Under the pieces are notes generated by a model, which saw only the letters and a program-made list of their open reading frames with translations, ran no database searches and was not told the origin of the DNA. 64,000 bases of DNA. Origin: Clostridia bacterium. Lineage in GTDB: Bacteria; Bacillota; Clostridia; Christensenellales; UBA1242. A program made the position numbers and the translations under genes. This document shows positions 1 through 64,000 of this stretch, piece by piece. Position 1 is the stretch's first letter, and every line of letters starts with the position of its first letter. The stretch spans positions 15,432 through 79,431 of the forward strand of contig JBNMHO010000004.1 of NCBI GenBank assembly GCA_050872785.1, written 5' to 3'.

Positions 1-908
1 TCATGTCTATGAACCTTTCCAAGTTCGCCAACACGAAGTGGGAATTCCTTGTATGAGTGTTTATTTTGAAGATAATACAACATTCCGCCTGGGCAATTCA
101 TAGGCTTTATGGCAAAAGTATCGTCTTCAACATTGAATGTATACATATTGTCTTTGTAGTGGTCCCAGTGTCCCGAAACTTCCCAAAGTTGTCTGTTCAT
201 TGCCATTGGTGTTTCAATTTCAATGTAACCTGCTTTTTTGTGAATTTCTCTCCAGAATGATACAAGTTCATTTTTAAGCGTAAGACCTTTTGGCATAAAG
301 AATGGCATGCCTTGTGCATATTCAGAAATGAAGAAAAGTCCCAAATCTTTGCCAAGTTTTCTGTGGTCACGTTTCTTTGCTTCTTCAAGCATGTGAAGAT
401 GCTCGTCAAGTTGTTCTTTTGTTTCATAGCCAAAGACATAAACTCTTTGAAGCATTTTGTTTTTCTCGTTGCCTCTCCAATATGCCCCACTTACTCTGCT
501 TATTTTGAAAGCAAAGTTTTTAAGTTCTTTGCTAGACTTTACGTGAGGTCCTCGGCAAAGGTCGCACCAATCGTCACCCAATGTGTAAACTGAAATTTCC
601 TCGTCTTCTGGCAAGCCTTCAATAAGTTCAACCTTGTATGGGTTGTCCTTAAACATTTCAAGTGCAGTCTTTTTGTCCACAACTTTTCTCTCAAACTTTT
701 CGTCAAGAGATATAATTCTCTTCATTTCTTTTTCGATTTTTGCAAAATCGTCTGGAGTTATTGTTTCGTCAAGGTCAAAGTCATAATAAAACCCGTCATC
801 AATGGCTGGTCCTATTGTATTTTTGACATTTGTGAACAATTTGTCCACTGCCTTTGCCAAAACGTGGCTGCAGCCATGTCTATACATCTCCAATTCTTTT
901 TCTTCCAT
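1..908 (-). CDS. thrS: Threonyl-tRNA synthetase, 5' part (gene continues past the left window edge); begins directly at the editing domain
   Basis: Hand translation of the minus strand from ATG 908-906 (RBS GGAGGAGAA just upstream) gives MEEKELEMYRHGCSHVLAKAV...KKRDHRKLGKDLGLF...FAIKPMNCPGG. These are the ThrRS editing HxxxH motif, the RDHRKLG motif and the class II core. The frame is open to position 1. It is absent from the ORF track because no stop lies in the window. Confidence 0.93.
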   Translation of the reverse strand, partial: MEEKELEMYRHGCSHVLAKAVDKLFTNVKNTIGPAIDDGFYYDFDLDETITPDDFAKIEKEMKRIISLDEKFERKVVDKKTALEMFKDNPYKVELIEGLPEDEEISVYTLGDDWCDLCRGPHVKSSKELKNFAFKISRVSGAYWRGNEKNKMLQRVYVFGYETKEQLDEHLHMLEEAKKRDHRKLGKDLGLFFISEYAQGMPFFMPKGLTLKNELVSFWREIHKKAGYIEIETPMAMNRQLWEVSGHWDHYKDNMYTFNVEDDTFAIKPMNCPGGMLYYLQNKHSYKEFPLRVGELGKVHRH

Positions 909-964
909 TTTCTCCTCCAAAATATAAAATATTTGTGCATTGCACATCAAATTCTGTTTCCCAC

Positions 965-1217
965 AACCACCTTAAAATAAAAAAACCCCTTGATAGTTGT
1001 TCAAAAACAAAATCAAAGGACGAAAATACAATTTCCGTGGTTCCACCTTTATTGCAAGAAAATCTTGCCACTCGAAAGACATTTGTCAAGTTGCCTCTTG
1101 CATAGAGCGAAAAGTGGTTTCGACACCAAACACGAACAATTACGCAACTTCCACCATATGTTGCCTTCTCTGTTAAAGTCACATTTGGGCTACTTGTCTT
1201 CTGCCTATCACTATGAT
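965..1217 (-). promoter_or_regulatory. T-box leader (tRNA-Thr sensing attenuator) of thrS
   Basis: Minus strand shows stem I motifs (AGAGAAGG, GGTGGAAG) and a specifier loop GAA-ACC-A (ACC = Thr, 1118-1116). The conserved T-box AAAGGTGGAACCACGG lies at 1050-1035. A terminator CCUUUGAU-loop-AUCAAGGG plus U7 (1019-979) ends about 70 nt before the thrS ATG. Confidence 0.85.
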
Positions 1218-1223
1218 AACAAA

Positions 1224-1252
1224 ATTATACCCCTCAAACCTCACAATGTCAA
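1224..1252 (-). promoter_or_regulatory. Sigma-A type promoter of the thrS T-box leader
   Basis: Minus strand TTGACA (1252-1247), 17-nt spacer, TATAAT (1229-1224). Confidence 0.7.
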
Positions 1253-1345
1253 CAAATTTTATGAAATTTGACAAATTTATTTTGTTTTTCTAATAAAAAT
1301 CATGAAAACATCAATATTCGCACCAAACAAGTCCAAAAAACATGC

Positions 1346-2095
1346 TTATTTGCAAATTTCAATTCTATTTGGGAAAAGGCTTAACAAGTTGCGAATGAGT
1401 TTATCCTTTACAAACTTGTTGCAATGGACAATAATTTTTTCTGGATTTAGTGCAACAAGTGTCGTAAGCAAACTGCAATCTTCATAAATTCCCTGCTTTT
1501 CAAGCATAAAGTCATCTATTTTCTTGCCTTGAAGGTCACAGAGAAAATAGCAATCGCTTTTTGAAAAGACATTGACGGCATAACACCTATGCTCTAGATT
1601 TGAAATAAGAAATTTGATAAGTTCCAAAAAACTGTCTTCTGATAAAAGATACATAACATTTTCATTGGCAAGATTGACAAGTTCTTCCCATTTTTTCTTT
1701 AAGAATTTAAGTCTGAATGCAACAACAGCGTCAACAAAAATTCTTTCATCAAAATCAAGACATTGCTCAATAAAATGCTTGTCCGCTTCGCCATCAAAAC
1801 ACACAAGCGTTTGCAAAAAGACATTCATATATGGAGTTTTAGGTTTTTCAAAATTCAAGTTGGAAACGATAAAATCTTTTTTATAGAAAAATAAAATACA
1901 TTCTGCAATTTTTCCTTTAACAAAATCTTTGGCAAACTCCGCTTTTTCTTTTGGGACGGCAACAAGCACGTTGCTTCTTCCGTTCATGGTTACGCATGCA
2001 GAAATTCCCTTGCATGATTTAATCACCAAGTTCACTTTGTCTGCAAAATATTCCGCCATCTTTGGGCTGTCAAAACAAATACAAAATTCCCACAT
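1346..2095 (-). CDS. YtxC-like protein (putative sporulation protein family); function unknown
   Basis: 249-aa ORF directly upstream of the thrS leader, the position ytxC occupies in Bacillus/Clostridia. Size and overall character fit, but no catalytic motif is recognisable. The true start may be the internal MAEYF. Confidence 0.5.
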   Translation of the reverse strand: MWEFCICFDSPKMAEYFADKVNLVIKSCKGISACVTMNGRSNVLVAVPKEKAEFAKDFVKGKIAECILFFYKKDFIVSNLNFEKPKTPYMNVFLQTLVCFDGEADKHFIEQCLDFDERIFVDAVVAFRLKFLKKKWEELVNLANENVMYLLSEDSFLELIKFLISNLEHRCYAVNVFSKSDCYFLCDLQGKKIDDFMLEKQGIYEDCSLLTTLVALNPEKIIVHCNKFVKDKLIRNLLSLFPNRIEICK

Positions 2096-2278
2096 ACATT
2101 TAACCTACCATTATTGTATGCAACAAAATTGGATATACACGCCAAAGTTACAAACAAAATTTGTAAATATATGTCAAGTCTTGTAATAGAATAGCTAAGA
2201 AGTGGCAATAAAAAATAAATTGCCCGCCGCATTGGTGAGCAATTTGTATTTTTGATTTGCAAAACAATTTGTAAAAGA

Positions 2279-2797
2279 TTATCTCTTTGAAAATTGTGGT
2301 GCCTTACGAGCTTTCTTAAGACCATATTTCTTACGTTCTTTCATACGGCTATCACGGCTAAGGAAGCCTGCTTTCTTAAGTTCAGCCTTGTAAGTTTCGT
2401 TTTCTTTAACAAGTGCCTTTGCAATTCCGTGACGGACAGCACCAGTTTGTCCAGTGTAACCACCGCCATAAACATTTGCAACAACATCATACTTACCTTC
2501 AGTTTCTGTAAGTTTGAGTGGTTGACGAACGATAAGTTTCAATGTGTCAAGCATAAAGTAGTCATCAATATCTCTGTTGTTGATTGTAATTTTGCCAGTG
2601 CCATTTGCAATAAGCCTTACACGAGCAACAGCGTCTTTTCTTCTGCCAGTTGCAATGTAAGTGTTTGGATTTGATTTTTTGCCTGATTTTGCTTTTCTTT
2701 GCACAGGTTTTGCAGGAGCGTCAGTTTTTTCAACTGGTTTCTCAACTTTTGCAGTTTTTGCTCTTGGTTTCTTCACTTCTTTAACTTCTTCTGCCAT
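2279..2797 (-). CDS. rpsI: 30S ribosomal protein S9 with a roughly 45-aa Lys/Ala/Pro-rich N-terminal extension
   Basis: [31 protein letters not shown] and the C-terminal [17 protein letters not shown]. The ATG lies 1 nt after the rplM stop. Confidence 0.96.
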
Positions 2798-2798
2798 A

Positions 2799-3242
2799 TT
2801 AGTTTCTTACTCCTTTGATTGTGATAAGTTCAGGTTTTTGTGCTTCGTGATTGTGATTTGCATCTTTGTAAACTCTAAGTTTCTTAATCATTTTTGAACC
2901 AAGAGAGTTCTTTGGAAGCATTCCCTTAACTGCTTTTGTTATAACAAAATCTGATTGTTCTTTCATAAGTTTGTCATAACCTACTTCCTTCATGCCACCA
3001 GCATATCCTGAGTGGTGAAAGTATTTTTTGTCTTTAAGTTTGTTGCCTGTTAGGACAACTTTGTCGCTGTTTATAACAATAACATGATCGCCCATGTCAA
3101 CGTGTGGAGTATATTCAGGTTTGTTCTTTCCCTTAAGGATTGAAGCAACTTGGCTTGCAACACGCCCAAGAGCGATGCCGCTTGCGTCAACGATATACCA
3201 TTTTGATTCCACAGTTTGAGGCTTTGCCATATAAGTTTTCAT
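2799..3242 (-). CDS. rplM: 50S ribosomal protein L13
   Basis: [20 protein letters not shown]...[11 protein letters not shown], typical of L13. Conserved rplM-rpsI pair. Confidence 0.96.
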
Positions 3243-3332
3243 TATTTTTCTCCTTCAAACTTTGTCAAGTTTTTGCACAAAACACAAATTCCGTCTGGGC
3301 TAATAGACAAAATTCTACTTTTGTTACTCAAT

Positions 3333-3361
3333 ATATTAAAACTTTTCTAACACCTTGTCAA
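3333..3361 (-). promoter_or_regulatory. Sigma-A type promoter of rplM-rpsI
   Basis: Minus strand TTGACA (3361-3356), 17-nt spacer, TAATAT (3338-3333), about 90 nt upstream of the rplM ATG. Confidence 0.6.
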
Positions 3362-3478
3362 GTGTTTTTTTCAGTTTAATTTTCGTTTGTCCAGTTTTAT
3401 TTGATATTTGTTCAAAAATCACTGTTTTTTTGATGAAAAAACACCATTTTTTGTTATGTTTTTTAGCATAATTTTGCA

Positions 3479-4219
3479 TTAATTTTCATATTCAACACTT
3501 TCAAGATAAAGTCCGCACGCTTTGGCGGTTCTCCCAACGTCACTCCGTTTGCCACCTAATAGGCTTTTTTCAAAACTTTCAAATGTTCTTTTGTGTGTTC
3601 CCACTTCAAGCATTGTGCCAACCAAAATTCGCACCATATTATATAAAAAGCCATTGCCAGTGATGTGGAAATATAGATATTCTCCGTCTTGCTCAAGAGT
3701 TGCAGAATAAATTGTTCTAACTGTTGTTGAAGTGCTGGCACCGCTTGCGACATATGATGAGAAATCGTGCTCGCCGACAAGAGCCTTTGCACATTTGTTC
3801 AAGAGTTTAATGCCAAGTTTTCGTGGATAATGCAATGCTCTATCTTCGTCAAAAACACTCATTGTGTCACCAGTATAGATTTTGTAAAGATAGGTCTTTT
3901 TCTTTGCCGACTTGCGAGCGTTGAAGTTTAAATCTCGCTCTTTTGCGTCAACAACTCTTATGTCTTTTGGCAAGTGTTGATTTATAACGATTTTAAGTTT
4001 GCTTGTTGGAATTGAACCACCATACATAAAGTTTGCAACTTGTCCCAAAGCATGCACACCAGCGTCAGTTCTGCCACTGGGAGTTAGACTTACTTTTTCT
4101 TTTGTCGCTTCAAAAATTGCTTCTTCCAAAACTTCTTGAACGGACAAGCCATTTTTCTGTCTTTGAAAGCCACAATAATTTGTGCCAAGATACTGAATTG
4201 TTAGTGATATGTTCTTCAT
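3479..4219 (-). CDS. truA: tRNA pseudouridine(38-40) synthase TruA
   Basis: 246 aa with the GRTDAGVHA catalytic Asp motif and FLYNMVR. Confidence 0.94.
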   Translation of the reverse strand: MKNISLTIQYLGTNYCGFQRQKNGLSVQEVLEEAIFEATKEKVSLTPSGRTDAGVHALGQVANFMYGGSIPTSKLKIVINQHLPKDIRVVDAKERDLNFNARKSAKKKTYLYKIYTGDTMSVFDEDRALHYPRKLGIKLLNKCAKALVGEHDFSSYVASGASTSTTVRTIYSATLEQDGEYLYFHITGNGFLYNMVRILVGTMLEVGTHKRTFESFEKSLLGGKRSDVGRTAKACGLYLESVEYEN

Positions 4220-4416
4220 GCCGCTATTTTAACACATTTTTTTCAAAATAACAATCTCTTGAGTGTTTTTCTCCCCAAAAGTTTGTGTTTCTAAATTTTG
4301 CTAGGATAATAGAATTCTCTCCTCTTTTTTGGAAAATTGATTCAAATAATTGACTATTCAGAAGAAAAAGTCGTTTAGCATAAGTTATTTTTGACAAAAA
4401 TTACACCGCAATATGT

Positions 4417-4445
4417 TTGACAAAAATTGTTAAAACTTGGATAAT
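4417..4445 (+). promoter_or_regulatory. Sigma-A type promoter of the PFOR gene
   Basis: TTGACA (4417-4422), 17-nt spacer, GATAAT (4440-4445), 25 nt before the RBS GGAGG. Confidence 0.55.
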
Positions 4446-4470
4446 ATGTTGATACAATTTGGAGGAAAAA

Positions 4471-7400
4471 ATGAAAATTACTGTTGACGGAAACACCGCT
4501 TGTGCAAGAATGGCTTATGCTTTTTCGGAAATGGCGGTTATATATCCAATAACACCTTCATCACCAATGGCAGAGTCTTGTGATGAATGGCAAACAAAAG
4601 GCGAGAAAAATCTTTTTGGGGACACTGTAAAAGTTTCTCAAATGCAATCTGAAGCGGGTGTTGCGGGGGCTGTTCATGGGGCTTTGGCATGCGGGTCACT
4701 TGCCACAACTTTCACCGCAAGTCAAGGACTTTTGCTTATGATTCCTAATATGTATAAAATAGCGGGCGAATTGCTGCCTACTGTTTTTCATGTCACGGCA
4801 AGGGCTTTGTCCACCCATGCTTTGTCAATTTTTGGTGACCATGCTGACGTTATGGCTTGCAGACAAACGGGTTTTGCCATGATTTGTTCAAACACTGTTC
4901 AAGAAGCACAGGATATGGCAGTTGTGTCGCACATTGCAACACTGAAATCTCGTGTTCCTTTTTTGCACTTCTTTGACGGGTTTAGAACTTCACACGAAAT
5001 TCAAAAAATTGACGGCATTTCTTATGACGACCTAAAAAAGATTTTGCCACAAAAAGAAATCGAAAGTTTTAAACTTGGTGCAATGTCAAGTGTTTCACCT
5101 CATCAACAAGGCACTGCACAAAACCCAGATATTTACTTCCAAAACAGAGAGGCATGTGAAATTTTTTATAGGCAAGCACCAGAGGCTGTTTTGAGTGCTA
5201 TGAAAGACGTTGAAAAAATAACTGGAAGGCATTATTCCCTTTTTGAATATTTTGGCGACCCAAATGCAACAGATGTTGTTGTTCTTATGGGAAGTGGCGT
5301 TGAAACAATAAAAGAAACACAGAAATATCTGGCTCAAAATGGACGAAGCGGACTTGGTGTTTTGTGTGTTAGGCTGTATAGACCTTTTGTTTCTGCAAAG
5401 TTTGTGGAGGCTTTGCCTAAGACTGTAAAACGAATTGCCGTCCTTGATAGGACAAAAGAAAACGGCTCTGACGGTGAGCCATTGTATAAAGATGTGGCGT
5501 CCGCATTGTATGAATATGGCTGCAATGCAAAAGTCGTTCATGGCAGATATGGGCTTGGCGGAAAGGACTTCACTCCAGCCATGGCAAAAAGTGTTTTTGA
5601 CAATTTGCAAGGAGAAATGAAAAACGACTTTACAGTGGGAATTATAGACGATGTTTTAAATTCTTCCCTTCCATATGACAAGTCCTTCCACATTGGTGAC
5701 GACAACTACTCTTGCAAGTTCTTTGGGCTTGGAAGTGACGGCACAGTTAGTGCAAACAAAAACTCAATCAAAATCATCGGCTCGAACACAGACTTGTTTG
5801 CTCAAGGATATTTTGAATATGACTCCAAAAAATCTGGAAGTGCGACAATTTCTCACTTGCGTTTTGGCAAAAATCATACAAATCAGCCATATCTTGTTAC
5901 AAATGCAAATTTTGTTGCATGCCACAACATAAGTTTTGTTGGAAAATATGACATGGCAGACGACTTGAAGCAAAATGGAATATTCTTGCTCAATTCCCCA
6001 TATGGCACAGAAAACTTGGACAAAATTTTGCCACAAGAATTTTTTGAAACGCTAAAAGCCAAAAATGCAAAACTTTATGTTATAAATGCCAATGACGTGT
6101 CGGAAGAAGCGGGACTTGGCAAGCGAATAAATGTTGTTATGCAAGCATGCTTTTTCAAACTTACAGACATCATTCCATACAATGTTGTGGAAAATTTGCT
6201 TATTGACGCTTCTGCAAAAACTTATGCCAAAAAAGGTCAAGCGATTGTTGACGCAAACATTCGTGCAATAAAGAACGCAACGGCGAACTTGAAGGAATAT
6301 GACTTATCAAAATATGTCCCGCACAAAGGAGAATTGCCACATGAAAAAGACCTTGACGCATATGACAAGGACTTTATAAAAATAATTGAACACAAGCATG
6401 GTGATGACCTTCCAGTGTCAAAATTTTCGCCACGTGGATATGTGCCAACAAACACTTCCCGCTTTGAAAAGCGAGGCATTTCTATCACAAGCCCAAGGTG
6501 GATAAAGCAAAATTGTATTCAATGCAATATGTGTTCTGCCGTTTGCCCACACAGCGCAATAAGACCAGTTCTTGTGCCAGATGACAAGTTGTCCTCTGTC
6601 CCAGAAAATTTTGAAACGTTAAAAGCACTTGGCATAAATGGGTGCAATTTTAGAGTTCAAATTGATGTTGCAAACTGCACAGGTTGTGAAAACTGTGTTA
6701 AAGTTTGTCCAGCAAAAAATAAGGCACTTGAAATGGTGTCTAGTGTTGACCTTGAAGAAGCAGAAAGAGAAAATGTGGAATATGCCAGCAAGATTGAAAA
6801 CCCAAAGACCATTTTTAAAACAAATACCCTAAAAGGCAGTCAATTTGAAAAGCCATATTTTGAGTTTTCTGGTGCGTGTGCTGGCTGTGGTGAAACGCCT
6901 TACATTAAACTTGCAAGTCAACTTTTTGGCAAAAGAATGATAATTGCAAACGCAACTGGCTGCAGCAGCATCTACTCGGGCAGTGCTCCAACTTCCCCAT
7001 TTGCAAAGAACAATTTGGGACATGGCCCAGCGTGGGCAAGCAGTTTGTTTGAAGACAATGCAGAGTTTGGCTATGGCATGGCATTGGCAAAGAAAAATGC
7101 ACGAATTGCCCTAAAAAATGATGTTATAAAATATCTTCCAAGTTGCAAGAATGAAAAACTTGCAAGTCTTTTAAACACTTGGCTAGAAAACATTGATGAC
7201 GGCGAAAAAACTTATGAGTTATCAAATGAAATTTTATCCAGTGGGCTTTTAAAAGGCACTCCACTTGAAAAACATAAAAACTCTTTTGTAAAAGAAAGTG
7301 TGTGGATAATTGGTGGTGACGGCTGGGCATATGACATTGGCTTTGGTGGGCTGGATCAAGTTTTGGCTAGCGGCGAAAATGTTAATATACTGGTTCTTGA

Positions 7401-7941
7401 CACAGAAGTCTATTCCAACACTGGTGGACAGATGTCTAAAGCAACTCCACTTTCTGCCACGGCAAAATTTGCTGCAAGTGGAAAGAGAACTCCAAAGAAA
7501 GACCTTGGCATGATAGCCATGACTTACAAGAATGTTTATGTTGCACAAATAGGTCTGGGCGCAAACATGAATCAAGCGGTGCAAGCAATGGCCGAAGCGG
7601 AAAGTTACAATGGCCCAAGTTTGATAATTGCCTATGCCCCATGCATAAATCATGGAATAAATATGTCGGGCGCACAAGATGAGATTAAAAGAGCGGTTGC
7701 AAGTGGATACTGGAATTTGTTTAGATATGACCCAAGGCTTTTGCATGACGGCAAAAACCCATTCCGCCTTGACTCACCTGCTCCAAGCATGAACTATGAA
7801 GACTTTTTAAAAGGCGAAGCAAGATACACTGCACTTGAAAGGCTTTCCCCACAACTTGCAGAAAAACTATTTGAAGAAAGCAAAAAATGTGCAATGGAAA
7901 GATATGAAATGTATAAACGCCTTGCCTCTCAAACTGAATAA
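4471..7941 (+). CDS. por: Pyruvate:ferredoxin (flavodoxin) oxidoreductase, single-polypeptide PFOR
   Basis: About 1156 aa. Starts MKITVDGNTACA, has two ferredoxin-type CxxCxxCxxxCP motifs (CIQCNMCSAVCP, CTGCENCVKVCP) and the TPP-binding GGDGWAYDIG. I prefer ATG 4471 after GGAGG over the TTG at 4459 in the ORF track. Confidence 0.96.
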   Translation: MKITVDGNTACARMAYAFSEMAVIYPITPSSPMAESCDEWQTKGEKNLFGDTVKVSQMQSEAGVAGAVHGALACGSLATTFTASQGLLLMIPNMYKIAGELLPTVFHVTARALSTHALSIFGDHADVMACRQTGFAMICSNTVQEAQDMAVVSHIATLKSRVPFLHFFDGFRTSHEIQKIDGISYDDLKKILPQKEIESFKLGAMSSVSPHQQGTAQNPDIYFQNREACEIFYRQAPEAVLSAMKDVEKITGRHYSLFEYFGDPNATDVVVLMGSGVETIKETQKYLAQNGRSGLGVLCVRLYRPFVSAKFVEALPKTVKRIAVLDRTKENGSDGEPLYKDVASALYEYGCNAKVVHGRYGLGGKDFTPAMAKSVFDNLQGEMKNDFTVGIIDDVLNSSLPYDKSFHIGDDNYSCKFFGLGSDGTVSANKNSIKIIGSNTDLFAQGYFEYDSKKSGSATISHLRFGKNHTNQPYLVTNANFVACHNISFVGKYDMADDLKQNGIFLLNSPYGTENLDKILPQEFFETLKAKNAKLYVINANDVSEEAGLGKRINVVMQACFFKLTDIIPYNVVENLLIDASAKTYAKKGQAIVDANIRAIKNATANLKEYDLSKYVPHKGELPHEKDLDAYDKDFIKIIEHKHGDDLPVSKFSPRGYVPTNTSRFEKRGISITSPRWIKQNCIQCNMCSAVCPHSAIRPVLVPDDKLSSVPENFETLKALGINGCNFRVQIDVANCTGCENCVKVCPAKNKALEMVSSVDLEEAERENVEYASKIENPKTIFKTNTLKGSQFEKPYFEFSGACAGCGETPYIKLASQLFGKRMIIANATGCSSIYSGSAPTSPFAKNNLGHGPAWASSLFEDNAEFGYGMALAKKNARIALKNDVIKYLPSCKNEKLASLLNTWLENIDDGEKTYELSNEILSSGLLKGTPLEKHKNSFVKESVWIIGGDGWAYDIGFGGLDQVLASGENVNILVLDTEVYSNTGGQMSKATPLSATAKFAASGKRTPKKDLGMIAMTYKNVYVAQIGLGANMNQAVQAMAEAESYNGPSLIIAYAPCINHGINMSGAQDEIKRAVASGYWNLFRYDPRLLHDGKNPFRLDSPAPSMNYEDFLKGEARYTALERLSPQLAEKLFEESKKCAMERYEMYKRLASQTE

Positions 7942-7949
7942 GATTATAG

Positions 7950-7984
7950 AAAAAGAGATACTGTAAAAAGTATCCCTTTTTTTT
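7950..7984. terminator. Short hairpin between the convergent por and peptidase/adhesin genes (possible bidirectional terminator)
   Basis: A-run, GATACT-GTAAAA-AGTATC, CC, T8. The stem is only 6 bp. Confidence 0.45.
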
Positions 7985-10900
7985 ATTTGTTATAACTCCA
8001 CCAATTAAATCTGTGTCTTTTCTTTCTTATGAGAACCCCTACAACAGCACCTATTATTGATAGCCCCGCCACGACACCAATAATGATGTATAAAATCTTG
8101 CGATTGCTAACAATTTTCACATTTATTGTTGTGTCTTCTGTTATGTCGTCAAGCGGCACGTCAAACTCAAAGTATTCCATAAATTTAAGTTCATAAATCT
8201 CTTTTAACTTGTCTGTGGAGCAAATTGTGCCATAGGTCACATCTTCTGTGACTGTTTGACCGTCTTCAAATTTGAATGTAACTTTGTAAACATCTGGCGT
8301 GTAAACTGCGTGGATAGTTTTATCGTTTCTGATGTTTTGAATAACTGGCTCGTCCCAAACAGCGGGAGTTTGGGTGTAGTGTTCTTTTTCTGGGACTTCT
8401 GGAATCATTTCTTCTGGCAAATCAAGTCCGTGTTGAAGTTCCATTGTTGTGAAAAGTTTGTTGCCTACAAAATACTTTATTTTATAAACATTGATACTAA
8501 CGTTTTCAACTTCCACTTCAAAACTATCTCTGACAAAAACTGAATATTGAAGATTTGTCACTGGGTCGTCACCTGGGTTCAGCCCAATGTAATTATACGA
8601 ATCCACTGAGTAATACACTTGTTCTCTTTCGCCGTCTGCCCATATGAGATAAACTTTTATGTCAAATCTTGCCTTGCTGTATCCACTTTGAAGGTCAACA
8701 TAAAAAATTCTGTTTGTGCCATATTCCACATTGCCAGTGCCACGGACTTTAAACTTTTCGCTCACTTGTGATGATGATATTGTGCAGTTTTCGCCTCTCC
8801 ATTTTGCATAAAGAGTGATGTCTTCTGCCGTGCCTTGTTCAATTTTCTCAAGTGCAGTTCCGCTGAAAGATGAATTGTTATACCACCCCTTGAATTCATA
8901 TCTGTTTTTGGTTGGGACTGGAAGATAAAATGTTCCTGTTGTAACGTCAAATGTTGTTCTATATTCTACTGGCATTTCACCGCTTGCAGAGTTATAGGTT
9001 ATGGTATAAGTGATAAGTCTGTATCCGCCAACAAGTGTTACGTCACTTGTAACTTCATAAGTTGAAATATCCACAGTTTCGCTGCCAACTTGCCAACCAA
9101 CAAAAACATATCCCGCAACATTTGTGTTAATTTTTGGCGAGTTAAGTTTTTCAAACTGCATAACTTGCTGGGTTTCTATTTGATTTAGATATTTAAATGT
9201 AACTATGCAAAGTCTGTATGCGATTGTGTATATGCCGTCTGTTGCAGTAACGATATAATTTGGGTTTTTGGAACGAGCGGATATTGTATAACCTGTGCTG
9301 TTTTTGCGAGTGGTGTTTGAAATTGGCTTGCCGTTTGCATCATTGCAAATAAATTCAATAACACTTTTTACATTGTCACTTGAAGCAAAATTATCCTCTG
9401 TGCCGTCCAAAAATTCATACTTAAAATTCAAGTCCAACTCGCCATAATAGGCTGTCATATCAAGAAGTTTTATCTTAATAATTGCTTCAAAAATTATAAA
9501 CGAGCCGTCTATGTCTTCTGAGATGACATAGTTTTTTGTCCATTCGTCTGCCAAGATGACGGAACCTATTGTGTATTTGTAAAGTCCCACTTCCTCGCCA
9601 GTTTTCCTTGACAATCTGCCAAGATATGTCACCTCGTCTCCTTCAACAATGTTGCTTAAAACAAATGGGAACTCTGGGTCTGTTTTTCCATAATTTTTGC
9701 TTATATTTTTCGTTGGAACAATCTTCAGTTCCCTTTTTTGAATTTGGAACTTTACATCGCCACTTAGTTCAATTTGATAGTCGTCTTTCCTCAAAGTATC
9801 TGAATCTGCAAGTTGCAAAGTGCTAAGCAAAATATCATAAGTTCCGACATCAGAGCCGTCTGCCTTTGCAAGTTTTCCTTCAAAATTTGGAGTTTCGCCC
9901 GCAAGATTACCCGAGTAGGTAAAGTCTATTGTATAATCTTTGTCACCATAAGACATGACTTGTCTGCTTTTTGGAGTTATATATAATTTTGCTGGCAAAA
10001 TTTCGATATAAACTGTCGCAAAGGAGTCGTCATAATCTTTCATTGAAAATTTGAGAGTTAGGGTTGTTTTGCCGACATGAGTTCTGCCGATTGGCTCAAG
10101 AGAACTTTCCTCTTCCACAAAACTTTCCCCAAGACAATATCTTACGCTCATGCTCTCGCCTGCAAAGATGTCAACAAAATGTTCCGTTGCGTCATATGTT
10201 GTTGTTTTGCTTGAAACATATGAATAGGCGTCAAGCGTTCCATTTGTTATGTAAAAATATGCTTCTTCAAGTTTAAAAGCGTAATTATTTGCAAGAAATT
10301 TCCCGTCTGTTCCGTTTTCAAATGCAAATGTTCCTTTCAAGATTTTGTAATGCCCAACACTTTCCCCAACTTCCCTTGATAGAACACCTGTGTATTTAGC
10401 TTCTTCGCCTGAGAGGACATTTTCAAGCGTAAATGAAAATTCTGGGTCGTCTTCGCCTACAGATTTCGAAAATTGCTTGTCAAATCTCAATGTGACAATT
10501 CTTTTGTTTATTCTTAGGATAGAGCCTGCGGTTATCTTGAAAGTGTAATTGTTTGCATAAAATCCCGTGGCTTGATTGTCTATAAGTTTTGACTCGGAAG
10601 TTAAGGAATAGCGATAATTCCCTACATTTTCATTTTCTGGGCGTTCAAAGTAAAATTCACCTTTTGGAACTTCGCCATTCACCGCACCAGTAATTTTATA
10701 AGTCAATTCTGGGTCGCTTTCGCCATAATATTTGCGATTTGTTCCCACACTTACACTTAAAGTTTTTGGCTCAATAGTGAACATCTTTGTTTCGTCAAAA
10801 ACAAGGGTGTAGTTGGAAGGGTTGAAGTTTCCTCTCTTTGCAAGTTTAAAGTCACCCATTGTTATTGCATACTTTCCGACATTTGTCCCCGGCTGCCTTT

Positions 10901-12923
10901 GAAGTCTGCCTGTGTAATACAAATCTTCCCCGTCAATTAGCCCACTTGACGCAAATGTTAATGTTTGATTGTCCGCATCGCCATAGGTTATTGTTCTTTC
11001 AGTTGGCGTTATTGTCAAAGTTTTTGGGTTTATTTGCACATGGCAAATCATGGTTTTTGACTCATAGAAATCAGCGGAAACTTTTATTACAACTGTGTAT
11101 GGAATGGCGACTCTATTGCCATTTGAGTCCAGCCCCCATTTGACGTCAACTAAGTTTATATCACTCACAAATTCCCCGCCGTCAACACTATACATAATTT
11201 TTGCACCTGTTGGATTTTGAACGGAAACTGTTGGGTTGTGAGCCTTGCCGTCATATTCAGCGATTATATTTTTCTCATCAACAGAAAAATCTATTTCACC
11301 TTTAATCTTGCTTTCAACTACCATAGGAAGAACTGAAACATACTCTTGTATAGTTGTGCCGCCAAGTTTATATTCACCCCAGCCGCTTGTTCCATTGCCG
11401 TTTTTTGTGGTATAAGTTGGGTAAGATATATTTTGTGAGTTGTTGCCAGCATACACACTAGCACCTATTTCCACTTGCATAAAAACTGCAAAATAGTCAC
11501 CAGTCAATTCAATTTCGTCAGCGAGGTCGATGTAATAAAAGCCCGTTTGCTGCGAAACAAATTGATACTCACTGTCCTCTGACACATTGTGATTTCTGAC
11601 CTTTATGCTTTGTGGAAATTTACTTGCCAAGGTTGTTGATAGTGAGTTCAAGTCGCTTTTTGATATTCCACTTGCGATGTAGATATTAAAGTTGCTGGCT
11701 GGGTTGTTTGACCTGTAATAGACAAGTTGTTTATCTTTATTATATTCGCTCGTAATTGTGCTGACTGCTGGCACTTTTATCCTTGAAATATATTGATTTT
11801 GATAAACTTCTCTTTCAAAGACATTGGCAAAGACTGTTTTTGTTTGCGTTTGAATATAACTTATTGCATAATTCGTGCCAGAAAATACACAGAACTGATT
11901 TTTATTGACCGCTCCTTCAACGTCCATTTTATCATAGACGATTATGTCTTCTTCGTTTTCCATTTTGCCAACACGGACAAAACCACAAACATTGTTTTCA
12001 ATAGTCTTGTCGTTATACATAACATAAAAGAAGCCGCCACATCCAAAACTTGTTCCATAGGAGTTTTGGCAAATATATGCACCAACATTGCCTTGACTAT
12101 CCTCAATAGTGTCGTCCCAGCCGACTATTGTAATTAAGTGATTGGTTGAAGATTTGTCAGTGTTGCAATATGTATTTTTAACATTATCAAAATATGACGC
12201 TTGATTCATATAAATTGAGCCAGTGACTGCGCCATAGGTCGTTATATGTTTTTTGATGGAATTTCTAAGGTCAAGGACATTTTGCTTTGCTGTTTTCTCG
12301 TCAACATTGTCGGCATTGTCGTTGAACATAAGTGCAGTTCTTGAAGGAAAATTTATACATTCTTTGGCTTCATATGGAAAATAAATTCTCTCATTGGACG
12401 CAATTTGACTAGCGTAGTAATTTGTGAGGGTTGAACTACTTGACCAATTTTTCTCATTGTTACTTGTTTCCCAATCTTGTTCCTTAGCAGCACCTTTCCC
12501 ACGTGTTAGATATTCATATGCAAACTCAAATGCTCCACCGCCCATATTTGCCCCTGAACGGGCTTCAACACAGATGTAATATGCGACATCAGCTTCGGAA
12601 AAGTTTAGTTCAAGATTTCTGTCCACAACATTTGTCATTCTTAAAGTTGTTTCAAAGGCGGTCAGCGTTCCAAATACCCAGCATATTCCCGCCCCACGTT
12701 GATTGCCCACTCTGTATGGCAGATGTTCGCTTTGCGTGACGTCAATGCCTTCAATGTCAAACAAAGAATAAGACACTGGCAAACTGTCAGCCTCTTGAAC
12801 TACAACTTGATTTTGAGCATAAGTTTCTTTGTTACTTGTAAGTGTAACACCACACAGCAAACAAGAAATGGACAACATGACGCCCAAAATTGTGTATAAC
12901 AATCTGTGTTTGTTCTTTTGCAT
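7983..12923 (-). CDS. Giant cell-surface protein: signal peptide, papain-like (C1) cysteine peptidase domain, MBG-type and Listeria-Bacteroides (Flg_new) repeats, C-terminal TM anchor
   Basis: 1646 aa with an N-terminal hydrophobic signal. GNQRGAGICWVFG (Cys81), NHLITIVGWDD and QNSYGTSFGCGGF match the C1 Cys/His/Asn triad context. There are many repeats of the form Y.G...P.....G.V.GE....G.L.R..GE.VG.Y.I, then repeats of the form GY.F.GW. The C-terminus is ILYIIIGVVAGLSIIGAVVGVLIRKKRHR. Confidence 0.8.
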   Translation of the reverse strand: MQKNKHRLLYTILGVMLSISCLLCGVTLTSNKETYAQNQVVVQEADSLPVSYSLFDIEGIDVTQSEHLPYRVGNQRGAGICWVFGTLTAFETTLRMTNVVDRNLELNFSEADVAYYICVEARSGANMGGGAFEFAYEYLTRGKGAAKEQDWETSNNEKNWSSSSTLTNYYASQIASNERIYFPYEAKECINFPSRTALMFNDNADNVDEKTAKQNVLDLRNSIKKHITTYGAVTGSIYMNQASYFDNVKNTYCNTDKSSTNHLITIVGWDDTIEDSQGNVGAYICQNSYGTSFGCGGFFYVMYNDKTIENNVCGFVRVGKMENEEDIIVYDKMDVEGAVNKNQFCVFSGTNYAISYIQTQTKTVFANVFEREVYQNQYISRIKVPAVSTITSEYNKDKQLVYYRSNNPASNFNIYIASGISKSDLNSLSTTLASKFPQSIKVRNHNVSEDSEYQFVSQQTGFYYIDLADEIELTGDYFAVFMQVEIGASVYAGNNSQNISYPTYTTKNGNGTSGWGEYKLGGTTIQEYVSVLPMVVESKIKGEIDFSVDEKNIIAEYDGKAHNPTVSVQNPTGAKIMYSVDGGEFVSDINLVDVKWGLDSNGNRVAIPYTVVIKVSADFYESKTMICHVQINPKTLTITPTERTITYGDADNQTLTFASSGLIDGEDLYYTGRLQRQPGTNVGKYAITMGDFKLAKRGNFNPSNYTLVFDETKMFTIEPKTLSVSVGTNRKYYGESDPELTYKITGAVNGEVPKGEFYFERPENENVGNYRYSLTSESKLIDNQATGFYANNYTFKITAGSILRINKRIVTLRFDKQFSKSVGEDDPEFSFTLENVLSGEEAKYTGVLSREVGESVGHYKILKGTFAFENGTDGKFLANNYAFKLEEAYFYITNGTLDAYSYVSSKTTTYDATEHFVDIFAGESMSVRYCLGESFVEEESSLEPIGRTHVGKTTLTLKFSMKDYDDSFATVYIEILPAKLYITPKSRQVMSYGDKDYTIDFTYSGNLAGETPNFEGKLAKADGSDVGTYDILLSTLQLADSDTLRKDDYQIELSGDVKFQIQKRELKIVPTKNISKNYGKTDPEFPFVLSNIVEGDEVTYLGRLSRKTGEEVGLYKYTIGSVILADEWTKNYVISEDIDGSFIIFEAIIKIKLLDMTAYYGELDLNFKYEFLDGTEDNFASSDNVKSVIEFICNDANGKPISNTTRKNSTGYTISARSKNPNYIVTATDGIYTIAYRLCIVTFKYLNQIETQQVMQFEKLNSPKINTNVAGYVFVGWQVGSETVDISTYEVTSDVTLVGGYRLITYTITYNSASGEMPVEYRTTFDVTTGTFYLPVPTKNRYEFKGWYNNSSFSGTALEKIEQGTAEDITLYAKWRGENCTISSSQVSEKFKVRGTGNVEYGTNRIFYVDLQSGYSKARFDIKVYLIWADGEREQVYYSVDSYNYIGLNPGDDPVTNLQYSVFVRDSFEVEVENVSINVYKIKYFVGNKLFTTMELQHGLDLPEEMIPEVPEKEHYTQTPAVWDEPVIQNIRNDKTIHAVYTPDVYKVTFKFEDGQTVTEDVTYGTICSTDKLKEIYELKFMEYFEFDVPLDDITEDTTINVKIVSNRKILYIIIGVVAGLSIIGAVVGVLIRKKRHRFNWWSYNK

Positions 12924-12942
12924 AATTTTCCTCTTTTAAATT

Positions 12943-13563
12943 TTATTTTATCATCGACTTAACTTTAAGCAATCTAATTTTGCTTGTTCTTTCTTGTTCG
13001 TCAATTTTCATTGATATATATTTTATCGTTTCCTCAAGTTGTGGAATCATAACAAACTCAAGGGCGTTTACTCGTCTTTTCGTGTGTTCAATTTCAAAAC
13101 TCAAAATTTGACACGTTTTTTCAACCTCCGCAAGTCGCAATAGGTCTGGCATAACTTCATAAAGCATTTGTGTTGGTTTGTCAAAAAGCGAATTGCTACC
13201 CACCATTGAATATGGGCTTGACACGTCAGACTTTGACGCAACAGAAATATTTGGAACAGATATATTCATAAGCGAACGAGTCCCATAATCTGCCGAAAAA
13301 TTTTTAACTGGCAGCATAAAATGCTCCATTGTTTCTGCATTTGAAAGATATGATTTTGCAAAGCAAAAGTTTGAAAATATAAGTCTTAGTTTGCCCTCAA
13401 TTTGTTTTCTTAAAGAGTAGTTTTGTTTGACAAGCAAAGTGTATTTTTTAATCAATTCATCACACTTATCTTTCAGCATTTTATGCCCACGCTTTGCCAC
13501 AACAAGCCTAGATTTAAGCGTTTTGAGTTGTATTCGAGTTGGGTTGACATTCATTCTTGCCAT
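12943..13563 (-). CDS. ntpD: V-type ATP synthase subunit D
   Basis: 206 aa, MARMNVNPTRIQLKTLKSRLVVAKRGHKMLKDK, typical of V/A-ATPase subunit D. Last gene of the ntp operon. Confidence 0.93.
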   Translation of the reverse strand: MARMNVNPTRIQLKTLKSRLVVAKRGHKMLKDKCDELIKKYTLLVKQNYSLRKQIEGKLRLIFSNFCFAKSYLSNAETMEHFMLPVKNFSADYGTRSLMNISVPNISVASKSDVSSPYSMVGSNSLFDKPTQMLYEVMPDLLRLAEVEKTCQILSFEIEHTKRRVNALEFVMIPQLEETIKYISMKIDEQERTSKIRLLKVKSMIK

Positions 13564-13583
13564 TCAAAACATTCTCCTTTTAA

Positions 13584-14951
13584 TTAGTTTTTTGAAAGGT
13601 ATTTTTTGATATGCTCTGGTTTAATTCGTTTTAATTCTTCTTCTGGCAAAATTTTAAGCAATTTCCAGCCTAAATTAAGTGTTTGTTCAATCGTTCTATT
13701 TTCGTCACTGTGTTGTGACACAAACTCTTTTTCAAACTGGGTTGCAAACTGTGCATAAATTTTGTCCGTTTCGCTCAAAGCACCTTCGCCAAGGACTGTT
13801 GCAAGTTCTTTTGCTTCTTTTCCCTTTGCATAACTTGAAAACAGTTGGTTTGCAAGGTCGCTATGATCCTCACGAGTTTTGCCCGCTCCGATGCCTTTGT
13901 CTTTCAGTCTTGAGAGGCTTGGAAGCACATCAATAGGTGGCATAATTCCCTTGTTTTGAAGTTCACGAGAAAGAATTATTTGCCCTTCTGTTATATATCC
14001 CGTTAGGTCTGGAATAGGGTGAGTTTTGTCGTCTTCGGGCATTGTTAAAATTGGAATTTGAGTTATTGACCCCTTTTTATCCTTTATTCTGCCCGCTCTC
14101 TCAAAAAGCGAAGCAAAGTCAGAATACATATATCCAGGATATCCCCGTCTTCCTGGAACTTCCTTTTTGGCGGAAGCAAGTTCTCGCAAGGCTTCAGCGT
14201 AGTTTGTCATGTCTGTTAAAATGCAAAGCACATGCATGCCAAGGTCAAAGGCAAGATATTCTGCACAACTGAGTGCCATTCGTGGCGTTGCAATTCGCTC
14301 TATGGCGGGCTCGTTGGCATAGTTTACAAACATAACAGTTCTTTCAATGGCTCCGCTGTCGCAAAAACTCTTTTTAAAAAATTCAGATTCTTCATATGTT
14401 ATGCCCATTGCACAAAATACAACGGCAAATTTGTCTTGTTTGCCAAGGACTTTTGCTTGACTGGCGATTTGCGCCGACAGACTTGCGTGGCTCAGCCCAC
14501 TCATTGAAAACACTGGCAACTTTTGCCCACGGACAAGGGTGTTAAGCCCGTCTATTGCTGAAATGCCCGTTTGGATAAACTCATTTGGATAATCTCTTGC
14601 TGTTGGGTTTATTGGCTCACCATTTATGTCAATTTGCTTTTGTGGGATAATTTCTGCCCCGCCATCACGAGGTCTGCCCAAGCCGTCAAAAATACGTCCT
14701 AGCATGTCTTCAGAAACATTAAGCCTAAGTCCATGACCCAAAAATCTCACTTTACTTTTGGAAATGGAAAGCCCTTGTGAACTTTCAAACAACTGCACTA
14801 CAGCCTTGTCATTTTCCACTTGAAGAACTTTTCCTAGTCTTGTGCTGTCATTTGATACAATTTCCACCAGTTCATCATATTTTGCCCCTTCAACGCCGTC
14901 AACAAGCATAAGAGGTCCCACAATTTCTTTTATGGTCTTATATTCTTTCAT
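13584..14951 (-). CDS. ntpB: V-type ATP synthase subunit B
   Basis: 455 aa, non-catalytic nucleotide-binding subunit ([23 protein letters not shown]). Confidence 0.95.
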
Positions 14952-16714
14952 ATTTCATCATCTCCCATGCTATACAGTGCTTTAAGTTGACTTAAGAGTT
15001 CTCGTTTTATTATTTCAAACTCACCAAGAGAATTTTCGTCAATATATTTTGCACGTGCGATTTTTTGCTTTGCTCTCATGGACAAAAGTTCGTTTATGCC
15101 AATGCCGTCAGAAATTGCCTTCATGCAACTGTCATAATAAAGTTTTATGACTTCAAGCATTTTGCATTGTTTTTTAAGTGAAGAATAGGTGTCCACTGGG
15201 TCAAAAGCGTTTTGGTGCAAAAAATCTTCCCTTATCATTTTTGCCACATCAAGAGTTAGTCTATCTTTGCTTGAAAGAGAGTCTGCCCCTACGAGTCTTA
15301 TAATTTCAAGAAGCGAACCTTCTTCTTGAAGGATATTCATAACAAAAGCCTTAAGCCCCGCAAAATTTGTAGAAACATTATTTTCAAACCAAGGTGCAAG
15401 TTGAGTGGAGTAAAGCGAATAACTTTGGAGCCAGTCGATTGCTGGGAAGTGTCTTTTGTATGCAAGGCTTGAACTTAGCCCCCAGAAAGTTTTAACAACA
15501 CGCAAAGTTGCTTGCGACACAGGTTCACTTAGGTCACCCCCCGGAGGTGACACCGCTCCAATAACTGTGACAGAGCCTTTTCTGGGTTTTGTCCCAAGGG
15601 TTTCCACAAGCCCTGCTCTTTCATAGAACTCTGCCAGTCTGCTGGACAAATATGCTGGATATCCTTCGTCCCCCGGCATTTCTTCAAGTCGTCCGCTCAT
15701 TTCTCTTAATGCTTCTGCCCAGCGAGATGTGGAGTCTGCCATAAGAGCAACATTATATCCCATATCACGAAAATATTCTGCAATAGTTATTCCAGTGTAA
15801 ATTGACGCTTCCCTTGCAGACACTGGCATATCCGAAGTGTTTGCAATAAGAATTGTTCGTTTTATAAGTGGCTGTTTTGTCTTTGGGTCAAGAAGTGTTG
15901 GAAATTCATTCATAACGTCTGTCATTTCGTTTCCACGTTCGCCGCAGCCAATGTAAACAATGATATCCGCATCAGCCCATTTTGCAAGTTGATGTTGAAC
16001 AATAGTTTTTCCACTGCCGAATGGCCCCGGAACACCCGCAACACCGCCCCTTGCTATTGGGAAAAGTGCATCAATAACCCTTTGACCAGTGACCATTGGC
16101 TCCACAAGTGGAAGCTTTTTTGCATATGGTCTATTTCGTCTTATGGCACACTTTTGAAGCATTTGAATATTAAAAGTCTTGTTTCCATTTTTCAAAACAG
16201 CAACTATGTCGTCAATTTTGAAGTCGCCTTCTTCAATTTTTTCAACAACACCGCTTGCTCCTTGTGGCACGAGAATTTTGTGTCTTATGGCTATTGTTTC
16301 ATCAACATATCCCAGTTCGTCACCGCTTTCAAGACTTTCACCCACTTTGCAAGCTGGATAAAAATGCCAAAATTTTGTCCTATCAAGCGAGTTTGCTTGC
16401 ATGCCACGAACAATTCTATTTCCAAACTTTTCTCTCAGTTCGTCAAGCGGTCTTTGTATGCCGTCAAAAATTCTTCCTACAATGCCAGGCGCAAGTTCCA
16501 CAGACAATGGCTCGCCCGTTGACACAACTTCTTCCCCAACAGAAAGCATTGATGTATCTTCATACACTTGAATGGAGGCTATGCCATTTCTCATTTCTAT
16601 AATTTCGCCCGTAAGCATAAGTTTGCCTATTTTCACCACATCAAAAAGCCGACAATCTTGCATATTATCTGCTTGAACTAGTGGTCCTGACACTTTGACA
16701 ATTTTACCCTTCAT
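14948..16714 (-). CDS. ntpA: V-type ATP synthase catalytic subunit A
   Basis: Walker [27 protein letters not shown] take ATG 16714 ([23 protein letters not shown]) rather than the longer track ORF. Confidence 0.95.
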
Positions 16715-17036
16715 TTTTCTCCTCCTCAAGCATAATTTTGGCACCAATAGCCCGCTCCATATCCGTCACAATTTTCCCCAGCGCATATGGGTTTTCTTCA
16801 TCTCTGTTTGGCACAACAAGAATAACGGGGTAAGCAGAAGTTCTTGTTTGCTCAATCAAGTCTTCGCACAGTTTTGCATAGTTTATTTGAATTAAAATAA
16901 CTTTGTAGTTTGAAATGAGTTTGCTCAGAGTGGCTCTGATTTTATCTCTCCCCGTTGGAGAAAAAACATCACAGCCAATCGCCTTAAAGAGCATAATCAT
17001 GTCTTTACTCCCCAAAATTGCAATTTTATCTTCCAT
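16704..17036 (-). CDS. V-type ATP synthase subunit F
   Basis: About 110 aa, [25 protein letters not shown], typical of subunit F. Starts 1 nt after the subunit C stop and overlaps ntpA by 11 nt. Confidence 0.85.
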
Positions 17037-17037
17037 T

Positions 17038-17973
17038 TCAATCTCCAAGTAGCATTTGCTTTGCCTTATCCGCAATGTTATTTCTAACAAAAAGCAAACA
17101 CATTCTACAGTTTTTAATTTCCGCTAACTTTTTCAAAACATAATACACAAATTGTGCTGGACTATCCATATCAAATCTCAATGGCTCACAATATTTGAGT
17201 AGCAACATATTTTGCTCTTTTTCAAACTTAATAAGCGCCTTATCCTTGCTTTCAAAAACAAGTTCCGCCATATTTTTAAGCAGTTTATTCTCAACCTGCC
17301 CCACACAAAATTTATCTTTTCCAAAAATTCCTTGCAGTGTTTTTTTATTTAAAAACCCACATACAACAAGGCTCTTTTCAAAATTTAATTCATCTTTCGC
17401 CCTAAGGCAAACGGATAAGTTTTGTTTATCACATTCAAGTTTTACAAGGTCACAGAGGAGTCCTTTTTTAAACATTTCTCGCATAATTTTATACTTATTT
17501 TGCTTGAAATATCTATCCAGTTCTTCAGCCCCACTTTCTGGTGTAAAATTCTCAAACAAAGTCTTTATGGCTGCGGCAACGCTTTTTTCAAATATAGAGA
17601 AATCTCTTTTTGCCACAAAACTTGCCATTCTTTTGTTATCACAAAAGTCGTAATTTTGAACATAATTTTCCCAATCTATTCCAACAAGTTGAGCCTTGCA
17701 AATTGTGGATAAATTGTCAGAAATGAGTGGGAAAATGAAGAAATTTTTGACCATTTCATTTGGAGAATCATTTGACACAAATTCAAAGAGTTTTCTCTCT
17801 TCCATATCCAGATACTCGTCAACGTTTGCGTCATCGCTTAGACGGAAGGCATTTCTGAGCAAATTTTCCGCATCTAGAGAATTGCTGCAAGATAGCACAC
17901 TTGCATAGAAATCTTTTGGCAAAAGTCGTGCTTCATTTACGCTTACAACGCCAGATGAATAAAGATAACTCAT
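17038..17973 (-). CDS. ntpC: V-type ATP synthase subunit C (eukaryotic d-type)
   Basis: 311-aa helical protein between the E and F genes, as in the Enterococcus hirae ntp operon. The call rests on position and size. Confidence 0.8.
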   Translation of the reverse strand: MSYLYSSGVVSVNEARLLPKDFYASVLSCSNSLDAENLLRNAFRLSDDANVDEYLDMEERKLFEFVSNDSPNEMVKNFFIFPLISDNLSTICKAQLVGIDWENYVQNYDFCDNKRMASFVAKRDFSIFEKSVAAAIKTLFENFTPESGAEELDRYFKQNKYKIMREMFKKGLLCDLVKLECDKQNLSVCLRAKDELNFEKSLVVCGFLNKKTLQGIFGKDKFCVGQVENKLLKNMAELVFESKDKALIKFEKEQNMLLLKYCEPLRFDMDSPAQFVYYVLKKLAEIKNCRMCLLFVRNNIADKAKQMLLGD

Positions 17974-17996
17974 ATTTCCTCCCGCTTTATCGACTT

Positions 17997-18554
17997 TTAA
18001 AATAACAATTCTGAAATCTCTTTTAAGTTGTTTCCAATATAATCTTCAACAAGTGTTTCAAAAAGCAAATTTTTATCACACTTTTCGCCACACAAAAATA
18101 ATCCCTCTTTTTCGCCTGCTTTAACTTCAAGCGAAAGTTTTTTGACTGACGGAAGCGACAAAATGTCATTTTCTGTTAGGCTATTACATTTCCAAAAAAC
18201 AGTGTCGCCGCTTTCTGCATTTTTCTTCAAAAGACCTTCAAAAAAATTCTTTGCTTGCGTCTTCCCCATGTTGCAAAGTTCCAAAACCGCCTCATTTTTT
18301 ATCTTTTCAAGCAATTTTGTTTTGCTTTTAAGCTCCACTTTCTTACATTCGATTTTGGCACTTACATCTGTGGCAGAAGAAATTTCTTTTTCTTTTTGTT
18401 TCAACCTTTTTGAAGTTTCCCCGCTTTTTTCTTTTTGCCAAGAAAGTTCTTCTCGTTGCATTTTTGCCGCTTGCTTTTCGGCGGCGTCCACGATGTCCTC
18501 TGCTTGAATTTTTGCGTCAGTCAATATTCTATCAACAATCAAATCACCTTGCAT
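17997..18554 (-). CDS. ntpE: V-type ATP synthase subunit E
   Basis: About 185 aa with a charged coiled-coil N-terminus (ILTDAKIQAEDIVDAAEKQAAKM). I prefer ATG 18554 after AAGGGGA over the longer track ORF. Confidence 0.85.
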   Translation of the reverse strand: MQGDLIVDRILTDAKIQAEDIVDAAEKQAAKMQREELSWQKEKSGETSKRLKQKEKEISSATDVSAKIECKKVELKSKTKLLEKIKNEAVLELCNMGKTQAKNFFEGLLKKNAESGDTVFWKCNSLTENDILSLPSVKKLSLEVKAGEKEGLFLCGEKCDKNLLFETLVEDYIGNNLKEISELLF

Positions 18555-18564
18555 ACTTGTCCCC

Positions 18565-19008
18565 TTATGGCAAAAGAAGTAGCGACACGACAAGTGACAA
18601 AATGGCGTAAGTTTCAATCATTGCTGGGAAAAGAATAAGTTTGCCCGACAAAGTGTCTTTTTTAGCAACGGCTTGGATACAACTTGCAGATGTTTTGCCT
18701 TGAAGAACTGGTGTCAAAAGCCCTGTGACAGTTAGTGGAAGTGACGCCAAAAGAATATTTAGCCCCGTTGCAAGACTTATGCCCATTGTGCAACTGCTTG
18801 AAGCAACAATAGCAAACACAAAGCCATAAATACCTTGCGTTGCTGGAAGGACAACAAGCACCAAAAGTTTGCTAAACTTCTTTGAGTCTTCGCTCAAAAC
18901 ACCCGCCGCAGTTTGCCCCGTTTTGGTTAGCCCTATAGCTGACCCCATTCCACACAAAAATACACATAACACAAGCCCCGCTAGTCCAATTACAAATCCC
19001 CATTCCAT
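18565..19008 (-). CDS. ntpK: V-type ATP synthase proteolipid subunit K (four-helix c subunit)
   Basis: 147 aa. LPATQGIYGF, LQGK and AMIETYAIL align with the E. hirae NtpK motifs LPGTQGLYGF, AQGK and AMVETYAIL. Confidence 0.92.
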   Translation of the reverse strand: MEWGFVIGLAGLVLCVFLCGMGSAIGLTKTGQTAAGVLSEDSKKFSKLLVLVVLPATQGIYGFVFAIVASSSCTMGISLATGLNILLASLPLTVTGLLTPVLQGKTSASCIQAVAKKDTLSGKLILFPAMIETYAILSLVVSLLLLP

Positions 19009-19027
19009 AACATTTTTCCTCCTTTAA

Positions 19028-20944
19028 TTATTCGTTATTTCCTGTTATATTTACATACGAGAACCCAGAACCGAATGGCTCAAACAGTTCCCCTTCGCCT
19101 TCATAAAATCTTGAGAAGAACTCTACATATTGAAGCCTTGCGACATGGATATATGCACTAAGACAGCCCATTGAAAGATTGAACCCATGCCCAATTAAAA
19201 GAATTATCGCCCCAACAAGATAGGTTGCCGCACTGCTAAAAAATGGAACAGCCAACTGATTGACAATGCCCGCAATGATTGCACCACTTAACATCAGTCC
19301 AAAAAGTCTTGCATAACTCAAAATATCAGAAAAAATATTGATTATTCCATACACTGCTCCAAAACTTTTTGTAAGACGGTTTATGCCCTTTTGAGTGGCT
19401 ATTAAGCCCACAACACTTATTGTAACTGACGCAATGGCAACATACATGCCAATCATCTTTACTCCCTCAATAAGTCCCGCTATGTCAAGTGCCACAAGCC
19501 CTATGCCTACAAAGAAGCCTTCCCACACAAGTGCCGAAAATATTGCCTCTGCCACTTGTTTTCTTTTTATGAGCAAAATTGCCTTAAGAAGCAGCGACGC
19601 CATAATTTGCACTGCGCCCGCCCCAAGACAAATGCCGAGCATTGCAATAACATCTTTTGTTGGATTCGGCATTATTCTAGGCGGAACAATGCTCCAAACA
19701 TCGCTTCCCACACCAAACATTGAACCAAAGAGTATTCCAAATATTATCGCAAACACCCCACCCGTTGCAAGCACGCCACATAGTTTCTTAAACGACGTTT
19801 CCTTTTTCTGCATTGCTCCGACAAATGTCCCAAACAGAACAAGCACGAAGCCATATCCAATGTCCGCCACAACAAAGCCAAAGAAAAGCGAAAAGAAGAA
19901 AGTCAAAAGTCCATTTGGGTCAAGTTCCCTATAGTTTGGCGAAGAATACATGTTTGTCACAAATTCAAAGTTGCTAACAATTTTGTTGTTTTTAAGAAGT
20001 GTTGACGGCATTTCATTTTTTGGAATTTCCAAAAATTCTTTCTCCATGCAAATTCCAAGTTTGTCCAAACACTTATCCACATAACTGACTTTGTCCTTTG
20101 GCAGATAGCCCTCAAGCACAAAAGTTTGTTTTGTTGAACGAACAAGGTTCTCGGCATCCAACTTTTCCATGCAAAACTTAGTGTGGTCAAGTGATAACTT
20201 AAGGTTTTTGATACTGGACGAAAAGGCTTTCAATTTTTCTTCACAAGCATGAATTTTATTGTTGTTTCTTATTATCTCGTTTTGACATTCGGCAACAAGA
20301 GCCTTGCTTGTTTTGTCATAATCAAACGGACATTTTGAAAACCCAATTTCAGCCAAACTTCTTGATACAACAACGCTTTCAGATTTATGGCAACACACCT
20401 TCAAAACTCTGCCCTCGTCACCGCACACTTCAACAACCGTAAGTGGACAGTCTTTCAAAACTTCTGGCAGTCTTTCGCTATTTCCCTCTGGCAAAAGTCC
20501 CACATAAATATCCACATGTTTTGTGCTTTTGAAATCAGAAAACTTCTCGCTTAAACAAAGATATGGTTCATAGGTCGAACTTCTTGTGACAATTTTCTCA
20601 TTCTCTCGCTTTAATGTACCAATTTCCTTTTGAAGTTCATCAATTTGCTCAAGCGTTTTCTCGCAGTCAAAATTCCCGTTCACAAACTCCTCTGCACTCA
20701 TGTCAAGCGTTTCTTCGTCAATCTTTCCCACGGCGTCTTGCACAACTTCTATCGAACGAGCAATCTTATCATGTAGCGATTGCATATCGCCATATTTTTC
20801 CTCACAAAAGTTGCATGCCGTGCCGTCAATGTTTGTTGTTTTTTTAAGTTCCACACAGCGAGTTCTGAAGAGTTCGTTTAATATCTTTTCTTTATCCATG
20901 GAGAGTGCAACAAGTTTAAGTTTTGACATTTCAACAATAGCCAT
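19028..20944 (-). CDS. ntpI: V-type ATP synthase subunit I (stator a-type)
   Basis: 638 aa with a soluble N-terminal half and a polytopic C-terminal half containing YARLFGLMLSG and AYIHVARLQYVEFF. Confidence 0.92.
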   Translation of the reverse strand: MAIVEMSKLKLVALSMDKEKILNELFRTRCVELKKTTNIDGTACNFCEEKYGDMQSLHDKIARSIEVVQDAVGKIDEETLDMSAEEFVNGNFDCEKTLEQIDELQKEIGTLKRENEKIVTRSSTYEPYLCLSEKFSDFKSTKHVDIYVGLLPEGNSERLPEVLKDCPLTVVEVCGDEGRVLKVCCHKSESVVVSRSLAEIGFSKCPFDYDKTSKALVAECQNEIIRNNNKIHACEEKLKAFSSSIKNLKLSLDHTKFCMEKLDAENLVRSTKQTFVLEGYLPKDKVSYVDKCLDKLGICMEKEFLEIPKNEMPSTLLKNNKIVSNFEFVTNMYSSPNYRELDPNGLLTFFFSLFFGFVVADIGYGFVLVLFGTFVGAMQKKETSFKKLCGVLATGGVFAIIFGILFGSMFGVGSDVWSIVPPRIMPNPTKDVIAMLGICLGAGAVQIMASLLLKAILLIKRKQVAEAIFSALVWEGFFVGIGLVALDIAGLIEGVKMIGMYVAIASVTISVVGLIATQKGINRLTKSFGAVYGIINIFSDILSYARLFGLMLSGAIIAGIVNQLAVPFFSSAATYLVGAIILLIGHGFNLSMGCLSAYIHVARLQYVEFFSRFYEGEGELFEPFGSGFSYVNITGNNE

Positions 20945-21251
20945 CTTGCACCCCCTGCACCACCCGTTTTGTAGTAGCGGCTATTGCATTCATTTTCTCA
21001 TTCTCAAGGTTGTCAAACTCCGCTTGTTTTTTTGCCACAATGTCTTGCAATTTCTCAGCGTATTTTTTCTCTAGTTTATTTAGTTCAATCACATATCTTT
21101 TTTTGTCAAGTTCCAAAAACTCTTCTCTGTCTTTTGATAATTGCTCGGACTTTTTGGAAACAATTTCTTGTGACTTTGTTTGAGCCAAAGACACAATTTG
21201 TTCTGCTTGTTCTTCTGCCAAAAGAATTTTGTCAATATATGCAGTTTTCAT
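20931..21251 (-). CDS. V-type ATP synthase small peripheral-stalk subunit (G/H type, NtpF-like)
   Basis: 106-aa charged coiled-coil protein and first gene of the operon. It overlaps ntpI by 14 nt. Confidence 0.7.
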   Translation of the reverse strand: MKTAYIDKILLAEEQAEQIVSLAQTKSQEIVSKKSEQLSKDREEFLELDKKRYVIELNKLEKKYAEKLQDIVAKKQAEFDNLENEKMNAIAATTKRVVQGVQDGYC

Positions 21252-21412
21252 TTTTTGCCTCCAATTATTTTACAAAAAAGGGACCACAAAACCTATGCCG
21301 AGCAATCCCTTGTCAAATACTATTATGTGCTATATAAATAATACTATAAATAGCCCCCTTTTATCAAGCAAAAGTGCCATGTTTTTGGATAAAATTTCCA
21401 TAATTTTTGCAT

Positions 21413-21440
21413 AAAAAAACCTTGGCGCAAAATTCCAAGG
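21413..21440 (-). terminator. Rho-independent terminator after the 85-aa membrane-protein gene
   Basis: Minus strand CCTTGG-AATTTTGCG-CCAAGG followed by T7. Confidence 0.75.
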
Positions 21441-21451
21441 CTGTTTTCTAT

Positions 21452-21709
21452 TTATCTTGTTTGGATGTAAATCACCACGTAAATTGAAATGATGATAAGT
21501 CCAGCTAGAATGAGAAGCAATCCGGCAAGTTTAAGTGCCATATTAACTTTATCGTCACTTTTAATTTCGTTTGAATGTCTAACTGCTCTTGTTATTCTTG
21601 CTGACAATGCCACAAGCGCAATGCCCAAAACGACAAGCACAAGCCCAACTATAACAAGTGGTTCACTCAAAAATTGTACAAGAGTTCTTCCAAGCATATC
21701 TCCCAACAT
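21452..21709 (-). CDS. Small membrane protein (two TM helices), unknown function
   Basis: 85 aa with two long hydrophobic segments. RBS GGAGGGTG. Own promoter and terminator. Confidence 0.6.
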   Translation of the reverse strand: MLGDMLGRTLVQFLSEPLVIVGLVLVVLGIALVALSARITRAVRHSNEIKSDDKVNMALKLAGLLLILAGLIIISIYVVIYIQTR

Positions 21710-21739
21710 TTTTCACCCTCCAAATTTAATTTCTGCCAT

Positions 21740-21768
21740 ATTATATCAAATGTAGATTAAAATTTCAA
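21740..21768 (-). promoter_or_regulatory. Sigma-A type promoter (extended -10) of the 85-aa membrane-protein gene
   Basis: Minus strand TTGAAA (21768-21763), 17-nt spacer ending in TGA, TATAAT (21745-21740). Confidence 0.55.
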
Positions 21769-21857
21769 TAGTAATTTTGCACAAAATAACTTTTTATGAA
21801 AATTTATCACATTTTTTGTGTTTTCCCACCTATTTTTATGCCAATTTCTATCGATTT

Positions 21858-23510
21858 TTACAAATTTTGCACTTCAAGATTATACTTTGTTGTGAAGTCA
21901 TAAAAGTCTTCTTGTGTAATTTTAAACTTATTACAAATTTTACTCAAAGGTGCGTGCCTAGTGTCTTTTAATATGTCCCACGCAAGAAATGCCGCCAACA
22001 CATTTTCGTCAACGTTATCATTTTTTATTTTTCGCTCCAGTCTAACAACTGGCTTTGCTATTGTCAGTTGAAAGTTTGCGATGTCAGTAAAAATGTATCT
22101 TACAAGCAACATAACGGCGTTATAAAGGTTCATGTTATTTGTTTTTGTTGCCAAGTTGTTTGGCAAAATGATTTTTGAAAAGATATCGTCACGAACAATG
22201 CAAACTCGCCTTGTGCAATTTAGCCCCGCACGCTTTAGGGCAATTCTGTTTTTCAAACTTGTTTTTATCTGTCTGCCAAGGAGAATAAAGTCAAAGAACT
22301 CATCAAGGCAATTATCATCTATTGAAGCAAGTTTCAAAAGAAGCAGCGAAGAAATATTTGTTTCTTGCTTTGCTATGTAATAAAACAAGTCTTCGTTTTC
22401 TTTAAACTCATTCAAAAGTGCCTCTGGCGTTTGAACAAGCATTTCTTTAACTTTTGCATTTATAATATTCTCTTCTCGTTTTGGAATATTAAAGATATAT
22501 TTGAAATTGTGTTTTTTATTATCGCCACAGAACTTCAAATAATAGTCAAAAATATATCCGTCAAATGGGTCAAGAAGTTTCAAATCAAGAAGTCTAGTCT
22601 TTATTTGCTCACCTTTGCCGCAGTTTATGCAAGTTATGCAATACAAGAAGTCCAACTCAGGCTCTGCCGTTCCGCTTTCAACATATCCTCGCATATACTC
22701 AGCGGCAAGTTCATTTTCCCCCACTTGCGAAAATGAAGCACCTATTCTATATCTCTGCTCCATGTCCACGTTGTCAATGTTTTGTAGTCGTTTTTTAATT
22801 TCCTCACATTTCTCGTTATTTCCCAAGGAATATTCAATTAACATTTGACTTATCAAATCTTGAACGGACTCTTTGCCATAAGTCTTTATAATTTCACTCG
22901 CTCTATCCATTTCCCCCGCAAAAAAATATGCCATAACAAGTTCGTTTCTTATGTCATCATCATGAAAATTCGCCATGTTCTCATAAGTTTTTATTGCTTC
23001 TTCCAAGTTGCCTTGTGACATTTTTTCATGCGCAAGAAGCAAGTTATGTTTCAAGAGATAATCGTCATTGACAAGTTGCAAAGCAGGTTTCCCTTTTTGA
23101 ATTCTGTCAATTTCGGCAAACATTTCCTTAAAATATTGTGCTTGTGGGCTGTCTTTGTGTTGATTTAAATAAACATTTGCATAAAATCTTGCAACGTCAT
23201 ATTCTTCAAGCATAAAATATGCCCGAGCGAGCATTGTATAAACAAGGTCAGCATGTGAATCGTCCGTTTTCTTCAGCACTTTATAGCCATAAAAAATACC
23301 CATAGGAATCATTCTAAGTTCATAATATATCCCCGAGCGAATTGAGTTTACAAGGAATTCCTCCTCATCATTCAGTTCCATTTGGCCAGCTATGCGAAGA
23401 TATTTTAGCGCTTTCTTATATTCCTGCTCCTCCTCAAAAAACTTCCTCGCACGGAACAGATAAAAGATTGGCTTTTTCTTAATGTTTATAACTTTTCTTT
23501 CTTCTTCCAT
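21858..23510 (-). CDS. Hypothetical protein with TPR-like helical repeats
   Basis: 550 aa. Recurrent 34-aa-like helical pairs rich in A/Y/L/E (for example ARAYFMLEEYDVARFYANVYL and GNLEEAIKTYENMANF). No catalytic motif recognised. Confidence 0.55.
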   Translation of the reverse strand: MEEERKVINIKKKPIFYLFRARKFFEEEQEYKKALKYLRIAGQMELNDEEEFLVNSIRSGIYYELRMIPMGIFYGYKVLKKTDDSHADLVYTMLARAYFMLEEYDVARFYANVYLNQHKDSPQAQYFKEMFAEIDRIQKGKPALQLVNDDYLLKHNLLLAHEKMSQGNLEEAIKTYENMANFHDDDIRNELVMAYFFAGEMDRASEIIKTYGKESVQDLISQMLIEYSLGNNEKCEEIKKRLQNIDNVDMEQRYRIGASFSQVGENELAAEYMRGYVESGTAEPELDFLYCITCINCGKGEQIKTRLLDLKLLDPFDGYIFDYYLKFCGDNKKHNFKYIFNIPKREENIINAKVKEMLVQTPEALLNEFKENEDLFYYIAKQETNISSLLLLKLASIDDNCLDEFFDFILLGRQIKTSLKNRIALKRAGLNCTRRVCIVRDDIFSKIILPNNLATKTNNMNLYNAVMLLVRYIFTDIANFQLTIAKPVVRLERKIKNDNVDENVLAAFLAWDILKDTRHAPLSKICNKFKITQEDFYDFTTKYNLEVQNL

Positions 23511-23615
23511 AATTAAAATTTATTCTTTAGATTGTAAAAAAAACACAGAATAATGTCAAAAATTCTCCTATAATGTTATTTTAGCAAAAAAATTGTCTTT
23601 TAAAAAGAGATTTTG

Positions 23616-25028
23616 TCATTCCACGCAAACAAGTTTTTTAAGCCACAAATAAGTGTTCATGACGGTTGCATATTCCACCCTTTCGCCATGCAAGTTTTCA
23701 TCAAGGACTTTTGGAGAAATACAAACACATTCACACTTCTTAATTTTCTTTTGAAAAATGCCCAACTCGCTTGCAAAGTTTCCCTTCTCGAGTTTTACAT
23801 CTTCAAAGCCAACATAGTTTGCTTTAAGTGCTTTGACCAAAGAACATTCCTCATTTGCTTCAAAATGATTGATTGTGGAAACAACACTCAAACTGGCTTC
23901 AAACTTGTCTGACAAAGACTTAAGTTTATTTTCTTTTATGTCCAAGTCCTTCTTGTCACTCGACAACACTTGAAGCGAAAGTTCCCCCTTGTTTGGCTCA
24001 AAATCTAGCACACTTGCACCAACTTCTTGCTCTAAGTCATAAAGTTCAAAAACAAAGTTAATAAACTTTTCTGTATCCTCAAGCACCAAAAAATTATCTG
24101 CTTGTCTTGTGCAAACAATTTTAAGCCCAGCGTAATTATTCTTTTGCAAAATGTATTCGCCAAAAAGTTTGGCTTTGACCTTCAGTTCCTCGCAAAAGGT
24201 TGAAAATACACACTCAATTTTGTTTGCGTCAATGTAATTTATTGAGTTAATCATAAACTTATCTTTGCTCAAGAATTTTGCAAGCGAATATAGGGACGAA
24301 AAGCTCTCACTTCCGTCATCGACAATTTTTCTTTGCCAAAAGATGTTTCTCTTGATTTTTGGTTGGCAAGAGATTTTAAGTTTAAAAGTTTTGAAACCTG
24401 CGTCCTTGCTCATAAAAGCTTTATTCATGTTCAGTTTGCAAAAAACTAGCGAACTATCATAATTTGAGGTGAAAATTTTGTCATATTGTCCGCCGTCAAG
24501 CGAGATGAGATTTCTACAATTTATTTTTGAAATATCAAGCATTTTTGCCCCAACAAACTTGCCGTCATCTCGTGGGGTGAAAATAATTTTAAAAGGCACT
24601 TTTGCCCTATTTTCAATAAGATTTAATGCCATTGCAACTTTAGAGAGCGTTGCAAGGCGTGGAGTTGTGTCTTCAAGAACAAGATATTTGGAACTTGAAT
24701 CTATTGACTTCTGTGACAAACTTGATAGGCTCTTTTCGCCGAGATTTAGGACTGAATTTTGTCTGTGTTTTCGCCAGCCAGTGTTTTCAAAAACTTTTGT
24801 ATTAAGTCCACGTTCTAGTGAGCAAAGCGGAATAACTATTCCCACTTCGTCAAGGTCGTCTGCAGCAATGTCTTCCTTTTTTGGGCGACAAGTCACAATA
24901 CAGTTGTCAAATTGGTCTTGATAAACTTCATGCCCCAGCGACTTTGCCTTGCTAGACACGAAATCAACAAGCGAGTCGTTTGTTAGGTTGTGGATATTTA
25001 CAAGTTGTTCCAAAGTGGACAAAATCAT
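23616..25028 (-). CDS. Divergent M20C (aminoacyl-histidine dipeptidase PepD)-like protein, probably lacking part of the metal site
   Basis: The C-terminus ASELGIFQKK...ISPKVLDENLHGERV parallels PepD HAGLECGLFKK...GPTITGPHSPDERV. FKTFKLKIS parallels FETFKLTLKG. The HLDMV and GADNG motifs are not recognisable. ATG 25028 follows GGAGGG. Confidence 0.45.
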   Translation of the reverse strand: MILSTLEQLVNIHNLTNDSLVDFVSSKAKSLGHEVYQDQFDNCIVTCRPKKEDIAADDLDEVGIVIPLCSLERGLNTKVFENTGWRKHRQNSVLNLGEKSLSSLSQKSIDSSSKYLVLEDTTPRLATLSKVAMALNLIENRAKVPFKIIFTPRDDGKFVGAKMLDISKINCRNLISLDGGQYDKIFTSNYDSSLVFCKLNMNKAFMSKDAGFKTFKLKISCQPKIKRNIFWQRKIVDDGSESFSSLYSLAKFLSKDKFMINSINYIDANKIECVFSTFCEELKVKAKLFGEYILQKNNYAGLKIVCTRQADNFLVLEDTEKFINFVFELYDLEQEVGASVLDFEPNKGELSLQVLSSDKKDLDIKENKLKSLSDKFEASLSVVSTINHFEANEECSLVKALKANYVGFEDVKLEKGNFASELGIFQKKIKKCECVCISPKVLDENLHGERVEYATVMNTYLWLKKLVCVE

Positions 25029-25119
25029 AATTCCCTCCAAATTTTCTTCTATATATATTTTGCAACATTTTGCGTCAAAATGCTAATGATTTTGCATATT
25101 TTTTAAAAAAAATTCCAAC

Positions 25120-25145
25120 AAAAAAAGGACAAGTTTGTCTTGTCC
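25120..25145 (-). terminator. Rho-independent terminator after rpmF
   Basis: Minus strand GGACAAG-ACAAA-CTTGTCC followed by T7. Confidence 0.8.
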
Positions 25146-25166
25146 ACCGAACAAAAGAAATTGAAA

Positions 25167-25364
25167 TTACTTGCTTTCTTTTTCTTTAGCCTTTTTTGCA
25201 ACAACTTCCTTGCCGTCATAATATCCACATTCCGAGCACACAGTGTGAGAGCGGATAACTGCTTTGCAGTGTGGACATTCCACAAGTGTTGGGGCTGTTG
25301 CCGTCCAATTTGCCTTTCTTTTGTCACGTCTTGATTTGCTAACTTTAACTTTTGGAACTGCCAT
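25167..25364 (-). CDS. rpmF: 50S ribosomal protein L32
   Basis: MAVPKVKVSKSRRDKRKA... with the zinc-ribbon cysteines CPHC...CSEC. Confidence 0.95.
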   Translation of the reverse strand: MAVPKVKVSKSRRDKRKANWTATAPTLVECPHCKAVIRSHTVCSECGYYDGKEVVAKKAKEKESK

Positions 25365-25368
25365 TTTT

Positions 25369-25908
25369 CTATCTCCTATTTTTTAATTTGTCAAACGGGT
25401 TATCAAGTCTTTCCTCGTCTTGCTGAATTTGCTCACAGTTGCAAGTGTAGTAGTTTTTGTTTTTGCCACAAACTTGGCACAAACCCTTGCAATTTGCCTT
25501 GCACAGCATTTTGGTTGGAAGACTTAAAAGCAAGTTGTTTGCAACGACCTCATCAATTTCCACAGATGTTCCATTTATAATCGAAAAACTTTCGTCATCA
25601 TGTAAGTTATACTGCTCCACAAAAGTTTCTTCAACTGGAAAGTTGAGAGTCAATTCAAACTCCTCGCCGCACTTGTCGCACACACAAAGCAACTGAACAG
25701 AGGCGCTTGCCACAAGATGCAACTGTTCGTCAAGATATTCAAAATATCCCTTGACCACTGCATCTGAAGTGAACTTGTCGCCCTTGCCAGAAACCAACTC
25801 CTGCGACATAGGCAATGAAACCTCAAAATCAATTTTTTGTCCCTCTTGACTTTTTGCTTTTAAAATGTTCAACAACATAGCATGCTTATTATATTGCCTT
25901 TTTTGCAA
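25369..25908 (-). CDS. yceD: YceD/DUF177 family protein (23S rRNA accumulation protein)
   Basis: 179 aa directly upstream of rpmF (conserved pairing). Has the C-terminal CxxxCxGLC..CG.N cluster (CKANCKGLCQVCGKN). Confidence 0.85.
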   Translation of the reverse strand: MQKRQYNKHAMLLNILKAKSQEGQKIDFEVSLPMSQELVSGKGDKFTSDAVVKGYFEYLDEQLHLVASASVQLLCVCDKCGEEFELTLNFPVEETFVEQYNLHDDESFSIINGTSVEIDEVVANNLLLSLPTKMLCKANCKGLCQVCGKNKNYYTCNCEQIQQDEERLDNPFDKLKNRR

Positions 25909-26035
25909 CTTGTCAATGTTTTTGTTTACATTTTATTGTTTTTGTTTACAAAATTTTAGTTTAGATATTGAAAAAGTCCCTAAACCCCTAAATGAATTTG
26001 ACTTTTCCCCAAAAATATTGTAAAATATTATATAT

Positions 26036-26120
26036 GTGGATATGGTGAAACTGGTAAACACGCTAGATTCAGGTTCTAGTGAGGCGACTCTTGCAGGTTC
26101 AAGTCCTGTTATCCACACCA
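26036..26120 (+). tRNA. tRNA-Leu (anticodon CAG), long variable arm, encoded CCA
   Basis: Acceptor GTGGATA/TATCCAC. Anticodon stem CTAGA/TCTAG with loop TTCAGGT. Variable arm GAGGCGACTC. T arm GCAGG-TTCAAGT-CCTGT. Discriminator A plus CCA. Confidence 0.9.
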
Positions 26121-26126
26121 CCCGTC

Positions 26127-26150
26127 AAAAAGCCCAATCGGGCTTTTTTT
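26127..26150. terminator. Perfect hairpin terminator after tRNA-Leu; also carries the left copy of the island direct repeat
   Basis: AAAGCCC-AATC-GGGCTTT flanked by an A-run and T7. Confidence 0.8.
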
Positions 26151-26177
26151 AAATTAAGTTTACGCTTTTGTTTATGA

Positions 26178-26519
26178 TTATAAAACAACCTCTCTGTTGA
26201 CAAATAAAGATATTATAAAACATATTATTGAATAATGAACAAATGTTAAACCAAAGCCAGCAAATATACCCGTAAAAAATCGCCTAATATTTGTTGACTC
26301 CATACCCAAAAATCTTTGAACAGTCCAATCAGCTGCCATTGGAATTAATAATAGCAAACACCACAATATTTTTATCTTTAGAAAAAATACTAACGGAATT
26401 GCAATAATTTCACCAACAAAAACACCAGTACACCTAGCACAAACTGGGAATTGGTAACCTCTGATAAAAAAACTTCTAGAATACATCTGATGACAACCTA
26501 AAAATCTCCCGATTTTCAT
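26178..26519 (-). CDS. DUF2085 family membrane protein
   Basis: GCHQMYSRSFFIRGYQFPVCARCTGVFVGE matches the DUF2085 signature (CHQ..RSF...G...P.CARCTG). Has 3-4 TM helices. I prefer the internal ATG 26519 over 26597, which overlaps the upstream gene by 50 nt. Confidence 0.7.
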   Translation of the reverse strand: MKIGRFLGCHQMYSRSFFIRGYQFPVCARCTGVFVGEIIAIPLVFFLKIKILWCLLLLIPMAADWTVQRFLGMESTNIRRFFTGIFAGFGLTFVHYSIICFIISLFVNREVVL

Positions 26520-26547
26520 AAAGAATAACCATGTTGTTATTTTCCTA

Positions 26548-26757
26548 TCACACTCTCCATTTGTTTCCACAGTTTTCACACACCCAATAATTTTCATTGT
26601 TTATCTGTCTTCCTTTCCCGCAAGCACCACATAGCAAACCTAAAGGACCGAATAATAAAGCTCCCAAACAACCTGTGCCAGCTTTATAATCTTTTCCTTC
26701 CGAAGATACTTCATTTATTATCTTACATTTATCACTATTACATTTTGGGCAATTCAC
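26548..26757 (-). CDS. Small zinc-ribbon membrane protein with LITAF-like architecture
   Basis: 69 aa: CPKC...C knuckle, hydrophobic GCLGALLFGPLGLLCGACG, then CENC knuckle. GTG start 6 nt after AAGGAG. Confidence 0.6.
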   Translation of the reverse strand: MNCPKCNSDKCKIINEVSSEGKDYKAGTGCLGALLFGPLGLLCGACGKGRQINNENYWVCENCGNKWRV

Positions 26758-26819
26758 ATTAAACTCCTTCCTAAACTTAATAAATTTGTTTGTTAATTTT
26801 ATTTCTTTAAGAATTATTA

Positions 26820-26869
26820 TACACTATTTTTAGTGTATGTCAAGTATTTTACACTAATTTCGGTGTAAA
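26820..26869. promoter_or_regulatory. Two operator-like palindromes in the divergent XRE / zinc-ribbon promoter region
   Basis: TACACTA-TTTT-TAGTGTA (26820-26837) and TTTACAC-TAATTTCG-GTGTAAA (26848-26869) share the half-site TACAC/GTGTA. Confidence 0.55.
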
Positions 26870-26877
26870 ATAAAAAT

Positions 26878-27087
26878 ATGAGAACTTTTGGACAAAATTT
26901 GAAAGAATTAAGGGTTTTAAGCGGGCTAAATCAAAAGCAATTCGCCACTCTCATGCGTACAACACAACAAAGAGTGAGTGAATGGGAAACAAACAAAATT
27001 GAGCCTTCTTTGTATAACATTCTAAAAATTTTAAAAGTTCTGAATGTCAGTTTTGACGAATTAACAGAAGGAATAAATGTTGAATAA
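26878..27087 (+). CDS. XRE-family helix-turn-helix transcriptional regulator
   Basis: 69 aa, NLKELRVLSGLNQKQFATLMRTTQQRVSEWE, typical of the Cro/CI HTH. Confidence 0.85.
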   Translation: MRTFGQNLKELRVLSGLNQKQFATLMRTTQQRVSEWETNKIEPSLYNILKILKVLNVSFDELTEGINVE

Positions 27088-27196
27088 TTGATAAAAAATT
27101 ATTCTTCCCTAGTAACGCTAACAAAAGCACACAGATTATATAAAACAAAAAAGCCCAAGGTTTAAAACATTTGAAACTAGTGTAATTTTATATCAA

Positions 27197-27233
27197 CAAA
27201 AAAAGAAGACGTTCAGAATATGTCTTCTTTTTT
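27197..27233. terminator. Bidirectional terminator between the XRE and DegV genes
   Basis: A7, AGAAGAC-GTTCAGAATAT-GTCTTCT, T5. Confidence 0.7.
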
Positions 27234-27270
27234 ACTATATATAACTTGCTATATTTTCACTTGCACTCTT

Positions 27271-28143
27271 TTATAGTTTCCCATTTTTATCAAAAATATG
27301 CTTTCCCCAAAATCCAACAATAACACCATTTTTTTCTGCATAATAACTGCAAAGCCCTCTTGTTGGCATAATTTTTATTTTTGCTTTATGCCAAATTTCT
27401 TGTATTTTTAATTTTAACTTTTCTGCAAAGTTTAAATTATGACAATGTGAAATAACAACCGAATGTGGATATATAACCCTTGTTTCAATATCTTCGACAA
27501 TTGTTTTAAGAGCTTGTTTTTCTCCTTTAACCTTTTTTATTACCTTTATAGTTCCCTCATCAGTGGCAATTCCGACACCCCATATACCTAATAGCTTAGC
27601 AAGTTTACCTATGAATTTAGACATTCTTCCAGCTTTAACTAAATTATCAAATGATGATAATGTAAATGTAATTCTGGATTCATTTAAAAATTCTTTTGCT
27701 AAACTTATAACTTCATCAAAATTTTTATTTTCTTTTATTAGTTCACATATTTTTTCAACCAACAAAACAATTTCTGGACCTGTGCTTTTAGAATCTATTA
27801 TCACAATATTTCTATCTGCATATTTGTTTAATATCATATTCTTAGCAATTGTTGCACTATTTAAACTACCAGATAAATTAGCTGAAATTGTAATTAAAAT
27901 GTAGTTTCCATCTTCTTCCATTTCTTTATACCAATCATAAGGTGATGGGCAAGCTGTTCCAACTTTATCTTTTGTTTGAGATATATCTTCCAATAAAAGC
28001 TTGGTATCTATATTTGGATTATCTATGATAGTTTTATTTCCAATATTAAAAGCAAAAGGAACGGTTGTGAATTTTATATTATCTTCTTGTATTTCAAAAT
28101 CATTCAAATCTGAACTACTATCAGTTATTATATGCCATTTCAT
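27271..28143 (-). CDS. DegV family (FakB-like) fatty-acid-binding protein
   Basis: 290 aa: MKWHIITDSSSDL, ACPSP, LITISANLSGSLNSA, IIDSKSTGPE. Typical DegV pattern. Confidence 0.88.
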   Translation of the reverse strand: MKWHIITDSSSDLNDFEIQEDNIKFTTVPFAFNIGNKTIIDNPNIDTKLLLEDISQTKDKVGTACPSPYDWYKEMEEDGNYILITISANLSGSLNSATIAKNMILNKYADRNIVIIDSKSTGPEIVLLVEKICELIKENKNFDEVISLAKEFLNESRITFTLSSFDNLVKAGRMSKFIGKLAKLLGIWGVGIATDEGTIKVIKKVKGEKQALKTIVEDIETRVIYPHSVVISHCHNLNFAEKLKLKIQEIWHKAKIKIMPTRGLCSYYAEKNGVIVGFWGKHIFDKNGKL

Positions 28144-28188
28144 ATTTTATTCTCCTTAATTATTCTTGACTATATAATGTTATTTTTA

Positions 28189-28204
28189 TATACTATATAG
28201 TATA
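28189..28204. promoter_or_regulatory. Perfect 16-bp palindrome (candidate TetR operator) between the DegV and TetR genes
   Basis: TATACTATATAGTATA is its own reverse complement. Confidence 0.5.
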
Positions 28205-28297
28205 CACAACCATAGTTGTCTAAGCAATAATATTTGCCACCTTATGTCCCACCAATATTTAAAAAGAGTTGGATAAACTAATAATAGGAGAAAAGAT

Positions 28298-28816
28298 ATG
28301 AATAAAAACGACCTAAGATTTCAAAAAACTGAACAAATTATTAAATCAACTTACAATGATTTAAAAAAGAAATCCTATACCTTAGTGAAAGTTAAAGATT
28401 TATGCGATAAGGCAATGATAAACAAAACAACATTTTATTCTCATTATGAAACAATGGATTTATTACATAAACAAGTTTGTTTGGATTTTATTTCTGATAT
28501 GATTAAACAATATAAACCAATAGAGAATATTCAAAGCAATATAAAAGATTTTATTTACTCGGTTTATGATTTATTTATGAAAAACCAAACAACAATAGCC
28601 AGATTATATGGAGAAGATACTTCATCACTAGTAAATGATGTTGAAAAAGTAATAATGGATTTGGGAATGTTTAAAGATATGGACGAAGATTTAGAACTTA
28701 TTACTCGTTTTTGTATAGGTGGAGCTTCAAGATTTTTAGTTTATGAAAAAAAAACAATAAGAATTAGTAAGATGATTCAATTGATTGAAAATATTTTTAA
28801 AAGTGGAAAATTATAA
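28298..28816 (+). CDS. TetR/AcrR family transcriptional regulator
   Basis: 172 aa with an N-terminal HTH (VKVKDLCDKAMINKTTFYSHYETMDLL). Confidence 0.85.
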   Translation: MNKNDLRFQKTEQIIKSTYNDLKKKSYTLVKVKDLCDKAMINKTTFYSHYETMDLLHKQVCLDFISDMIKQYKPIENIQSNIKDFIYSVYDLFMKNQTTIARLYGEDTSSLVNDVEKVIMDLGMFKDMDEDLELITRFCIGGASRFLVYEKKTIRISKMIQLIENIFKSGKL

Positions 28817-28829
28817 AATGGCAGTTAGG

Positions 28830-28887
28830 CGTGTGCTTGTCTTGATACAAGTCGGTGTCGCTTCGCTCCACCGAAGACAAGCACACG
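28830..28887. repeat. GC-rich two-level hairpin (14-bp outer stem)
   Basis: CGTGTGCTTGTCTT (28830-28843) pairs with AAGACAAGCACACG (28874-28887). Inner stem CGGTG (28853-57) pairs with CACCG (28869-73). Confidence 0.7.
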
Positions 28888-28925
28888 GACACAAAAACAA
28901 TTAAACAAAAAGGCATAGACAAACA

Positions 28926-28993
28926 TTGCCGAGTGAAAAAGAGGTTTGCGCGCAGGCTTTCCGCAAAACCTCTTTTTTTTTACCACTCGGCAA
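28926..28993 (+). terminator. Long composite palindrome containing a strong intrinsic terminator downstream of the TetR gene
   Basis: Outer arms TTGCCGAGTG (28926-35) and CACTCGGCAA (28984-93). Inner arms GAGGTTTGCG (28941-50) and CGCAAAACCTC (28962-72), followed by T9. Confidence 0.7.
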
Positions 28994-29200
28994 ATTGTAT
29001 TGTAATTTGTTCTCAAATTTCAATTTTGTTGTTTCAAAGACATTTTTCAAATACATACCTATGAGCAAAGTTAATGCTCTAGTTATTCCAAAATCATTAA
29101 AGTATATTTTCCTTACTCAATCTCCTTTACTCGCTTTTGGTGTCTTTTGTAGCATAGTTTTCCCCTAAGTCAAGGGAAATAAATATTGTTTTGTGCAATC

Positions 29201-29232
29201 TACTAGATTGAATATTCAGTCTAGTATTTTTT
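29201..29232 (+). terminator. Hairpin plus T-run upstream of the sigma-like gene (terminator-like; role unclear)
   Basis: TACTAGA-N12-TCTAGTA followed by T6. Confidence 0.4.
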
Positions 29233-29365
29233 ATTGCAAAAATATTTCAATACAATATTTCTTTCTTCTTCCTTGACTTCTTGTATTAGAAATTTAAAGG
29301 TTATGTTTTGTATCCAAACCATGCTCCAACGCCACTTGCCAAAAGGCGGATAAAGGAGAAAATAT

Positions 29366-29995
29366 ATGAACAAAAGAAAAAATGAAATATTAGAAGAAAA
29401 TGTTGTAATTAGTTTAGACAACATTGAAAAAATCTCAAAAGTAATTGCACTAGCAAGTCTAAGAAACTTCGTAAAGTATGCTTACTCTAACTCAAAAAGA
29501 ATTGAAACATTACACAAGCAATTACAAAAAGACATTTATCTTCATAACGAATTGGACACATATTCTGATGCTTACGATTTAGTCCAAGAAGCAAGTTTGT
29601 TCCTATTGAAATTTGTAGGTCAAAGACTTGGAGATACTTGCACATTTATTAAACCTACTGCAAAAGCTCCACAAACAATTTCAATTAGAATGGCTTGTTT
29701 TAAGACTCTTTCTGCATATCTTAGAAAAGAAATGAAGAATGGAAACTCAGAAAACGAAGAATTACTTGAATATATTCCAGCAAAAGATTGTTTTGAAGAA
29801 GAAAAACCAGATTATACAAAAGTTAACGAAATCATAAAGAAAATTGTAACTAACAAATTGGAAAGTCAAATTTTAGAGTATTACTACAATGGTGTTGAAG
29901 TAAAACTTATTGCCGAATTTTTAGGAGTTAGCACAGACATTGTTTACAAACGCAGAAGAAAATTTAAAGATAGATATTTAGCATATTGCATATAA
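29366..29995 (+). CDS. Sigma-70 family-like protein (regions 2 and 4 only), of the kind found on mobile elements
   Basis: 209 aa. AYDLVQEASLFLLKF resembles region 2. The C-terminal LESQILEYYYNGVEVKLIAEFLGVSTDIVYKRRRKF is a region-4 HTH. RBS AAAGGAG. Confidence 0.65.
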   Translation: MNKRKNEILEENVVISLDNIEKISKVIALASLRNFVKYAYSNSKRIETLHKQLQKDIYLHNELDTYSDAYDLVQEASLFLLKFVGQRLGDTCTFIKPTAKAPQTISIRMACFKTLSAYLRKEMKNGNSENEELLEYIPAKDCFEEEKPDYTKVNEIIKKIVTNKLESQILEYYYNGVEVKLIAEFLGVSTDIVYKRRRKFKDRYLAYCI

Positions 29996-30005
29996 CTTAA
30001 CAAAC

Positions 30006-30032
30006 AGAGTGTGTAAAAAGCACTCTTTTTTT
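30006..30032 (+). terminator. Rho-independent terminator after the sigma-like gene
   Basis: AGAGTG-TGTAAAAAG-CACTCT followed by T6. Confidence 0.7.
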
Positions 30033-30316
30033 GTTAAGGAATATCAAGTAATAACAAGTTTAGTTTGGGTAAATGCTAAGTAAAGTTGTTTTTTGTATAG
30101 GTAAAGTACAAGTTAAGTCATTACATTTTGTTAATAACTTGTGCTAAAGTAAAAACGGAAATAAAAAGACAACGCAAAAATGACTAAACCGAGAAGATAG
30201 TTTATTGGTTTGCTTTTAGCCAAAATTAAAAGCCAGTGGTTGCATTTTATGGGCGTAGAAAAGAAAACTTTTCTATGTCCTTTTTAATTCCAAATTTACA
30301 AAAAGGAGTTAAAAAT

Positions 30317-30451
30317 ATGCAAAAACTAAAAATTGAATTTGAAAACGAATTAGATTTAACACTTCTAGACAATGAATTTTTTGTTGCAATACTAAATCAA
30401 ATTATGTTGTTCAAAAAATGCGAGGTGCAATATGGACTATCCCAAAACTAA
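30317..30451 (+). CDS. Small hypothetical protein (44 aa) overlapping the rep start
   Basis: ATG 30317 follows AAAGGAG with 8-nt spacing. It overlaps rep by 20 nt, suggesting translational coupling. No recognisable motif. Confidence 0.4.
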   Translation: MQKLKIEFENELDLTLLDNEFFVAILNQIMLFKKCEVQYGLSQN

Positions 30452-31313
30452 AGTATATTTTGATGGTAGTCATTTTATTGGAATACCACCTGAAAAACAA
30501 ATATGGAAGAAACGAAAAAACACAAAAGCAAAACAAAAAGATGAAATACAAGAAAAAGTTAAGGAATTGTATAAGGAAGAAGCAGGAACAAAGAAAGAAA
30601 AAACTGAAAAAATTATTGAAAAATTAACTGAAGAAATTAAAGATGAAGAAAAAGCTAAAGAGATTGTTAAAGCAACTTTAGAAAAGGAAAAGAGAAATAA
30701 AATTGTTAGACTTACGAGATTGTATAGAAAAATTGGACTGCAACAATGGACACACTTTTGCACTTTTACTTACGATGGAAATAAACTAACCGAAGAAGAA
30801 TTTAGACAAAAATTACTTACTTGTTTAAGACATCTATCTCATAGAAAATGCTGGAAATATATTGGTGTGTTTGAGCGTAGCCCAAAACTAGAGAGATTAC
30901 ATTTTCATGGAATATTTGTAATTACTGAAATGGTTGGCGAGATTATTGAAACAAAAGATTACTCTACTAAAACACATCAAATGCAGATTACTCATCAAAA
31001 CACATTCTTTTTAGAGAGATTTGGGAGAAACGATTTTAAAGAAATAATCAACAATGTTGGTGTAAATGACGCAGTTAATTATATTATGAAATACATTCAC
31101 AAAACTGGAGAAAAAGTTATTTATTCTAAGCACTTACAAACATATTTTGTTACAGACATTTTAGACGATGATGTTGTTTGCAAAATTGGTCAAGAAGATA
31201 GAAAAATATTACTTTTCGACGATTTCAAATGTTTAGATTTTGAAACTGGCGAAATTTTAGGTCAACCTAACAAGGATAAATCTCTCATAGAAAAACTACC
31301 CAAAGCTTATTGA
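30432..31313 (+). CDS. rep: HUH-superfamily rolling-circle replication initiator (two-tyrosine, phiX174 gpA-like motif set)
   Basis: Motif I FCTFTY (aa 109-114), motif II HFH in LHFHGIF (aa 157-159), motif III YIMKYIHK (Y217/Y221; compare phiX174 YVAKYVNK). The first 100 aa are Lys/Glu-rich. RBS GAGGTG. Confidence 0.75.
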   Translation: MDYPKTKVYFDGSHFIGIPPEKQIWKKRKNTKAKQKDEIQEKVKELYKEEAGTKKEKTEKIIEKLTEEIKDEEKAKEIVKATLEKEKRNKIVRLTRLYRKIGLQQWTHFCTFTYDGNKLTEEEFRQKLLTCLRHLSHRKCWKYIGVFERSPKLERLHFHGIFVITEMVGEIIETKDYSTKTHQMQITHQNTFFLERFGRNDFKEIINNVGVNDAVNYIMKYIHKTGEKVIYSKHLQTYFVTDILDDDVVCKIGQEDRKILLFDDFKCLDFETGEILGQPNKDKSLIEKLPKAY

Positions 31314-31315
31314 TT

Positions 31316-31457
31316 GTCTTTCGGTTACAGAGCATAAACGAAAATTCTTTCTTGTCAAGGGTAAAATGTATTGATTCTCAACCCTTGACAAGAAAATTAA
31401 GACTTTAAGAATTAAGAAAACAATCCATTTTCGTTTCTTTTCGCTCTGTCGAAAGAC
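31316..31457. repeat. 142-bp nested imperfect palindrome between rep and the recombinase gene (candidate origin/nick-site structure)
   Basis: Four pairings: GTCTTTCG (31316-23) with CGAAAGAC (31450-57); CAGAGC (31328-33) with GCTCTG (31443-48); AAACGAAAA (31336-44) with TTTTCGTTT (31428-36); TTCTTGTCAAGGGT (31349-62) with ACCCTTGACAAGAA (31381-94). The central loop is 18 nt. Confidence 0.75.
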
Positions 31458-31492
31458 AAAAAATAAAACTTAATAAAAGGAGAAAAAACAAA

Positions 31493-32998
31493 GTGAAAAC
31501 AGCAGTAATATATGCAAGATATTCCAGCACTAACCAAACTGAGCAGTCTATCGAAGGTCAAGTTCATGTTTGCGAAGACTATGCTAAAAAACACGATATA
31601 ATTATTGTAGATTCATACATAGACCGAGCAATATCTGGAACAACAGACAACAGAGAATCTTTTCAAAAAATGCTTAAAGATAGCAACAATAAAAAATGGG
31701 ATTATGTTTTGGTATATAAGCTAGATAGGTTTGCAAGAAATAAGTTTGAGTCCGCAATTCATAGAAAGCATTTGAAGGATAACGGAATAAAACTTCTATC
31801 TGCTATGGAAAACATTCCAGAAACACCTGAAGGAGTATTACTTGAATCTTTGCTTGAAGGAATGAACCAATACTTCAGCGAAGAACTTGCTCAAAAAGTT
31901 AGTCGTGGACTTCACGAATCTCGAATGAAAGGACATATAATAGGCTCAGTTCCGTATGGTTACATCAAAGAGAATAAAATGTTAATAGTGAATGAAGAAG
32001 AAAAGCAAATTTTAACAAGAATGTTTGAAGATTATGCAAGTGGTAAAACGATATTACAAATTTCAAGAGATTTTGAAAAAGAAAATATTACTAATAAAGG
32101 TAGTAAATTCCTACCCCAAAATATACGAAGAATATTACAAAAAGAAGCATATACAGGTATTTGCAGAATTAACAACAAAATTTACGATAAAATCTATCCA
32201 CAAATAATTTCACAAGACTTATTTGAAAAAGTAAAAACAAAATTAGATGCAAATAAGTATGGTTGCAGAAAAGATAATCACGAGATTTTTAGACTTAAAG
32301 ACAAAATATATTGTGGTAATTGCAATCGCAAAATGTATCCAGTGTCTGCAATTTCTTCTAATGGTAATGCTATTAGATATTACAAATGTATAACCACAAA
32401 AAAGAAAAATTGTTTAACTGGAATAATAGAAAAGAACTATATTGAAAACATAATAGACAAATTCTTAATATCTCAGTTTAATATTCCAAAAAACTTAAAT
32501 GAAATTTCAGAAAAGATATTTGAAATACATAAAAAGAGAGTTGGAAATAATAACTCTCTCAACTCACTTAAAAATGATTTACAAAAAACTAACACTTCAA
32601 TTTCAAACATTATGTCTGCAATTGAAAAAGGAATACTTACCGACACCACAAAACAACGACTTGAAGAATTGGAACACCAAAAGAAAGACTTACAAGAAAA
32701 ACTAATAATAGAACAATCTAAACAGCAATTTGAACTCACAAAAGAAGATATACAAAACTACTTTAAATTTACAATGAAACAATGCCCAGATAGAGCCATT
32801 GAACTATTTATTCAAAAAGTTAATGTCTATGAGGATAAAATAGAAATATCTCTAAACTACTCACTAAATACAAACATCTCCAAAATCGAAACCACATCTA
32901 AAAAACTTTTCACCGAAACCTTTACATCGACTCGCAAATTCAAAGGCGGAACAATTAAAACAACAAACAAAGTCTATGAAGTTTATTTGGTAATTTAA
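31493..32998 (+). CDS. Large serine recombinase (resolvase catalytic domain, recombinase domain, zinc ribbon, coiled coil)
   Basis: AVIYARYSSTNQ (catalytic Ser region), YKLDRFARN, zinc ribbon CGNCNRKM...YYKCITTKKKNC, then a heptad-rich segment. GTG start after AAAGGAG. Confidence 0.9.
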   Translation: MKTAVIYARYSSTNQTEQSIEGQVHVCEDYAKKHDIIIVDSYIDRAISGTTDNRESFQKMLKDSNNKKWDYVLVYKLDRFARNKFESAIHRKHLKDNGIKLLSAMENIPETPEGVLLESLLEGMNQYFSEELAQKVSRGLHESRMKGHIIGSVPYGYIKENKMLIVNEEEKQILTRMFEDYASGKTILQISRDFEKENITNKGSKFLPQNIRRILQKEAYTGICRINNKIYDKIYPQIISQDLFEKVKTKLDANKYGCRKDNHEIFRLKDKIYCGNCNRKMYPVSAISSNGNAIRYYKCITTKKKNCLTGIIEKNYIENIIDKFLISQFNIPKNLNEISEKIFEIHKKRVGNNNSLNSLKNDLQKTNTSISNIMSAIEKGILTDTTKQRLEELEHQKKDLQEKLIIEQSKQQFELTKEDIQNYFKFTMKQCPDRAIELFIQKVNVYEDKIEISLNYSLNTNISKIETTSKKLFTETFTSTRKFKGGTIKTTNKVYEVYLVI

Positions 32999-33070
32999 AA
33001 ATATCCAACATTGTAACAAACAAAATATCTTATCAGCAAATATATATTCTCACAAAACATTCATAGAAAA

Positions 33071-33113
33071 AGAGCATACTCTAGGGAGACTCCTAAAATA
33101 TGCTCTTTATTTC
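33071..33113 (+). terminator. Hairpin after the recombinase gene (weak T-tract)
   Basis: AGAGCATA (33071-78) pairs with TATGCTCT (33099-106), with an inner GGAG/CTCC pairing, then TTTATTT. Confidence 0.45.
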
Positions 33114-33171
33114 TTAGAAAATACTGCTAGTTTCAAACAGCATTGACTAATCGGGCTTTTTTTTGTAGGTT

Positions 33172-34644
33172 TTATTTCATTAGTGGGAACAAGACAACAT
33201 CACGGACTGATTCTTGGTTGGTGAGGAGGCACATAAGTCTGTCCACGCCAAAGCCAAGTCCAGAGATTGGTGGCATGCCGTGTTCCATAGCATTTAGGAA
33301 GTCTTCGTCAAGTTCCATTGCTTCGTCATCGCCTTCTGTTCTTGCTTTTGCTTGTTCTTCAAGTGTTTGACGTTGAACTATTGGGTCAACGAGTTCTGAA
33401 TAAGCCTTGCAGATTTCGTCCCCGCAGACCAAAACTTGGAACAAGTCAATTCTTCTTGCATCTTCGTCATTTCTTCTTGCAAGAGGCACAAGGCATGCTG
33501 GATAGTTATAGAGGACTGTTGGTTGAATGATATTTTCCCTAATTTTTCTCTTATAAACAAGGTCAATAACTCCGCCAACTGTTTTGCAAGCGTCAAAGTC
33601 GTCCATTGAGAAAAGACCAGTTTTTACAATGTCTTCTTTAAGTTTTTGGGCATTTGTATATTCAAGAATATTAAGCCCCAAAATTTCGTTGACACGCTCT
33701 GTGTAGTTAATTCTTTCAAAGTCTTTTGAAAAGTCGAGAGTGTGTCCCTTAAATTCAATTTTCAAGTCTTCGTTGCAAATAGTTCTAATCGCTTCCCTAA
33801 TGAATTTTGTGAAGAATTTGATATTATCTTCAAAATTCCAGTAGGCAGCATACCATTCGACCATTGTAAATTCTTGCAAGTGGCTTGGGTCCATGCCCTC
33901 ATTTCTGAAGCATTTTGCCACTTCAAAAACTCTGTCGAACCCGCCAGCGATGACGTGTTTTAGATAGACTTCTGGTGCAATTCTGAGGTTACAGATTTTG
34001 TTTAGTGCGTTGTGTTTTGTAAAGAAAGGTTTTGCACTTGCTCCGCACACTGCACTTTGCAAAATAGGTGTTTCTACTTCCAAAAAGCCGTTTTCATTGA
34101 GAAAATTCCTGAGGAATGACAAAAATTTGCTACGTTTTAGGAAAACTTGTCTGCTTTCTTCGTTTGACACCAAGTCCATGCAACGTTCCCTATATCTTTG
34201 GTCTTGATTTGTAAGCCCATGGTGTTTTTCTGGAAGAGGCAAAATGGCTTTTGACAAGAGTTCATAGTCTGCAACACGCACAGTTTTTTCGCCTGTTTGG
34301 GTGGTGTAAAGTTCGCCCTCTATGCCAACAAAGTCGCCAATGTCAACCATTTTCTTGAAGAAAGTGTATTTGTCTTCGTCAATTTCATTACGACTGATAC
34401 TTGCTTGAAGTCTTGCTTCCACGTCTTCAAGTGCAAAAAAACTGAGTTTGCCCATAATGCGTCTGAAAGTCATTCTTCCGCAAACTCTAACTTTTGTGCC
34501 ATCTGGCAAAGATTTCGCTTCCACAAGTTTGTGAGTTCTTTCGAACTTCTCTGCGTAAACAATTTTGCCTTCTTCTTTAAGTTTTCTAACTTTTTCCTTT
34601 CTAATATCTACTTCGCTTGATAGATTTTGTATATTGTTGTCCAT
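33172..34644 (-). CDS. lysS: Lysyl-tRNA synthetase, class II
   Basis: 490 aa: OB-fold N-terminal domain, FLEVETPIL, FRNEG, GLGFGVDRL. Confidence 0.96.
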   Translation of the reverse strand: MDNNIQNLSSEVDIRKEKVRKLKEEGKIVYAEKFERTHKLVEAKSLPDGTKVRVCGRMTFRRIMGKLSFFALEDVEARLQASISRNEIDEDKYTFFKKMVDIGDFVGIEGELYTTQTGEKTVRVADYELLSKAILPLPEKHHGLTNQDQRYRERCMDLVSNEESRQVFLKRSKFLSFLRNFLNENGFLEVETPILQSAVCGASAKPFFTKHNALNKICNLRIAPEVYLKHVIAGGFDRVFEVAKCFRNEGMDPSHLQEFTMVEWYAAYWNFEDNIKFFTKFIREAIRTICNEDLKIEFKGHTLDFSKDFERINYTERVNEILGLNILEYTNAQKLKEDIVKTGLFSMDDFDACKTVGGVIDLVYKRKIRENIIQPTVLYNYPACLVPLARRNDEDARRIDLFQVLVCGDEICKAYSELVDPIVQRQTLEEQAKARTEGDDEAMELDEDFLNAMEHGMPPISGLGFGVDRLMCLLTNQESVRDVVLFPLMK

Positions 34645-34670
34645 AAATAGTTCCTTCTGCTGCGTTAAAT

Positions 34671-35045
34671 TTACTTGTTATCTGATGATTTTTTGTCAAT
34701 TTTTTGTTTGGCTTCTTCTTCATCCATAAGTTTGTTGTAAACTTCAAAAACCTTGTCGATAATGTCAATATCGCCAACGAGTTCAAGATATTCGCTGTGT
34801 TCTCCAGTTTCTGCGTCTTCTTCTGTTTCCACAATTTCAAAAGCCAATGCTTCATCTTCACCAACACCTTCAATTTCTTTCATTGGTTTCAAAATTGCAT
34901 AAATTTTTTCTTCAAGTGGAATAAGTGCGATTTGCTCAAATTGAACTTCCTCTCCTTTTTCGTTGTAAAGAGAGATTGGGTCTGTGTTGTCCTCGTCAAA
35001 TAGGCAATCGATTGGGCTTTTCACTTCTTTTTCGTTTTCGTTCAT
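34671..35045 (-). CDS. DUF1292 family protein
   Basis: 124-aa acidic protein. The pattern ...EVQFEQIALIPLEEKIYAILKP... is typical of DUF1292, which usually sits next to ruvX. Confidence 0.7.
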   Translation of the reverse strand: MNENEKEVKSPIDCLFDEDNTDPISLYNEKGEEVQFEQIALIPLEEKIYAILKPMKEIEGVGEDEALAFEIVETEEDAETGEHSEYLELVGDIDIIDKVFEVYNKLMDEEEAKQKIDKKSSDNK

Positions 35046-35060
35046 TTTAATTCTCCTTTT

Positions 35061-35462
35061 TTAAGACTTAGAGTCCAAATAAGTTTGCAAAATTATTGTT
35101 GCGGAAATTTTGTCGATATATTTCTTTCTATCTTGCCACTTTATGTGGGCCTCACGCAAGATATCCTCTGCCTCAACGCTGGAAAGTCTTTCATCAACAT
35201 AGGTTATAGGAAGTCCTGACACTTCTTTCAGTTTTTCACCAAACTCCCTTGTTGCTTTTGCTCTGTCGCCTTCCGTTCCGTCCATGTTAAGAGGCAAGCC
35301 CATAATTATCTCATCAGTTTCTTGTTTTTTTGCAAGTATTGCAAGATAATTTAGGTCTTGTTCGACATCTTTTCTGTAATAAGTTTCATAACCACTGGCT
35401 ATCATGCCCAACAGGTCACTAAACGCAACCCCGATGCGTGCTTCGCCATAGTCAAGTGCCAT
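35061..35462 (-). CDS. ruvX: Putative pre-16S rRNA nuclease / Holliday-junction-resolvase-like protein RuvX (YqgF)
   Basis: MALDYGEARIGVAFSD...GLPLNMDGTEG. I prefer the internal ATG 35462 over the longer track ORF. Confidence 0.9.
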   Translation of the reverse strand: MALDYGEARIGVAFSDLLGMIASGYETYYRKDVEQDLNYLAILAKKQETDEIIMGLPLNMDGTEGDRAKATREFGEKLKEVSGLPITYVDERLSSVEAEDILREAHIKWQDRKKYIDKISATIILQTYLDSKS

Positions 35463-35586
35463 CTTCCGCTTCAAAATTTCCCCCAATAATATAAGACAAA
35501 AGTAGTTTATCACAAAATGCAAAAAATTAAAAGCATTTTATTACAAAAAAAGAAAGTCAGCAACCCGCACTGACTTCCCTTAATTA

Positions 35587-36234
35587 TTACTTGCCCATTT
35601 GGCTCATAACTTCTTCTGCAAAGTTGTCTTGTCTTTTTTCAAGACCTTCACCCATTTCATAGCGGACAAATCTTCTGATTGTGATTTTTTCGCCAATTTT
35701 GAGTGTTGCATCTGTTATAAGGTCGCTGATTGTTTTTGATGGGTCTTTAACAAAATCTTGTTCCATAAGGCACACATCTTTGTAGTATTTTTTGATACGT
35801 CCTTGGACCATTTTTTCAGCAATTTCTTTTGGTTTGCCTTCGTTTTGTGCTTGAACAATAAGAATTTCTTTTTCTTTTTCAACATTTTCTGCTGGGACTT
35901 CTTCAATTCTTACATATTCTGGTTTTGCTGCTGCAATTTGCATAGCAATATCTTTGCAAAGAAGTTGGAAAGCTTCGCTTTTTGCAACGAAGTCTGTTTC
36001 GCAGTTCACTTCAAGCAAAACACCAATTTTTCCGCCCATGTGAATGTAACTTGTAACAAGTCCTTCACCTGCAATTCTTGATGCTTTTTTGGCAACAGAA
36101 GCAATTCCCTTTTCTCTGAGATATGCAACTGCCTTTTCCATATCGCCATTGCTTTCGTCAAGTGCCTTTTTGCAATCTTGCACACCAGCACCAGTTTTTG
36201 CTCTAAGTTCTTTAATATCGTTTGCGTTGATCAT
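35587..36234 (-). CDS. tsf: Translation elongation factor Ts (short form)
   Basis: [37 protein letters not shown] and [12 protein letters not shown]. Confidence 0.95.
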
Positions 36235-36271
36235 TTTAATTTCTCCCTTTTTGTTTAGGTTTTATGGTCAA

Positions 36272-37060
36272 TTATTCCGCTTTTGGAGCGTCTTGCTCTG
36301 CCATTGCGTCAGCCATATTAACTTCTTCACCTGCTTCTTCCATTTGAGCTGCTTTTTCAGCTTCAAGTCTTGGTGAAACGCCTTCTTTTGCTTCAATAAC
36401 AGCATCAGCCATAGCACTTACAATAAGTTTTACAGATCTGATTGCGTCATCGTTTGCTGGGATTGGGTAGTCAACATCTTCTGGGTTGCAGTTTGTGTCA
36501 ACAATGCCCACGATTGGAATATTGAGAAGTCTTGCTTCTTTGATTGCAATGTGTTCTTTCTTTGGGTCAACAACAAAGATTGCTCCTGGAAGTTCTGGCA
36601 TATTTTTGATGCCGCCAAGGTTCTTCTCAAGTTTGTCTTTTTCTGCTTTAAGTTTTGCAACTTCTTTCTTTGGAAGAAGGTCAAATTCCCCCATTTCTTC
36701 CATTTGAGAAAGTTTGTTAAGTCTTGCAATTCTTGTTCTGATTGTTTTAAAGTTTGTAAGAGTTCCGCCAAGCCAACGGTTTACAATATAGAACATTCCG
36801 CAACGAGTTGCTTCTTGTTCAATTGCTTCTTGTGCTTGCTTCTTTGTGCCAACGAAAAGAATGTTCTTTCCGCTTGCGACCATATCTCTTATAAAGAAAT
36901 ATGCATTGTCGCAGCACACAGAAGTATCTTCAAGGTTGATGATATGAATATCATTTCTTGTTGTGAAGATATATTTCTTCATTTTTGGGTTCCACTTGTT
37001 GGATTGATGTCCAAAGTGAACGCCTGCTTCTAGTAGTTGTTTCATTGAAATAACTGGCAT
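36272..37060 (-). CDS. rpsB: 30S ribosomal protein S2
   Basis: [28 protein letters not shown] take ATG 37060 after AAAAGGAG rather than the track start at 37225. Confidence 0.96.
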
Positions 37061-37184
37061 AATAATTTTTCTCCTTTTTCTTGTTAATCCTCCCCGAACG
37101 AGCAAAAGTCGGGTTAATCCTTTTGCATCACCCACAATATGTGGGACAAGAAAATTCAATTCGAGTGTGAATTTAAACGCACAA

Positions 37185-37213
37185 ATTATATCACACAAAA
37201 AAAAGTTATGCAA
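37185..37213 (-). promoter_or_regulatory. Sigma-A type promoter (extended -10) of rpsB-tsf
   Basis: Minus strand TTGCAT (37213-37208), 17-nt spacer ending TGA, TATAAT (37190-37185). This gives a leader of about 118 nt. Confidence 0.6.
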
Positions 37214-37273
37214 TAGTTTTTGCACAACTTTTTTATAAAATAATCATATTATCAGCATTATTTATTTTTACGC

Positions 37274-37711
37274 TTAAATAAACAAGTTTTTATTTTCAAG
37301 AAGTTGCCTTTGTTCAAGATCCCGTTGCATTTTTATAGCAAGTTGAAGTTGTTTTTTTCTATAATTTTTAATTGCCTCTTTTATTGCCTTTTCTGCCATA
37401 ACAGCACACTCTTCTTTGCCTTCTGGAAGTTCGCCAATGTCTTCCAAAATATCCTTATGCGAAATATTTGCCACATCGTCAAGACTTTGTCCTTCAATGT
37501 GTCTGCAAGCAATTTCACTTGCGACAATAGCACCAACACAGCCAAATGTTTTAAACTTTGCCCCAACGACCACGTCATTTTCCACTTTGATATAAATTTT
37601 AAAGATTTCTGACCCGTCAGCTGATTTGCATATGCCTATGCCGTTTGAGCCTTTAAGTGTTCCGCTGTGGGTTGGATTTTCAAATATTCCTAGCACTCTT
37701 TCACTATACAT
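37274..37711 (-). CDS. nifU: Fe-S cluster assembly scaffold, NifU/IscU N-terminal-domain type
   Basis: 145 aa with three cysteines in scaffold context (GICKSADG, TFGCVGAIVASE, EECAVMAEKAI). Follows nifS. Confidence 0.85.
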   Translation of the reverse strand: MYSERVLGIFENPTHSGTLKGSNGIGICKSADGSEIFKIYIKVENDVVVGAKFKTFGCVGAIVASEIACRHIEGQSLDDVANISHKDILEDIGELPEGKEECAVMAEKAIKEAIKNYRKKQLQLAIKMQRDLEQRQLLENKNLFI

Positions 37712-37724
37712 TCATCTTTCCCCC

Positions 37725-38894
37725 TTACTTCCTTTTTTGCACCTTAACTGGTGACATTCCTCTGAGGAACGCAACACTTGTTTTCAATGTTTCAACGACA
37801 TAATCAATTTGTTCTCTTGTATTGTCTGTTGCAAAAGAAAATCTGACAGTGCTTTGTGCTTGTTCTGGGCCAAGTCCCATTGCCATAAGCACATGACTTG
37901 GCTCTCTGCTGCCACTTGAGCATGCTGAACCAGTTGAAACGGCAATTCCTTTAAGGTCAAGAAGATTGCTTAACGCTTCACCATTTACACCAGTAAACGA
38001 CAAACTGACCATTCCTGCAACTCTTTGGTGGATATGTCCATTTTGAATAACATCTGAAATTTCCTCCATAATACGAGAAACGAAATAATCTCTCAAACTT
38101 TTGAGTTTTTTGCAGTCGATGATATAGTTGCTTGCAGTAATTTCCATTGCCTTGCCAAAGCCGACAATTGCTGGCACGTTAAGTGTTCCGCCACGCTTGC
38201 CACGTTCTTGCTCACCGCCATAGATTATGTTGTCAATCTTAACACCCTTCTTAACATACAAAGCCCCAACACCCTTTGGCCCATGTATTTTATGTCCACT
38301 CATGCTCATAGCGTCAATGCCAATGTCTTTAACGTCAATTTTAAAGTTGCCAATAGCTTGCACTGCGTCTGTGTGGAAAAGCACATTTTTTTCATGAGCG
38401 ATTGTTGCTATGGTCTTTAGATTTTGAATTGTGCCAACTTCATTGTTTGAAGCCATAATGCTGACAAGGATTGTCTTTTGGTTGATATAGTGAAGCAAAT
38501 CTGCAACACTTACAAGCCCTTTGTCGTCCACTGGAAGATAAGTCACTTCAAAGCCCATTTCTTCAAGTTTTTTGCATGTATCCAAAATGCTGTGATGCTC
38601 TATTGAAGATGTGATAATGTGATTGCCTTTTGCTCTGTTTGCCATTGCAAGACCAAACAAAGCCCAGTTGTTTGCCTCTGTGCCGCCAGATGTAAAATAT
38701 ATTTCCCCACGTTCTGCATTTATAGCATTGGCAACTCTGTCCCTTGCTTTGTCAACAAGTGCTTGTGCGTCACGCCCAAAACTGTGAAGGCTGTTTGCAT
38801 TGCCAAAAGTTTCGCCAAAGGCTGGAAGCATTTCACTTAAAACTTCGTTTGTTACACGAGTTGTTGCTGCGTTGTCAAGATAAATTCTTTGCAT
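37725..38894 (-). CDS. nifS: Cysteine desulfurase NifS/IscS type
   Basis: 389 aa: SGGTEANN, PLP lysine motif SGHKIHGPKGVGALY, active-site loop GSACSSG. Confidence 0.94.
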   Translation of the reverse strand: MQRIYLDNAATTRVTNEVLSEMLPAFGETFGNANSLHSFGRDAQALVDKARDRVANAINAERGEIYFTSGGTEANNWALFGLAMANRAKGNHIITSSIEHHSILDTCKKLEEMGFEVTYLPVDDKGLVSVADLLHYINQKTILVSIMASNNEVGTIQNLKTIATIAHEKNVLFHTDAVQAIGNFKIDVKDIGIDAMSMSGHKIHGPKGVGALYVKKGVKIDNIIYGGEQERGKRGGTLNVPAIVGFGKAMEITASNYIIDCKKLKSLRDYFVSRIMEEISDVIQNGHIHQRVAGMVSLSFTGVNGEALSNLLDLKGIAVSTGSACSSGSREPSHVLMAMGLGPEQAQSTVRFSFATDNTREQIDYVVETLKTSVAFLRGMSPVKVQKRK

Positions 38895-39026
38895 AATAAA
38901 TCCCTTCTTTTATTCTCACATAAATTTTGCCATTTTTTGAACAATTTGTCAATAGTCATTTTGCACAAAAAGAACGAAAATAAATAAAAAAGGAACAAAA
39001 AACATGTTCCCTTGAAAATATTTAAC

Positions 39027-39368
39027 TTATCTAGCCTCTTTAATCTTTGTTGCTTTGCCAGTGAGGTCACGGAGATAAAAGAGTTTTGCACGTCTGACTT
39101 TACCTTTCTTCAAGACTTCAACTTTGTCGATTTTTGGGCTGTGAAGTGGGAAAGTTCTCTCTACGCCAACACCAAAAGACATACGTCTTACAGTAAAGGA
39201 TTCTCTTATGCTTCCATTTCTTCTAGCGATAACAACGCCTTCGTATCCCTGAACTCTTTCCTTGTTGCCTTCTTTAATCTTGTAATAAACTTTAACAGTG
39301 TCGCCAATGTTAAATTCTGGGATATTATCTTTGATATTTTCTTTTTCAATAACATCAATAAGGTTCAT
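39027..39368 (-). CDS. rplS: 50S ribosomal protein L19
   Basis: [10 protein letters not shown]...[34 protein letters not shown] prefer the internal ATG 39368. Confidence 0.95.
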
Positions 39369-39484
39369 TTTGTTACCTCCACTTAAATTGCAAGATATGA
39401 TAACACAATGCAATAAAAATTGCAAGCGTTTTTTCAAATTTAGCAAAAACATTTTTCTTGCTTAAAATGATTTGCTTCTCTTTT

Positions 39485-39844
39485 TTACACAATTCCCTCA
39501 ATGTGGTCAATTTTATGGTCCTGTTTTGTTCCCAAAATAGCCACACAATCAAAGCGAATGTCCACCTTATCCATAAGCCCTTTAAGCTTCAGATAAGACA
39601 GTGCCGTTCGCTGCATATGAATGAGTTTATGTTTCGTAATCGCCTCTTGCGGAAGTCCAAACATATCACTCGTTCGCATTTTCACTTCCACAAAAACAAG
39701 AGTATCTTTATCTCGTGCTATTATGTCAATTTCGCCTGTTCTTGAAGAAAAATTTGTTTCAACAATTCTGTAGCCTTTATTTTTCAAAAAGTTGACTGCT
39801 ATTGCTTCGCCAATTCCACCCGTTTGCTTGTTTAAAGTTTTCAT
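39485..39844 (-). CDS. yraN: YraN family (UPF0102) endonuclease-like protein
   Basis: GE.IAVNFLKNKGYRIVETNF..R.GEIDIIARD...LVFVEVK. Confidence 0.88.
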   Translation of the reverse strand: MKTLNKQTGGIGEAIAVNFLKNKGYRIVETNFSSRTGEIDIIARDKDTLVFVEVKMRTSDMFGLPQEAITKHKLIHMQRTALSYLKLKGLMDKVDIRFDCVAILGTKQDHKIDHIEGIV

Positions 39845-39852
39845 TTTTCCCC

Positions 39853-40455
39853 CTAAACAAAGTGTTTTATAAAACTATCTCGGTGAATTTGACATTTGCC
39901 AAACTTTTTTAAAAGTTCGATGTGTTCTTTTGTGCCATAGCCTTTGTGTTTGTCAAAATGATAATTTGGATATTGCTTTGCATATTCCACCATAAGCCTA
40001 TCCCTAAAAACCTTTGCCAAGATTGACGCCGCTGCGATGTTATAACTTCTTGCATCGCCCTTTATTATTCCTTCTTGTGGAATGTCAGTGTCTATGTGTT
40101 CAGCATCAACAAGCACCATTTTAGGCGGAAATTTAAGCCCGTTTAGTGCATTTTTCATGCCAAGTTTGGTAGCTTGCAAAATGTTTATTTTGTCAATAGT
40201 TTTTTCGTCAACTTGTGTTATGCAAAATGTTTTTGCCGTGGCAACAATTTTGTCAAATAACTCATCACGCTTTTTAGGTGTCAGTTTTTTGCTATCATTT
40301 ATGCCAGAGATTATTTTATCTTCCTCAAGTGGCATAATGACACACGCACACACCACAGGTCCAGCAAGTGGTCCACGCCCAGCTTCATCAATGCCAGCAA
40401 TGTCGCCCAAGTGTTTATATTTGTTTTCAAATTCAAACAAATCATATTTTTCCAT
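39853..40455 (-). CDS. rnhB: Ribonuclease HII
   Basis: GIDEAGRGPLAGPVV and DSKKLTPKKR. Confidence 0.94.
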   Translation of the reverse strand: MEKYDLFEFENKYKHLGDIAGIDEAGRGPLAGPVVCACVIMPLEEDKIISGINDSKKLTPKKRDELFDKIVATAKTFCITQVDEKTIDKINILQATKLGMKNALNGLKFPPKMVLVDAEHIDTDIPQEGIIKGDARSYNIAAASILAKVFRDRLMVEYAKQYPNYHFDKHKGYGTKEHIELLKKFGKCQIHRDSFIKHFV

Positions 40456-40465
40456 AGTTCACCAT

Positions 40466-41302
40466 TCAATCCAAAACAATTTTGCCAAGTCTGCCCTTTC
40501 TGAAATCATCCAAAATCATTTTGCCACCTCTGTCGTAGTCAAGTTCGCCTTTTTTTAAAATACAATTTCTGCTGCGACAAATGTCTTCATAAATCTCAAA
40601 CACTTCTTCCTCATCAGAGATTTTGATATTGTATCTCACTTCCAGCTGGCTTTTATACTTTGGCAAAATATCTCTTATAAAATTGAACGCTAGGTCATTT
40701 GTGTCAAGCACTTGGTCTTTAATGCTGCCGATGTATGCAAGATTTCTTGCCACTTTATCGTCTTCAAACGCTGGCCACAATGTCCCTGGGGTGTCAAGGA
40801 GCATAAGTCCACTTTCCGTTTGAACCCATTGTTTGCCCTTTGTGACGCCCGGCCTGTTGCCTGTTTCTGTTTTCGCACGCCCACAAAGGTTGTTTATAAG
40901 TGTGCTTTTGCCAACATTTGGCACGCCAACAACCATTGCTTTTGGAATGTAATCAATTCCCTTTTCGCTCTTTCGCTCTAACTTTTCGCTAAGAAGTTTT
41001 TTTGCCAACAAAAACAGTGGTTTTGCAGAATTTGATTGAATGGCGTTTATTGCAAGAGCCGAGCAATTTTTGCCTTTAAGTTCTCTTTTAAAACGCTCTA
41101 CATCCGCTTCTTCCACCATGTCACATTTGCTCAAAACATAAACAATTTGTTTGTCCTTTGCCACTTGCGAAAGTTTTGGATTGAGGCACGAATATGGCGC
41201 TCTTGCGTCAAGGAGATAGAATATCAAGTCAACATTTTTCAGTTCCTTTTCCATTTGCCTTAGGGCTTTTGTCATATGCCCTGGGAACCATTGAATTGGC
41301 AT
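40466..41302 (-). CDS. rbgA: Ribosome biogenesis GTPase A (YlqF/RbgA)
   Basis: IQWFPGHMTKA and the circularly permuted GTPase motifs (LSKCD, GVPNVGKST). Confidence 0.93.
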   Translation of the reverse strand: MPIQWFPGHMTKALRQMEKELKNVDLIFYLLDARAPYSCLNPKLSQVAKDKQIVYVLSKCDMVEEADVERFKRELKGKNCSALAINAIQSNSAKPLFLLAKKLLSEKLERKSEKGIDYIPKAMVVGVPNVGKSTLINNLCGRAKTETGNRPGVTKGKQWVQTESGLMLLDTPGTLWPAFEDDKVARNLAYIGSIKDQVLDTNDLAFNFIRDILPKYKSQLEVRYNIKISDEEEVFEIYEDICRSRNCILKKGELDYDRGGKMILDDFRKGRLGKIVLD

Positions 41303-41304
41303 CT

Positions 41305-42021
41305 TTACCTCCTACTTTTTGTGTCTGATTGCAGTTTCTTTTGTTTTCGCATAAATTTTCTATACAAATCTGGACGATTTTTCTTTGTAATTTCAAGTGA
41401 CTTTTCAAGCCGCCATTTATCCACTTCCTTGTGATTGCCATCAAGCAAAACTTGTGGTACTTCAAGCCCTTCAAACTGAAATGGTCTTGTCCATTGTGGA
41501 TATTCCAAAAGTCCGTCAGAAAATGACTCGTCAGACGTTGTTTCTTCATTTCCAAGCACATTTGGAATGTATCTTGCAACGCAGTCAACAAGCACCATTG
41601 CTGGAAGTTCCCCACCAGTTAAAACATAATCTCCAATGGAAATTTCCTCATCAACACAAAGGTCAACAATTCTTTGGTCAATGCCTTCATAATGTCCACA
41701 AATGAGAATTAACTCGTCCAATTTTGCCAAATCTTCCACTTTTTCTTGCGATAGGACTTTGCCCTTTGGCGACATATAAATTGTGTGTGACTTGCCTGTT
41801 TTTACGCTTTTTATTGCGTCAAACAGCGGTTGAGGCGTCATAATCATGCCCGCTCCGCCGCCGTAGGAGTAGTCGTCACACCTTTTGTTTTTGTCAAGCG
41901 TAAAATCTCTTATATTTATAACATTTATTTCAATAAGTCCGTTTTTTTGCGCACGGGACAAAATGCTGTGATTGAGTGCATCAAACATTTCTGGAAATAA
42001 TGTTAAAATAGTGATTTTCAC
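41305..42021 (-). CDS. trmD: tRNA (guanine37-N1)-methyltransferase
   Basis: MKITILTLFPEMF, DDYSYGGGAGM, GHYEGIDQR. Confidence 0.95.
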   Translation of the reverse strand: MKITILTLFPEMFDALNHSILSRAQKNGLIEINVINIRDFTLDKNKRCDDYSYGGGAGMIMTPQPLFDAIKSVKTGKSHTIYMSPKGKVLSQEKVEDLAKLDELILICGHYEGIDQRIVDLCVDEEISIGDYVLTGGELPAMVLVDCVARYIPNVLGNEETTSDESFSDGLLEYPQWTRPFQFEGLEVPQVLLDGNHKEVDKWRLEKSLEITKKNRPDLYRKFMRKQKKLQSDTKSRR

Positions 42022-42506
42022 ACCAACACCTCGTCAAGTTTATTTTTGAAAACAACAATTTTCTTGTTTTTGACATCAACAGATTTTATCACTTCGTTTA
42101 GGAAAGGAAAACTTCTAACCCCGCCTTGTTTTAGGATATTTATAATGTAAGCCGAGCCATATTGCTCCACACTTTCAACATATCCAACAAGTTGTTCCGT
42201 TTCGTCAACAACGGCACAGTTTTCAAGGTCAGAAATCAAATATTCCCCGTCTTTCACTGGAATTTGCTCCTTTGGGACAAACAGAGGTATATTTCTAAAC
42301 ATTTCTGCTTGCTCGCAATTTGCAATGTCATCCAAAGTGATATATCCAAAATCTTTGTAATATCTAAACTTCACAACATCGTGGTCGTGACCGTCAATAT
42401 ACACAGTTTTTAGATTGTTCCAAAATTCAAGGTCATGGACGTAAAGAGAAATTTTCATTTCGCCACGCAGACCTTGAGGTTTCAAAATTTTTGCTATTTC
42501 TATCAT
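42018..42506 (-). CDS. rimM: 16S rRNA processing protein RimM
   Basis: IAKILKPQGLRGEMK, a PRC-barrel C-terminus, overlaps trmD by 4 nt. Confidence 0.9.
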   Translation of the reverse strand: MIEIAKILKPQGLRGEMKISLYVHDLEFWNNLKTVYIDGHDHDVVKFRYYKDFGYITLDDIANCEQAEMFRNIPLFVPKEQIPVKDGEYLISDLENCAVVDETEQLVGYVESVEQYGSAYIINILKQGGVRSFPFLNEVIKSVDVKNKKIVVFKNKLDEVLV

Positions 42507-42510
42507 AATT

Positions 42511-42738
42511 TTACTTTATCTTTAAGATATATTTTTTTGATTGTTTGTGAGAAGCCGAATGCAAAATTGATCTGATTGCTTGAGCAACCTTTCCATTTTT
42601 GCCTATCAGTTTGCCCGTGTCTTGCTGAGCAACCTTAACTTCAAAGACAACTGCTGTTTCGTCTTCATGCTTTTCAATTTCAATCGCATCTTTGTCGTCA
42701 ACAAGGCTTTCCACAATAAATTTAAGTAATTCTTCCAT
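42511..42738 (-). CDS. khpA: KH-domain RNA-binding protein (KhpA/YlqC)
   Basis: 75 aa with GKLIGKNGKVAQAIRSIL (GxxG KH motif), between rpsP and rimM. Confidence 0.88.
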   Translation of the reverse strand: MEELLKFIVESLVDDKDAIEIEKHEDETAVVFEVKVAQQDTGKLIGKNGKVAQAIRSILHSASHKQSKKYILKIK

Positions 42739-42765
42739 ACTACACTCTCCTTATATTGTGGTTAA

Positions 42766-43068
42766 TTATTTTTTTGCATCTTTTTTCTTTGGAACAATTT
42801 TCTTTGGTGTGTATGGTTTTGCGTTTTCAACAATACCAGCTTTGACCAAAAGAGTTCTTGCTGTTTCGGTTGGTTGAGCACCATTTTTAAGCCATGTCAA
42901 AGTTTTTTCTTTGTCAAGTTTAAGACCGTTTTCTTCAACAAGTGGGTTAAAATATCCAAGGTTGTCAATAGCCTTGCCATCTCTTGAAGTTCTTGCATCT
43001 GCGACAACAACTCTGTAGAATGGGCTCTTTTTGTCCCCTAGTCTTGTAAGTCTGATTTTAACTGCCAT
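42766..43068 (-). CDS. rpsP: 30S ribosomal protein S16 (Lys-rich C-terminal tail)
   Basis: [31 protein letters not shown]. Confidence 0.95.
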
Positions 43069-43153
43069 TTTTAATTCTCCTTTATTTTATCTATATTGAA
43101 TATTTTTTTGAAAGCATATTGGCTTGTGCTTTAAAAAAATTGTAAAAAACTAA

Positions 43154-44467
43154 TTAAAATTTAAATTTCTTCATTCCGCCATTTTTCAGTTGCTTCATCA
43201 TAGTCTTTGATTGTTCAAATGACTTTAGAAGTCTGTTGACGTCTTGAATTTGTGTTCCACTGCCTTCGGCAATTCGCTTTTTCTGACTGCCCTTTATGAT
43301 GTCTGGATTTTGTCTTTCCTTTGCGGTCATGCTTTGAATAATTGCTTTATTCCTTTCCATTTCCTTTTCGTCAACAGTTGCACCTTTAAGTTTGCCGCTA
43401 AGCCCCGGTATCATGCCCAAAATGTCGTTTATGTTGCCCATACTTTTCAGTTTGTCCATTTGAACAAGATAGTCTTCAAAGGTAAATGAATTTTCTCTAA
43501 ATTTCTTTTCAAGTTGTTTTGCTTCTTCCTCGCTAACTGCGTTTTGTGCTTTTTCAATAAGTGTTAGCACATCGCCCATGCCAAGAATTCTTGATGCCAT
43601 TCTGTCTGGATAAAATGGCTCAATATCGCCAAGTTTTTCACCCACACCGCAAAATTTGATTGGCTTTTTGACCACTTCTGAAATGGAAAGCGCCACACCA
43701 CCTCTTGTATCGCCGTCAAGTTTTGTAAGGACAACGCCAGTTATGTCAAGTGCTTCGTCAAATGTCTTTGCCACATTAACACTTTCTTGCCCGTTCATGC
43801 TGTCTATTACAAGCAAAATTTCCGTTGGGTTGATATTTTTCTTTAGGTCACGAAGTTCGTCCATAAGTTTTTCGTCAATGGAAAGTCTGCCCGCTGTGTC
43901 CACAATCAACGTGTCATACATTTTTTTGTTTGCATAGTCAATGGCTTCTTTGCAAGTTTTGGAAGGGTTTTGTGTGCCACGTTCAAACACTTCTGTGTTT
44001 ACCGCCTTGCCCACCACTTGAAGTTGATTTATGGCTGCAGGTCTGTAGATGTCACACGCCACAAGCATTGGTTTTTTGCCTTGACTTTTCAAAAATCCAG
44101 CAAGTTTTCCACACATTGTCGTTTTGCCACTGCCTTGAAGTCCACAAAGCATAATAATTGTTGGCAACTGGCTAGACACTGCAAGTTTGCTATTTGTCTT
44201 GCCCATAAGTTCCACCAACTCGTCATTAACAATTTTGACGACTTGTTGCCCTGGGGTTAAGCTTGTAAGAACGCTTTGTCCAAGTGCTTTTTCGCTTACT
44301 CTATTAACAAAGTTCTTTGCCACCAAAAAGTTGACATCTGCTTCAAGAAGCGCAACCCTAATTTCTCTCATGGCTTCTTTAATTTCAAGTTCAGTCAGTT
44401 TGCCACGTTTTGTAAGGTGAGAAAAAATGTGATTGAGCCTTAGTGAAAGATTGGAAAACATTCCCAT
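43154..44467 (-). CDS. ffh: Signal recognition particle protein Ffh
   Basis: GLQGSGKTT, DTAGR, and a methionine-rich M domain (MGNINDILGMIPG). The start could also be ATG 44461. Confidence 0.95.
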   Translation of the reverse strand: MGMFSNLSLRLNHIFSHLTKRGKLTELEIKEAMREIRVALLEADVNFLVAKNFVNRVSEKALGQSVLTSLTPGQQVVKIVNDELVELMGKTNSKLAVSSQLPTIIMLCGLQGSGKTTMCGKLAGFLKSQGKKPMLVACDIYRPAAINQLQVVGKAVNTEVFERGTQNPSKTCKEAIDYANKKMYDTLIVDTAGRLSIDEKLMDELRDLKKNINPTEILLVIDSMNGQESVNVAKTFDEALDITGVVLTKLDGDTRGGVALSISEVVKKPIKFCGVGEKLGDIEPFYPDRMASRILGMGDVLTLIEKAQNAVSEEEAKQLEKKFRENSFTFEDYLVQMDKLKSMGNINDILGMIPGLSGKLKGATVDEKEMERNKAIIQSMTAKERQNPDIIKGSQKKRIAEGSGTQIQDVNRLLKSFEQSKTMMKQLKNGGMKKFKF

Positions 44468-44468
44468 A

Positions 44469-44801
44469 TTACAAAACCTCCAAAATAGAATTTAACTTTG
44501 CCTTGATTTGCTCCTTGTCTGCCCTGCAGTCCAAAAGTTGAGAGCAATCGGAAATTGTAGTTTTTATTTCTTCAAATTTTTCAAGAAGTTTAAGTTTGCT
44601 TTCATAATCTTCAAGCACTCTAAAAGTCCTTTTTACAAGGTCATTTACTGCTTGCCTTGAAATATCAAACTCCTCGGCAATTTCGCTTAGTGAAATGTTG
44701 CTATCCAAAAACATACGAAGCATATTCTGCTGTTTTGAAGTGAGCAGTGGCTCATAAATTTCTGCCAGCAAACTTTTTCTCAAATTATCTTGAATTTCCA
44801 T
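44469..44801 (-). CDS. ylxM: YlxM (UPF0122) putative HTH protein of the ffh operon
   Basis: 110 aa directly upstream of ffh, with HTH LSEIAEEFDISRQAVNDLVKR. Confidence 0.88.
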   Translation of the reverse strand: MEIQDNLRKSLLAEIYEPLLTSKQQNMLRMFLDSNISLSEIAEEFDISRQAVNDLVKRTFRVLEDYESKLKLLEKFEEIKTTISDCSQLLDCRADKEQIKAKLNSILEVL

Positions 44802-44835
44802 ATTCCCTCGTAAAGCATTTTTACTTTACAACACA

Positions 44836-44863
44836 ATTATACCCATATTTTCCCTATTGTCAA
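44836..44863 (-). promoter_or_regulatory. Consensus sigma-A promoter of ylxM-ffh
   Basis: Minus strand TTGACA (44863-58), 16-nt spacer, TATAAT (44841-36). Confidence 0.7.
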
Positions 44864-44928
44864 GCAATTTTTGGAAAATAAATATATTTCTTACAAAATG
44901 GACAATATTTGCCCTGTTTTACATGCTT

Positions 44929-44962
44929 AAAAAAATATATCACCCCAAAAAGAGTGATATAT
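44929..44962 (-). terminator. Rho-independent terminator after the DUF285 surface-protein gene
   Basis: Minus strand ATATATCAC-TCTTTTTGGG-GTGATATAT followed by T6. Confidence 0.75.
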
Positions 44963-44979
44963 TTATGTTTATAATTTCC

Positions 44980-46371
44980 TTATGCTTTCTTTGTTATTGT
45001 CACTTTGTTTGTTTCAGTTGAGCAGTTGGAACCATCAACCATTGTATATTTCTTTCCTTCAGAATCAACATAAGTGCCATTTAAATAAATTCCAGCGCTA
45101 TAAAGAAGGTCAGCTTCTAATGGAACATTGTATGGAAGAACAATTGTTGCTAGTTTGTTACAATTATCAAAAACATTTCCTTCTCCTGGCCCAGTCGTTT
45201 TTTCAAGCGATTTTAGGTCGAAATTTCCCAAATTTAATGATTCTAGTGCAGACATTCCTTGGAACATTGCCACAATATCTGTGACATTGCTTGAATCAAA
45301 GCGGCTTACATCTAAATCTTTTAATTTAGAACAATATCTGAACATAGAATTAAAATCATTCATCAAACTTGTATCAAAGTTGCTTAAATCCAATGTCAAA
45401 AGCCCTGTAAATCCTTGGAAAATACAACCAGCGCCATTGGTTGCAGTTGAACCATAAATTGTTGACGGTGAGTAAATAACAATTTCTGTCTTTGAGCTGT
45501 TGTAATAAGCGGTTATATCTTGCACAGAATCACTTTGGACATAATTGTCTTTGCCATCTGTGTATGTTGGTGTATTTGAACCAACAGAGACACCAGTCCA
45601 GCCATTTGGAATGTCTGATTCATTTTTTGTAAGCTTTATTGAAGTTACATTTCCTTGGTTATTATAATCCAAACCGACTTTTGTTACCCAGCCAGATGAA
45701 AGATAAGATTTTGCAACGGAATATTTGTTTGCTGTAAGAGTAAAAGTAAATTTATTTGAACTATCTGCGTCATAATTCCCAGCAGATCCTGGTGTAATTT
45801 CAATAAGCATATAGACATAAGCAGATTGATTTTGTCTTACAAGTGTGCTTGTTGTTGCAAGAGCGTCATTTTCAATTCCATTACTTTTAATTGCTGCTTC
45901 TTTTTCAGCAACAGTCTTTGATGAAAGGTCACCGAAGTAATATTTTCTTGTAACCTTTCCCTTAATTACCCCATTGTCAGTTAGTTTAACATTTATTCCT
46001 CTTCCTGTGGTATCAGTTTCTGGGTCTGCGTTATTATTTGTAAACTTAAATTCAAACACAACATATGTATCGCTATCATTTAATAATAGAGATCCATCAC
46101 TGGCATTAAGAGTTCTATCCTCAGCACTCCCGCCATATTCAAAATTCAACACACCATTGTTCCCACCAATAAATGGAGTAGCAGCGGCGTCAGTTGTTTT
46201 TTGATAGTTTGCACTCATTGAACCTACAACATTGTCAAGTGGATTGTATGAAACAGATAAATTTGTTTTTATGCCAACTTGTGTTGCAGCCAACGCCCAA
46301 AAAATTGCCCCTATTCCACCACCAACAACTAGGCAACAAGCAACAATAAGTGCTATCACTTTCTTTTTCAT
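44980..46371 (-). CDS. Secreted or membrane-anchored surface protein with C-terminal DUF285-type (BspA-like) leucine-rich repeats
   Basis: 463 aa with an N-terminal signal/anchor (KKKVIALIVACCLVVGGGIGAIFWALAA). C-terminal repeats LDLSNFDTSLMNDFNSMFRYCSKLKDLDVSRFDSSNVTDIVAMFQGMSALESLNLGNFD. Confidence 0.75.
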   Translation of the reverse strand: MKKKVIALIVACCLVVGGGIGAIFWALAATQVGIKTNLSVSYNPLDNVVGSMSANYQKTTDAAATPFIGGNNGVLNFEYGGSAEDRTLNASDGSLLLNDSDTYVVFEFKFTNNNADPETDTTGRGINVKLTDNGVIKGKVTRKYYFGDLSSKTVAEKEAAIKSNGIENDALATTSTLVRQNQSAYVYMLIEITPGSAGNYDADSSNKFTFTLTANKYSVAKSYLSSGWVTKVGLDYNNQGNVTSIKLTKNESDIPNGWTGVSVGSNTPTYTDGKDNYVQSDSVQDITAYYNSSKTEIVIYSPSTIYGSTATNGAGCIFQGFTGLLTLDLSNFDTSLMNDFNSMFRYCSKLKDLDVSRFDSSNVTDIVAMFQGMSALESLNLGNFDLKSLEKTTGPGEGNVFDNCNKLATIVLPYNVPLEADLLYSAGIYLNGTYVDSEGKKYTMVDGSNCSTETNKVTITKKA

Positions 46372-46640
46372 AATTTTTTCTCCTTTTTAAATTTGATTTC
46401 TCCTTGCAATAAAGACTTTCGATAAACAAATTGACATTGCACACTAACATGACAATATGAATTTCAAAATAATAAATTACTCGGAATGAACAACCTTTAT
46501 TAAAACTAGAATTCCAACTTTACACACTTTTATTCAGATAACAAAAAATTCTCGTGATTTCTTACGAGTAAAGTTTGCTATTTAATATATGGTTTTTAGC
46601 CCTTTAAATAGGTTTGATTCGTTGCCTTTCTTGAGAGATA

Positions 46641-46649
46641 CCCCCCCCC
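46641..46649. repeat. Homopolymeric C9 (G9 on the minus strand) tract
   Basis: Direct count: nine consecutive C at 46641-46649, in sequence that is otherwise about 30% GC. Confidence 0.95.
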
Positions 46650-46712
46650 TATATTGCAGTATTTATGCATATTATGAGCATTTTTATAGGTCATTTGGGG
46701 TTTCTCCTTTTT

Positions 46713-46808
46713 TATCCCAAAAGTTTCACTTCGTTGCTACTTTTGGGAACCCTATTTTTCTATCCCAAAAATTTCGCTTTGTTGCTACTTTTGGGAACCC
46801 TATTTTAG
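46713..46808. repeat. Two tandem 48-bp units, each containing a 10-bp-stem hairpin
   Basis: Unit 1 (46713-46760) is TATCCCAAAAGTTTCACTTCGTTGCTACTTTTGGGAACCCTATTTTTC. Unit 2 (46761-46808) differs at 3 of the first 45 positions. Stem TCCCAAAAGT/ACTTTTGGGA with a 14-nt loop. Confidence 0.9.
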
Positions 46809-46844
46809 GGTCGACTTTTGTTGTTCGGGATAAGTTTAAGATAT

Positions 46845-46879
46845 TTAAAAAAAGTTGTCAATCAAAATTAACAACTTTT
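46845..46879 (-). terminator. Rho-independent terminator after trxA, overlapping a promoter-like TTGACA-17-TAAACT
   Basis: Minus strand AAAGTTGT-TAATTTTGATTG-ACAACTTT followed by T5. TTGACA lies at 46861-46856 and TAAACT at 46838-46833. Confidence 0.65.
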
Positions 46880-46887
46880 CAAATTTT

Positions 46888-47208
46888 TTACATTTTTGCT
46901 TCAATGGCGGAGATTATTTGTGCTTTTTGGCGAAGTCCAACAAGTCTGTCCACTTCTTCCCCATTTTTGAAGATAATCATTGTAGGCACGCTCATAACGC
47001 CAAATTGTTTGGCAATATCCATGCCTTCGTCAATGTCAAGTTTATATATTTTTGCTTTGTCGCCAAGTTCTTCTTGAGTTGTTTCAAGAATAGGTGCAAG
47101 CATTTTGCAAGGTCCGCACCAAGTGGCATAAAAATCCACCAAAACAAGGCTCTTTGCGTCTTTTATTGTTTTTTCAAAAGTTTCATTGTTCAAATGTTCA
47201 AGTTCCAT
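46888..47208 (-). CDS. trxA: Thioredoxin
   Basis: WCGPCK active site, 106 aa from ATG 47208 after AAAGGAG. Confidence 0.94.
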   Translation of the reverse strand: MELEHLNNETFEKTIKDAKSLVLVDFYATWCGPCKMLAPILETTQEELGDKAKIYKLDIDEGMDIAKQFGVMSVPTMIIFKNGEEVDRLVGLRQKAQIISAIEAKM

Positions 47209-47276
47209 TTTTTCTCCTTTCAATTTTCAGAAAGATTTTAGCACTTTATAAAATTTTTGTCATGCTAATTTATCTA

Positions 47277-48587
47277 TTACAAGAAATATTTTCTTAAATC
47301 ATGTTCTTTATCAAAGTTTTCAAAGGCTTTTTTGACATATTCTTTGTCAATGACCACTTGTTTTGGCTCGCCACCAGCATTAAAACTTACATCTTCAAGC
47401 AGAAGTTCCAAAACTGAATGAAGGCGTCTTGCCCCCAAGTTTTCACTTGTTTCATTTTCTTCTTCGGTGTATTTTGCAATTTCTTTCAAGGCGTCTGTCT
47501 TAAATACAAGGTCAACTCCGTCAACTTTCAAAAGTTCCTTGTATTGAAGTGTCACTGCATTTTTTGGTTCGGTTAAAATTTTGTAAAACTCTTTTGCAGT
47601 CAAATTGTCAAGGTCAACCCTTATTGGGAAACGTCCTTGAAGTTCTGGAATAAGGTCTTCCACTTTTGAAACATGGAACGCACCCGCTGCGATGAAAAGA
47701 ATATAATCTGTTTTGATTATGCCATATTTAGTGTTGACTGTGCAGCCTTCGACAATTGGAAGAATGTCCCTTTGCACGCCCTCTCGACTGACTTCTGGAC
47801 CATTGCTTCTGCCCGAACTTCCTGCAATTTTGTCAATTTCGTCAATAAAGATAATGCCCTCTTGTTCTGCACGTCTGACGGCTTCAGATTTAACTGTTTC
47901 AATGTCGATAATTTTGTCACATTCTTCTTGATTTAAAATTTCTCTTGCTTCACGAATTGTAAGTTTTCTCTTTTTCTTCTTGGCTGGGAAAATTCCGCCC
48001 ATAAGTTCGCCAAAGTTAATTTCCATGCCCGCCCCTGGCATCATTTCAAAAGATTTTGGGGCTTCTGCAACGTCCATTTCAATAAACTCATCATCATATT
48101 TGCCGTCTTCAATGCCCTTTTGAATATGAGTTTTTAGGTCTTCCTCATTGGCAGTTGCGTCAATGGTTGCTTTCTTTATTGGATAAAGATATTCAAAAAG
48201 TCGTTTGTTGACATTTGGAGCAACTTTTTCCACCACTTCATTATATTTTTCGTCTTTTACAAGGCGAAATGATGCTTCAACAAGGTCACGCACCATGCTT
48301 TCAACATCTCTGCCCACATAGCCCACTTCTGTGTATTTTGTGGCTTCAACCTTTATGAAAGGGGCCTTGACAAGTTTTGCAAGACGTCTTGCAATTTCCG
48401 TTTTGCCAACTCCAGTTGGACCTTTCATAATGATATTTTTTGGTGTAATTTCTTCTTGCATTTGCTTTGTAAGTCTGCTTCTTCTGTATCTGTTTCTAAG
48501 TGCAATGGCAACAGCCTTTTTTGCGTTGTCTTGACCTATGATATATTTGTCAAGTTCGGCAACAATTTCTTTTGGTGTATAGTTCAT
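47277..48587 (-). CDS. hslU: ATP-dependent protease ATPase subunit HslU
   Basis: TPKEIVAELDKYIIGQDNAKKAVAIALRNR, Walker A GPTGVGKTEIARRLA, IIFIDEIDK. Confidence 0.95.
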   Translation of the reverse strand: MNYTPKEIVAELDKYIIGQDNAKKAVAIALRNRYRRSRLTKQMQEEITPKNIIMKGPTGVGKTEIARRLAKLVKAPFIKVEATKYTEVGYVGRDVESMVRDLVEASFRLVKDEKYNEVVEKVAPNVNKRLFEYLYPIKKATIDATANEEDLKTHIQKGIEDGKYDDEFIEMDVAEAPKSFEMMPGAGMEINFGELMGGIFPAKKKKRKLTIREAREILNQEECDKIIDIETVKSEAVRRAEQEGIIFIDEIDKIAGSSGRSNGPEVSREGVQRDILPIVEGCTVNTKYGIIKTDYILFIAAGAFHVSKVEDLIPELQGRFPIRVDLDNLTAKEFYKILTEPKNAVTLQYKELLKVDGVDLVFKTDALKEIAKYTEEENETSENLGARRLHSVLELLLEDVSFNAGGEPKQVVIDKEYVKKAFENFDKEHDLRKYFL

Positions 48588-49124
48588 TTAAACCTCCTCC
48601 ACAGTTACATGCCCGTTTGTAAACACGCATATATCGCTTGTAATTTTGAGTGCTTTAAGTGCAATTTCTTTGGCACTTAGGTCTGTGTTTTCAATAAGCG
48701 CACGGGAGGCTGCAAGAGCATAAAACTCGCCACTTCCAATGGCCGCCACCCCATACTCTGGTTCAAAAACGTCACCATTCCCAGACACATAAAGCAAGTT
48801 GTCTTTATCTGCAACAAGCATAAGAGCGTCAAGTTTGCGGACATATTTATCGTCCCTAAACCCTATTGCCAGTTCCACTGCACTTCGCATAAGATTTCCA
48901 CTAAATTTTTGCAAAAGTTCCTCAAATTTTTGTGACAAGCTGAAAGCATCAGACGCACTGCCCGCAAAGCCAATGACGACCTTTCCCCCAAAAATTCTTC
49001 TAACTTTTACAGCGTTGTTTTTGACAATAAACTTTTCGCCAACAGTAACTTGTCCGTCACCGGCTATTGCAGTTTTGCCATTTCTTTTTACAGCCACGAT
49101 TGTGGTGCTTCTCATTCCTTCCAT
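48588..49124 (-). CDS. hslV: ATP-dependent protease subunit HslV
   Basis: N-terminal TTIVAVKRNGKTAIAGDGQVT (catalytic Thr after processing) and GSGEFYALAA. Confidence 0.94.
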   Translation of the reverse strand: MEGMRSTTIVAVKRNGKTAIAGDGQVTVGEKFIVKNNAVKVRRIFGGKVVIGFAGSASDAFSLSQKFEELLQKFSGNLMRSAVELAIGFRDDKYVRKLDALMLVADKDNLLYVSGNGDVFEPEYGVAAIGSGEFYALAASRALIENTDLSAKEIALKALKITSDICVFTNGHVTVEEV

Positions 49125-49127
49125 AAT

Positions 49128-50441
49128 TTACTCCTTATCTATAATTTTTACAGCATTGTCTATTTCTTCAAGCGAACGAGCAACAATTTTTTCTCGCTTT
49201 AACTTGTTATCTTTAATTTTTTCGCCAAGTGGGCTGACAATTCCAAAGTTAGAATTCATTGGCTGAAAGTTCTTCTGTGGACAAGTGGTTATAAAGTTTG
49301 TAATCGCCCCCATAATTGTATTTGACGAAAGAGTTACAAGTGGCTTGTTTTTTAAGTAAAGATAAGCATTTATTCCACTCAGCAACCCACTCATTGTGCT
49401 TTCCACATATCCCTCAACTCCACTAAGTTGCCCCGCTATAAACAAATCTTCTCTTTTCTTTGTTTGAAATGTGTTTTTCAAAACTTGTGGAGCATTTATG
49501 TATGTGTTTCTATGCATAACTCCATATTTCACAAACTTTGCATTTTCTAGTCCTGGGATAAGTGAAAACACTCGTTTTTGTTCTGGGAAAAGCAAGTTTG
49601 TTTGAAAGCCAACAAGATTATACAGCCTTTTATCCTTGTCCTCTGGTCTTAGTTGCACAACAGCATAATATTTTTCTCCCGTTATAGGGTTATCCAGTCC
49701 AATGGGTTTTAACGGCCCAAATCTCAGACTATCCTCTCCCCTTTGAGCCATAACTTCAACAGGCATACAGCCTTCAAAAATTTCCTTCTTTTCAAAGTTT
49801 TTAAGTTCCACTCTCTGTGCAGAAATAAGTTCCTTATAAAACTTCAAATATTGTTCTCTGTTCATTGGGCAGTTTATATAATCGCCGTCACCCTTGTCAT
49901 ATCGGTCTTTTATGTAAGCCTTTGTCATATCAATGCTATCTCGCTCTACAATAGGGCTTGAAGCGTCATAAAAGGATAAGTTGTCTTGCTCCAAAAAATC
50001 CTTTAAACTTTGACTAAGTTTGCCAGTTGTAAGTGGCCCCGTTGCGATAATTGTAAGCCCGTCTGGGATATTTTCTATTTCTTCTGTAACAAATTTTATG
50101 TTGGATAATTTTTTTATTTCGTCAGTGACCATTTGCGAAAACTTTTCTCTATCCACAGCCAAAGCATTGCCCGCTGGCACACGACAAGCATTGGCACATC
50201 TAAGTATCAAACTATCAAACTTCTCCATTTCCGCTTTAAGCAACCCCGAAGCAGTGAAAATATCCATTGATTTAAGGCTGTTTGAGCAGACAATTTCTGC
50301 AAAGTTTTCGTTTGAATGAGCGGGAGTAAACTTGTTTGGTTTTATGTCATAAAGTGTGACGAATACGCCCCTTTTTGCCAGTTGCCAAGCGGCTTCGCAC
50401 CCAGCAAGTCCCGCTCCCACAATATTTACAGCATTATTCAT
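49128..50441 (-). CDS. trmFO: Methylenetetrahydrofolate--tRNA-(uracil54-C5)-methyltransferase TrmFO
   Basis: VNIVGAGLAGCEAAWQLAKRG (FAD fold). ATG 50441 follows AAGGTG and overlaps the topA stop by 8 nt. The longer track ORF start is unlikely. Confidence 0.92.
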   Translation of the reverse strand: MNNAVNIVGAGLAGCEAAWQLAKRGVFVTLYDIKPNKFTPAHSNENFAEIVCSNSLKSMDIFTASGLLKAEMEKFDSLILRCANACRVPAGNALAVDREKFSQMVTDEIKKLSNIKFVTEEIENIPDGLTIIATGPLTTGKLSQSLKDFLEQDNLSFYDASSPIVERDSIDMTKAYIKDRYDKGDGDYINCPMNREQYLKFYKELISAQRVELKNFEKKEIFEGCMPVEVMAQRGEDSLRFGPLKPIGLDNPITGEKYYAVVQLRPEDKDKRLYNLVGFQTNLLFPEQKRVFSLIPGLENAKFVKYGVMHRNTYINAPQVLKNTFQTKKREDLFIAGQLSGVEGYVESTMSGLLSGINAYLYLKNKPLVTLSSNTIMGAITNFITTCPQKNFQPMNSNFGIVSPLGEKIKDNKLKREKIVARSLEEIDNAVKIIDKE

Positions 50442-52545
50442 TTTCACCTTCATTTGTTTTTTCTGGTTGCTTTGTTTCTTTCTTTTCATAATCGCAAGCC
50501 TTGTTTGAACATTTGTAATAATTCATAGTTTTGCTTTCTTTTACTGTTAAGAAACTCTTACACTTTGGACAAGCAATGTTTGTTGGCTTGTCCCAACTTG
50601 CAAATTTGCACTCTGGATAGCCCACACAGCCATAGAAAATCTTTCCGCCATGAGTTCGCCTTTCCACAACATCTTTGCCACATTGTGGGCATTTGCAAAC
50701 GGGTGGTTTTGGCTGATTTAAGCTGACGATGTTTTTGCATTTTGGATAATTTGGGCAAGCGAGGAATTTTGTATATTTTCCCTCTCTCACCACCATTTTT
50801 GCCCCACATTTGCTACAAACAACATCACTAACTTCTGGCGCGACTGACATTCTTTTTGACTCCCTATAAGCAAAAATCACCTCTTGTTCAAATCCTGCGT
50901 AGAATTTGGAAATGACATTTTGCCATGACTCTTCGCCGTCTGCAATTCTGTCAAGCCCGTCTTCCATTTCGGCAGTAAAAGACACATTCATAATATCTGC
51001 AAAATATTTTTCCAAAAACTCTGTGACCGTTATTCCAAGTTCAGATGGTTTCAAATACTTCCCGTCTTTGACCATGTAAGTTCTATTTAAAAGGGTCATA
51101 ACAGTTGGAGCATAGGTTGCTGGTCTGCCGATGCCCTTTTCTTCCATTGTCTTAATAAGACTTGCTTCTGTAAATCTTACTGGTGGTTTTGTAAACTTTT
51201 GCTCTTTCGTAATCTTATCTACATTGAGTTTATCTTTTTCGTTAAGTTTTGGAAGTTTGCTTTCGCCCGAGTCGTCTTCTTGTTCTTCAAAAACTTTATA
51301 TGCCCTAGTCCAGCCAGCGAAAATTGGGGTTCTGCCCGTAGCCTTAAAGCCAAGTGCGCCAGCAGAAATTCCGACTGATTGAGAATCATATGTTGCTGGG
51401 GTCATTTGACTTGCAACAAAACGTTCATAAATAAGTTTGTATAATTTGTAGTTGTCGGCAGACATATAGGACTTCACAGACTCTGGCGTTCTATCTAGGC
51501 TAATTGGTCTTATTGCCTCGTGAGCGTCTTGAGCGTTCTTTTTGGCTTTGAAGACATTGTAAGTCTTTGGAGCATAATCCTCGCCATAATGCGATACAAT
51601 GTAGTCCTTTGCTTTGGCTTGTGCTTCTGGAGAAACACGAGTGGAGTCTGTTCTTATATATGTTATAAGAGCGGTCTTTCCTTCTGAGCCAAGTTCCACG
51701 CCTTCATACAATGCTTGGGCGCTTTTTGTTGTTTGCGAAATGCTCATGCCAATTTTGTTAAGCGCATCTTGTTGCATTGTGCTTGTGATAAATGGAGGTG
51801 GTGGAGTTGACTTTGTTACGCTTCGCTTAATTTCTTCCACAATAAATTGTTGCTCTGCAAGATATTTAACAACATTTTCCGCTTGTTCAGCGTTGTCTGG
51901 GACAAATTTTTTGCCAAGTTTTGTGGCAAGACTTGCCTTAAATTTTGTGCCGTCTTTTTCAAGAAAAGCACAAATTGGCCAATATTCTTGTGGCTTGAAG
52001 TTTACAATTTCTTTTTCTCTATCCACAATCAGTTTCAGTGCCACACTTTGCACACGTCCAGCACTAAGATTTGGCTTAATCTTTTTGCAAATAATTGGCG
52101 AAACTTTGTAGCCCACCAATCTATCTAGGACACGTCTTCCTTGTTGAGCATGCACCAAATCCATGTTTATTTTTCGTGGGTTTTGCACGGCCTTATTCAC
52201 AACAGACTTTGAAATTTCGTTAAATTCAATTCTGCATGGCTCGCTTTCTGGGATATTTAAAATGTGTTGAATGTGCCAAGAAATAGCCTCTCCTTCTCTA
52301 TCAGGGTCGGTTGCCAAAAGCACACAATCTGCTTTTGCTGCTTTGTTTTTTAGTTCTTTTATAATTGTTTCTTTGCCTGGCATAATTTCATATTGTGGCT
52401 CAAAATTCTTGGAAACATCAACGCCAAGTGTTTTTTCTGGCAAATCACGCACGTGGCCTTTTGTGGCGACAACGTCATAGCCTTCGCCAAGATATTTTTT
52501 AAGAGTTTCTCTCTTTCCTGGACCTTCAATAATAACTAACTTCAT
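50434..52545 (-). CDS. topA: DNA topoisomerase I
   Basis: TOPRIM N-terminus (LVIIEGPGKRETLKKYLG, ATDPDREGEAI), active-site YIRTDS, three C-terminal C4 zinc ribbons. Confidence 0.96.
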   Translation of the reverse strand: MKLVIIEGPGKRETLKKYLGEGYDVVATKGHVRDLPEKTLGVDVSKNFEPQYEIMPGKETIIKELKNKAAKADCVLLATDPDREGEAISWHIQHILNIPESEPCRIEFNEISKSVVNKAVQNPRKINMDLVHAQQGRRVLDRLVGYKVSPIICKKIKPNLSAGRVQSVALKLIVDREKEIVNFKPQEYWPICAFLEKDGTKFKASLATKLGKKFVPDNAEQAENVVKYLAEQQFIVEEIKRSVTKSTPPPPFITSTMQQDALNKIGMSISQTTKSAQALYEGVELGSEGKTALITYIRTDSTRVSPEAQAKAKDYIVSHYGEDYAPKTYNVFKAKKNAQDAHEAIRPISLDRTPESVKSYMSADNYKLYKLIYERFVASQMTPATYDSQSVGISAGALGFKATGRTPIFAGWTRAYKVFEEQEDDSGESKLPKLNEKDKLNVDKITKEQKFTKPPVRFTEASLIKTMEEKGIGRPATYAPTVMTLLNRTYMVKDGKYLKPSELGITVTEFLEKYFADIMNVSFTAEMEDGLDRIADGEESWQNVISKFYAGFEQEVIFAYRESKRMSVAPEVSDVVCSKCGAKMVVREGKYTKFLACPNYPKCKNIVSLNQPKPPVCKCPQCGKDVVERRTHGGKIFYGCVGYPECKFASWDKPTNIACPKCKSFLTVKESKTMNYYKCSNKACDYEKKETKQPEKTNEGENE

Positions 52546-52587
52546 TTAAACCTTCTTTAATTATCATTTTGTTTTGCAACTTGCCTA

Positions 52588-53682
52588 TTATTTTAAGAAA
52601 TACACATTTCCCGCAAGTTTTTTTATTATTCCACGAATTGTCAGCATTGTCAACAAACTATTAAGCCTTTTTGTTTCAATATGCGACAAATCGACAAGTT
52701 CTTGAAAAGTCTTTTCACCAGAACGCAAGAGTTCAATCACCACTTGCTCGTCCATAGACACATTTTCGCAAGTCTTATCCTTTGTCACATCACGCAACTT
52801 TCTATCGCCTATTATGTCCCTTATGTCGCAAACAGCCTTTGCTTGTCCGTTTGAAATCATCCTATTTGTGCCAACACTTGCAATGCTAAACACACTGCCT
52901 GGCACGGCAAAAACGTCTTTGCCATAGTCAAGTGCATAATTCTTGGTGTGCAACGCTCCAGATTTTTCACCCGCTTCAACAACCAAAATTCCGCTGCTTA
53001 GTCCTGCAATAATTCTATTTCTTATTGGGAACATATATGCTTCAGCACGTCTAAGTGGTCTTGTTTCAGAAAGCACAAGCCCGCCAGACTCAACAATTTT
53101 CTTTGCAAGGTCTGTGTTTGTTGCTGGATAAATTTCATCAATTCCGCCCGCCAAAACTGCTATAGTTTGACCGTGATAGTTGAGTGCATTTTGATGAGCG
53201 TAAGTGTCAACCCCACTCGCCAAGCCACTTACAATAACATATCCCGCATCGACAAGTCCATGGCAAAACTTTTCCGTTGCCATTTTGCCATAACTTGTTA
53301 TGTGCCTTGTGCCAACAATGCCAAAGCAATCATCCTTCATAAGTTTTGGGTTGCCCTTATAGTAAATAACAAATGGTGGAGTGTCAATATTCCTTAAAGA
53401 CTTTGGATAGTCAATGCTTTCTATTGTAATTGCCGAAATTCCAAGTGAATTTAATTTTTCAATAACTTTATCCGCAAACTTTTCTCCCACTTCTCTATAC
53501 AAAATTTGACTTTCCTCTGGTGACAAAATCTTTTCTATTTTATCCTTAATTCTCACCACAACTTCCCAGTCCAAAAAGTCGCCTGCATTTGCAACAAGTT
53601 TTAATAGTTTTCCCTTTTTGGAATATGTGGCAAAGTCAAAGTTATCCAGCCACAATATCGCTTTCTCGTTTCTATCCATCAT
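52588..53682 (-). CDS. dprA: DNA processing protein DprA (Smf)
   Basis: IVGTRHITSYG and SGLASGVDTYAHQNAL. I prefer ATG 53682 after GAAGGAAAG; the track ORF starts at 53715. Confidence 0.9.
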   Translation of the reverse strand: MMDRNEKAILWLDNFDFATYSKKGKLLKLVANAGDFLDWEVVVRIKDKIEKILSPEESQILYREVGEKFADKVIEKLNSLGISAITIESIDYPKSLRNIDTPPFVIYYKGNPKLMKDDCFGIVGTRHITSYGKMATEKFCHGLVDAGYVIVSGLASGVDTYAHQNALNYHGQTIAVLAGGIDEIYPATNTDLAKKIVESGGLVLSETRPLRRAEAYMFPIRNRIIAGLSSGILVVEAGEKSGALHTKNYALDYGKDVFAVPGSVFSIASVGTNRMISNGQAKAVCDIRDIIGDRKLRDVTKDKTCENVSMDEQVVIELLRSGEKTFQELVDLSHIETKRLNSLLTMLTIRGIIKKLAGNVYFLK

Positions 53683-53771
53683 CTTTCCTTCAATTTCTAA
53701 ATCTAATCCCTGCATAATTTTTTTTAAAGATAATAATAAATCTATCTACTAAATTTATATAAATTTTATTA

Positions 53772-53829
53772 TTTTTGCTAAATTTTTATCAATTTTTGCC
53801 ACTTTTTGCTATATTTTTGGCACTTTTTT
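53772..53829. other. Six helically phased T5-T6 tracts (predicted intrinsically curved DNA) upstream of dprA
   Basis: T-tracts begin at 53772, 53783, 53793, 53803, 53814 and 53824, with spacings of 11, 10, 10, 11 and 10 bp. Confidence 0.8.
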
Positions 53830-53835
53830 AACAAA

Positions 53836-55374
53836 TTAAGTCCAATACTTTTCGTCAAGACTTCTATAATTTATGGCTTCCACCAAGTGGTCTGTTTGGA
53901 TATTTTCACTGCCGTCAAGGTCGGCAATGGTTCGTGCCACTTTTAAAATTCTGTTATAAGCCCTTGCTGTAAGTTTTAAACTTTCAAACGCTTGCTCAAG
54001 GAGCATATTGCATTCGTCATCAAGTTTGCAATATTTCTTTATCATTTCTGGTCGCATTTTGCTATTGCTAAACACGCCTGTGCCAGCAAATCTTTCCAGT
54101 TGAATTTTCCTTGCTCTGTCCACACGTTCCTTTATATTTTTGGAACACTCCTCATTTGAAACGGTGCTTATGTCGCCATATGTAACGCCGTCAACTTCAA
54201 TATACATATCAATTCTGTCCATCAAAGGACCGCTAAGTTTGCCAAGATATTTATGAATTTGCGAAGGCGAACACTTGCAAGGTTTGGTTGTTGAGCCATA
54301 GTTGCCGCATGGGCATGGGTTCATGCTTGCAATAAGCACAAAGTTTGCTGGATATTCCACCGATTGCATGTTTCTTGAAACGGTTATAACGCCGTCTTCA
54401 AGAGGTTGTCTTAAAGCTTCTATTGTGTGTCTTGGATATTCTGGCATTTCGTCAAGAAACAAAACCCCATTGTGTGCAAGGCTTATTTCCCCTGGTTTAG
54501 CCTTTGCCCCGCCGCCAGTTAAAGCGACAGTTGTTGCCGTGTGGTGAGGAGACCTAAATGGTCTTTCGGTCAAAATTCCCGTTTTGCTGTCCAGAGTTCC
54601 CGCAACACTGTGAATTTTTGTAACTTCCAGTGCTTCTTCAAATGACATATCTGGAAGAATACTTGGAAACGCCTTTGCGAGCATTGTTTTGCCACTTCCT
54701 GGTGGTCCAATGAGAATGACATTATGCCCGCCCGCTGCGGAGATTTCTAATGCACGCTTTGCACTTGCTTGTCCTTTAATTAGGGCAAAATCACCTATTG
54801 CTTTTGCTTGTTGTTTTACAAGTTCATAACTCACATTTTCAACGGGAGCAATTTGCCTTGCTCCGCTTAAAAACTCAACAACTTCTTTAAGATTGTGAAC
54901 GGGATAAACTTCCACCCCTTCAATAAAACCCGCTTCTGCCTTATTTCCATATGGAATGACAATTTTCTTTATACCCAAGTTTCTTGCTGTTATCAAAATT
55001 GGAAGCACGCCTTTAATTTTTCTCAGACTTCCGTCCAGTGACAATTCGCCAATAAAAGACAACTCGTCAAGCACTTCTTTTGCCACTTCAACTTGATTTG
55101 TTGCACGCAAAATGCCAACGGAAATTGGGAGGTCATAAAGTGAGCCTTCCTTTTTTGTGTCCGCTGGGGCAAGATTTATTGTCACTTTTTCAATAGGGCT
55201 TCTGAAACCTTGATTTTTAATTGCAGAGATAACCCTTTCCTTGCTTTCCCTAATTGAAGTGTCGGCAAGTCCAACAACGTCAATGCCAGGAAGTCCACGA
55301 GAAATATCCGTTTCCACCTTTACAAGATAGCCATTAAGCCCAACAAGTCCGAATGAGTTTATAATTGATAGCAT
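53836..55374 (-). CDS. comM: Mg-chelatase-like AAA+ protein ComM/YifB
   Basis: 512 aa: Lon-protease-like N-terminal domain, Walker A GPPGSGKTMLA, VLFLDE, C-terminal ChlI-type domain. Confidence 0.92.
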   Translation of the reverse strand: MLSIINSFGLVGLNGYLVKVETDISRGLPGIDVVGLADTSIRESKERVISAIKNQGFRSPIEKVTINLAPADTKKEGSLYDLPISVGILRATNQVEVAKEVLDELSFIGELSLDGSLRKIKGVLPILITARNLGIKKIVIPYGNKAEAGFIEGVEVYPVHNLKEVVEFLSGARQIAPVENVSYELVKQQAKAIGDFALIKGQASAKRALEISAAGGHNVILIGPPGSGKTMLAKAFPSILPDMSFEEALEVTKIHSVAGTLDSKTGILTERPFRSPHHTATTVALTGGGAKAKPGEISLAHNGVLFLDEMPEYPRHTIEALRQPLEDGVITVSRNMQSVEYPANFVLIASMNPCPCGNYGSTTKPCKCSPSQIHKYLGKLSGPLMDRIDMYIEVDGVTYGDISTVSNEECSKNIKERVDRARKIQLERFAGTGVFSNSKMRPEMIKKYCKLDDECNMLLEQAFESLKLTARAYNRILKVARTIADLDGSENIQTDHLVEAINYRSLDEKYWT

Positions 55375-55512
55375 AATTCACCAACCTTAAAAATCTAAAC
55401 TTTAGTATATAATAAATGTTAAATTTGACCAAATGATTTACGCAATAACTGCCAAAATTTTTAAAAATCATTCAAAATGTGACTTATGTTGTCACAAAAA
55501 AAGTGAATGGCA

Positions 55513-56412
55513 TCACTCCAAAATGCCATCCACAAATGAAGTTGGGTCAAAAATTTCAAGGTCGTCAATTCCCTCCCCAACGCCAACAAAATACACTGGA
55601 ACTTTTATTTCTTCTTGAATTGGGAAAACAATTCCACCACGGCTTGTGCCGTCAAGTTTTGTAAGAACTATGCCGTCAATGCCAACTGCGTCTTTGAATG
55701 ATTGAACTTGGACAAGAGAGTTTTGACCAATGGTTGCGTCAAGAACAATAAAGTTGAGTTTCATTGCATCTGGAAATTCTCTATTCTCAATTCTCGAAAT
55801 TTTTTTAAGTTCTTCCATTAGGTTGACCTTTGTGTGCAGTCTGCCCGCTGTGTCAACAATAAGGACATCCGTCTTTTTTGCCTTTGCACTTGCAATGCCG
55901 TCATATACAACGGCAGAAGGGTCTGCCCCTTCGCTGTGCTTAATAATCTTAACACCGGCTCTGTTTGACCATTCGTTAAGTTGTTCGGCAGCAGCGGCTC
56001 TGAAAGTATCTCCCGCCACAAGCGATACACTTTTGCCTTGTTTTTTGAAGAAATTGGCAAGTTTTCCTATGGTTGTAGTTTTCCCAACGCCATTTACACC
56101 AACAATAGTGATTATAAGTGGATATTCAAACTTCTGTGGCTGTGTTTCAAGCAAAATTTCTTTCAAAATTGCCTTAAGTTCCACCCTTGCTTGCTCTTGT
56201 TTTACAATATGCTTTTCTCGAAGTCTATTTTTGAGCGAGGAAATAATTTTTTCTGTTGTTTCCACACCCATATCTGAACTTACAAGTGCAAACTCAAGTT
56301 CGTCATAAAAATCTGTGTTTATATCTCCACCACGAAAAACACTGTTGAGTTTTGTGATAAGAGCGTCTTTTGTCTTTTTAAGTCCGTTTTTAATTTTGGA
56401 GAAAAATCCCAT
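55513..56412 (-). CDS. ftsY: Signal recognition particle receptor FtsY
   Basis: MGFFSKIKNGLKKTKD..., GVNGVGKTTTIGKLA, DTAGRLH, TKLDGTSRGG. I prefer the internal ATG 56412. Confidence 0.94.
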   Translation of the reverse strand: MGFFSKIKNGLKKTKDALITKLNSVFRGGDINTDFYDELEFALVSSDMGVETTEKIISSLKNRLREKHIVKQEQARVELKAILKEILLETQPQKFEYPLIITIVGVNGVGKTTTIGKLANFFKKQGKSVSLVAGDTFRAAAAEQLNEWSNRAGVKIIKHSEGADPSAVVYDGIASAKAKKTDVLIVDTAGRLHTKVNLMEELKKISRIENREFPDAMKLNFIVLDATIGQNSLVQVQSFKDAVGIDGIVLTKLDGTSRGGIVFPIQEEIKVPVYFVGVGEGIDDLEIFDPTSFVDGILE

Positions 56413-56484
56413 GTTATGCTTGTCCTTTTTTTGTCGAATTTTGTCATTTTGGCTAAAATGCAAGAGGAAAAGTCCCCTTGCACA

Positions 56485-59400
56485 TTAAGCTGTTTTATCT
56501 GTTTTGATATTTTGTTCTTCGGAAGAATTTTTGATTGCGTCTTCAAGTTTGACAGAAACAATCTTGCTGACGCCCCTTTCTTCCATTGTCACACCATAAA
56601 GCGAGTCTGCGAGCATCATAGTTGGCTTTCTGTGTGTGATGACGATAAATTGAGTTTCTTTAGAGAAGTTTTTAAGATATTGAGCAAATCTTGAAACGTT
56701 GCTGTCGTCAAGAGCAGCCTCAATTTCGTCAAGCAAGCAGAAAGGCATTGGTCTTAGTCTTAATATCGCAAACAAAATTGCAATGGCTGTAAGAGCCTTT
56801 TCGCCACCACTTAAAAGGGTTATGCTTTGAAGTTTCTTCCCTGGTGGTTCTGCAACAATTTCCACACCCGCTTGAAGTGGGTCTTCGCTTTCTGTAAGTT
56901 CAAGTCTTGCATTGCCGCCGCCAAATAGTTCTCTAAATGACTTTGAGAAGTTGGCTTGAATCTTTGCGAATTCTGCGTCAAATCTTGTTATCATTTCTTC
57001 TGACAAGTCTTTGATAATCTTTTGCAAGTCTTCTTTTGCTGTGGTCAAGTCTTGTGCTTGAGCAGACAGTTCTTCATATCTTGTCATAAGTTCTTTGCAA
57101 TCTTCAATGGCATTGACGTTTATGTATCCAAGCTTTGAAATTTCTTTTTTAAGTCTTGAAATCTCAATAAGCCCTTGTTTTAGGTCAAAATTTTCCACTT
57201 TAAGTGGCAAGCATGAAGCATAAGTGAGTTCATAATCTTCAAAAATCTTTTCTTGCATTGCTTCAATATCTGTGTCCACTTTTGCAAGAGCGTTTGTTTG
57301 TTGATATTTCTTTTCTTGCACAAGGCTAATTTCGGTCATAAGTCTTGCTTTGTCTTCGTCAAGTTTTCTAATTTCATATTGAAGATTTTGCTTAACTTGG
57401 TCTAGGCTTGCAAGTTTACTTTTTGCCTCATCAATCTTTGCTTTAAGTCCATCATCGTCATGGCTATCAACACTTGTATCCACCATTTCTTGAGCAAGTT
57501 CCACACTTTCTTCAATTTTTGCAATGTTTGAAGAAATGTCTGTTATGTTGAAGTTTGCCCTATTTATGTATTCGTCAAGCCTTGAAATTTCAGTTGAAAT
57601 GTTAGAAATTTCATTTTCAAGCGTTGTTTTTTCAATTTTAAGTTCGGTTATTGTGTTTTGAAGTTCATCACGCTTCAAGCGGAGTTGATTGAACAATTTT
57701 TGATTATTCTCAATTTGCTCCGAGCCAGCGATATTCATATCGACATCGCCCTCAACGCTGGCAAGAGCCTTTGTAATAACTTCAATTTTGGTTGCAAAAT
57801 CAATCTTTTCTTGGCTGAGCGCAATTCGCTCTTTATTAAGTTCGTCAACAAAAACAGATAGTTGCTCCAAGTTTTGTGCTTGTTTTGCACTTTCCACTTG
57901 CGAAACAACAAGTCTTGATTGCAAGTCTTCGTCAATCTTTGTAAGTTTTGCAAGCTCTGCTTCAAGGGTTGTCTTGAGGTTTTTAAATTCCTCAAAATTC
58001 TTTGAAAGTTTGTCAATTTGAACGGTTAAGTTCTCAATTTCGTTATCTCTTGTTAAGAGGTTTGATGTAACAGCCTTTTTGCTGCCACCAGACATAGAAC
58101 CTTGAGTGCTTACAACATCGCCGTCAAGAGTAACTATTTTGAAAGTGAAATTGGCTTGTCTTGCAAGCGAAACTGCTGTGTCTATTGTATCAACAACAAC
58201 TGTTCGTCCAAGCAAACTTTCAAACACTGCCTTCAAACTTGAATCAAATTTCACAACGCTTGACGCAACGCCATATGTTTTGTTTTTGGCAACAATATTT
58301 TTTTCACTGTCACTCAAAAGTCTAACTTTCATAGCGGTTATTGGCAAGAAAGTTGCTCTTCCGTAGTTGTTGCGTTTTAAATAGTTAATAAGATATTTTG
58401 CGTCTTCTTCGTTTTTTGTAATAACATCTTGCACTGCCCCGCCAAGTGCCACTTCTATTGCCGTTTCAAAGCCTTTTGGAATGGTCATTGCAGAAGCGAC
58501 AATATCCACAATTTTGCTCTTAAGTTCTGCCTTGCTCTTTGCGTCTTGCATAAGTCTTTTGACAGAATAGTTAAAGCCGTCATAGTCCCTTTGCATATCT
58601 TCAAGAACTTTCTTTCTGTTTTGCAAAATTTGAATGTTTGAAGTGCTTTGGGCAAGTCTTTCGTTGTTTTCTTTTATTCTGTTTTGAACGGTTTGAAGTT
58701 GCTCTCTTGCTCTCTGTGCTTGAGAGGTTAGTTTTTCGTGAATATCTTGTGCGTTTCTTGAAATTTCTGTTGCTTGAGATAACGCATTTTCTTTTTCTTT
58801 AATTCTTGTTTGCAAGGAGTAAATTCTGCTGTCTAGGTCGGAAATATTGCTTTGATAGGCCTCTTTTTGAGCATTAAGAGCGGATATGTTTGACTTAATG
58901 TCCGTCATTTTAGACAATTCGTCAATCATTTCCTTTTGCTTCTTTGTTGCTTCGTCTTCTGCCCCAGTCAATTCGTCAACAATTTTAAGATATTGTTCTG
59001 TTATGTCGTCAAGTTTGTATGAAAGAGTCCTAAGTCTTGCTTCCTTCACTTCCTTTTCTTGCTCATTCACTTCAACAAGTCTAACAGAGTTATCTCTGTT
59101 TAATGTTTCTTTTGCCAAGTCTTCCTTTAATGACGACATTTCGTCAAGCAAAAATTTAAGTCTTTCTCTCACGACATTTGCTTCGCCCGTCTTCTTTTCT
59201 AGTTCCACAGTGTGAGCAAGAATTTTGTCGTTGAGTTCTTGCAAAGTCTTGTCAATATTTGACACTTCACCCATTTTTGCGTCATAGTCACTGTTCATTT
59301 TGTCAAGTGAAGATTGTTTTGACGCAAGTTCTTCCTCAAAGCCGTCAATTTTTGTTTGAATGGCTTGCTTTGTGTCGCTTGCGCTTTCATATTGATTTAC

Positions 59401-60090
59401 ATAAACATTGACTTCATATGTCTTGAGTTCATCTTTGTATCCAAGATAAAGTTTAGCGTTTTCTGCTTGTTTTTTAAGAGGTCCCAGTTGTCTTTCTTGC
59501 TCTTGCAAAACGTCAAGCGCTCTGTTCAAGTTGTCTTGCGTTCTATCCAGTTTTCTTTCCGCTTCAATTTTGCGTTGTTTAAATTTTGCAATGCCCGCTG
59601 CTTCTTCAAAAATTGCACGTCTGTTTTCTGGCTTTGCACTGATAATTTCTTCAACTTTGCCTTGTCCAATGATTGAATATCCCTCTTTGCCTATGCCCGA
59701 ATCGTGAAGAGCATTGACTATGTCTTTCATTCTGCAAGGGGTGCCGTTTATTAAATATTCACTTTCGCCCGAGCGATAAAGTTTTCTTGTAAAAGCCACT
59801 TCATCAAAGTTTAAGTCAAACATTCGTGATGAGTTGTCAAAAAACAAAGACACTTCGCAATAAGACATGCTCTTTCTTTTTTCTGTGCCATTAAAAATAA
59901 CTTCTTGCATGTTGCTGCTACGCAAGAGTTTTGTGCTTTGCTCACCAAGCACCCACCTTATGGCGTCTGATACATTAGATTTCCCGCATCCGTTTGGCCC
60001 GACAATTCCCGTTATCCCCGCATCAAACTTAATTTCAAGTTTGTCGGCAAACGATTTAAAGCCCACCAGTTCAATTTTCTTAAAGTTCAT
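56485..60090 (-). CDS. smc: Chromosome segregation protein SMC
   Basis: 1201 aa: GPNGCGKSN Walker A, long coiled coils around a hinge, C-terminal LSGGEKALTAIA and LLDEIEAALD. Confidence 0.96.
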   Translation of the reverse strand: MNFKKIELVGFKSFADKLEIKFDAGITGIVGPNGCGKSNVSDAIRWVLGEQSTKLLRSSNMQEVIFNGTEKRKSMSYCEVSLFFDNSSRMFDLNFDEVAFTRKLYRSGESEYLINGTPCRMKDIVNALHDSGIGKEGYSIIGQGKVEEIISAKPENRRAIFEEAAGIAKFKQRKIEAERKLDRTQDNLNRALDVLQEQERQLGPLKKQAENAKLYLGYKDELKTYEVNVYVNQYESASDTKQAIQTKIDGFEEELASKQSSLDKMNSDYDAKMGEVSNIDKTLQELNDKILAHTVELEKKTGEANVVRERLKFLLDEMSSLKEDLAKETLNRDNSVRLVEVNEQEKEVKEARLRTLSYKLDDITEQYLKIVDELTGAEDEATKKQKEMIDELSKMTDIKSNISALNAQKEAYQSNISDLDSRIYSLQTRIKEKENALSQATEISRNAQDIHEKLTSQAQRAREQLQTVQNRIKENNERLAQSTSNIQILQNRKKVLEDMQRDYDGFNYSVKRLMQDAKSKAELKSKIVDIVASAMTIPKGFETAIEVALGGAVQDVITKNEEDAKYLINYLKRNNYGRATFLPITAMKVRLLSDSEKNIVAKNKTYGVASSVVKFDSSLKAVFESLLGRTVVVDTIDTAVSLARQANFTFKIVTLDGDVVSTQGSMSGGSKKAVTSNLLTRDNEIENLTVQIDKLSKNFEEFKNLKTTLEAELAKLTKIDEDLQSRLVVSQVESAKQAQNLEQLSVFVDELNKERIALSQEKIDFATKIEVITKALASVEGDVDMNIAGSEQIENNQKLFNQLRLKRDELQNTITELKIEKTTLENEISNISTEISRLDEYINRANFNITDISSNIAKIEESVELAQEMVDTSVDSHDDDGLKAKIDEAKSKLASLDQVKQNLQYEIRKLDEDKARLMTEISLVQEKKYQQTNALAKVDTDIEAMQEKIFEDYELTYASCLPLKVENFDLKQGLIEISRLKKEISKLGYINVNAIEDCKELMTRYEELSAQAQDLTTAKEDLQKIIKDLSEEMITRFDAEFAKIQANFSKSFRELFGGGNARLELTESEDPLQAGVEIVAEPPGKKLQSITLLSGGEKALTAIAILFAILRLRPMPFCLLDEIEAALDDSNVSRFAQYLKNFSKETQFIVITHRKPTMMLADSLYGVTMEERGVSKIVSVKLEDAIKNSSEEQNIKTDKTA

Positions 60091-60155
60091 TATGTTTCCT
60101 TTTTAATACTCTTGGCAAAAGGCATATTTTATACACCCTTTGCCAAAAGGATATT

Positions 60156-60854
60156 TTATGAATGTTTCCCCTCAACAAGCAAAAGTCTTAGCATTTCTTT
60201 GTTTTCAAGCGCCCGCTTTGCACAGTCCATCTGAGCATGTTTCTTGCTTTCTGCCGAACTCCTTGCCACAAACACATCGTTTATGTATGCTTCTGCACAA
60301 AATACACCGGGGTTGTTTGGCATGGCATATGTGAAGTACACCAAATTTGCACCTTTCACTTTTTGCACCTCTTCTTGAAGCATTGTTTTGTAGTCAAAGT
60401 CCTTTGTTTTGCACGCTTTTGCAACGTCTATAAATCTTAACACAAAACGCTTTGCCTTTTCAAGACTGCTATCTGTGTAAATTGCCCCGACCAAACTTTC
60501 AAACAAGTTTTCCTTTATGCTTCTTGCAATTTCTTGCCCCGCAAGGCTTCTTCCCACTTGCAAAAACTGGTCTAGTTTTTCGCTTTCAATAATATTTGCA
60601 AGAGCATCACCATTGACAAGTTTTGCACGAAGTTTTGTCATTTTGCCTTCTTCAATGTTAAAGTTTGAATACAACTCGCTTGCAATGACAAAGTCCAAAA
60701 TCGAATCTCCCAAAAATTCAAGACGCTCGTTGCTTTGTGTGTGGTGTTCGTTTGCGTAAGATGAATGAGTGAAAGCGGTGTTCAAGATTTGCTTATTTTT
60801 GAATGAATAATGAATTATTTTCTCAATTTTCTTGATGTCCGCATCAGTCATCAA
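60156..60854 (-). CDS. rnc: Ribonuclease III
   Basis: ERLEFLGDSILDF signature plus a C-terminal dsRBD. Confidence 0.94.
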   Translation of the reverse strand: MMTDADIKKIEKIIHYSFKNKQILNTAFTHSSYANEHHTQSNERLEFLGDSILDFVIASELYSNFNIEEGKMTKLRAKLVNGDALANIIESEKLDQFLQVGRSLAGQEIARSIKENLFESLVGAIYTDSSLEKAKRFVLRFIDVAKACKTKDFDYKTMLQEEVQKVKGANLVYFTYAMPNNPGVFCAEAYINDVFVARSSAESKKHAQMDCAKRALENKEMLRLLLVEGKHS

Positions 60855-61860
60855 TTTTCACCTCCAAGCCTTCAACTTGCTCTTTAATTTTTTCGCAAAG
60901 CCCTTGCTCTGCCAAAGTCTTCACTTGGAATATTGCCTTTTCAAACGCCAAAGCATCACTTGCCCCGTGACCTTTAACAACCAGTTTCTTAACCCCCAAA
61001 AGCATTGCTCCGCCATGTGCATTTGCATTAAACCTAGATTTAAGTCTTTTGAAAGCACCTTTCATAAAAAGTGCCCCAACTTTCGACCAGAAAGATTGTT
61101 TAATATTCTTTTTAAGTTCTCCCAAAGCAAAACTTGTCGCACCTTCTGTGGCTTTCAAAAGGATATTGCCATAGAAGCCGTCAGTTACAACTATGTCATA
61201 TTTTCCGCTCAAAAAGTCCCTTGCTTCCATATTGCCCACAAAGTTAATTGGCATTTGCTTTAGAAGTTTAAAACACTCATGGCAAAATTCATTTCCCTTT
61301 TTGTCTTCTGTGCCAATGTTTAGTAGTGCGACTTTTGGGTTTTCAATTCCAAGATAAGTTTTTGCATAACTTGACGCCATAATTGCAAAGTGGCAGATAT
61401 TTATTGGCTTGCAATCGACATTTGCTCCCGAATCTACAAGCAAAACTTTTTTGCCGTCTTTTGCTGGGATAATTGGGCAAAGTGCTGGGCGGGAAATCCC
61501 CTTTATTCTTCCAATTTTAAGAAAAGCCCCCGTAAGAACAGCCCCCGTTGAGCCGCATGACACAAGCCCCACAACATCATCATTGTGTCTTAGTTCGTCA
61601 AAGGCCCTAACAAGACTGGAATTTGTTTTTGTTTTCACCGCTTCAGTTGGTGACTCATTGTTTGAAATGACATCATCGGCAGGCAAAATTTCAATTCGCT
61701 CCTTGTCATAGGTTTGGCTTGCAAGAAGTCCCTCTAATTCGTCCTTTTTGCCAGATAGAACAATGTTTAGGTCTTTATCCTTGTTTGTGGCATTGCAAGC
61801 ACCTTGCACTGCGACCTTTGCACCCAAGTCATTTCCATAACAATCAACAACAATTTTCAT
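60844..61860 (-). CDS. plsX: Phosphate acyltransferase PlsX
   Basis: MKIVVDCYGNDLG, VSCGSTGA, DGFYGNILLK. ATG 61860 follows GGAGAG. Confidence 0.93.
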   Translation of the reverse strand: MKIVVDCYGNDLGAKVAVQGACNATNKDKDLNIVLSGKKDELEGLLASQTYDKERIEILPADDVISNNESPTEAVKTKTNSSLVRAFDELRHNDDVVGLVSCGSTGAVLTGAFLKIGRIKGISRPALCPIIPAKDGKKVLLVDSGANVDCKPINICHFAIMASSYAKTYLGIENPKVALLNIGTEDKKGNEFCHECFKLLKQMPINFVGNMEARDFLSGKYDIVVTDGFYGNILLKATEGATSFALGELKKNIKQSFWSKVGALFMKGAFKRLKSRFNANAHGGAMLLGVKKLVVKGHGASDALAFEKAIFQVKTLAEQGLCEKIKEQVEGLEVKIDD

Positions 61861-61910
61861 ATTTCTCTCCATTTTTACATAACATTATAGCAACTTTTTT
61901 CTCAAATACA

Positions 61911-61945
61911 AACAAAAATAGCAACATAATTTTCGTTTATGTTGC
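61911..61945 (-). terminator. Rho-independent terminator after the aspartate kinase gene
   Basis: Minus strand GCAACATAA-ACGAAAA-TTATGTTGC followed by TATTTTTG. Confidence 0.7.
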
Positions 61946-61980
61946 CATTTCTTTCCTTTTTTTTAATAAATGAGCGTTAT

Positions 61981-63285
61981 TCAGTCGTTGCAAAACAGAT
62001 TTTTATGCAAAGTTTTCAGCACTCGTTCAAAGTCTTTTTGCGGGAAGCCAAATATAACAGACAACCCTTGAGTGCTTTTGTTTAGCATATAAATTTTTGT
62101 GCCAAGCGAGTAAATTTCATCAAAAACTTTTCTTTCCGTCTTTCTATCAAAAGTTGCTCCAACAACGCTTACAAGTGCCACATTGTGCGTAATTCTTACA
62201 CTGTCTGGCGACAAGACAAGTGAAACCTCCCTAACAATCTCCGCCAAAATTTCATCGCTTAGCCCCACTTCTCTTGCCACAACGGAAATATTGTCAATGC
62301 CAGTTGGAACATGCTCCATAGGCGCTCCATGCTTTGCGAAAATGCTTGACACTTCAGACAACTTTCCTAAGGACGAATTTATATTAAACTTTTCAAATGA
62401 AACAATGCAAAATCCTTTTTGCCCCGCAATTCCTGTAAGTTTTTTTTGTTTACATTTTGGCATAATAAAACTTCCTTTACAGGCAGGGTTGAAGGTGTTT
62501 CTTAAATTTAGGACAATGTTGTTTTCTCGCAAAAATCTTGTGCAATCGGGGTGAAGAACATTTGCCCCAGCATAACTTAATTCCCTTAGTTCTGCATAAC
62601 TAATTTTGCCAATAAGTTTTGGATTTTTTGAAAACCTTGGGTCACACTCCAGAAAGCCATCGACATCAGTCCAGTTTTCATAAACTTTTGCCCCACACAG
62701 CACCGAAACAACAGCCCCCGTTATATCTGACCCACCACGAGAGAAAACTTTGACATTTCCCTTTGCGTCTGCCCCATAAAAGCCGGGGATAATATATTTG
62801 TCAGTTTTATTCGTCTTGGAGATGAACTTCATTTTTGATGTTTCAAGGTCAACTTTTCCATTGTCTGCAAAAGTTATAAAGTCCTTTGCATCTAAAAATT
62901 TATATCCCAAATATTTGCTAACAATTTTTGCCGAGAAATATTCCCCACGGCTTGCCACATAGTCTAGTGTCGCACCAGATTTTATCTCGTTATAAAATGT
63001 GTCTAACATTGCTTTAATGTCAAGGCGAGTGCCAAGAGTCAAATCAAGTTCAACCATTCGTTTTGCAAAAAAGTCAAATTCCTTATCAAAATTTTCGTTA
63101 TTTTTTGCTTTGTTTTGACACAAAATCAATGTGTCTGTTATCTTTATATCTTGCTTATTCCTTTTGCCGGGGGCGGAAACAACAACAAATCTAGCACTGC
63201 TTACGCTTACAATTTTTGCCACTTGCAAAACACTTTTTGCGTCTGCAAGTGATGAGCCTCCAAATTTACAAACCAATTCCTTCAT
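61981..63285 (-). CDS. Aspartate kinase
   Basis: 434 aa: KFGGSSLA N-terminus, FSRGGSDITGA, C-terminal ACT-like region. Adjacent to dapB. Confidence 0.9.
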   Translation of the reverse strand: MKELVCKFGGSSLADAKSVLQVAKIVSVSSARFVVVSAPGKRNKQDIKITDTLILCQNKAKNNENFDKEFDFFAKRMVELDLTLGTRLDIKAMLDTFYNEIKSGATLDYVASRGEYFSAKIVSKYLGYKFLDAKDFITFADNGKVDLETSKMKFISKTNKTDKYIIPGFYGADAKGNVKVFSRGGSDITGAVVSVLCGAKVYENWTDVDGFLECDPRFSKNPKLIGKISYAELRELSYAGANVLHPDCTRFLRENNIVLNLRNTFNPACKGSFIMPKCKQKKLTGIAGQKGFCIVSFEKFNINSSLGKLSEVSSIFAKHGAPMEHVPTGIDNISVVAREVGLSDEILAEIVREVSLVLSPDSVRITHNVALVSVVGATFDRKTERKVFDEIYSLGTKIYMLNKSTQGLSVIFGFPQKDFERVLKTLHKNLFCND

Positions 63286-63335
63286 TTTTCCTACCTATAC
63301 ATCATTGTATTAAAATGTTTCGAAAAAGGTTTTTT

Positions 63336-64000
63336 TTATTTATACATATCCTCCATGTCATACATTCCGCACTTCTTCCCATGCACGAACAACGCCGCTT
63401 TCATTGCCCCCTCTGCAAAAACACTTTTTGAAAAAGCAACATGTGAAATTTCAACACTTTGACTATCGTTTGCAAACAAAACCTTGTGCGTGCCACAAAA
63501 GCCTCCCGCCCTAATGCTGTGCAATCCTACTTCGTCACTTCCCCTTGTGCCATAGATATGTCTTCCAAGGTTTGCAGTTATGTGTGGTCTATATCTTTTT
63601 ATCTTGTCAAGAAGCATAATTGCAGTGCCACTTGGGAGGTCAACCTTTGCTGAGTGATGAGTTTCCAAAATTTCAATATCCCAGCCAGCAAGAATTTTTG
63701 TTGCAAGTTCCACAAGTTTGCCCATTGCAAAGACACCTTCACTCATGTTACTTGACCAAAAGACAGGAACAGTTTTTGACAAATCTTCAAGACGCTTTCT
63801 TTCACTTGCTCCAAAACCAGTCGTGCCGACAACAAGAGCAGTCCCCGTTTTCTTACAAAATTCCACCACTTGTTCTAAGGCTTTTGGGTGAGAAAAATCT
63901 ATAACGACATCACACTTCACATCATCAAAATTTGTCACAAGTTTTATATTCTCAAAATTGCATGGAAAAGTCTGTAGCCGTTCCTTTGTGTCCACGCCGA
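63336..64000 (-). CDS. dapB: 4-hydroxy-tetrahydrodipicolinate reductase, 3' part (the gene's 5' end lies beyond the right window edge)
   Basis: EILETHHSAKVDLPSGTA matches the DapB signature E.HH..K.DAPSGTA. The NAD-binding N-terminus is missing, so the Met at 63995 is not the true start. Confidence 0.9.
   Translation of the reverse strand, partial: GVDTKERLQTFPCNFENIKLVTNFDDVKCDVVIDFSHPKALEQVVEFCKKTGTALVVGTTGFGASERKRLEDLSKTVPVFWSSNMSEGVFAMGKLVELATKILAGWDIEILETHHSAKVDLPSGTAIMLLDKIKRYRPHITANLGRHIYGTRGSDEVGLHSIRAGGFCGTHKVLFANDSQSVEISHVAFSKSVFAEGAMKAALFVHGKKCGMYDMEDMYK

Follow-up and report, generated by a model that had tools for sequence, protein, structure and literature searches.

A serine-recombinase element in the loop of a transcription terminator between tRNA-Leu and lysS, accompanied by a second foreign segment

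In a Clostridia bacterium, about 7 kb of DNA lies between the genes for tRNA-Leu(CAG) (26036-26120, plus strand) and lysS (33172-34644, minus strand), which raises the question of whether this DNA is one mobile element or several. An initial annotation of the 64-kb stretch analysed here (the window) had described a single 7.0-kb element at 26151-33163, ending in a 15-nt direct repeat within which a serine integrase would have made its crossover. We find instead that the 7-kb stretch is a foreign insertion composed of two pieces: a 996-bp segment, S (26151-27146), and an element of 5,992 bp, E, carrying a large serine recombinase (LSR) and seated in the loop of a second terminator copy. A model in which E, as a serine-integrase element in a terminator loop, and S are separate is in our judgement probably the right one.

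Results

The host side of the locus is as initially described, with a tRNA gene (ARAGORN; Rfam RF00005, 57 bits) followed by a hairpin (RNA fold) on the left and, on the right, a lysS with tRNA-synt_2 and OB-fold domains. The claim that the interval is AT-rich is borne out by the computed GC content, 28.8% in the island against 37.8% in the rest of the window, where no 7-kb window falls below 35.9%. The predicted empty site exists, with a few SNPs relative to the prediction, in the conspecific Christensenella sp. UBA7862 (L001), which is 96.4-96.9% identical in nucleotide sequence over 10 kb of either flank and 99.6% identical in the LysS protein. Position 26155 there abuts 33171, leaving a single terminator between the two genes, and both S and E are missing. 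L003 is likewise empty, and where the site is empty (L001, L002 and L003) the spacer has as its sole element the same hairpin as at 26127-26150. The view that the tRNA-Leu/lysS terminator is an occupied site, holding foreign DNA with a large serine recombinase behind most of it, is thus supported. The source assembly probably derives from a metagenome, and short matches rich in A/T are frequent, which might suggest an artefact, or repeats and hairpins that are chance features of AT-rich DNA; yet three further assemblies (L122-L124), which appear to be of the same strain as the window source, contain 26106-28859 and the flanks, including the internal junctions, at 100% identity, and with the repeat and T-run statistics given below this explanation is scarcely credible.

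The repeat itself was correctly recognised. Two copies of the 15-mer AATCGGGCTTTTTTT and no more are present in the window, at 26136-26150 and at 33149-33163, and none of 100 dinucleotide-preserving shuffles had even one. The right copy ends 8 nt from the lysS stop codon, and of the hairpin just the 3' half is found there. The 15-mer occurs twice because the whole terminator is present twice. One copy, T (26127-26150; A5-GCCC-AATC-GGGC-T7), is intact and bidirectional, and its hairpin AAAAAGCCC-AATC-GGGCTTTTTTT folds with -11.7 kcal/mol (z -3.8). The other, T', is split by E into a left half, B (27147-27156; A6-GCCC), and a right half, B' (33151-33164; TC-GGGC-T8), which belongs to the right 15-mer copy and is host sequence as in the empty sites. 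Joined through an AA dinucleotide the two halves rebuild a hairpin, AAAAAAGCCC-AA-TCGGGCTTTTTTTT, of -13.2 kcal/mol (z -3.9). The 15-nt direct repeat is thus the loop and 3' half of a 24-nt terminator, twice over. Since both halves of the site at 26136 are of host type, it is attB-like and therefore not an attL.

The boundaries of E were located by comparison with relatives whose integrases are 72-96% identical. Their homology stops exactly after ...GACT|AA at 33149-33150, and the same stop after ...ACT|AA is seen across relatives with 17 distinct right junctions (TT in L128), which places the right crossover dinucleotide (the attR core) at this AA. Directly before it lies the P arm, CTAGTTTCAAACAGCATTGACT (33127-33148, plus strand), kept in all relatives up to the core. 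Its inverted repeat (I8), the P' arm GGTTTAAAACATTTGAAACTAG (27159-27180, plus strand), follows a second AA at 27157-27158 (the attL core), where a host-type half-site meets the arm; the P' arm also adjoins the left junction in L087, L089, L090, L125 and L135. In both arms the motif TTTGAAACTAG stands at a distance of 11 nt from the core, and in the five elements with an AA core 16-19 of 30 positions agree between P and P'. From these sequences the attP of E would be dyad-symmetric, CTAGTTTCAAA-N11-AA-N11-TTTGAAACTAG. With the right crossover at 33149-33150 and the core of its partner arm at 27157-27158, E therefore spans 27157-33148, counting one core. In L087, 95 nt of extra DNA separate the host half-site (B|AA) from the P' arm (AA|P'), so left ends can exceed this simple model in complexity; the left ends of L083 and L093 were looked for and not located. 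Among the available contigs we found neither a circular (attP) junction of E nor an E-free T-S-T' allele.

These boundaries bear directly on the reading of the stretch as one element. In its favour, the 15-mer is exact and confined to its two places, removal of 26151-33163 recreates an empty site of the L001 type, and S and E, comparably rich in AT, invariably occur together in the available contigs. However, comparison with 17 related insertions sets the right crossover at the first two bases of the 15-mer, and the left partner arm lies 1 kb inside the supposed element, where a complete P' arm is preceded by a host-type half-terminator (27147-27180). The site at 26127-26150 has no P-type arm on either side, the related elements have nothing in common with 26151-28803, and five other elements have end repeats of just 2 nt. 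The 15-mer as the ends of a single element and the container of its crossover is not supported, and we regard this reading as very unlikely.

Within E, the P' arm is followed by a terminator, cargo that varies among relatives, and a backbone whose homology begins at 28804-28819 in 10 relatives. The cargo comprises a DegV family (fatty-acid-binding) protein (27271-28143, minus strand; PF02645, E 6e-48; TIGR00762) and, tentatively, a divergent 172-aa TetR-like regulator (28298-28816, plus strand). The latter has no Pfam match at 0.01, and is placed by its partner position: DegV homologues of 64-67% identity adjoin a TetR_C_8 gene as ordinary chromosomal pairs, and in L146 and L147 the equivalent divergent partner carries this domain. 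At the left edge of the backbone stands a GC-rich nested hairpin (28819-28890, plus strand; paired stem 28830-28887) with a DNA fold of -20.7 kcal/mol (z -4.4), a candidate origin of replication or transfer. Next come a conserved backbone protein, orf209 (29366-29995, plus strand), with a weak sigma-70/ECF-like similarity (TIGR02937, E 4.6e-4, below cutoff), and a conserved 44-aa ORF (30317-30451, plus strand) that starts at an internal ATG of ORF 30236-30451 and overlaps the start of the following gene. Window positions 29121-29995 align in L081, L083, L087 and L093; L081, L083 and L125 have a gene of 207-208 aa between cargo and Rep, and L081, L083, L125 and L127 have gene calls of 36-44 aa at the position of the short ORF. 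The following gene (30432-31313, plus strand) encodes an HUH protein, either a rolling-circle Rep or a relaxase of the Rep type (PF23343, 39.8 bits where the cutoff is 27.8), whose motifs FCTFTYD, RLHFHGIF and Y217-x2-K-Y221 are invariant in five homologues. The right-most gene, as initially annotated, encodes a large serine recombinase (31493-32998, plus strand; 501 aa) with Resolvase, Recombinase and Zn_ribbon_recom domains (PF00239, PF07508, PF13408), an N-terminal YARYSS motif and a match to the PHROG 95 integrases (E 7.5e-95); 5,336 of 8,000 candidates scored were relatives of it. E is an integrative element, probably mobilizable or capable of rolling-circle replication.

Each end of E contains a bidirectional terminator of its own, at 27199-27233 (-14.8 kcal/mol, z -5.6) and, 41-80 nt inside the right end, at 33069-33108 (plus-strand fold -16.5 kcal/mol, z -4.6). 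The right-hand stem also forms on the minus strand and is conserved in relatives; it can stop both the transcript of the integrase gene and read-in from lysS. The initial statement that lysS is left without a complete terminator is therefore literally true of the original hairpin, but E supplies a strong replacement. The same arrangement, a terminator just inside both arms, is found in all six fully bounded elements, each with an analogue of the left-end hairpin, although the sequences of these are unrelated.

The sites that E and its relatives occupy are terminators too. In six independent elements (the window's, L089, L090, L125, L135 and L128) the flanks rebuild an A-run, a hairpin and a T-run, with the core dinucleotide in the loop and folds of -13 to -18 kcal/mol (z -3.9 to -6.8). 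Every one of the 17 distinct right junctions has a T-run, 4 nt or longer in all and 5 nt or longer in 15, compared with 8.2% of random AA sites in the same loci (binomial P = 5e-15), T being nearly invariant at +10 to +15. Six different targets hold integrases at least 90% identical to that of the window; the inner 9-nt segments of attB vary among targets. On these comparisons the integrase family appears to insert into terminator hairpin loops in many different genomes, and the recombinase may recognise either the A/T tracts or the hairpin (or cruciform), or else the two together. As the target is a hairpin and E encodes an HUH protein with intact motifs together with a conserved hairpin, one could also speculate that the Rep performs the insertion on single-stranded hairpin DNA, in the manner of IS200/IS605- or IS91-type elements. 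The ends, however, consist of arms with dyad symmetry about a 2-nt core that is identical at both, the hallmark of serine integrases, and L135 and L137, which lack Rep and orf209, have junctions built in the same way within a terminator loop, as does the fossil copy L089, making insertion by the Rep highly improbable.

There remains S, which has the intact terminator copy T on one side and the split copy T' on the other. Its GC content of 30.2% is lower than that of every 1-kb window elsewhere in the 64 kb and close to the 28.5% of E. It carries 9-nt terminal inverted repeats (I13; GCTTTTGTT at 26164-26172 and AACAAAAGC at 27120-27128) and encodes a DUF2085 membrane protein (26178-26597, minus strand; PF09858, E 2e-28), whose closest homologues, identical copies aside, reach no more than 61% identity, a 69-aa Zn-ribbon protein (26548-26757, minus strand; an ORF matching PHROG zinc-finger and unknown-function families) and an Xre-type HTH_3 regulator (26878-27087, plus strand; PF01381, E 1.6e-15). 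The Zn-ribbon and DUF2085 pair recurs in the viral contigs L140-L142 at 49-65% identity. We favour the view that S is what remains of an earlier site-specific insertion, or a satellite of one, with this terminator as the attachment core, that is, tandem accretion. Against this, S has been seen solely together with E, in contigs of the same strain, and this constant co-occurrence and the similar low GC would fit a joint arrival, with S carried in by E on a single molecule as flanking DNA from an earlier site, through aberrant excision or a cointegrate. S is flanked precisely by core dinucleotides, the AA inside T and the AA before the P' arm, the extra 95 nt in L087 occupy the corresponding place, and the DegV/TetR-like cargo has the look of an ordinary pair of chromosomal genes, so that the E family does pick up chromosomal DNA. 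Such a course nevertheless requires a non-canonical reaction between an attR-like site and attB, and the halves of the donor terminator (TCGGGCT7 and A6GCCC) must equal those of the host, while the stems of other targets show no sequence preference that would favour such a match; no canonical serine-recombinase reaction explains the origin of S unless donor and host terminators were the same. We consider carriage by E unlikely, albeit the most serious of the alternatives.

Discussion

The recombinase of E can be set beside several known systems. Similarity between attB and attP can give rise to flanking direct repeats of more than 2 nt, and in this, as in being LSRs that move a small cargo island without phage or conjugation genes, the Ccr enzymes of SCCmec offer a likeness. 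Ccr enzymes, however, use a single target site in rlmH (orfX), and although CcrB is the best NCBIfam match of the window recombinase, its 108 bits lie far below the cutoff of 900, so that the enzyme is not a member of the SCCmec Ccr group. TnpX and TndX use a GA core. The present family resembles these two enzymes (of Tn4451 and Tn5397) and the multi-targeting LSRs such as Cp36 (Durrant et al. 2022, PMC10083194) in that enzymes at least 90% identical occur in many target contexts and the 2-nt core is fixed. The targets described by Durrant et al. have a TT core and are rich in T/A at their ends, possibly the signature seen here on the opposite strand, and the word "terminator" has no occurrences in their paper; the window recombinase lacks DUF4368, the domain that marks most of their clade. 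What differs is that the targets here are demonstrably terminator hairpins and that the element carries replacement terminators.

With the Firmicutes IMEs that combine a serine integrase and an RC-Rep relaxase (Coluzzi 2017, PMC5357655; Guédon 2017, PMC5704250), E shares small size (6-11.5 kb), variable cargo and the pairing of an integrase with an HUH Rep-like protein, without genes for a conjugation pore. They have also been described in tandem with decayed elements accreted at one site. Unlike E, they are mostly directed to specific genes, for example the 3' ends of rpsI, rpmG and rplL. At the level of Pfam the Rep differs as well, being PF23343 here as against PF01719, PF02486, PHA00330 (which has no Pfam equivalent) and PF02407.

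The course of events that we propose would begin with S, as an older insertion at the terminator, and E would have entered the right-hand copy later. The recombinase would join the attP of E to attB in a conservative reaction whose 2-nt exchange takes place at AA, attB being the loop of an intrinsic terminator that works in both directions. Among bacterial group II introns, those of class C also home to positions set by intrinsic terminator stem-loops, but they are retroelements in which RNA or protein recognises the DNA hairpin without a recombinase; the mechanism is unrelated and the analogy lies in the target alone, terminators being neutral and ubiquitous landing sites. For the family of E, attB would be degenerate, an A-tract, about 9 nt, AA, about 9 nt and a T-tract, a form that terminators fit, so that close relatives occupy many different terminators. 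Because E brings a replacement bidirectional terminator at each end, the flanking genes would keep their termination and the element would itself be insulated.

The insertion between tRNA-Leu and lysS

The sequence features from which the initial annotation had argued were all found in the window: the tRNA-Leu gene, a hairpin, two copies of a 15-mer, a low GC content and a large serine recombinase (LSR). On the 3' side of tRNA-Leu(CAG), at 26036-26120, lies CAAAAAGCCC-AATC-GGGCTTTTTTT (26127-26150), a terminator hairpin folding at -11.7 kcal/mol (z -3.8); since a simple terminator scanner overlooks its 4-bp GC stem, folding energies were used. Exactly two copies of the 15-mer AATCGGGCTTTTTTT lie in the window, one at 26136 and the other at 33149, where it ends 8 nt from the lysS stop; the 15-mer was absent from 100 of 100 dinucleotide-preserving shuffles. 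The proposed shift towards AT holds when computed, with 28.8% GC in the interval against 37.8% in the remaining window, and no other 7-kb window falls below 35.9%.

Exact-sequence look-ups with the LysS and integrase of the window returned no matches. A LysS scan with one genome per species led us to a contig of Christensenella sp. UBA7862 (L001), which has 96.4-96.9% nucleotide identity to the window over 10 kb on each side. The predicted empty site is present in this conspecific genome: window position 26155 abuts 33171 directly, and the spacer, ...CCCATCAAAAAAGCCCAAACGGGCTTTTTTATACATTTATTTCATTAG, holds a single bidirectional terminator. A second relative (L003, LysS 95% identical) is likewise empty. 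The host belongs to the Christensenellales. The 7.0 kb is a real insertion, absent from the conspecific genome.

A third relative, L002 (LysS 98.8% identical), carries the same terminator followed by an unrelated AT-rich insert of about 150 nt before lysS (L002:1818-2213, corresponding to window 26150/33164), in which a stretch of about 21 nt is duplicated and the motif from the 3' end of lysS appears a second time. Kinship of this insert with either part of the 7.0 kb was rejected, as alignment scores were at shuffle level. The tRNA-Leu/lysS spacer appears to be a hot spot of rearrangement. Elsewhere in the window, a 474-aa ORF upstream of rpmF/yceD (23616-25040) has diverged far more than its neighbours among close relatives, with identities of 95.6% (LysS 99.6%) in L001, 78% (LysS 95%) in L003 and 53-57% (LysS 90%) in L004 and L005.

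The recombinase and the ends of its element

The rightmost gene of the interval encodes a recombinase of 501 aa with matches to PF00239 (E 1e-28), PF07508 (1.5e-15) and PF13408 (6e-7) and a YARYSS motif at residues 8-13; it agrees with the LSR pattern of an N-terminal resolvase catalytic domain with a serine nucleophile, then a recombinase and a zinc-ribbon domain, in about 450-700 aa. Its relatives number in the thousands (about 5,000), and contigs were fetched for those 68-96% identical. At the right end, these relatives are conserved through ...CTAGTTTCAAACAGCATTGACT and the AA that follows it, with total divergence beyond; in the window this AA, with which the 15-mer begins, is at 33149-33150. 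BLAST of the left end of the window interval (26136-26200) against the relatives gave noise only, and the true arm was therefore sought further inside, as an inverted repeat of the right arm. It was located at 27147-27180, which reads AAAAAAGCCC-AA-GGTTTAAAACATTTGAAACTAG, the motif TTTGAAACTAG lying 11 nt from the AA and mirroring the right arm exactly.

Together, the inverted arm and the right end at AA define an element, E, of 5,992 bp (27157-33148), with a dyad-symmetric attP and a 2-nt AA crossover, which matches what a serine integrase requires. The attP layout is CTAGTTTCAAA-N11-AA-N11-TTTGAAACTAG, and the five AA-core elements are symmetric at 16-19 of 30 positions; across the joined ends (33148, AA, 27159) the sequence would read ...CATTGACT AA GGTTTAAAAC... 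The site conforms to a serine-integrase attP of about 50 bp with imperfect dyad symmetry, and attL and attR share the 2-bp core alone, AA at both junctions (TT in L128). Judged by its sequence, the enzyme fits every testable defining feature of an LSR, its catalysis being predicted. No attP (circle) junction was present in any fetched contig, and no directionality factor, which excision needs, was identified.

The initial annotation had read the direct repeat as marking the two ends of what the integrase moves. The left end of the integrase unit is at 27157-27158, not 26136, and the left copy of the repeat falls within an intact, attB-like terminator. As a pair of ends, the repeat may apply to the adjacent segment S (26151-27146) and an absent recombinase. 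The flanks of the relatives hold no long direct repeats, the sole 12-nt AT-rich match (in L083) being regarded as chance; a search of the 10-kb flanks of L083 and L093 did not locate their left ends. In independent assemblies, contig ends in L124 (corresponding to window 26106-28859) and L086 fall in tRNA-Leu just upstream of the terminator, in a conserved GC hairpin, or 1 base after the AA core, a pattern of assembly breaks to be expected if the samples hold several variants or insertion states of E.

Terminator loops as integration targets

In the window, A6-GCCC to the left of E and TC-GGGC-T8 to its right rebuild the hairpin found after tRNA-Leu. This second, split terminator copy (T', with halves at 27147-27156 and 33151-33164) reads ...AAAAAAGCCC AA TCGGGCTTTTTTTT... 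when rejoined, with S to its left and lysS to its right. Five further independent, two-ended elements (L089, L090, L125, L135/L137 and L128) also rebuild terminators, with the order A-run, stem, loop, stem and T-run, folding at -13 to -18 kcal/mol (z -3.9 to -6.8) with the core dinucleotide in the loop. The stems of these rebuilt targets are unrelated in sequence among elements. Integration is thus conservative in that the flanks of six elements restore an intact attB as an uninterrupted terminator hairpin, the actual empty site of the window being known only for S and E together.

The signature is also seen when right junctions are compared. Of 17 distinct ones, all 17 have a run of 4 or more T within 20 nt and 15 have one of 5 or more, compared with 8.2% of random AA sites from these loci (P = 5e-15). 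Positions +10 to +15 are almost always T, and A is found at the left mirror positions. The window, L081, L087, L089, L093 and L098, whose integrases are 90-96% identical, have six different right flanks, so that a cluster of at least 90% identity uses more than three unrelated targets, which is how multi-targeting is defined. In the L128 lineage (integrase 72% identical) the core is TT where others have AA.

DUF4368 is present in 63% of the multi-targeting clade of Durrant et al. 2022 (PMC10083194); the window recombinase differs in lacking it (no Pfam match at E 0.01), though it is multi-targeting by their behavioural definition. One multi-targeting enzyme described by the same authors (PMC10083194) has a TT core flanked by T/A-rich sequence, and this target may carry the same signature as the terminator attB; the word "terminator" has 0 occurrences in their paper.

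Terminators carried by the element

Each of the six bounded elements has a strong A-run, hairpin and T-run just inside both arms, within a few tens of nucleotides; those of E are at 27199-27233 and 33069-33108, inside its left and right ends. The terminators at the cargo end are unrelated in sequence between elements, so it is their function that is conserved, not their sequence. This means that transcription from lysS, whose own hairpin is lost, would run into a strong terminator some 80 nt inside E; the upstream gene on the other side of E would be served likewise.

Cargo, Rep and backbone

A GC-rich nested hairpin marks the point, about 28819 (28804-28819), from which the window is homologous to 10 relatives. 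Upstream of this point the genes differ: a DpnII-type restriction-modification system and unknown genes in L083, Type I restriction-modification systems in L127/L128 and L135/L137, ankyrin-repeat proteins in L125, and DegV and a TetR-like gene in the window. The position is therefore the border of a variable cargo bay and not an element end. The window cargo was evidently picked up from a chromosome, since its 64-67% identical homologues are ordinary chromosomal neighbours in other Clostridia; DegV was also sought in another copy of E, and the closest DegV proteins (64-67%) were again ordinary chromosomal genes.

The Rep protein carries the HUH signatures FCTFTYD (motif I), RLHFHGIF (motif II) and Y-x2-K-Y (motif III; Y217, K220 and Y221), invariant in five homologues, and scores above the gathering threshold of PF23343. 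A 44-aa ORF overlaps the start of Rep, in relatives too, and orf209 is weakly sigma-70-like. Beside the integrase and the HUH Rep, the ORFs of E are thus DegV, the TetR-like gene, orf209 and the 44-aa ORF; profile searches found no conjugation, capsid, type IV secretion or coupling genes among them. By the genetic definition, E qualifies as an integrative mobilizable element (IME) with a predicted Rep-type relaxase, and it shares its gene content with streptococcal IMEs (Coluzzi et al. 2017, PMC5357655; Guédon et al. 2017, PMC5704250). An IME also excises to a circle and transfers from an oriT through the conjugation pore of a helper; in E, the conserved hairpin at 28830-28887 is a candidate origin.

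An alternative is that E is an integrating rolling-circle replicon. The junction architecture is kept in L135/L137, which have no Rep, and in a fossil with a truncated integrase (L089), which argues that insertion is the work of the recombinase and not of Rep. Neither the integrase nor Rep had relatives in IMG/VR viral contigs, and Rep had no match among PLSDB plasmids; its one match, at 52%, was in an unannotated gut phage record.

The fossil (L089:9524-11554) has orf209, Rep and the first 35 integrase codons deleted, with both att halves intact in a perfect terminator. L135:4083-11761 and L137 (integrase 74% identical) carry a MazE-like gene and Type I restriction-modification beside int and have neither Rep nor orf209, so the integrase module travels without the Rep module. 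In L128:44-11586 (also L127 and L129-L132) a TT-core element sits in the serS terminator, with Type I restriction-modification and a tyrosine recombinase (a shufflon-like hsdS arrangement) as cargo. The backbone also has conserved non-coding parts (28819-29365 and 29996-30431) with several strong hairpins, such as 29201-29226 and 30251-30280; a search of these against Rfam gave only a sub-threshold caiA hit at 30251-30280 (30.7 bits against a cutoff of 55.5), on a terminator-like hairpin.

Origin of segment S

Three proteins are encoded in S (26151-27146): one of the DUF2085 family, one with a Zn-ribbon and an Xre-type HTH protein. The segment lies between the intact terminator (T, 26127-26150) and the split T'; the two copies are identical over the A-run, hairpin and T-run only (24 nt). 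Its GC content of 30.2% is below that of every other 1-kb window. L001 lacks S, which is without close relatives, the nearest DUF2085 homologues being at most 61% identical, and a search for S without E returned only three same-strain contigs, all with E. Contigs of 100% identity come from the samples SRR30769980, SRR30769984 and SRR30769985. An adjacent Zn-ribbon/DUF2085 pair (49-65% and 45-47% identical) is seen among large phage-like ORFs in three IMG/VR viral contigs (L140-L142, at about 5780-6390).

Routes to S by the serine recombinase only (aberrant excision, a small-circle cointegrate or a composite E-S-E) were set aside as primary explanations, as each needs a donor terminator identical to that of the host, and no such preference for a sequence is evident in the stems of the other targets. 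The most economical account is a tandem accretion of S and then E: the terminator would have served as att core for an older element, of which S would be a remnant or satellite, and so have become duplicated, and E would later have landed in the right-hand copy. Joint arrival of S and E is a less likely but live alternative, with one relative as a point in its favour: in L087 (5845-5980; integrase 92% identical), 95 nt of unrelated AT-rich DNA separate the host half-site, ACTAGCT followed by AA (5857), from the AA and left arm P' of the element (5954). Extra DNA is here seen at a left junction for the second time, and the L087 terminator is not duplicated.

Implications

The earlier reading of the locus as an occupied site with a serine recombinase stands, while it was wrong on the boundaries of the element and on the meaning of the 15-mer. 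For annotation, the lesson is that a direct repeat beside an integrase need not be the att core; here the ends are 1 kb off and have 2 nt in common.

Targeting of terminators by serine recombinases was not described in the literature searched, and neither was the combination found here: a terminator-loop attB used across many terminators among close relatives, with compensating terminators at both element ends. Serine integrases are usually thought to read one long, unique attB, whereas this family appears to read a generic signal, abundant in every bacterial genome, and to repair the damage with its own terminators. On balance, we lean towards the view that the family evolved to use intrinsic terminators as attB (A-tract, hairpin and T-tract, with crossover in the loop), its elements compensating with a bidirectional terminator at each end, as a generic "safe-harbour" strategy for almost any bacterial genome. 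In a more radical form of this idea, the enzyme may recognise the shape of the DNA, or an extruded cruciform, in place of the base sequence. The compact attP/attB pair, with an attB of approximately A6-N9-AA-N9-T6, is a possible host-independent landing system. Terminator targeting would also explain how small cargo elements spread over many genomes without gene disruption.

Follow-up and report, generated by a model that had tools for sequence, protein, structure and literature searches.

Extent, ends and insertion site of the element

A gene for a two-tyrosine HUH Rep lies next to a gene for a large serine recombinase (LSR) in the 64,000-nt stretch of a Clostridia bacterium contig analysed here (the window), and the question was whether the two belong to one mobile unit and how such a unit would move. 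The first-pass annotation had proposed a module at 29366–32998 that consists of a sigma-like gene, a 44-codon ORF, the Rep, a palindrome and a 501-aa LSR. All of these parts were recovered where it had placed them (Table 1); its observation is confirmed and its interpretation partly supported. The core genes do lie in this span, but the mobile unit is larger. Sequence comparison shows that the genes noted there make up the core of a mobile island of approximately 6 kb and that the serine recombinase placed this island in a transcription terminator, within the loop. The integrated element measures 5,990 bp (27159–33148); besides the core it contains cargo genes (DegV and TetR-like) and two non-coding regions that are conserved and structured. 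The cargo, the element ends and the terminator-loop target had been missed by the annotation.

Table 1. Features of the element and its insertion site (window coordinates)
Feature	Position	Strand	Remarks
Intact copy of the tRNA-Leu/lysS bidirectional terminator, AAAAAGCCCAATCGGGCTTTTTTT	26127–26150	+	directly 3' of tRNA-Leu (26036–26120)
Segment S: DUF2085 (26178–26597, −), Zn-ribbon ORF (26548–26757, −), HTH_3 (26878–27087, +)	26151–27146		
Left half of split terminator, AAAAAAGCCC, and crossover AA (27157–27158)	27147–27158	+	attL host side
Element left end (P' arm), GGTTTAAAACA + TTTGAAACTAG	27159–27180	+	inverted repeat of right end
DegV-family protein, 290 aa	27271–28143	−	cargo; PF02645, E = 5.7e-48
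TetR-like regulator, 172 aa	28298–28816	+	cargo; weak TetR_N match
Hairpin	28831–28886	+	family's most conserved non-coding element; outer stem 11 bp, inner stem 4 bp
Second long hairpin, TTGCCGAGTG...CACTCGGCAA	28927–28993	+	encloses A-tract/stem/T-tract; conservation moderate
Putative sigma-70/ECF-like protein, 209 aa	29366–29995	+	facultative in family
Intrinsic terminator, hairpin + T-run	30006–30033	+	3' of sigma-like gene
Terminator-like hairpin, 13 pairs then TTTTT	30251–30280	+	just upstream of 44-aa ORF
Conserved 44-aa ORF	30317–30451	+	44 codons; overlaps Rep start
HUH Rep, 293 aa	30432–31313	+	catalytic tyrosines Y217, Y221; Microviridae type
Conserved extended palindrome	about 31316–31457		inner hairpin 31349–31394
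LSR, 501 aa	31493–32998	+	Resolvase + Recombinase + Zn_ribbon_recom
Element right end (P arm), CTAGTTTCAAA + CAGCATTGACT, and crossover AA (33149–33150)	33127–33150	+	
Right half of split terminator, TCGGGCTTTTTTTT	33151–33164	+	lysS stop just beyond
lysS	33172–34644	−	

The element is bounded by 22-nt arms in inverted orientation, arranged about the crossover dinucleotide AA, with TTTGAAACTAG at 11 nt from the identical dinucleotide on both sides; such arms and dinucleotide correspond to the att-site architecture of LSRs. The left-end motif also bounds relatives of the element. An empty site, in which tRNA-Leu is followed by AAAAAAGCCCAAACGGGCTTTTTT and lysS with nothing inserted, was found in contigs of the same or closely related species (L054–L061), where only one terminator lies between the two genes. 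Relative to the empty sites the insertion amounts to 7.0 kb, and segment S is inside this insertion, yet outside the Rep/LSR element ends. The annotation's view that the element lives integrated was thus borne out by the empty site and the att-type ends; its further proposal of rolling-circle replication or mobilisation after excision was not, as no attP junction was found. Same-strain contigs contained the integrated form only, neither an excised circle nor an attP junction was detected in them or in two public collections, and the attP pattern had zero matches in JGI metagenome contigs and IMG/VR. In agreement with the annotation, domain and profile searches of the element revealed no canonical-family relaxase, T4SS or capsid gene. 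Nor was a coupling protein, a known type of oriT, a helper element or a recombination directionality factor identified.

Terminator targeting by the serine recombinase

The LSR contains all three of its Pfam domains, and its stop codon lies 150 bp from the element boundary. Eight elements with LSRs at least 93.8% identical occupied eight different terminators. A T-run was present in all 20 distinct right flanks, and a run of T≥5 in 18 of these 20, compared with a background of 8.7% (binomial P ~1e-17). When the flanks were joined, an A-tract/hairpin/T-tract was rebuilt in eight of the ten relatives with both ends, and the dinucleotide in these rebuilt terminators was at the loop centre or at most 1 nt away. 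Moreover, where the C-terminal part of the LSR was swapped between relatives, the target class changed. Comparison among the relatives indicates that intrinsic terminators in general are the landing sites of the element family.

In occupying many different insertion sites, this LSR lineage resembles the multi-targeting LSRs, with which TnpX/TndX of Tn4451/Tn5397 are grouped. The multi-targeting clade is marked by DUF4368, which was not detected in the present LSR. One multi-targeting LSR has been described whose core is TT (AA on the other strand) and whose 21 attB sites have T/A-enriched flanks; terminators, hairpins and palindromes are not mentioned in that description (Durrant et al. 2022, PMC10083194). 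In the present family, by contrast, the targets are terminators of A-tract/stem-loop/T-tract form specifically, and crossover falls at the centre of the loop.

Relationship of the Rep to microvirus initiators

The Rep contains the motifs WTHFCTFTY, RLHFHG and NYIMKYIHK, and its match to Pfam PF23343 (REP_ORF2-G2P; 39.8 bits) exceeded the gathering score of 27.8. The three rolling-circle motifs and two tyrosines recognised earlier are thus confirmed. Among microvirus proteins, PF23343 scores 33 bits on phiX174 gpA and 70–76 bits on three gokushovirus Reps. The annotated likeness of motif 3 to phiX174 gpA holds because FYVAKYVNKK was read in the A protein of NC_001422. The AF2 model of the Rep was confident (pLDDT 92.9) and HUH-like; its high-probability fold matches in the PDB were HUH Rep nuclease domains, and the named ones among 120 BFVD matches at E≤1e-3 were mostly microvirus replication initiators. 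F109/T111/T113, H157/H159 and Y217/K220/Y221/K224 were invariant among 43 sequences with identities as low as 29%. The Rep thus shares PF23343, three motifs including YxxKYxxK and its best fold matches with the Microviridae initiators (phiX174 gpA; gokushovirus VP4/ORF4/ORF2). Unlike these, it has a different N-terminal region, predicted as a beta hairpin and long K/E-rich helices, and its gene lies on an integrated element that carries cargo but no viral genes. A role in replication and/or mobilisation is inferred for it.

Conserved non-coding structures and accessory genes

The hairpin at 28831–28886 is conserved above coding DNA, with up to 100% identity where genes have approximately 73%, and four of its pairs are compensatory. 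Two further pairs are predicted beyond the inner stem, and GATACAAGT is unpaired. The hairpin includes the sole plus-strand copy of CTTGATA in the element (28841–28847), a heptamer also present at the annotated origin of phiX174; a 7-mer is expected by chance approximately 0.7 times in 6 kb on both strands, and more distant relatives have TATATAC or CATATAC in its place. Judged from the sequence, this hairpin is the best candidate for a nick site or origin (dso or oriT), with an sso or a packaging signal as alternative candidates. The palindrome 3' of rep has a DNA fold of −35.7 kcal/mol (z = −7.5) and carries TTGACA −35-like boxes on both strands of its arms. It may serve as promoter/operator of the LSR gene, or it may be a second origin-like site, and it could be the origin as readily as the hairpin.

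The 209-aa protein had no Pfam sigma domain and matched NCBIfam TIGR02937 below the cut-off (E = 4.6e-4), while its fold matches were mostly ECF sigma factors; a sigma assignment is tentatively suggested. Its gene, which the annotation had counted as a member of the module, is present here but missing from L003-type relatives. The 44-codon frame remains open in relatives down to approximately 45% identity, and its product may be an accessory factor; the hairpin just upstream is a possible attenuator. The cargo to the left of the origin-candidate hairpin varies, with restriction or defence genes prevailing in other loci of the Rep family.

Distribution and comparison with described elements

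The Rep family comprises 698 clusters at 50% identity, with gut Clostridia/Christensenellales MAGs as hosts, and its members were named 'hypothetical protein' in every case seen. In dozens of loci, at Rep identities from 95% to 45%, the small ORF is likewise followed by Rep and LSR, and the genes of the module are not neighbours by chance. Both proteins are conserved and intact in the relatives, whose elements measure 6–12 kb. More distant Rep relatives occur within integrase-bearing units rich in large ORFans, which are possibly viral. No plasmid in PLSDB carries a Rep relative, and thus autonomous replication of such circles is undocumented.

The element family, large and unannotated in gut Clostridia, is an unusual variant of known integrative mobilizable elements (IMEs). 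Among the kinds described so far, it comes closest to streptococcal IMEs whose Rep relaxases are of the PHA00330 type. Phage-type rolling-circle Reps of the PHA00330 superfamily are the putative relaxases of these IMEs (IME class 3; Coluzzi et al. 2017, PMC5357655; Guedon et al. 2017, PMC5704250), and the superfamily is used by ICEscreen (PMC9585547). Accordingly, the suggestion of a poorly described class fits the naming of the Rep relatives but not the kind of element, already reported in streptococci. Set beside each other by published description, both are small, integrated, variable in cargo and without T4SS; the integrase is at one end and faces outward, and the sole other DNA-processing enzyme is a Rep akin to the rolling-circle initiators of phages, its function inferred in both. 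The streptococcal IMEs have tyrosine integrases (21/21) and TcpA (19/21), whereas the element of uncultured gut Clostridia/Christensenellales has an LSR, no coupling protein and terminator-loop targets.

IME_Rho_tet of gut Bacillota, an IME of approximately 10 kb with an LSR at its 3' end and terminal inverted repeats of approximately 21 bp (PMC12904643), is by description likewise a gut Firmicutes IME moved by an LSR. Its recombinase stop is 81–90 bp from the boundary, compared with 150 bp here, and it carries tet(W)/tet(32) cargo and a relaxase with MobC, a relaxosome accessory factor, in place of which the present element has the HUH Rep. ICEBs1 and Tn916 set a precedent for a double role: one Rep-like enzyme, MobT, is the conjugative relaxase and also initiates the rolling-circle replication by which the excised element is maintained (PMC5704250); MobT belongs to the Rep_trans family, unrelated to HUH, and those elements are self-transmissible, unlike the present one.

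Proposed mechanism and alternative explanations

To the following scheme we give a little better than an even chance: a small integrative element inserted by its LSR in a terminator loop, which after excision would undergo Rep-driven rolling-circle replication and probably mobilisation. Comparison with the empty site shows that the LSR inserted the element at the loop AA of the tRNA-Leu/lysS bidirectional terminator, the recombination partners being the element attP (CTAGTTTCAAACAGCATTGACT-AA-GGTTTAAAACATTTGAAACTAG) and the palindromic terminator as attB. The same LSR, probably with a directionality factor, would excise a 5,992-bp circle. The Rep would then nick a conserved origin, for which the hairpin with its unpaired CTTGATA is the best candidate, and would drive rolling-circle replication of the circle. 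Through Rep nicking and ssDNA production, the element would probably also be carried along by a co-resident conjugative element, a route proposed for IMEs whose relaxases are of the Rep type; Rep-type proteins of ICEs and IMEs act, or are proposed to act, as relaxase and replication initiator (PMC5704250). The Rep operon may be regulated by the sigma-like protein, where present, and by the terminator-like hairpin before the 44-aa ORF, and the recombinase gene by the palindrome overlapping the −35 boxes.

If the Rep were only a conjugative relaxase acting at an oriT, the element would be a pure IME, dependent on the coupling protein and T4SS of a helper ICE or plasmid and without autonomous replication. 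The small, cargo-rich, IME-like element without a T4SS agrees with this, as does the reading of streptococcal PHA00330-type Reps as relaxases, which was made because they are associated with integrases and coupling proteins (PMC5357655; PMC5704250). However, those IMEs have tyrosine integrases throughout and nearly always TcpA, and the relaxase activity of this type of Rep has never been assayed, according to the same papers. A coupling-protein gene was found in none of the approximately 50 relatives examined and no helper was seen, and this explanation is considered rather unlikely. A satellite of a filamentous or microvirus-like ssDNA phage, analogous to RS1/TLC, the satellites of vibrio filamentous phages, appears less probable again. 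Its Rep-made ssDNA circles would be packaged by a helper phage, with the hairpin as packaging signal and the LSR providing lysogeny-like integration. The nearest structural and profile relatives of the Rep are ssDNA-phage initiators, the hairpin is the most conserved feature of the family, some integrated inoviruses have serine recombinases (PMC6813254), and the ORFan-rich units with distant Rep relatives might be viral; however, structural, morphogenesis and lysis genes are absent from all LSR-type relatives, which also exceed the genomes of the compared Microviridae records (4.4–5.4 kb). Moreover, 50,697 phage records yielded one weak BLAST-level Rep match, on a 57-kb scaffold that is unverified and carries dnd cargo, and IMG/VR lacked the attP junction.

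Decay is far less probable than either, although the undetected excised form, a truncated Rep (L043) and a split LSR (L065) would suit a Rep left from a prophage or plasmid beside an unrelated recombinase with no mobility remaining. The two frames are intact with catalytic residues invariant across the family, the gene order is kept from 95% to 45% Rep identity, and elements approximately 90% identical in DNA have inserted many times independently. The occurrence of near-identical elements at many sites, together with the empty site in the same or closely related species, indicates recent movement. Two-tyrosine HUH enzymes include the IS91-family transposases, a comparison raised in the first-pass annotation, and a rolling-circle transposon (IS91/Helitron-like) would be moved by the Rep, the recombinase only resolving multimers or inverting DNA. 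This is equally far-fetched, since the symmetric inverted arms around a 2-nt identity and the precise reconstitution of the target are the signature of serine-recombinase attP x attB recombination and not of one-ended rolling-circle transposition. Moreover, the enzyme has the Recombinase and zinc-ribbon domains of a full LSR, and its target class follows its C-terminal part.

Anatomy and boundaries of the element

The ORF map and the sequence bore out every feature that the first-pass annotation had listed for the module, and the coordinates are collected in the table. The module lies in a low-GC island at approximately 26.1–33.1 kb, in which the GC content was 27–32%, compared with 37–40% across most other DNA of the window. 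The DegV and TetR-like genes are the cargo of this element.

Coordinates of the element, its genes and its borders in the window
Feature	Position	Length	Strand	Remark
tRNA-Leu	26036–26120			Left of the low-GC island
Element-specific DNA	27159–33148	5,990 bp		Order: DegV (−), TetR-like (+), two structured non-coding regions, sigma-like, small ORF, Rep, palindrome, LSR
Sigma-like ORF	29366–29995	209 aa		From the ORF map
Hairpin and T-run after the sigma-like gene	30006–30033
44-codon ORF	30317–30451	44 codons		Overlaps the Rep start
Rep	30432–31313	293 aa		From the ORF map and the sequence
Palindrome	~31316–31457			Between rep and the LSR gene; ssDNA fold −35.7 kcal/mol, z = −7.5
LSR	31493–32998	501 aa		From the ORF map
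lysS	33172–34644		−	3' end borders the low-GC island on the right

The search for the module in other genomes, which the first-pass annotation had proposed, collected 43 loci encoding Rep relatives, and these shared the backbone when compared with the window. The conserved backbone always started at approximately 28810–28820. In the closest relatives it stopped exactly at ...CTAGTTTCAAACAGCATTGACTAA (window 33150), and past the equivalent of this position the flanks varied by locus. The left inverted partner of the right end was GGTTTAAAACATTTGAAACTAG at 27159–27180, and in both arms TTTGAAACTAG was located 11 nt from an AA dinucleotide (27157–58 and 33149–50). The attP predicted for the element, i.e., its joined ends, is GCATTGACTAAGGTTTAAAAC. 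Judging from the sequence, the element ends look as would be expected if an LSR attP had been divided between the junctions attL and attR.

A 7.0-kb element bounded by the 15-bp repeat AATCGGGCTTTTTTT (26136–26150 and 33149–33163) was also considered and was rejected as an LSR boundary, because the right end pairs with 27159–27180 and the relatives lack long repeats. The 15-bp repeat arises because the terminator is present a second time, as an intact copy. Between this intact copy (26127–26150) and the copy split by the element, a 1-kb segment within 26127–27158 (GC 32%) encodes DUF2085, a Zn-ribbon ORF and a Cro/CI-type HTH_3 protein. This segment was absent from the empty sites and always co-occurred with the element, and its left edge lacked the end motif of the family. 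Possible origins are a decayed islet for which the terminator served as att core, or co-integration together with the element.

Terminator loops as insertion targets

When the flanks of the element in the window were joined, CAAAAAAGCCC-AA-TCGGGCTTTTTTTT was obtained, which is a perfect A-tract/hairpin/T-tract. Contigs with an empty site were picked by the identical DUF1292 neighbour of lysS and, because of this identity, they were assigned to the same or closely related species; an exact look-up of LysS gave no match. These contigs read tRNA-Leu, AAAAAAGCCCAAACGGGCTTTTTT and lysS without interruption. Therefore, the intervening DNA is an insertion, and the terminator loop was its target.

The same type of site was found in the relatives. 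The rebuilt attB, i.e., the terminator before insertion, was a terminator-like hairpin in 8 of the 10 relatives with both ends paired (−10 to −16 kcal/mol in seven cases), and the crossover dinucleotide, AA or, in one subgroup, TA, was placed at or no more than 1 nt from the loop centre. A T-run was present in all 20 distinct right flanks, starting 3–16 nt from the junction, and runs of T≥5 were found in 18 of them, compared with 8.7% of random positions (binomial P ~1e-17). Moreover, eight elements with 93.8–100% identical LSRs were inserted in eight different terminators, whose neighbours include lysS, rplQ and a tRNA gene. The stem sequences differed among targets, and the distance from crossover to T-run was approximately 6 to 11 nt. 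In the window and in the related locus L009, the flanking genes converge on the insertion site. Since most rebuilt attBs are hairpins, the flanks carry T-runs and near-identical LSRs entered eight terminators, the LSR is multi-targeting, with the intrinsic, bidirectional terminator as its target class.

This landing of a multi-targeting LSR in terminator loops is the most interesting part of the analysis and was absent from the first-pass annotation; in the literature, no report of a serine recombinase targeting terminators was found. Terminator loops as landing sites of serine recombinases would represent "safe-harbour" targeting of a new kind, would explain the presence of near-identical elements at many loci and could interest engineers of serine integrases.

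The large serine recombinase

The 501-aa protein had been described as a serine recombinase, and all of the domains of such an enzyme were found in Pfam searches: PF00239 Resolvase (1e-28), PF07508 Recombinase (1.5e-15) and PF13408 Zn_ribbon_recom (6e-7). It matched the phrog_95 integrase at 7.5e-95 and, by sequence, two solved catalytic domains, one from the TP901-1 integrase (3bvp) and one from a putative conjugative-transposon recombinase (3g13). DUF4368 was not among its Pfam matches at E ≤ 0.1. The att sites agree with such an enzyme, as inverted arms surround a 2-nt crossover, attB could be precisely rebuilt and an empty site exists.

The same backbone was observed with a second recombinase type in two relatives (L003:3591–11711 and L004:3592–11711), which encode a 541-aa LSR. 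This LSR is 43% identical overall; the first ~440 nt of its gene belong to an uninterrupted DNA match of ~87% identity, and the divergent part corresponds to window 31936–32998. The two elements are bounded by TGGCGGAGAG direct repeats, of which the right copy continues into a tRNA-like GGGATTCGAACCC segment, and the sequence downstream differs between L003 and L004. This difference is consistent with two different tRNA genes, and it looks as if a swapped DNA-binding part of the LSR had changed the target class.

The Rep protein and its family

All three rolling-circle motifs that had been ascribed to the Rep (FCTFTY, HFH and YIMKYIHK) were confirmed in its sequence, and the likening of the third to YVAKYVNK of phiX174 gpA was correct, since this motif was read in gpA of NC_001422. 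In the profile search proposed for this protein, the Pfam scan assigned it to the HUH family PF23343 (REP_ORF2-G2P) above threshold (39.8 bits; gathering score 27.8). For comparison, four Microviridae genomes were used (SpV4 translated with code 4), on whose initiators PF23343 scored 33 bits (phiX174 gpA) and 70–76 bits (phiMH2K, Chp2 and SpV4 Reps). When 43 members sharing as little as 29% identity were aligned, F109, T111, T113, H157, H159, Y217, K220, Y221 and K224 were invariant, and these are exactly the catalytic positions; the patterns FxTxTY, HxH and YxxKYxxK, with two tyrosines, were kept in the relatives.

The AlphaFold (AF2) model of the Rep had a pLDDT of 92.9. Its high-probability matches in the PDB, all with weak E-values, were HUH nuclease domains from the Reps of circovirus, geminivirus, nanovirus and vientovirus; those of circovirus, geminivirus and nanovirus reached probabilities of 0.84–0.97 but E-values of only 0.07–0.3. 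In the viral library BFVD, 120 matches were obtained at E ≤ 1e-3, with a probability of 1.00 among the 50 listed, and the named ones were mostly microvirus replication initiators. Searches of the PDB by sequence and by profile returned low-complexity or coiled-coil noise only. Owing to the profile, the fold and the invariant catalytic residues, it was concluded that the protein is a Microviridae-type HUH Rep that is intact, evolves under purifying selection and is carried on an element without a viral gene.

The Rep family is large, with 3,478 matches among 90%-identity clusters. At 50% identity, an exhaustive search of the representatives gave 698 clusters at E ≤ 1e-3, of which 156 remained at ≤ 1e-30, and one sister cluster has 2,870 members. 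Every source name seen for the relatives was "hypothetical protein". The relatives originate from MAGs of Christensenella, Christensenellales, uncultured Clostridia, Oscillospiraceae and Candidatus Onthoplasma, from human and ruminant gut. In the case of phages, BLAST against 50,697 records gave one match, an unverified 57-kb scaffold on which the Rep-like gene is followed by dnd-like, non-viral genes.

N-terminal to the HUH domain, residues 1–103 (window 30432–30740) form a family-specific region for which no match to a known domain was found. In the high-confidence model, this region is predicted to consist of a beta-hairpin, conserved as KVYxDGSHYxAIP, and of three long helices rich in K and E.

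Conserved structures and candidate nick sites

The best-conserved DNA of the family is 28819–28886, with 84–100% identity compared with approximately 70–75% in the genes. It contains a hairpin (28831–28886) whose outer stem has 11 bp and whose inner stem has 4 bp, with two more predicted pairs, and compensatory changes were found in four pairs; the fold of 28815–29010, which includes the hairpin, has −48 kcal/mol and z = −8.2. Its unpaired stretch, CTTGATACAAGT, holds the single + strand occurrence of CTTGATA in the element. CTTGATA also stands at the annotated origin of phiX174, in which CAACTTG precedes position 4306, and it is the nick consensus of the pC194 family as well. In distant relatives, TATATAC or CATATAC replaces it. 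The match to the phiX174 origin is suggestive, though not proof, of a nick site.

The palindrome that separates rep from the LSR gene was conserved as well, and compensatory changes were found in it. Shortly before the LSR start, TTGACA (−35-like) boxes pointing in both directions make up its inner arms. It may be a double-strand origin; a promoter or operator role is at least as likely, because the arms coincide with the −35-like boxes. Both the hairpin with CTTGATA and the palindrome are candidate nick sites of the Rep.

A further terminator-like hairpin, with A-tract, stem and T-tract, was observed between cargo and core at window 28927–28993, and it is only ~76–78% conserved in the relatives. 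It could be an insulator or, since the family recombinase targets such structures, a site for nested insertion.

The sigma-like protein and the 44-aa ORF

The 209-aa protein had been called sigma-70-like with regions 2 and 4, and this was upheld in part. The curated profiles missed both regions: a Pfam sigma domain was absent from the protein and 26 homologues, TIGR02937 scored 19.8 bits, below its cut-off of 42.9, and a profile search of PDB sequences gave no sigma match. In the case of the AF2 model (pLDDT 79), most of the best 30 PDB matches were ECF sigma factors with weak E-values of 0.009–1, and the C-terminal domain matched sigma region 4 with a probability of 0.92–0.98 and a TM of 0.6–0.8. 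The DAYDLVQEASLFL motif is conserved in the family, which also keeps YSDAYDLVQEASLFL and the C-terminal helix-turn-helix. The label "sigma-like" is reasonable, not proven. Moreover, the gene is facultative and no fixed part of the module: the L003-type relatives lack window 29062–29846.

In the 44-aa ORF, the frame stays open and the LDLSLLDNEFFVAMLN core is conserved down to ~45% identity. It is a real gene and a candidate directionality factor (RDF), and no RDF was otherwise identified on the element. Just upstream of it, a 13-bp terminator-like hairpin, which could be an attenuator of the Rep operon, is overlapped by a caiA match. In the Rfam scan of the window, in which tRNA was above threshold, this match at 30248–30319 (30.7 bits, E = 0.045) was below the gathering threshold of 55.5, and it was taken as probably a chance match.

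Mode of life

As had been proposed in the first-pass annotation, the element lives integrated. It has its own recombinase as integration/excision module and defined boundaries, and it is absent from related genomes, in whose contigs the site is empty; these properties are shared with IMEs. Comparison of the sequences showed that insertion is of the LSR type and occurs at terminator loops, that both Rep and LSR are intact and that a structured site is conserved; the element is real and recently mobile. The LSR would excise a circle of 5,992 bp, the Rep would nick the conserved hairpin and start rolling-circle replication, and this nicking reaction may permit transfer via a helper conjugation system, which has been proposed for IMEs and was shown for the MobT enzymes of ICEBs1/Tn916 (PMC5704250). 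Against this cycle, an exact scan for the attP junction gave zero matches in JGI metagenome contigs and IMG/VR, and in same-strain contigs, found via HTH_3 and DegV, only the integrated form was present and no excised one. A coupling protein, a helper and a directionality factor were likewise not found.

Other modes of life were weighed against this cycle. A rolling-circle plasmid of the pC194/pUB110 type was rejected, as tblastn with the Rep gave zero matches in 72,556 plasmids and the element is integrated in the chromosome. The data on the ends and unit, on the target sites and on the Rep contradict two further readings, a dead remnant and an IS91-like transposon. A relaxase-only IME and a satellite of an ssDNA phage are the rivals of the proposed cycle. 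In the case of the former, the Rep is of a type proposed as a putative relaxase. VirB4 and other T4SS genes were absent from all scanned ORFs of the element, as the first-pass annotation had stated for the module, and from the gene lists of the relatives. In the case of the latter, the Rep is of the Microviridae type; capsid or morphogenesis genes, the lack of which had also been noted, were not found next to the Rep in the element or in its LSR-type relatives, and a prophage reading does not fit.

A broader proposal joins two parts: the LSR would read terminators as a class, by their architecture or extruded hairpin and not by a fixed sequence, and the excised island would amplify as a phage-style rolling circle, which together would constitute an unrecognised lifestyle and a main vehicle of defence genes. 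As a whole, this proposal is speculative and rather unlikely. If true, a tiny island carrying a Rep could land harmlessly at hundreds of sites in any genome, its previously unrecognised lifestyle would lie between those of an IME, an RCR plasmid and an ssDNA-phage satellite, and it would be a main vehicle of restriction and defence genes in uncultured gut Clostridia.

Comparison with known systems

Streptococcal IMEs encode putative relaxases with the phage RCR domain PHA00330 (PMC5357655, PMC5704250), which is an IME superfamily in ICEscreen. By description, the present family works alike, as an integrative element with a phage-type Rep, and the equivalence of PF23343 to PHA00330 is plausible by analogy because both describe phage RCR initiators. 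However, the streptococcal PHA00330 IMEs (class 3, Coluzzi 2017) have a tyrosine integrase in 21/21 and TcpA in 19/21 cases, whereas a serine recombinase is found here and no coupling protein was present in the element or in the gene lists of the relatives. The target, i.e., the terminator loop, is a third difference. In these three features, the element departs from what is otherwise a known kind, the integrative element with a phage-type Rep. The first-pass suggestion of a poorly described class holds insofar as every source name seen for the relatives is "hypothetical", but Rep-bearing IMEs have been reported (PMC5357655, PMC5704250). The idea of a recruitment of phage-type Reps by integrative elements is extended beyond streptococci to another phylogenetic group, with another recombinase and no coupling protein, and a very abundant "hypothetical" family, hosted by poorly cultured gut Clostridia/Christensenellales, obtains a concrete, testable anatomy of ends, attP, target class, candidate origin and small ORF.

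IME_Rho_tet (PMC12904643) is likewise driven by an LSR, resides in gut Bacillota and has 21-bp terminal inverted repeats, but it carries a relaxase and MobC instead of a Rep. Multi-targeting LSRs were defined by Durrant et al. (PMC10083194), and one of them was shown with a TT core and T/A-rich flanks. In that clade, as here (8 sites for LSRs at least 93.8% identical), many attB sites are used per LSR lineage. Unlike the LSR described here, 63% of the clade carry the marker DUF4368, and terminators, the target class here, are unmentioned in that study (PMC10083194).

Relatives and their cargo

Defence genes dominate the cargo of the relatives (L009:3838–8382, L003:3686–6969, L051:2528–8335, L044:10222–17572 and L001:4155–6116). 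The types observed were DpnII with Dam and N4/N6 methylases; Dcm with Dam and HNH; GmrSD; HicB; an SMC_N/AAA_21 ATPase; and dndB/C-like genes. Since the cargo of the relatives examined is mostly of the restriction-modification, GmrSD, Dnd-like and SMC/AAA kind, it is plausible that the Rep/LSR element family is a route for the exchange of defence genes in the gut. The DegV/TetR cargo of the window is atypical for the family, and PADLOC found no defence system in it. One family element carries a MatE transporter.

In L003, a 202-bp direct repeat, 92% identical (L003:32–232 and L003:3387–3588), brackets a 3.2-kb segment encoding HATPase_c_3 immediately left of the element, which suggests tandem accretion of islands at one site. 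Two different members were found in the same MAG in two cases, L022 with L033 (CALWNC01) and L023 with L031 (CAMEUD01), with Reps of 66–74% identity to that of the window. Therefore, several family elements can share one genome, or one bin.

In L067–L070 (1–9849) and L044:6400–9630, a ~10-kb unit terminates with a distant relative of the Rep (33% identity, PF23343) and also encodes a tyrosine integrase, a Cro/CI-like repressor and ORFans (172, 153, 62, 502, 184, 621 and 704 aa) with zero Pfam or PHROG matches. Such a unit could represent either an integrated ssDNA virus that has escaped recognition or an IME whose coupling protein is of an unfamiliar type. A similar ORF of 714 aa is located upstream of a Rep-like gene on the phage-labelled scaffold MT835493.
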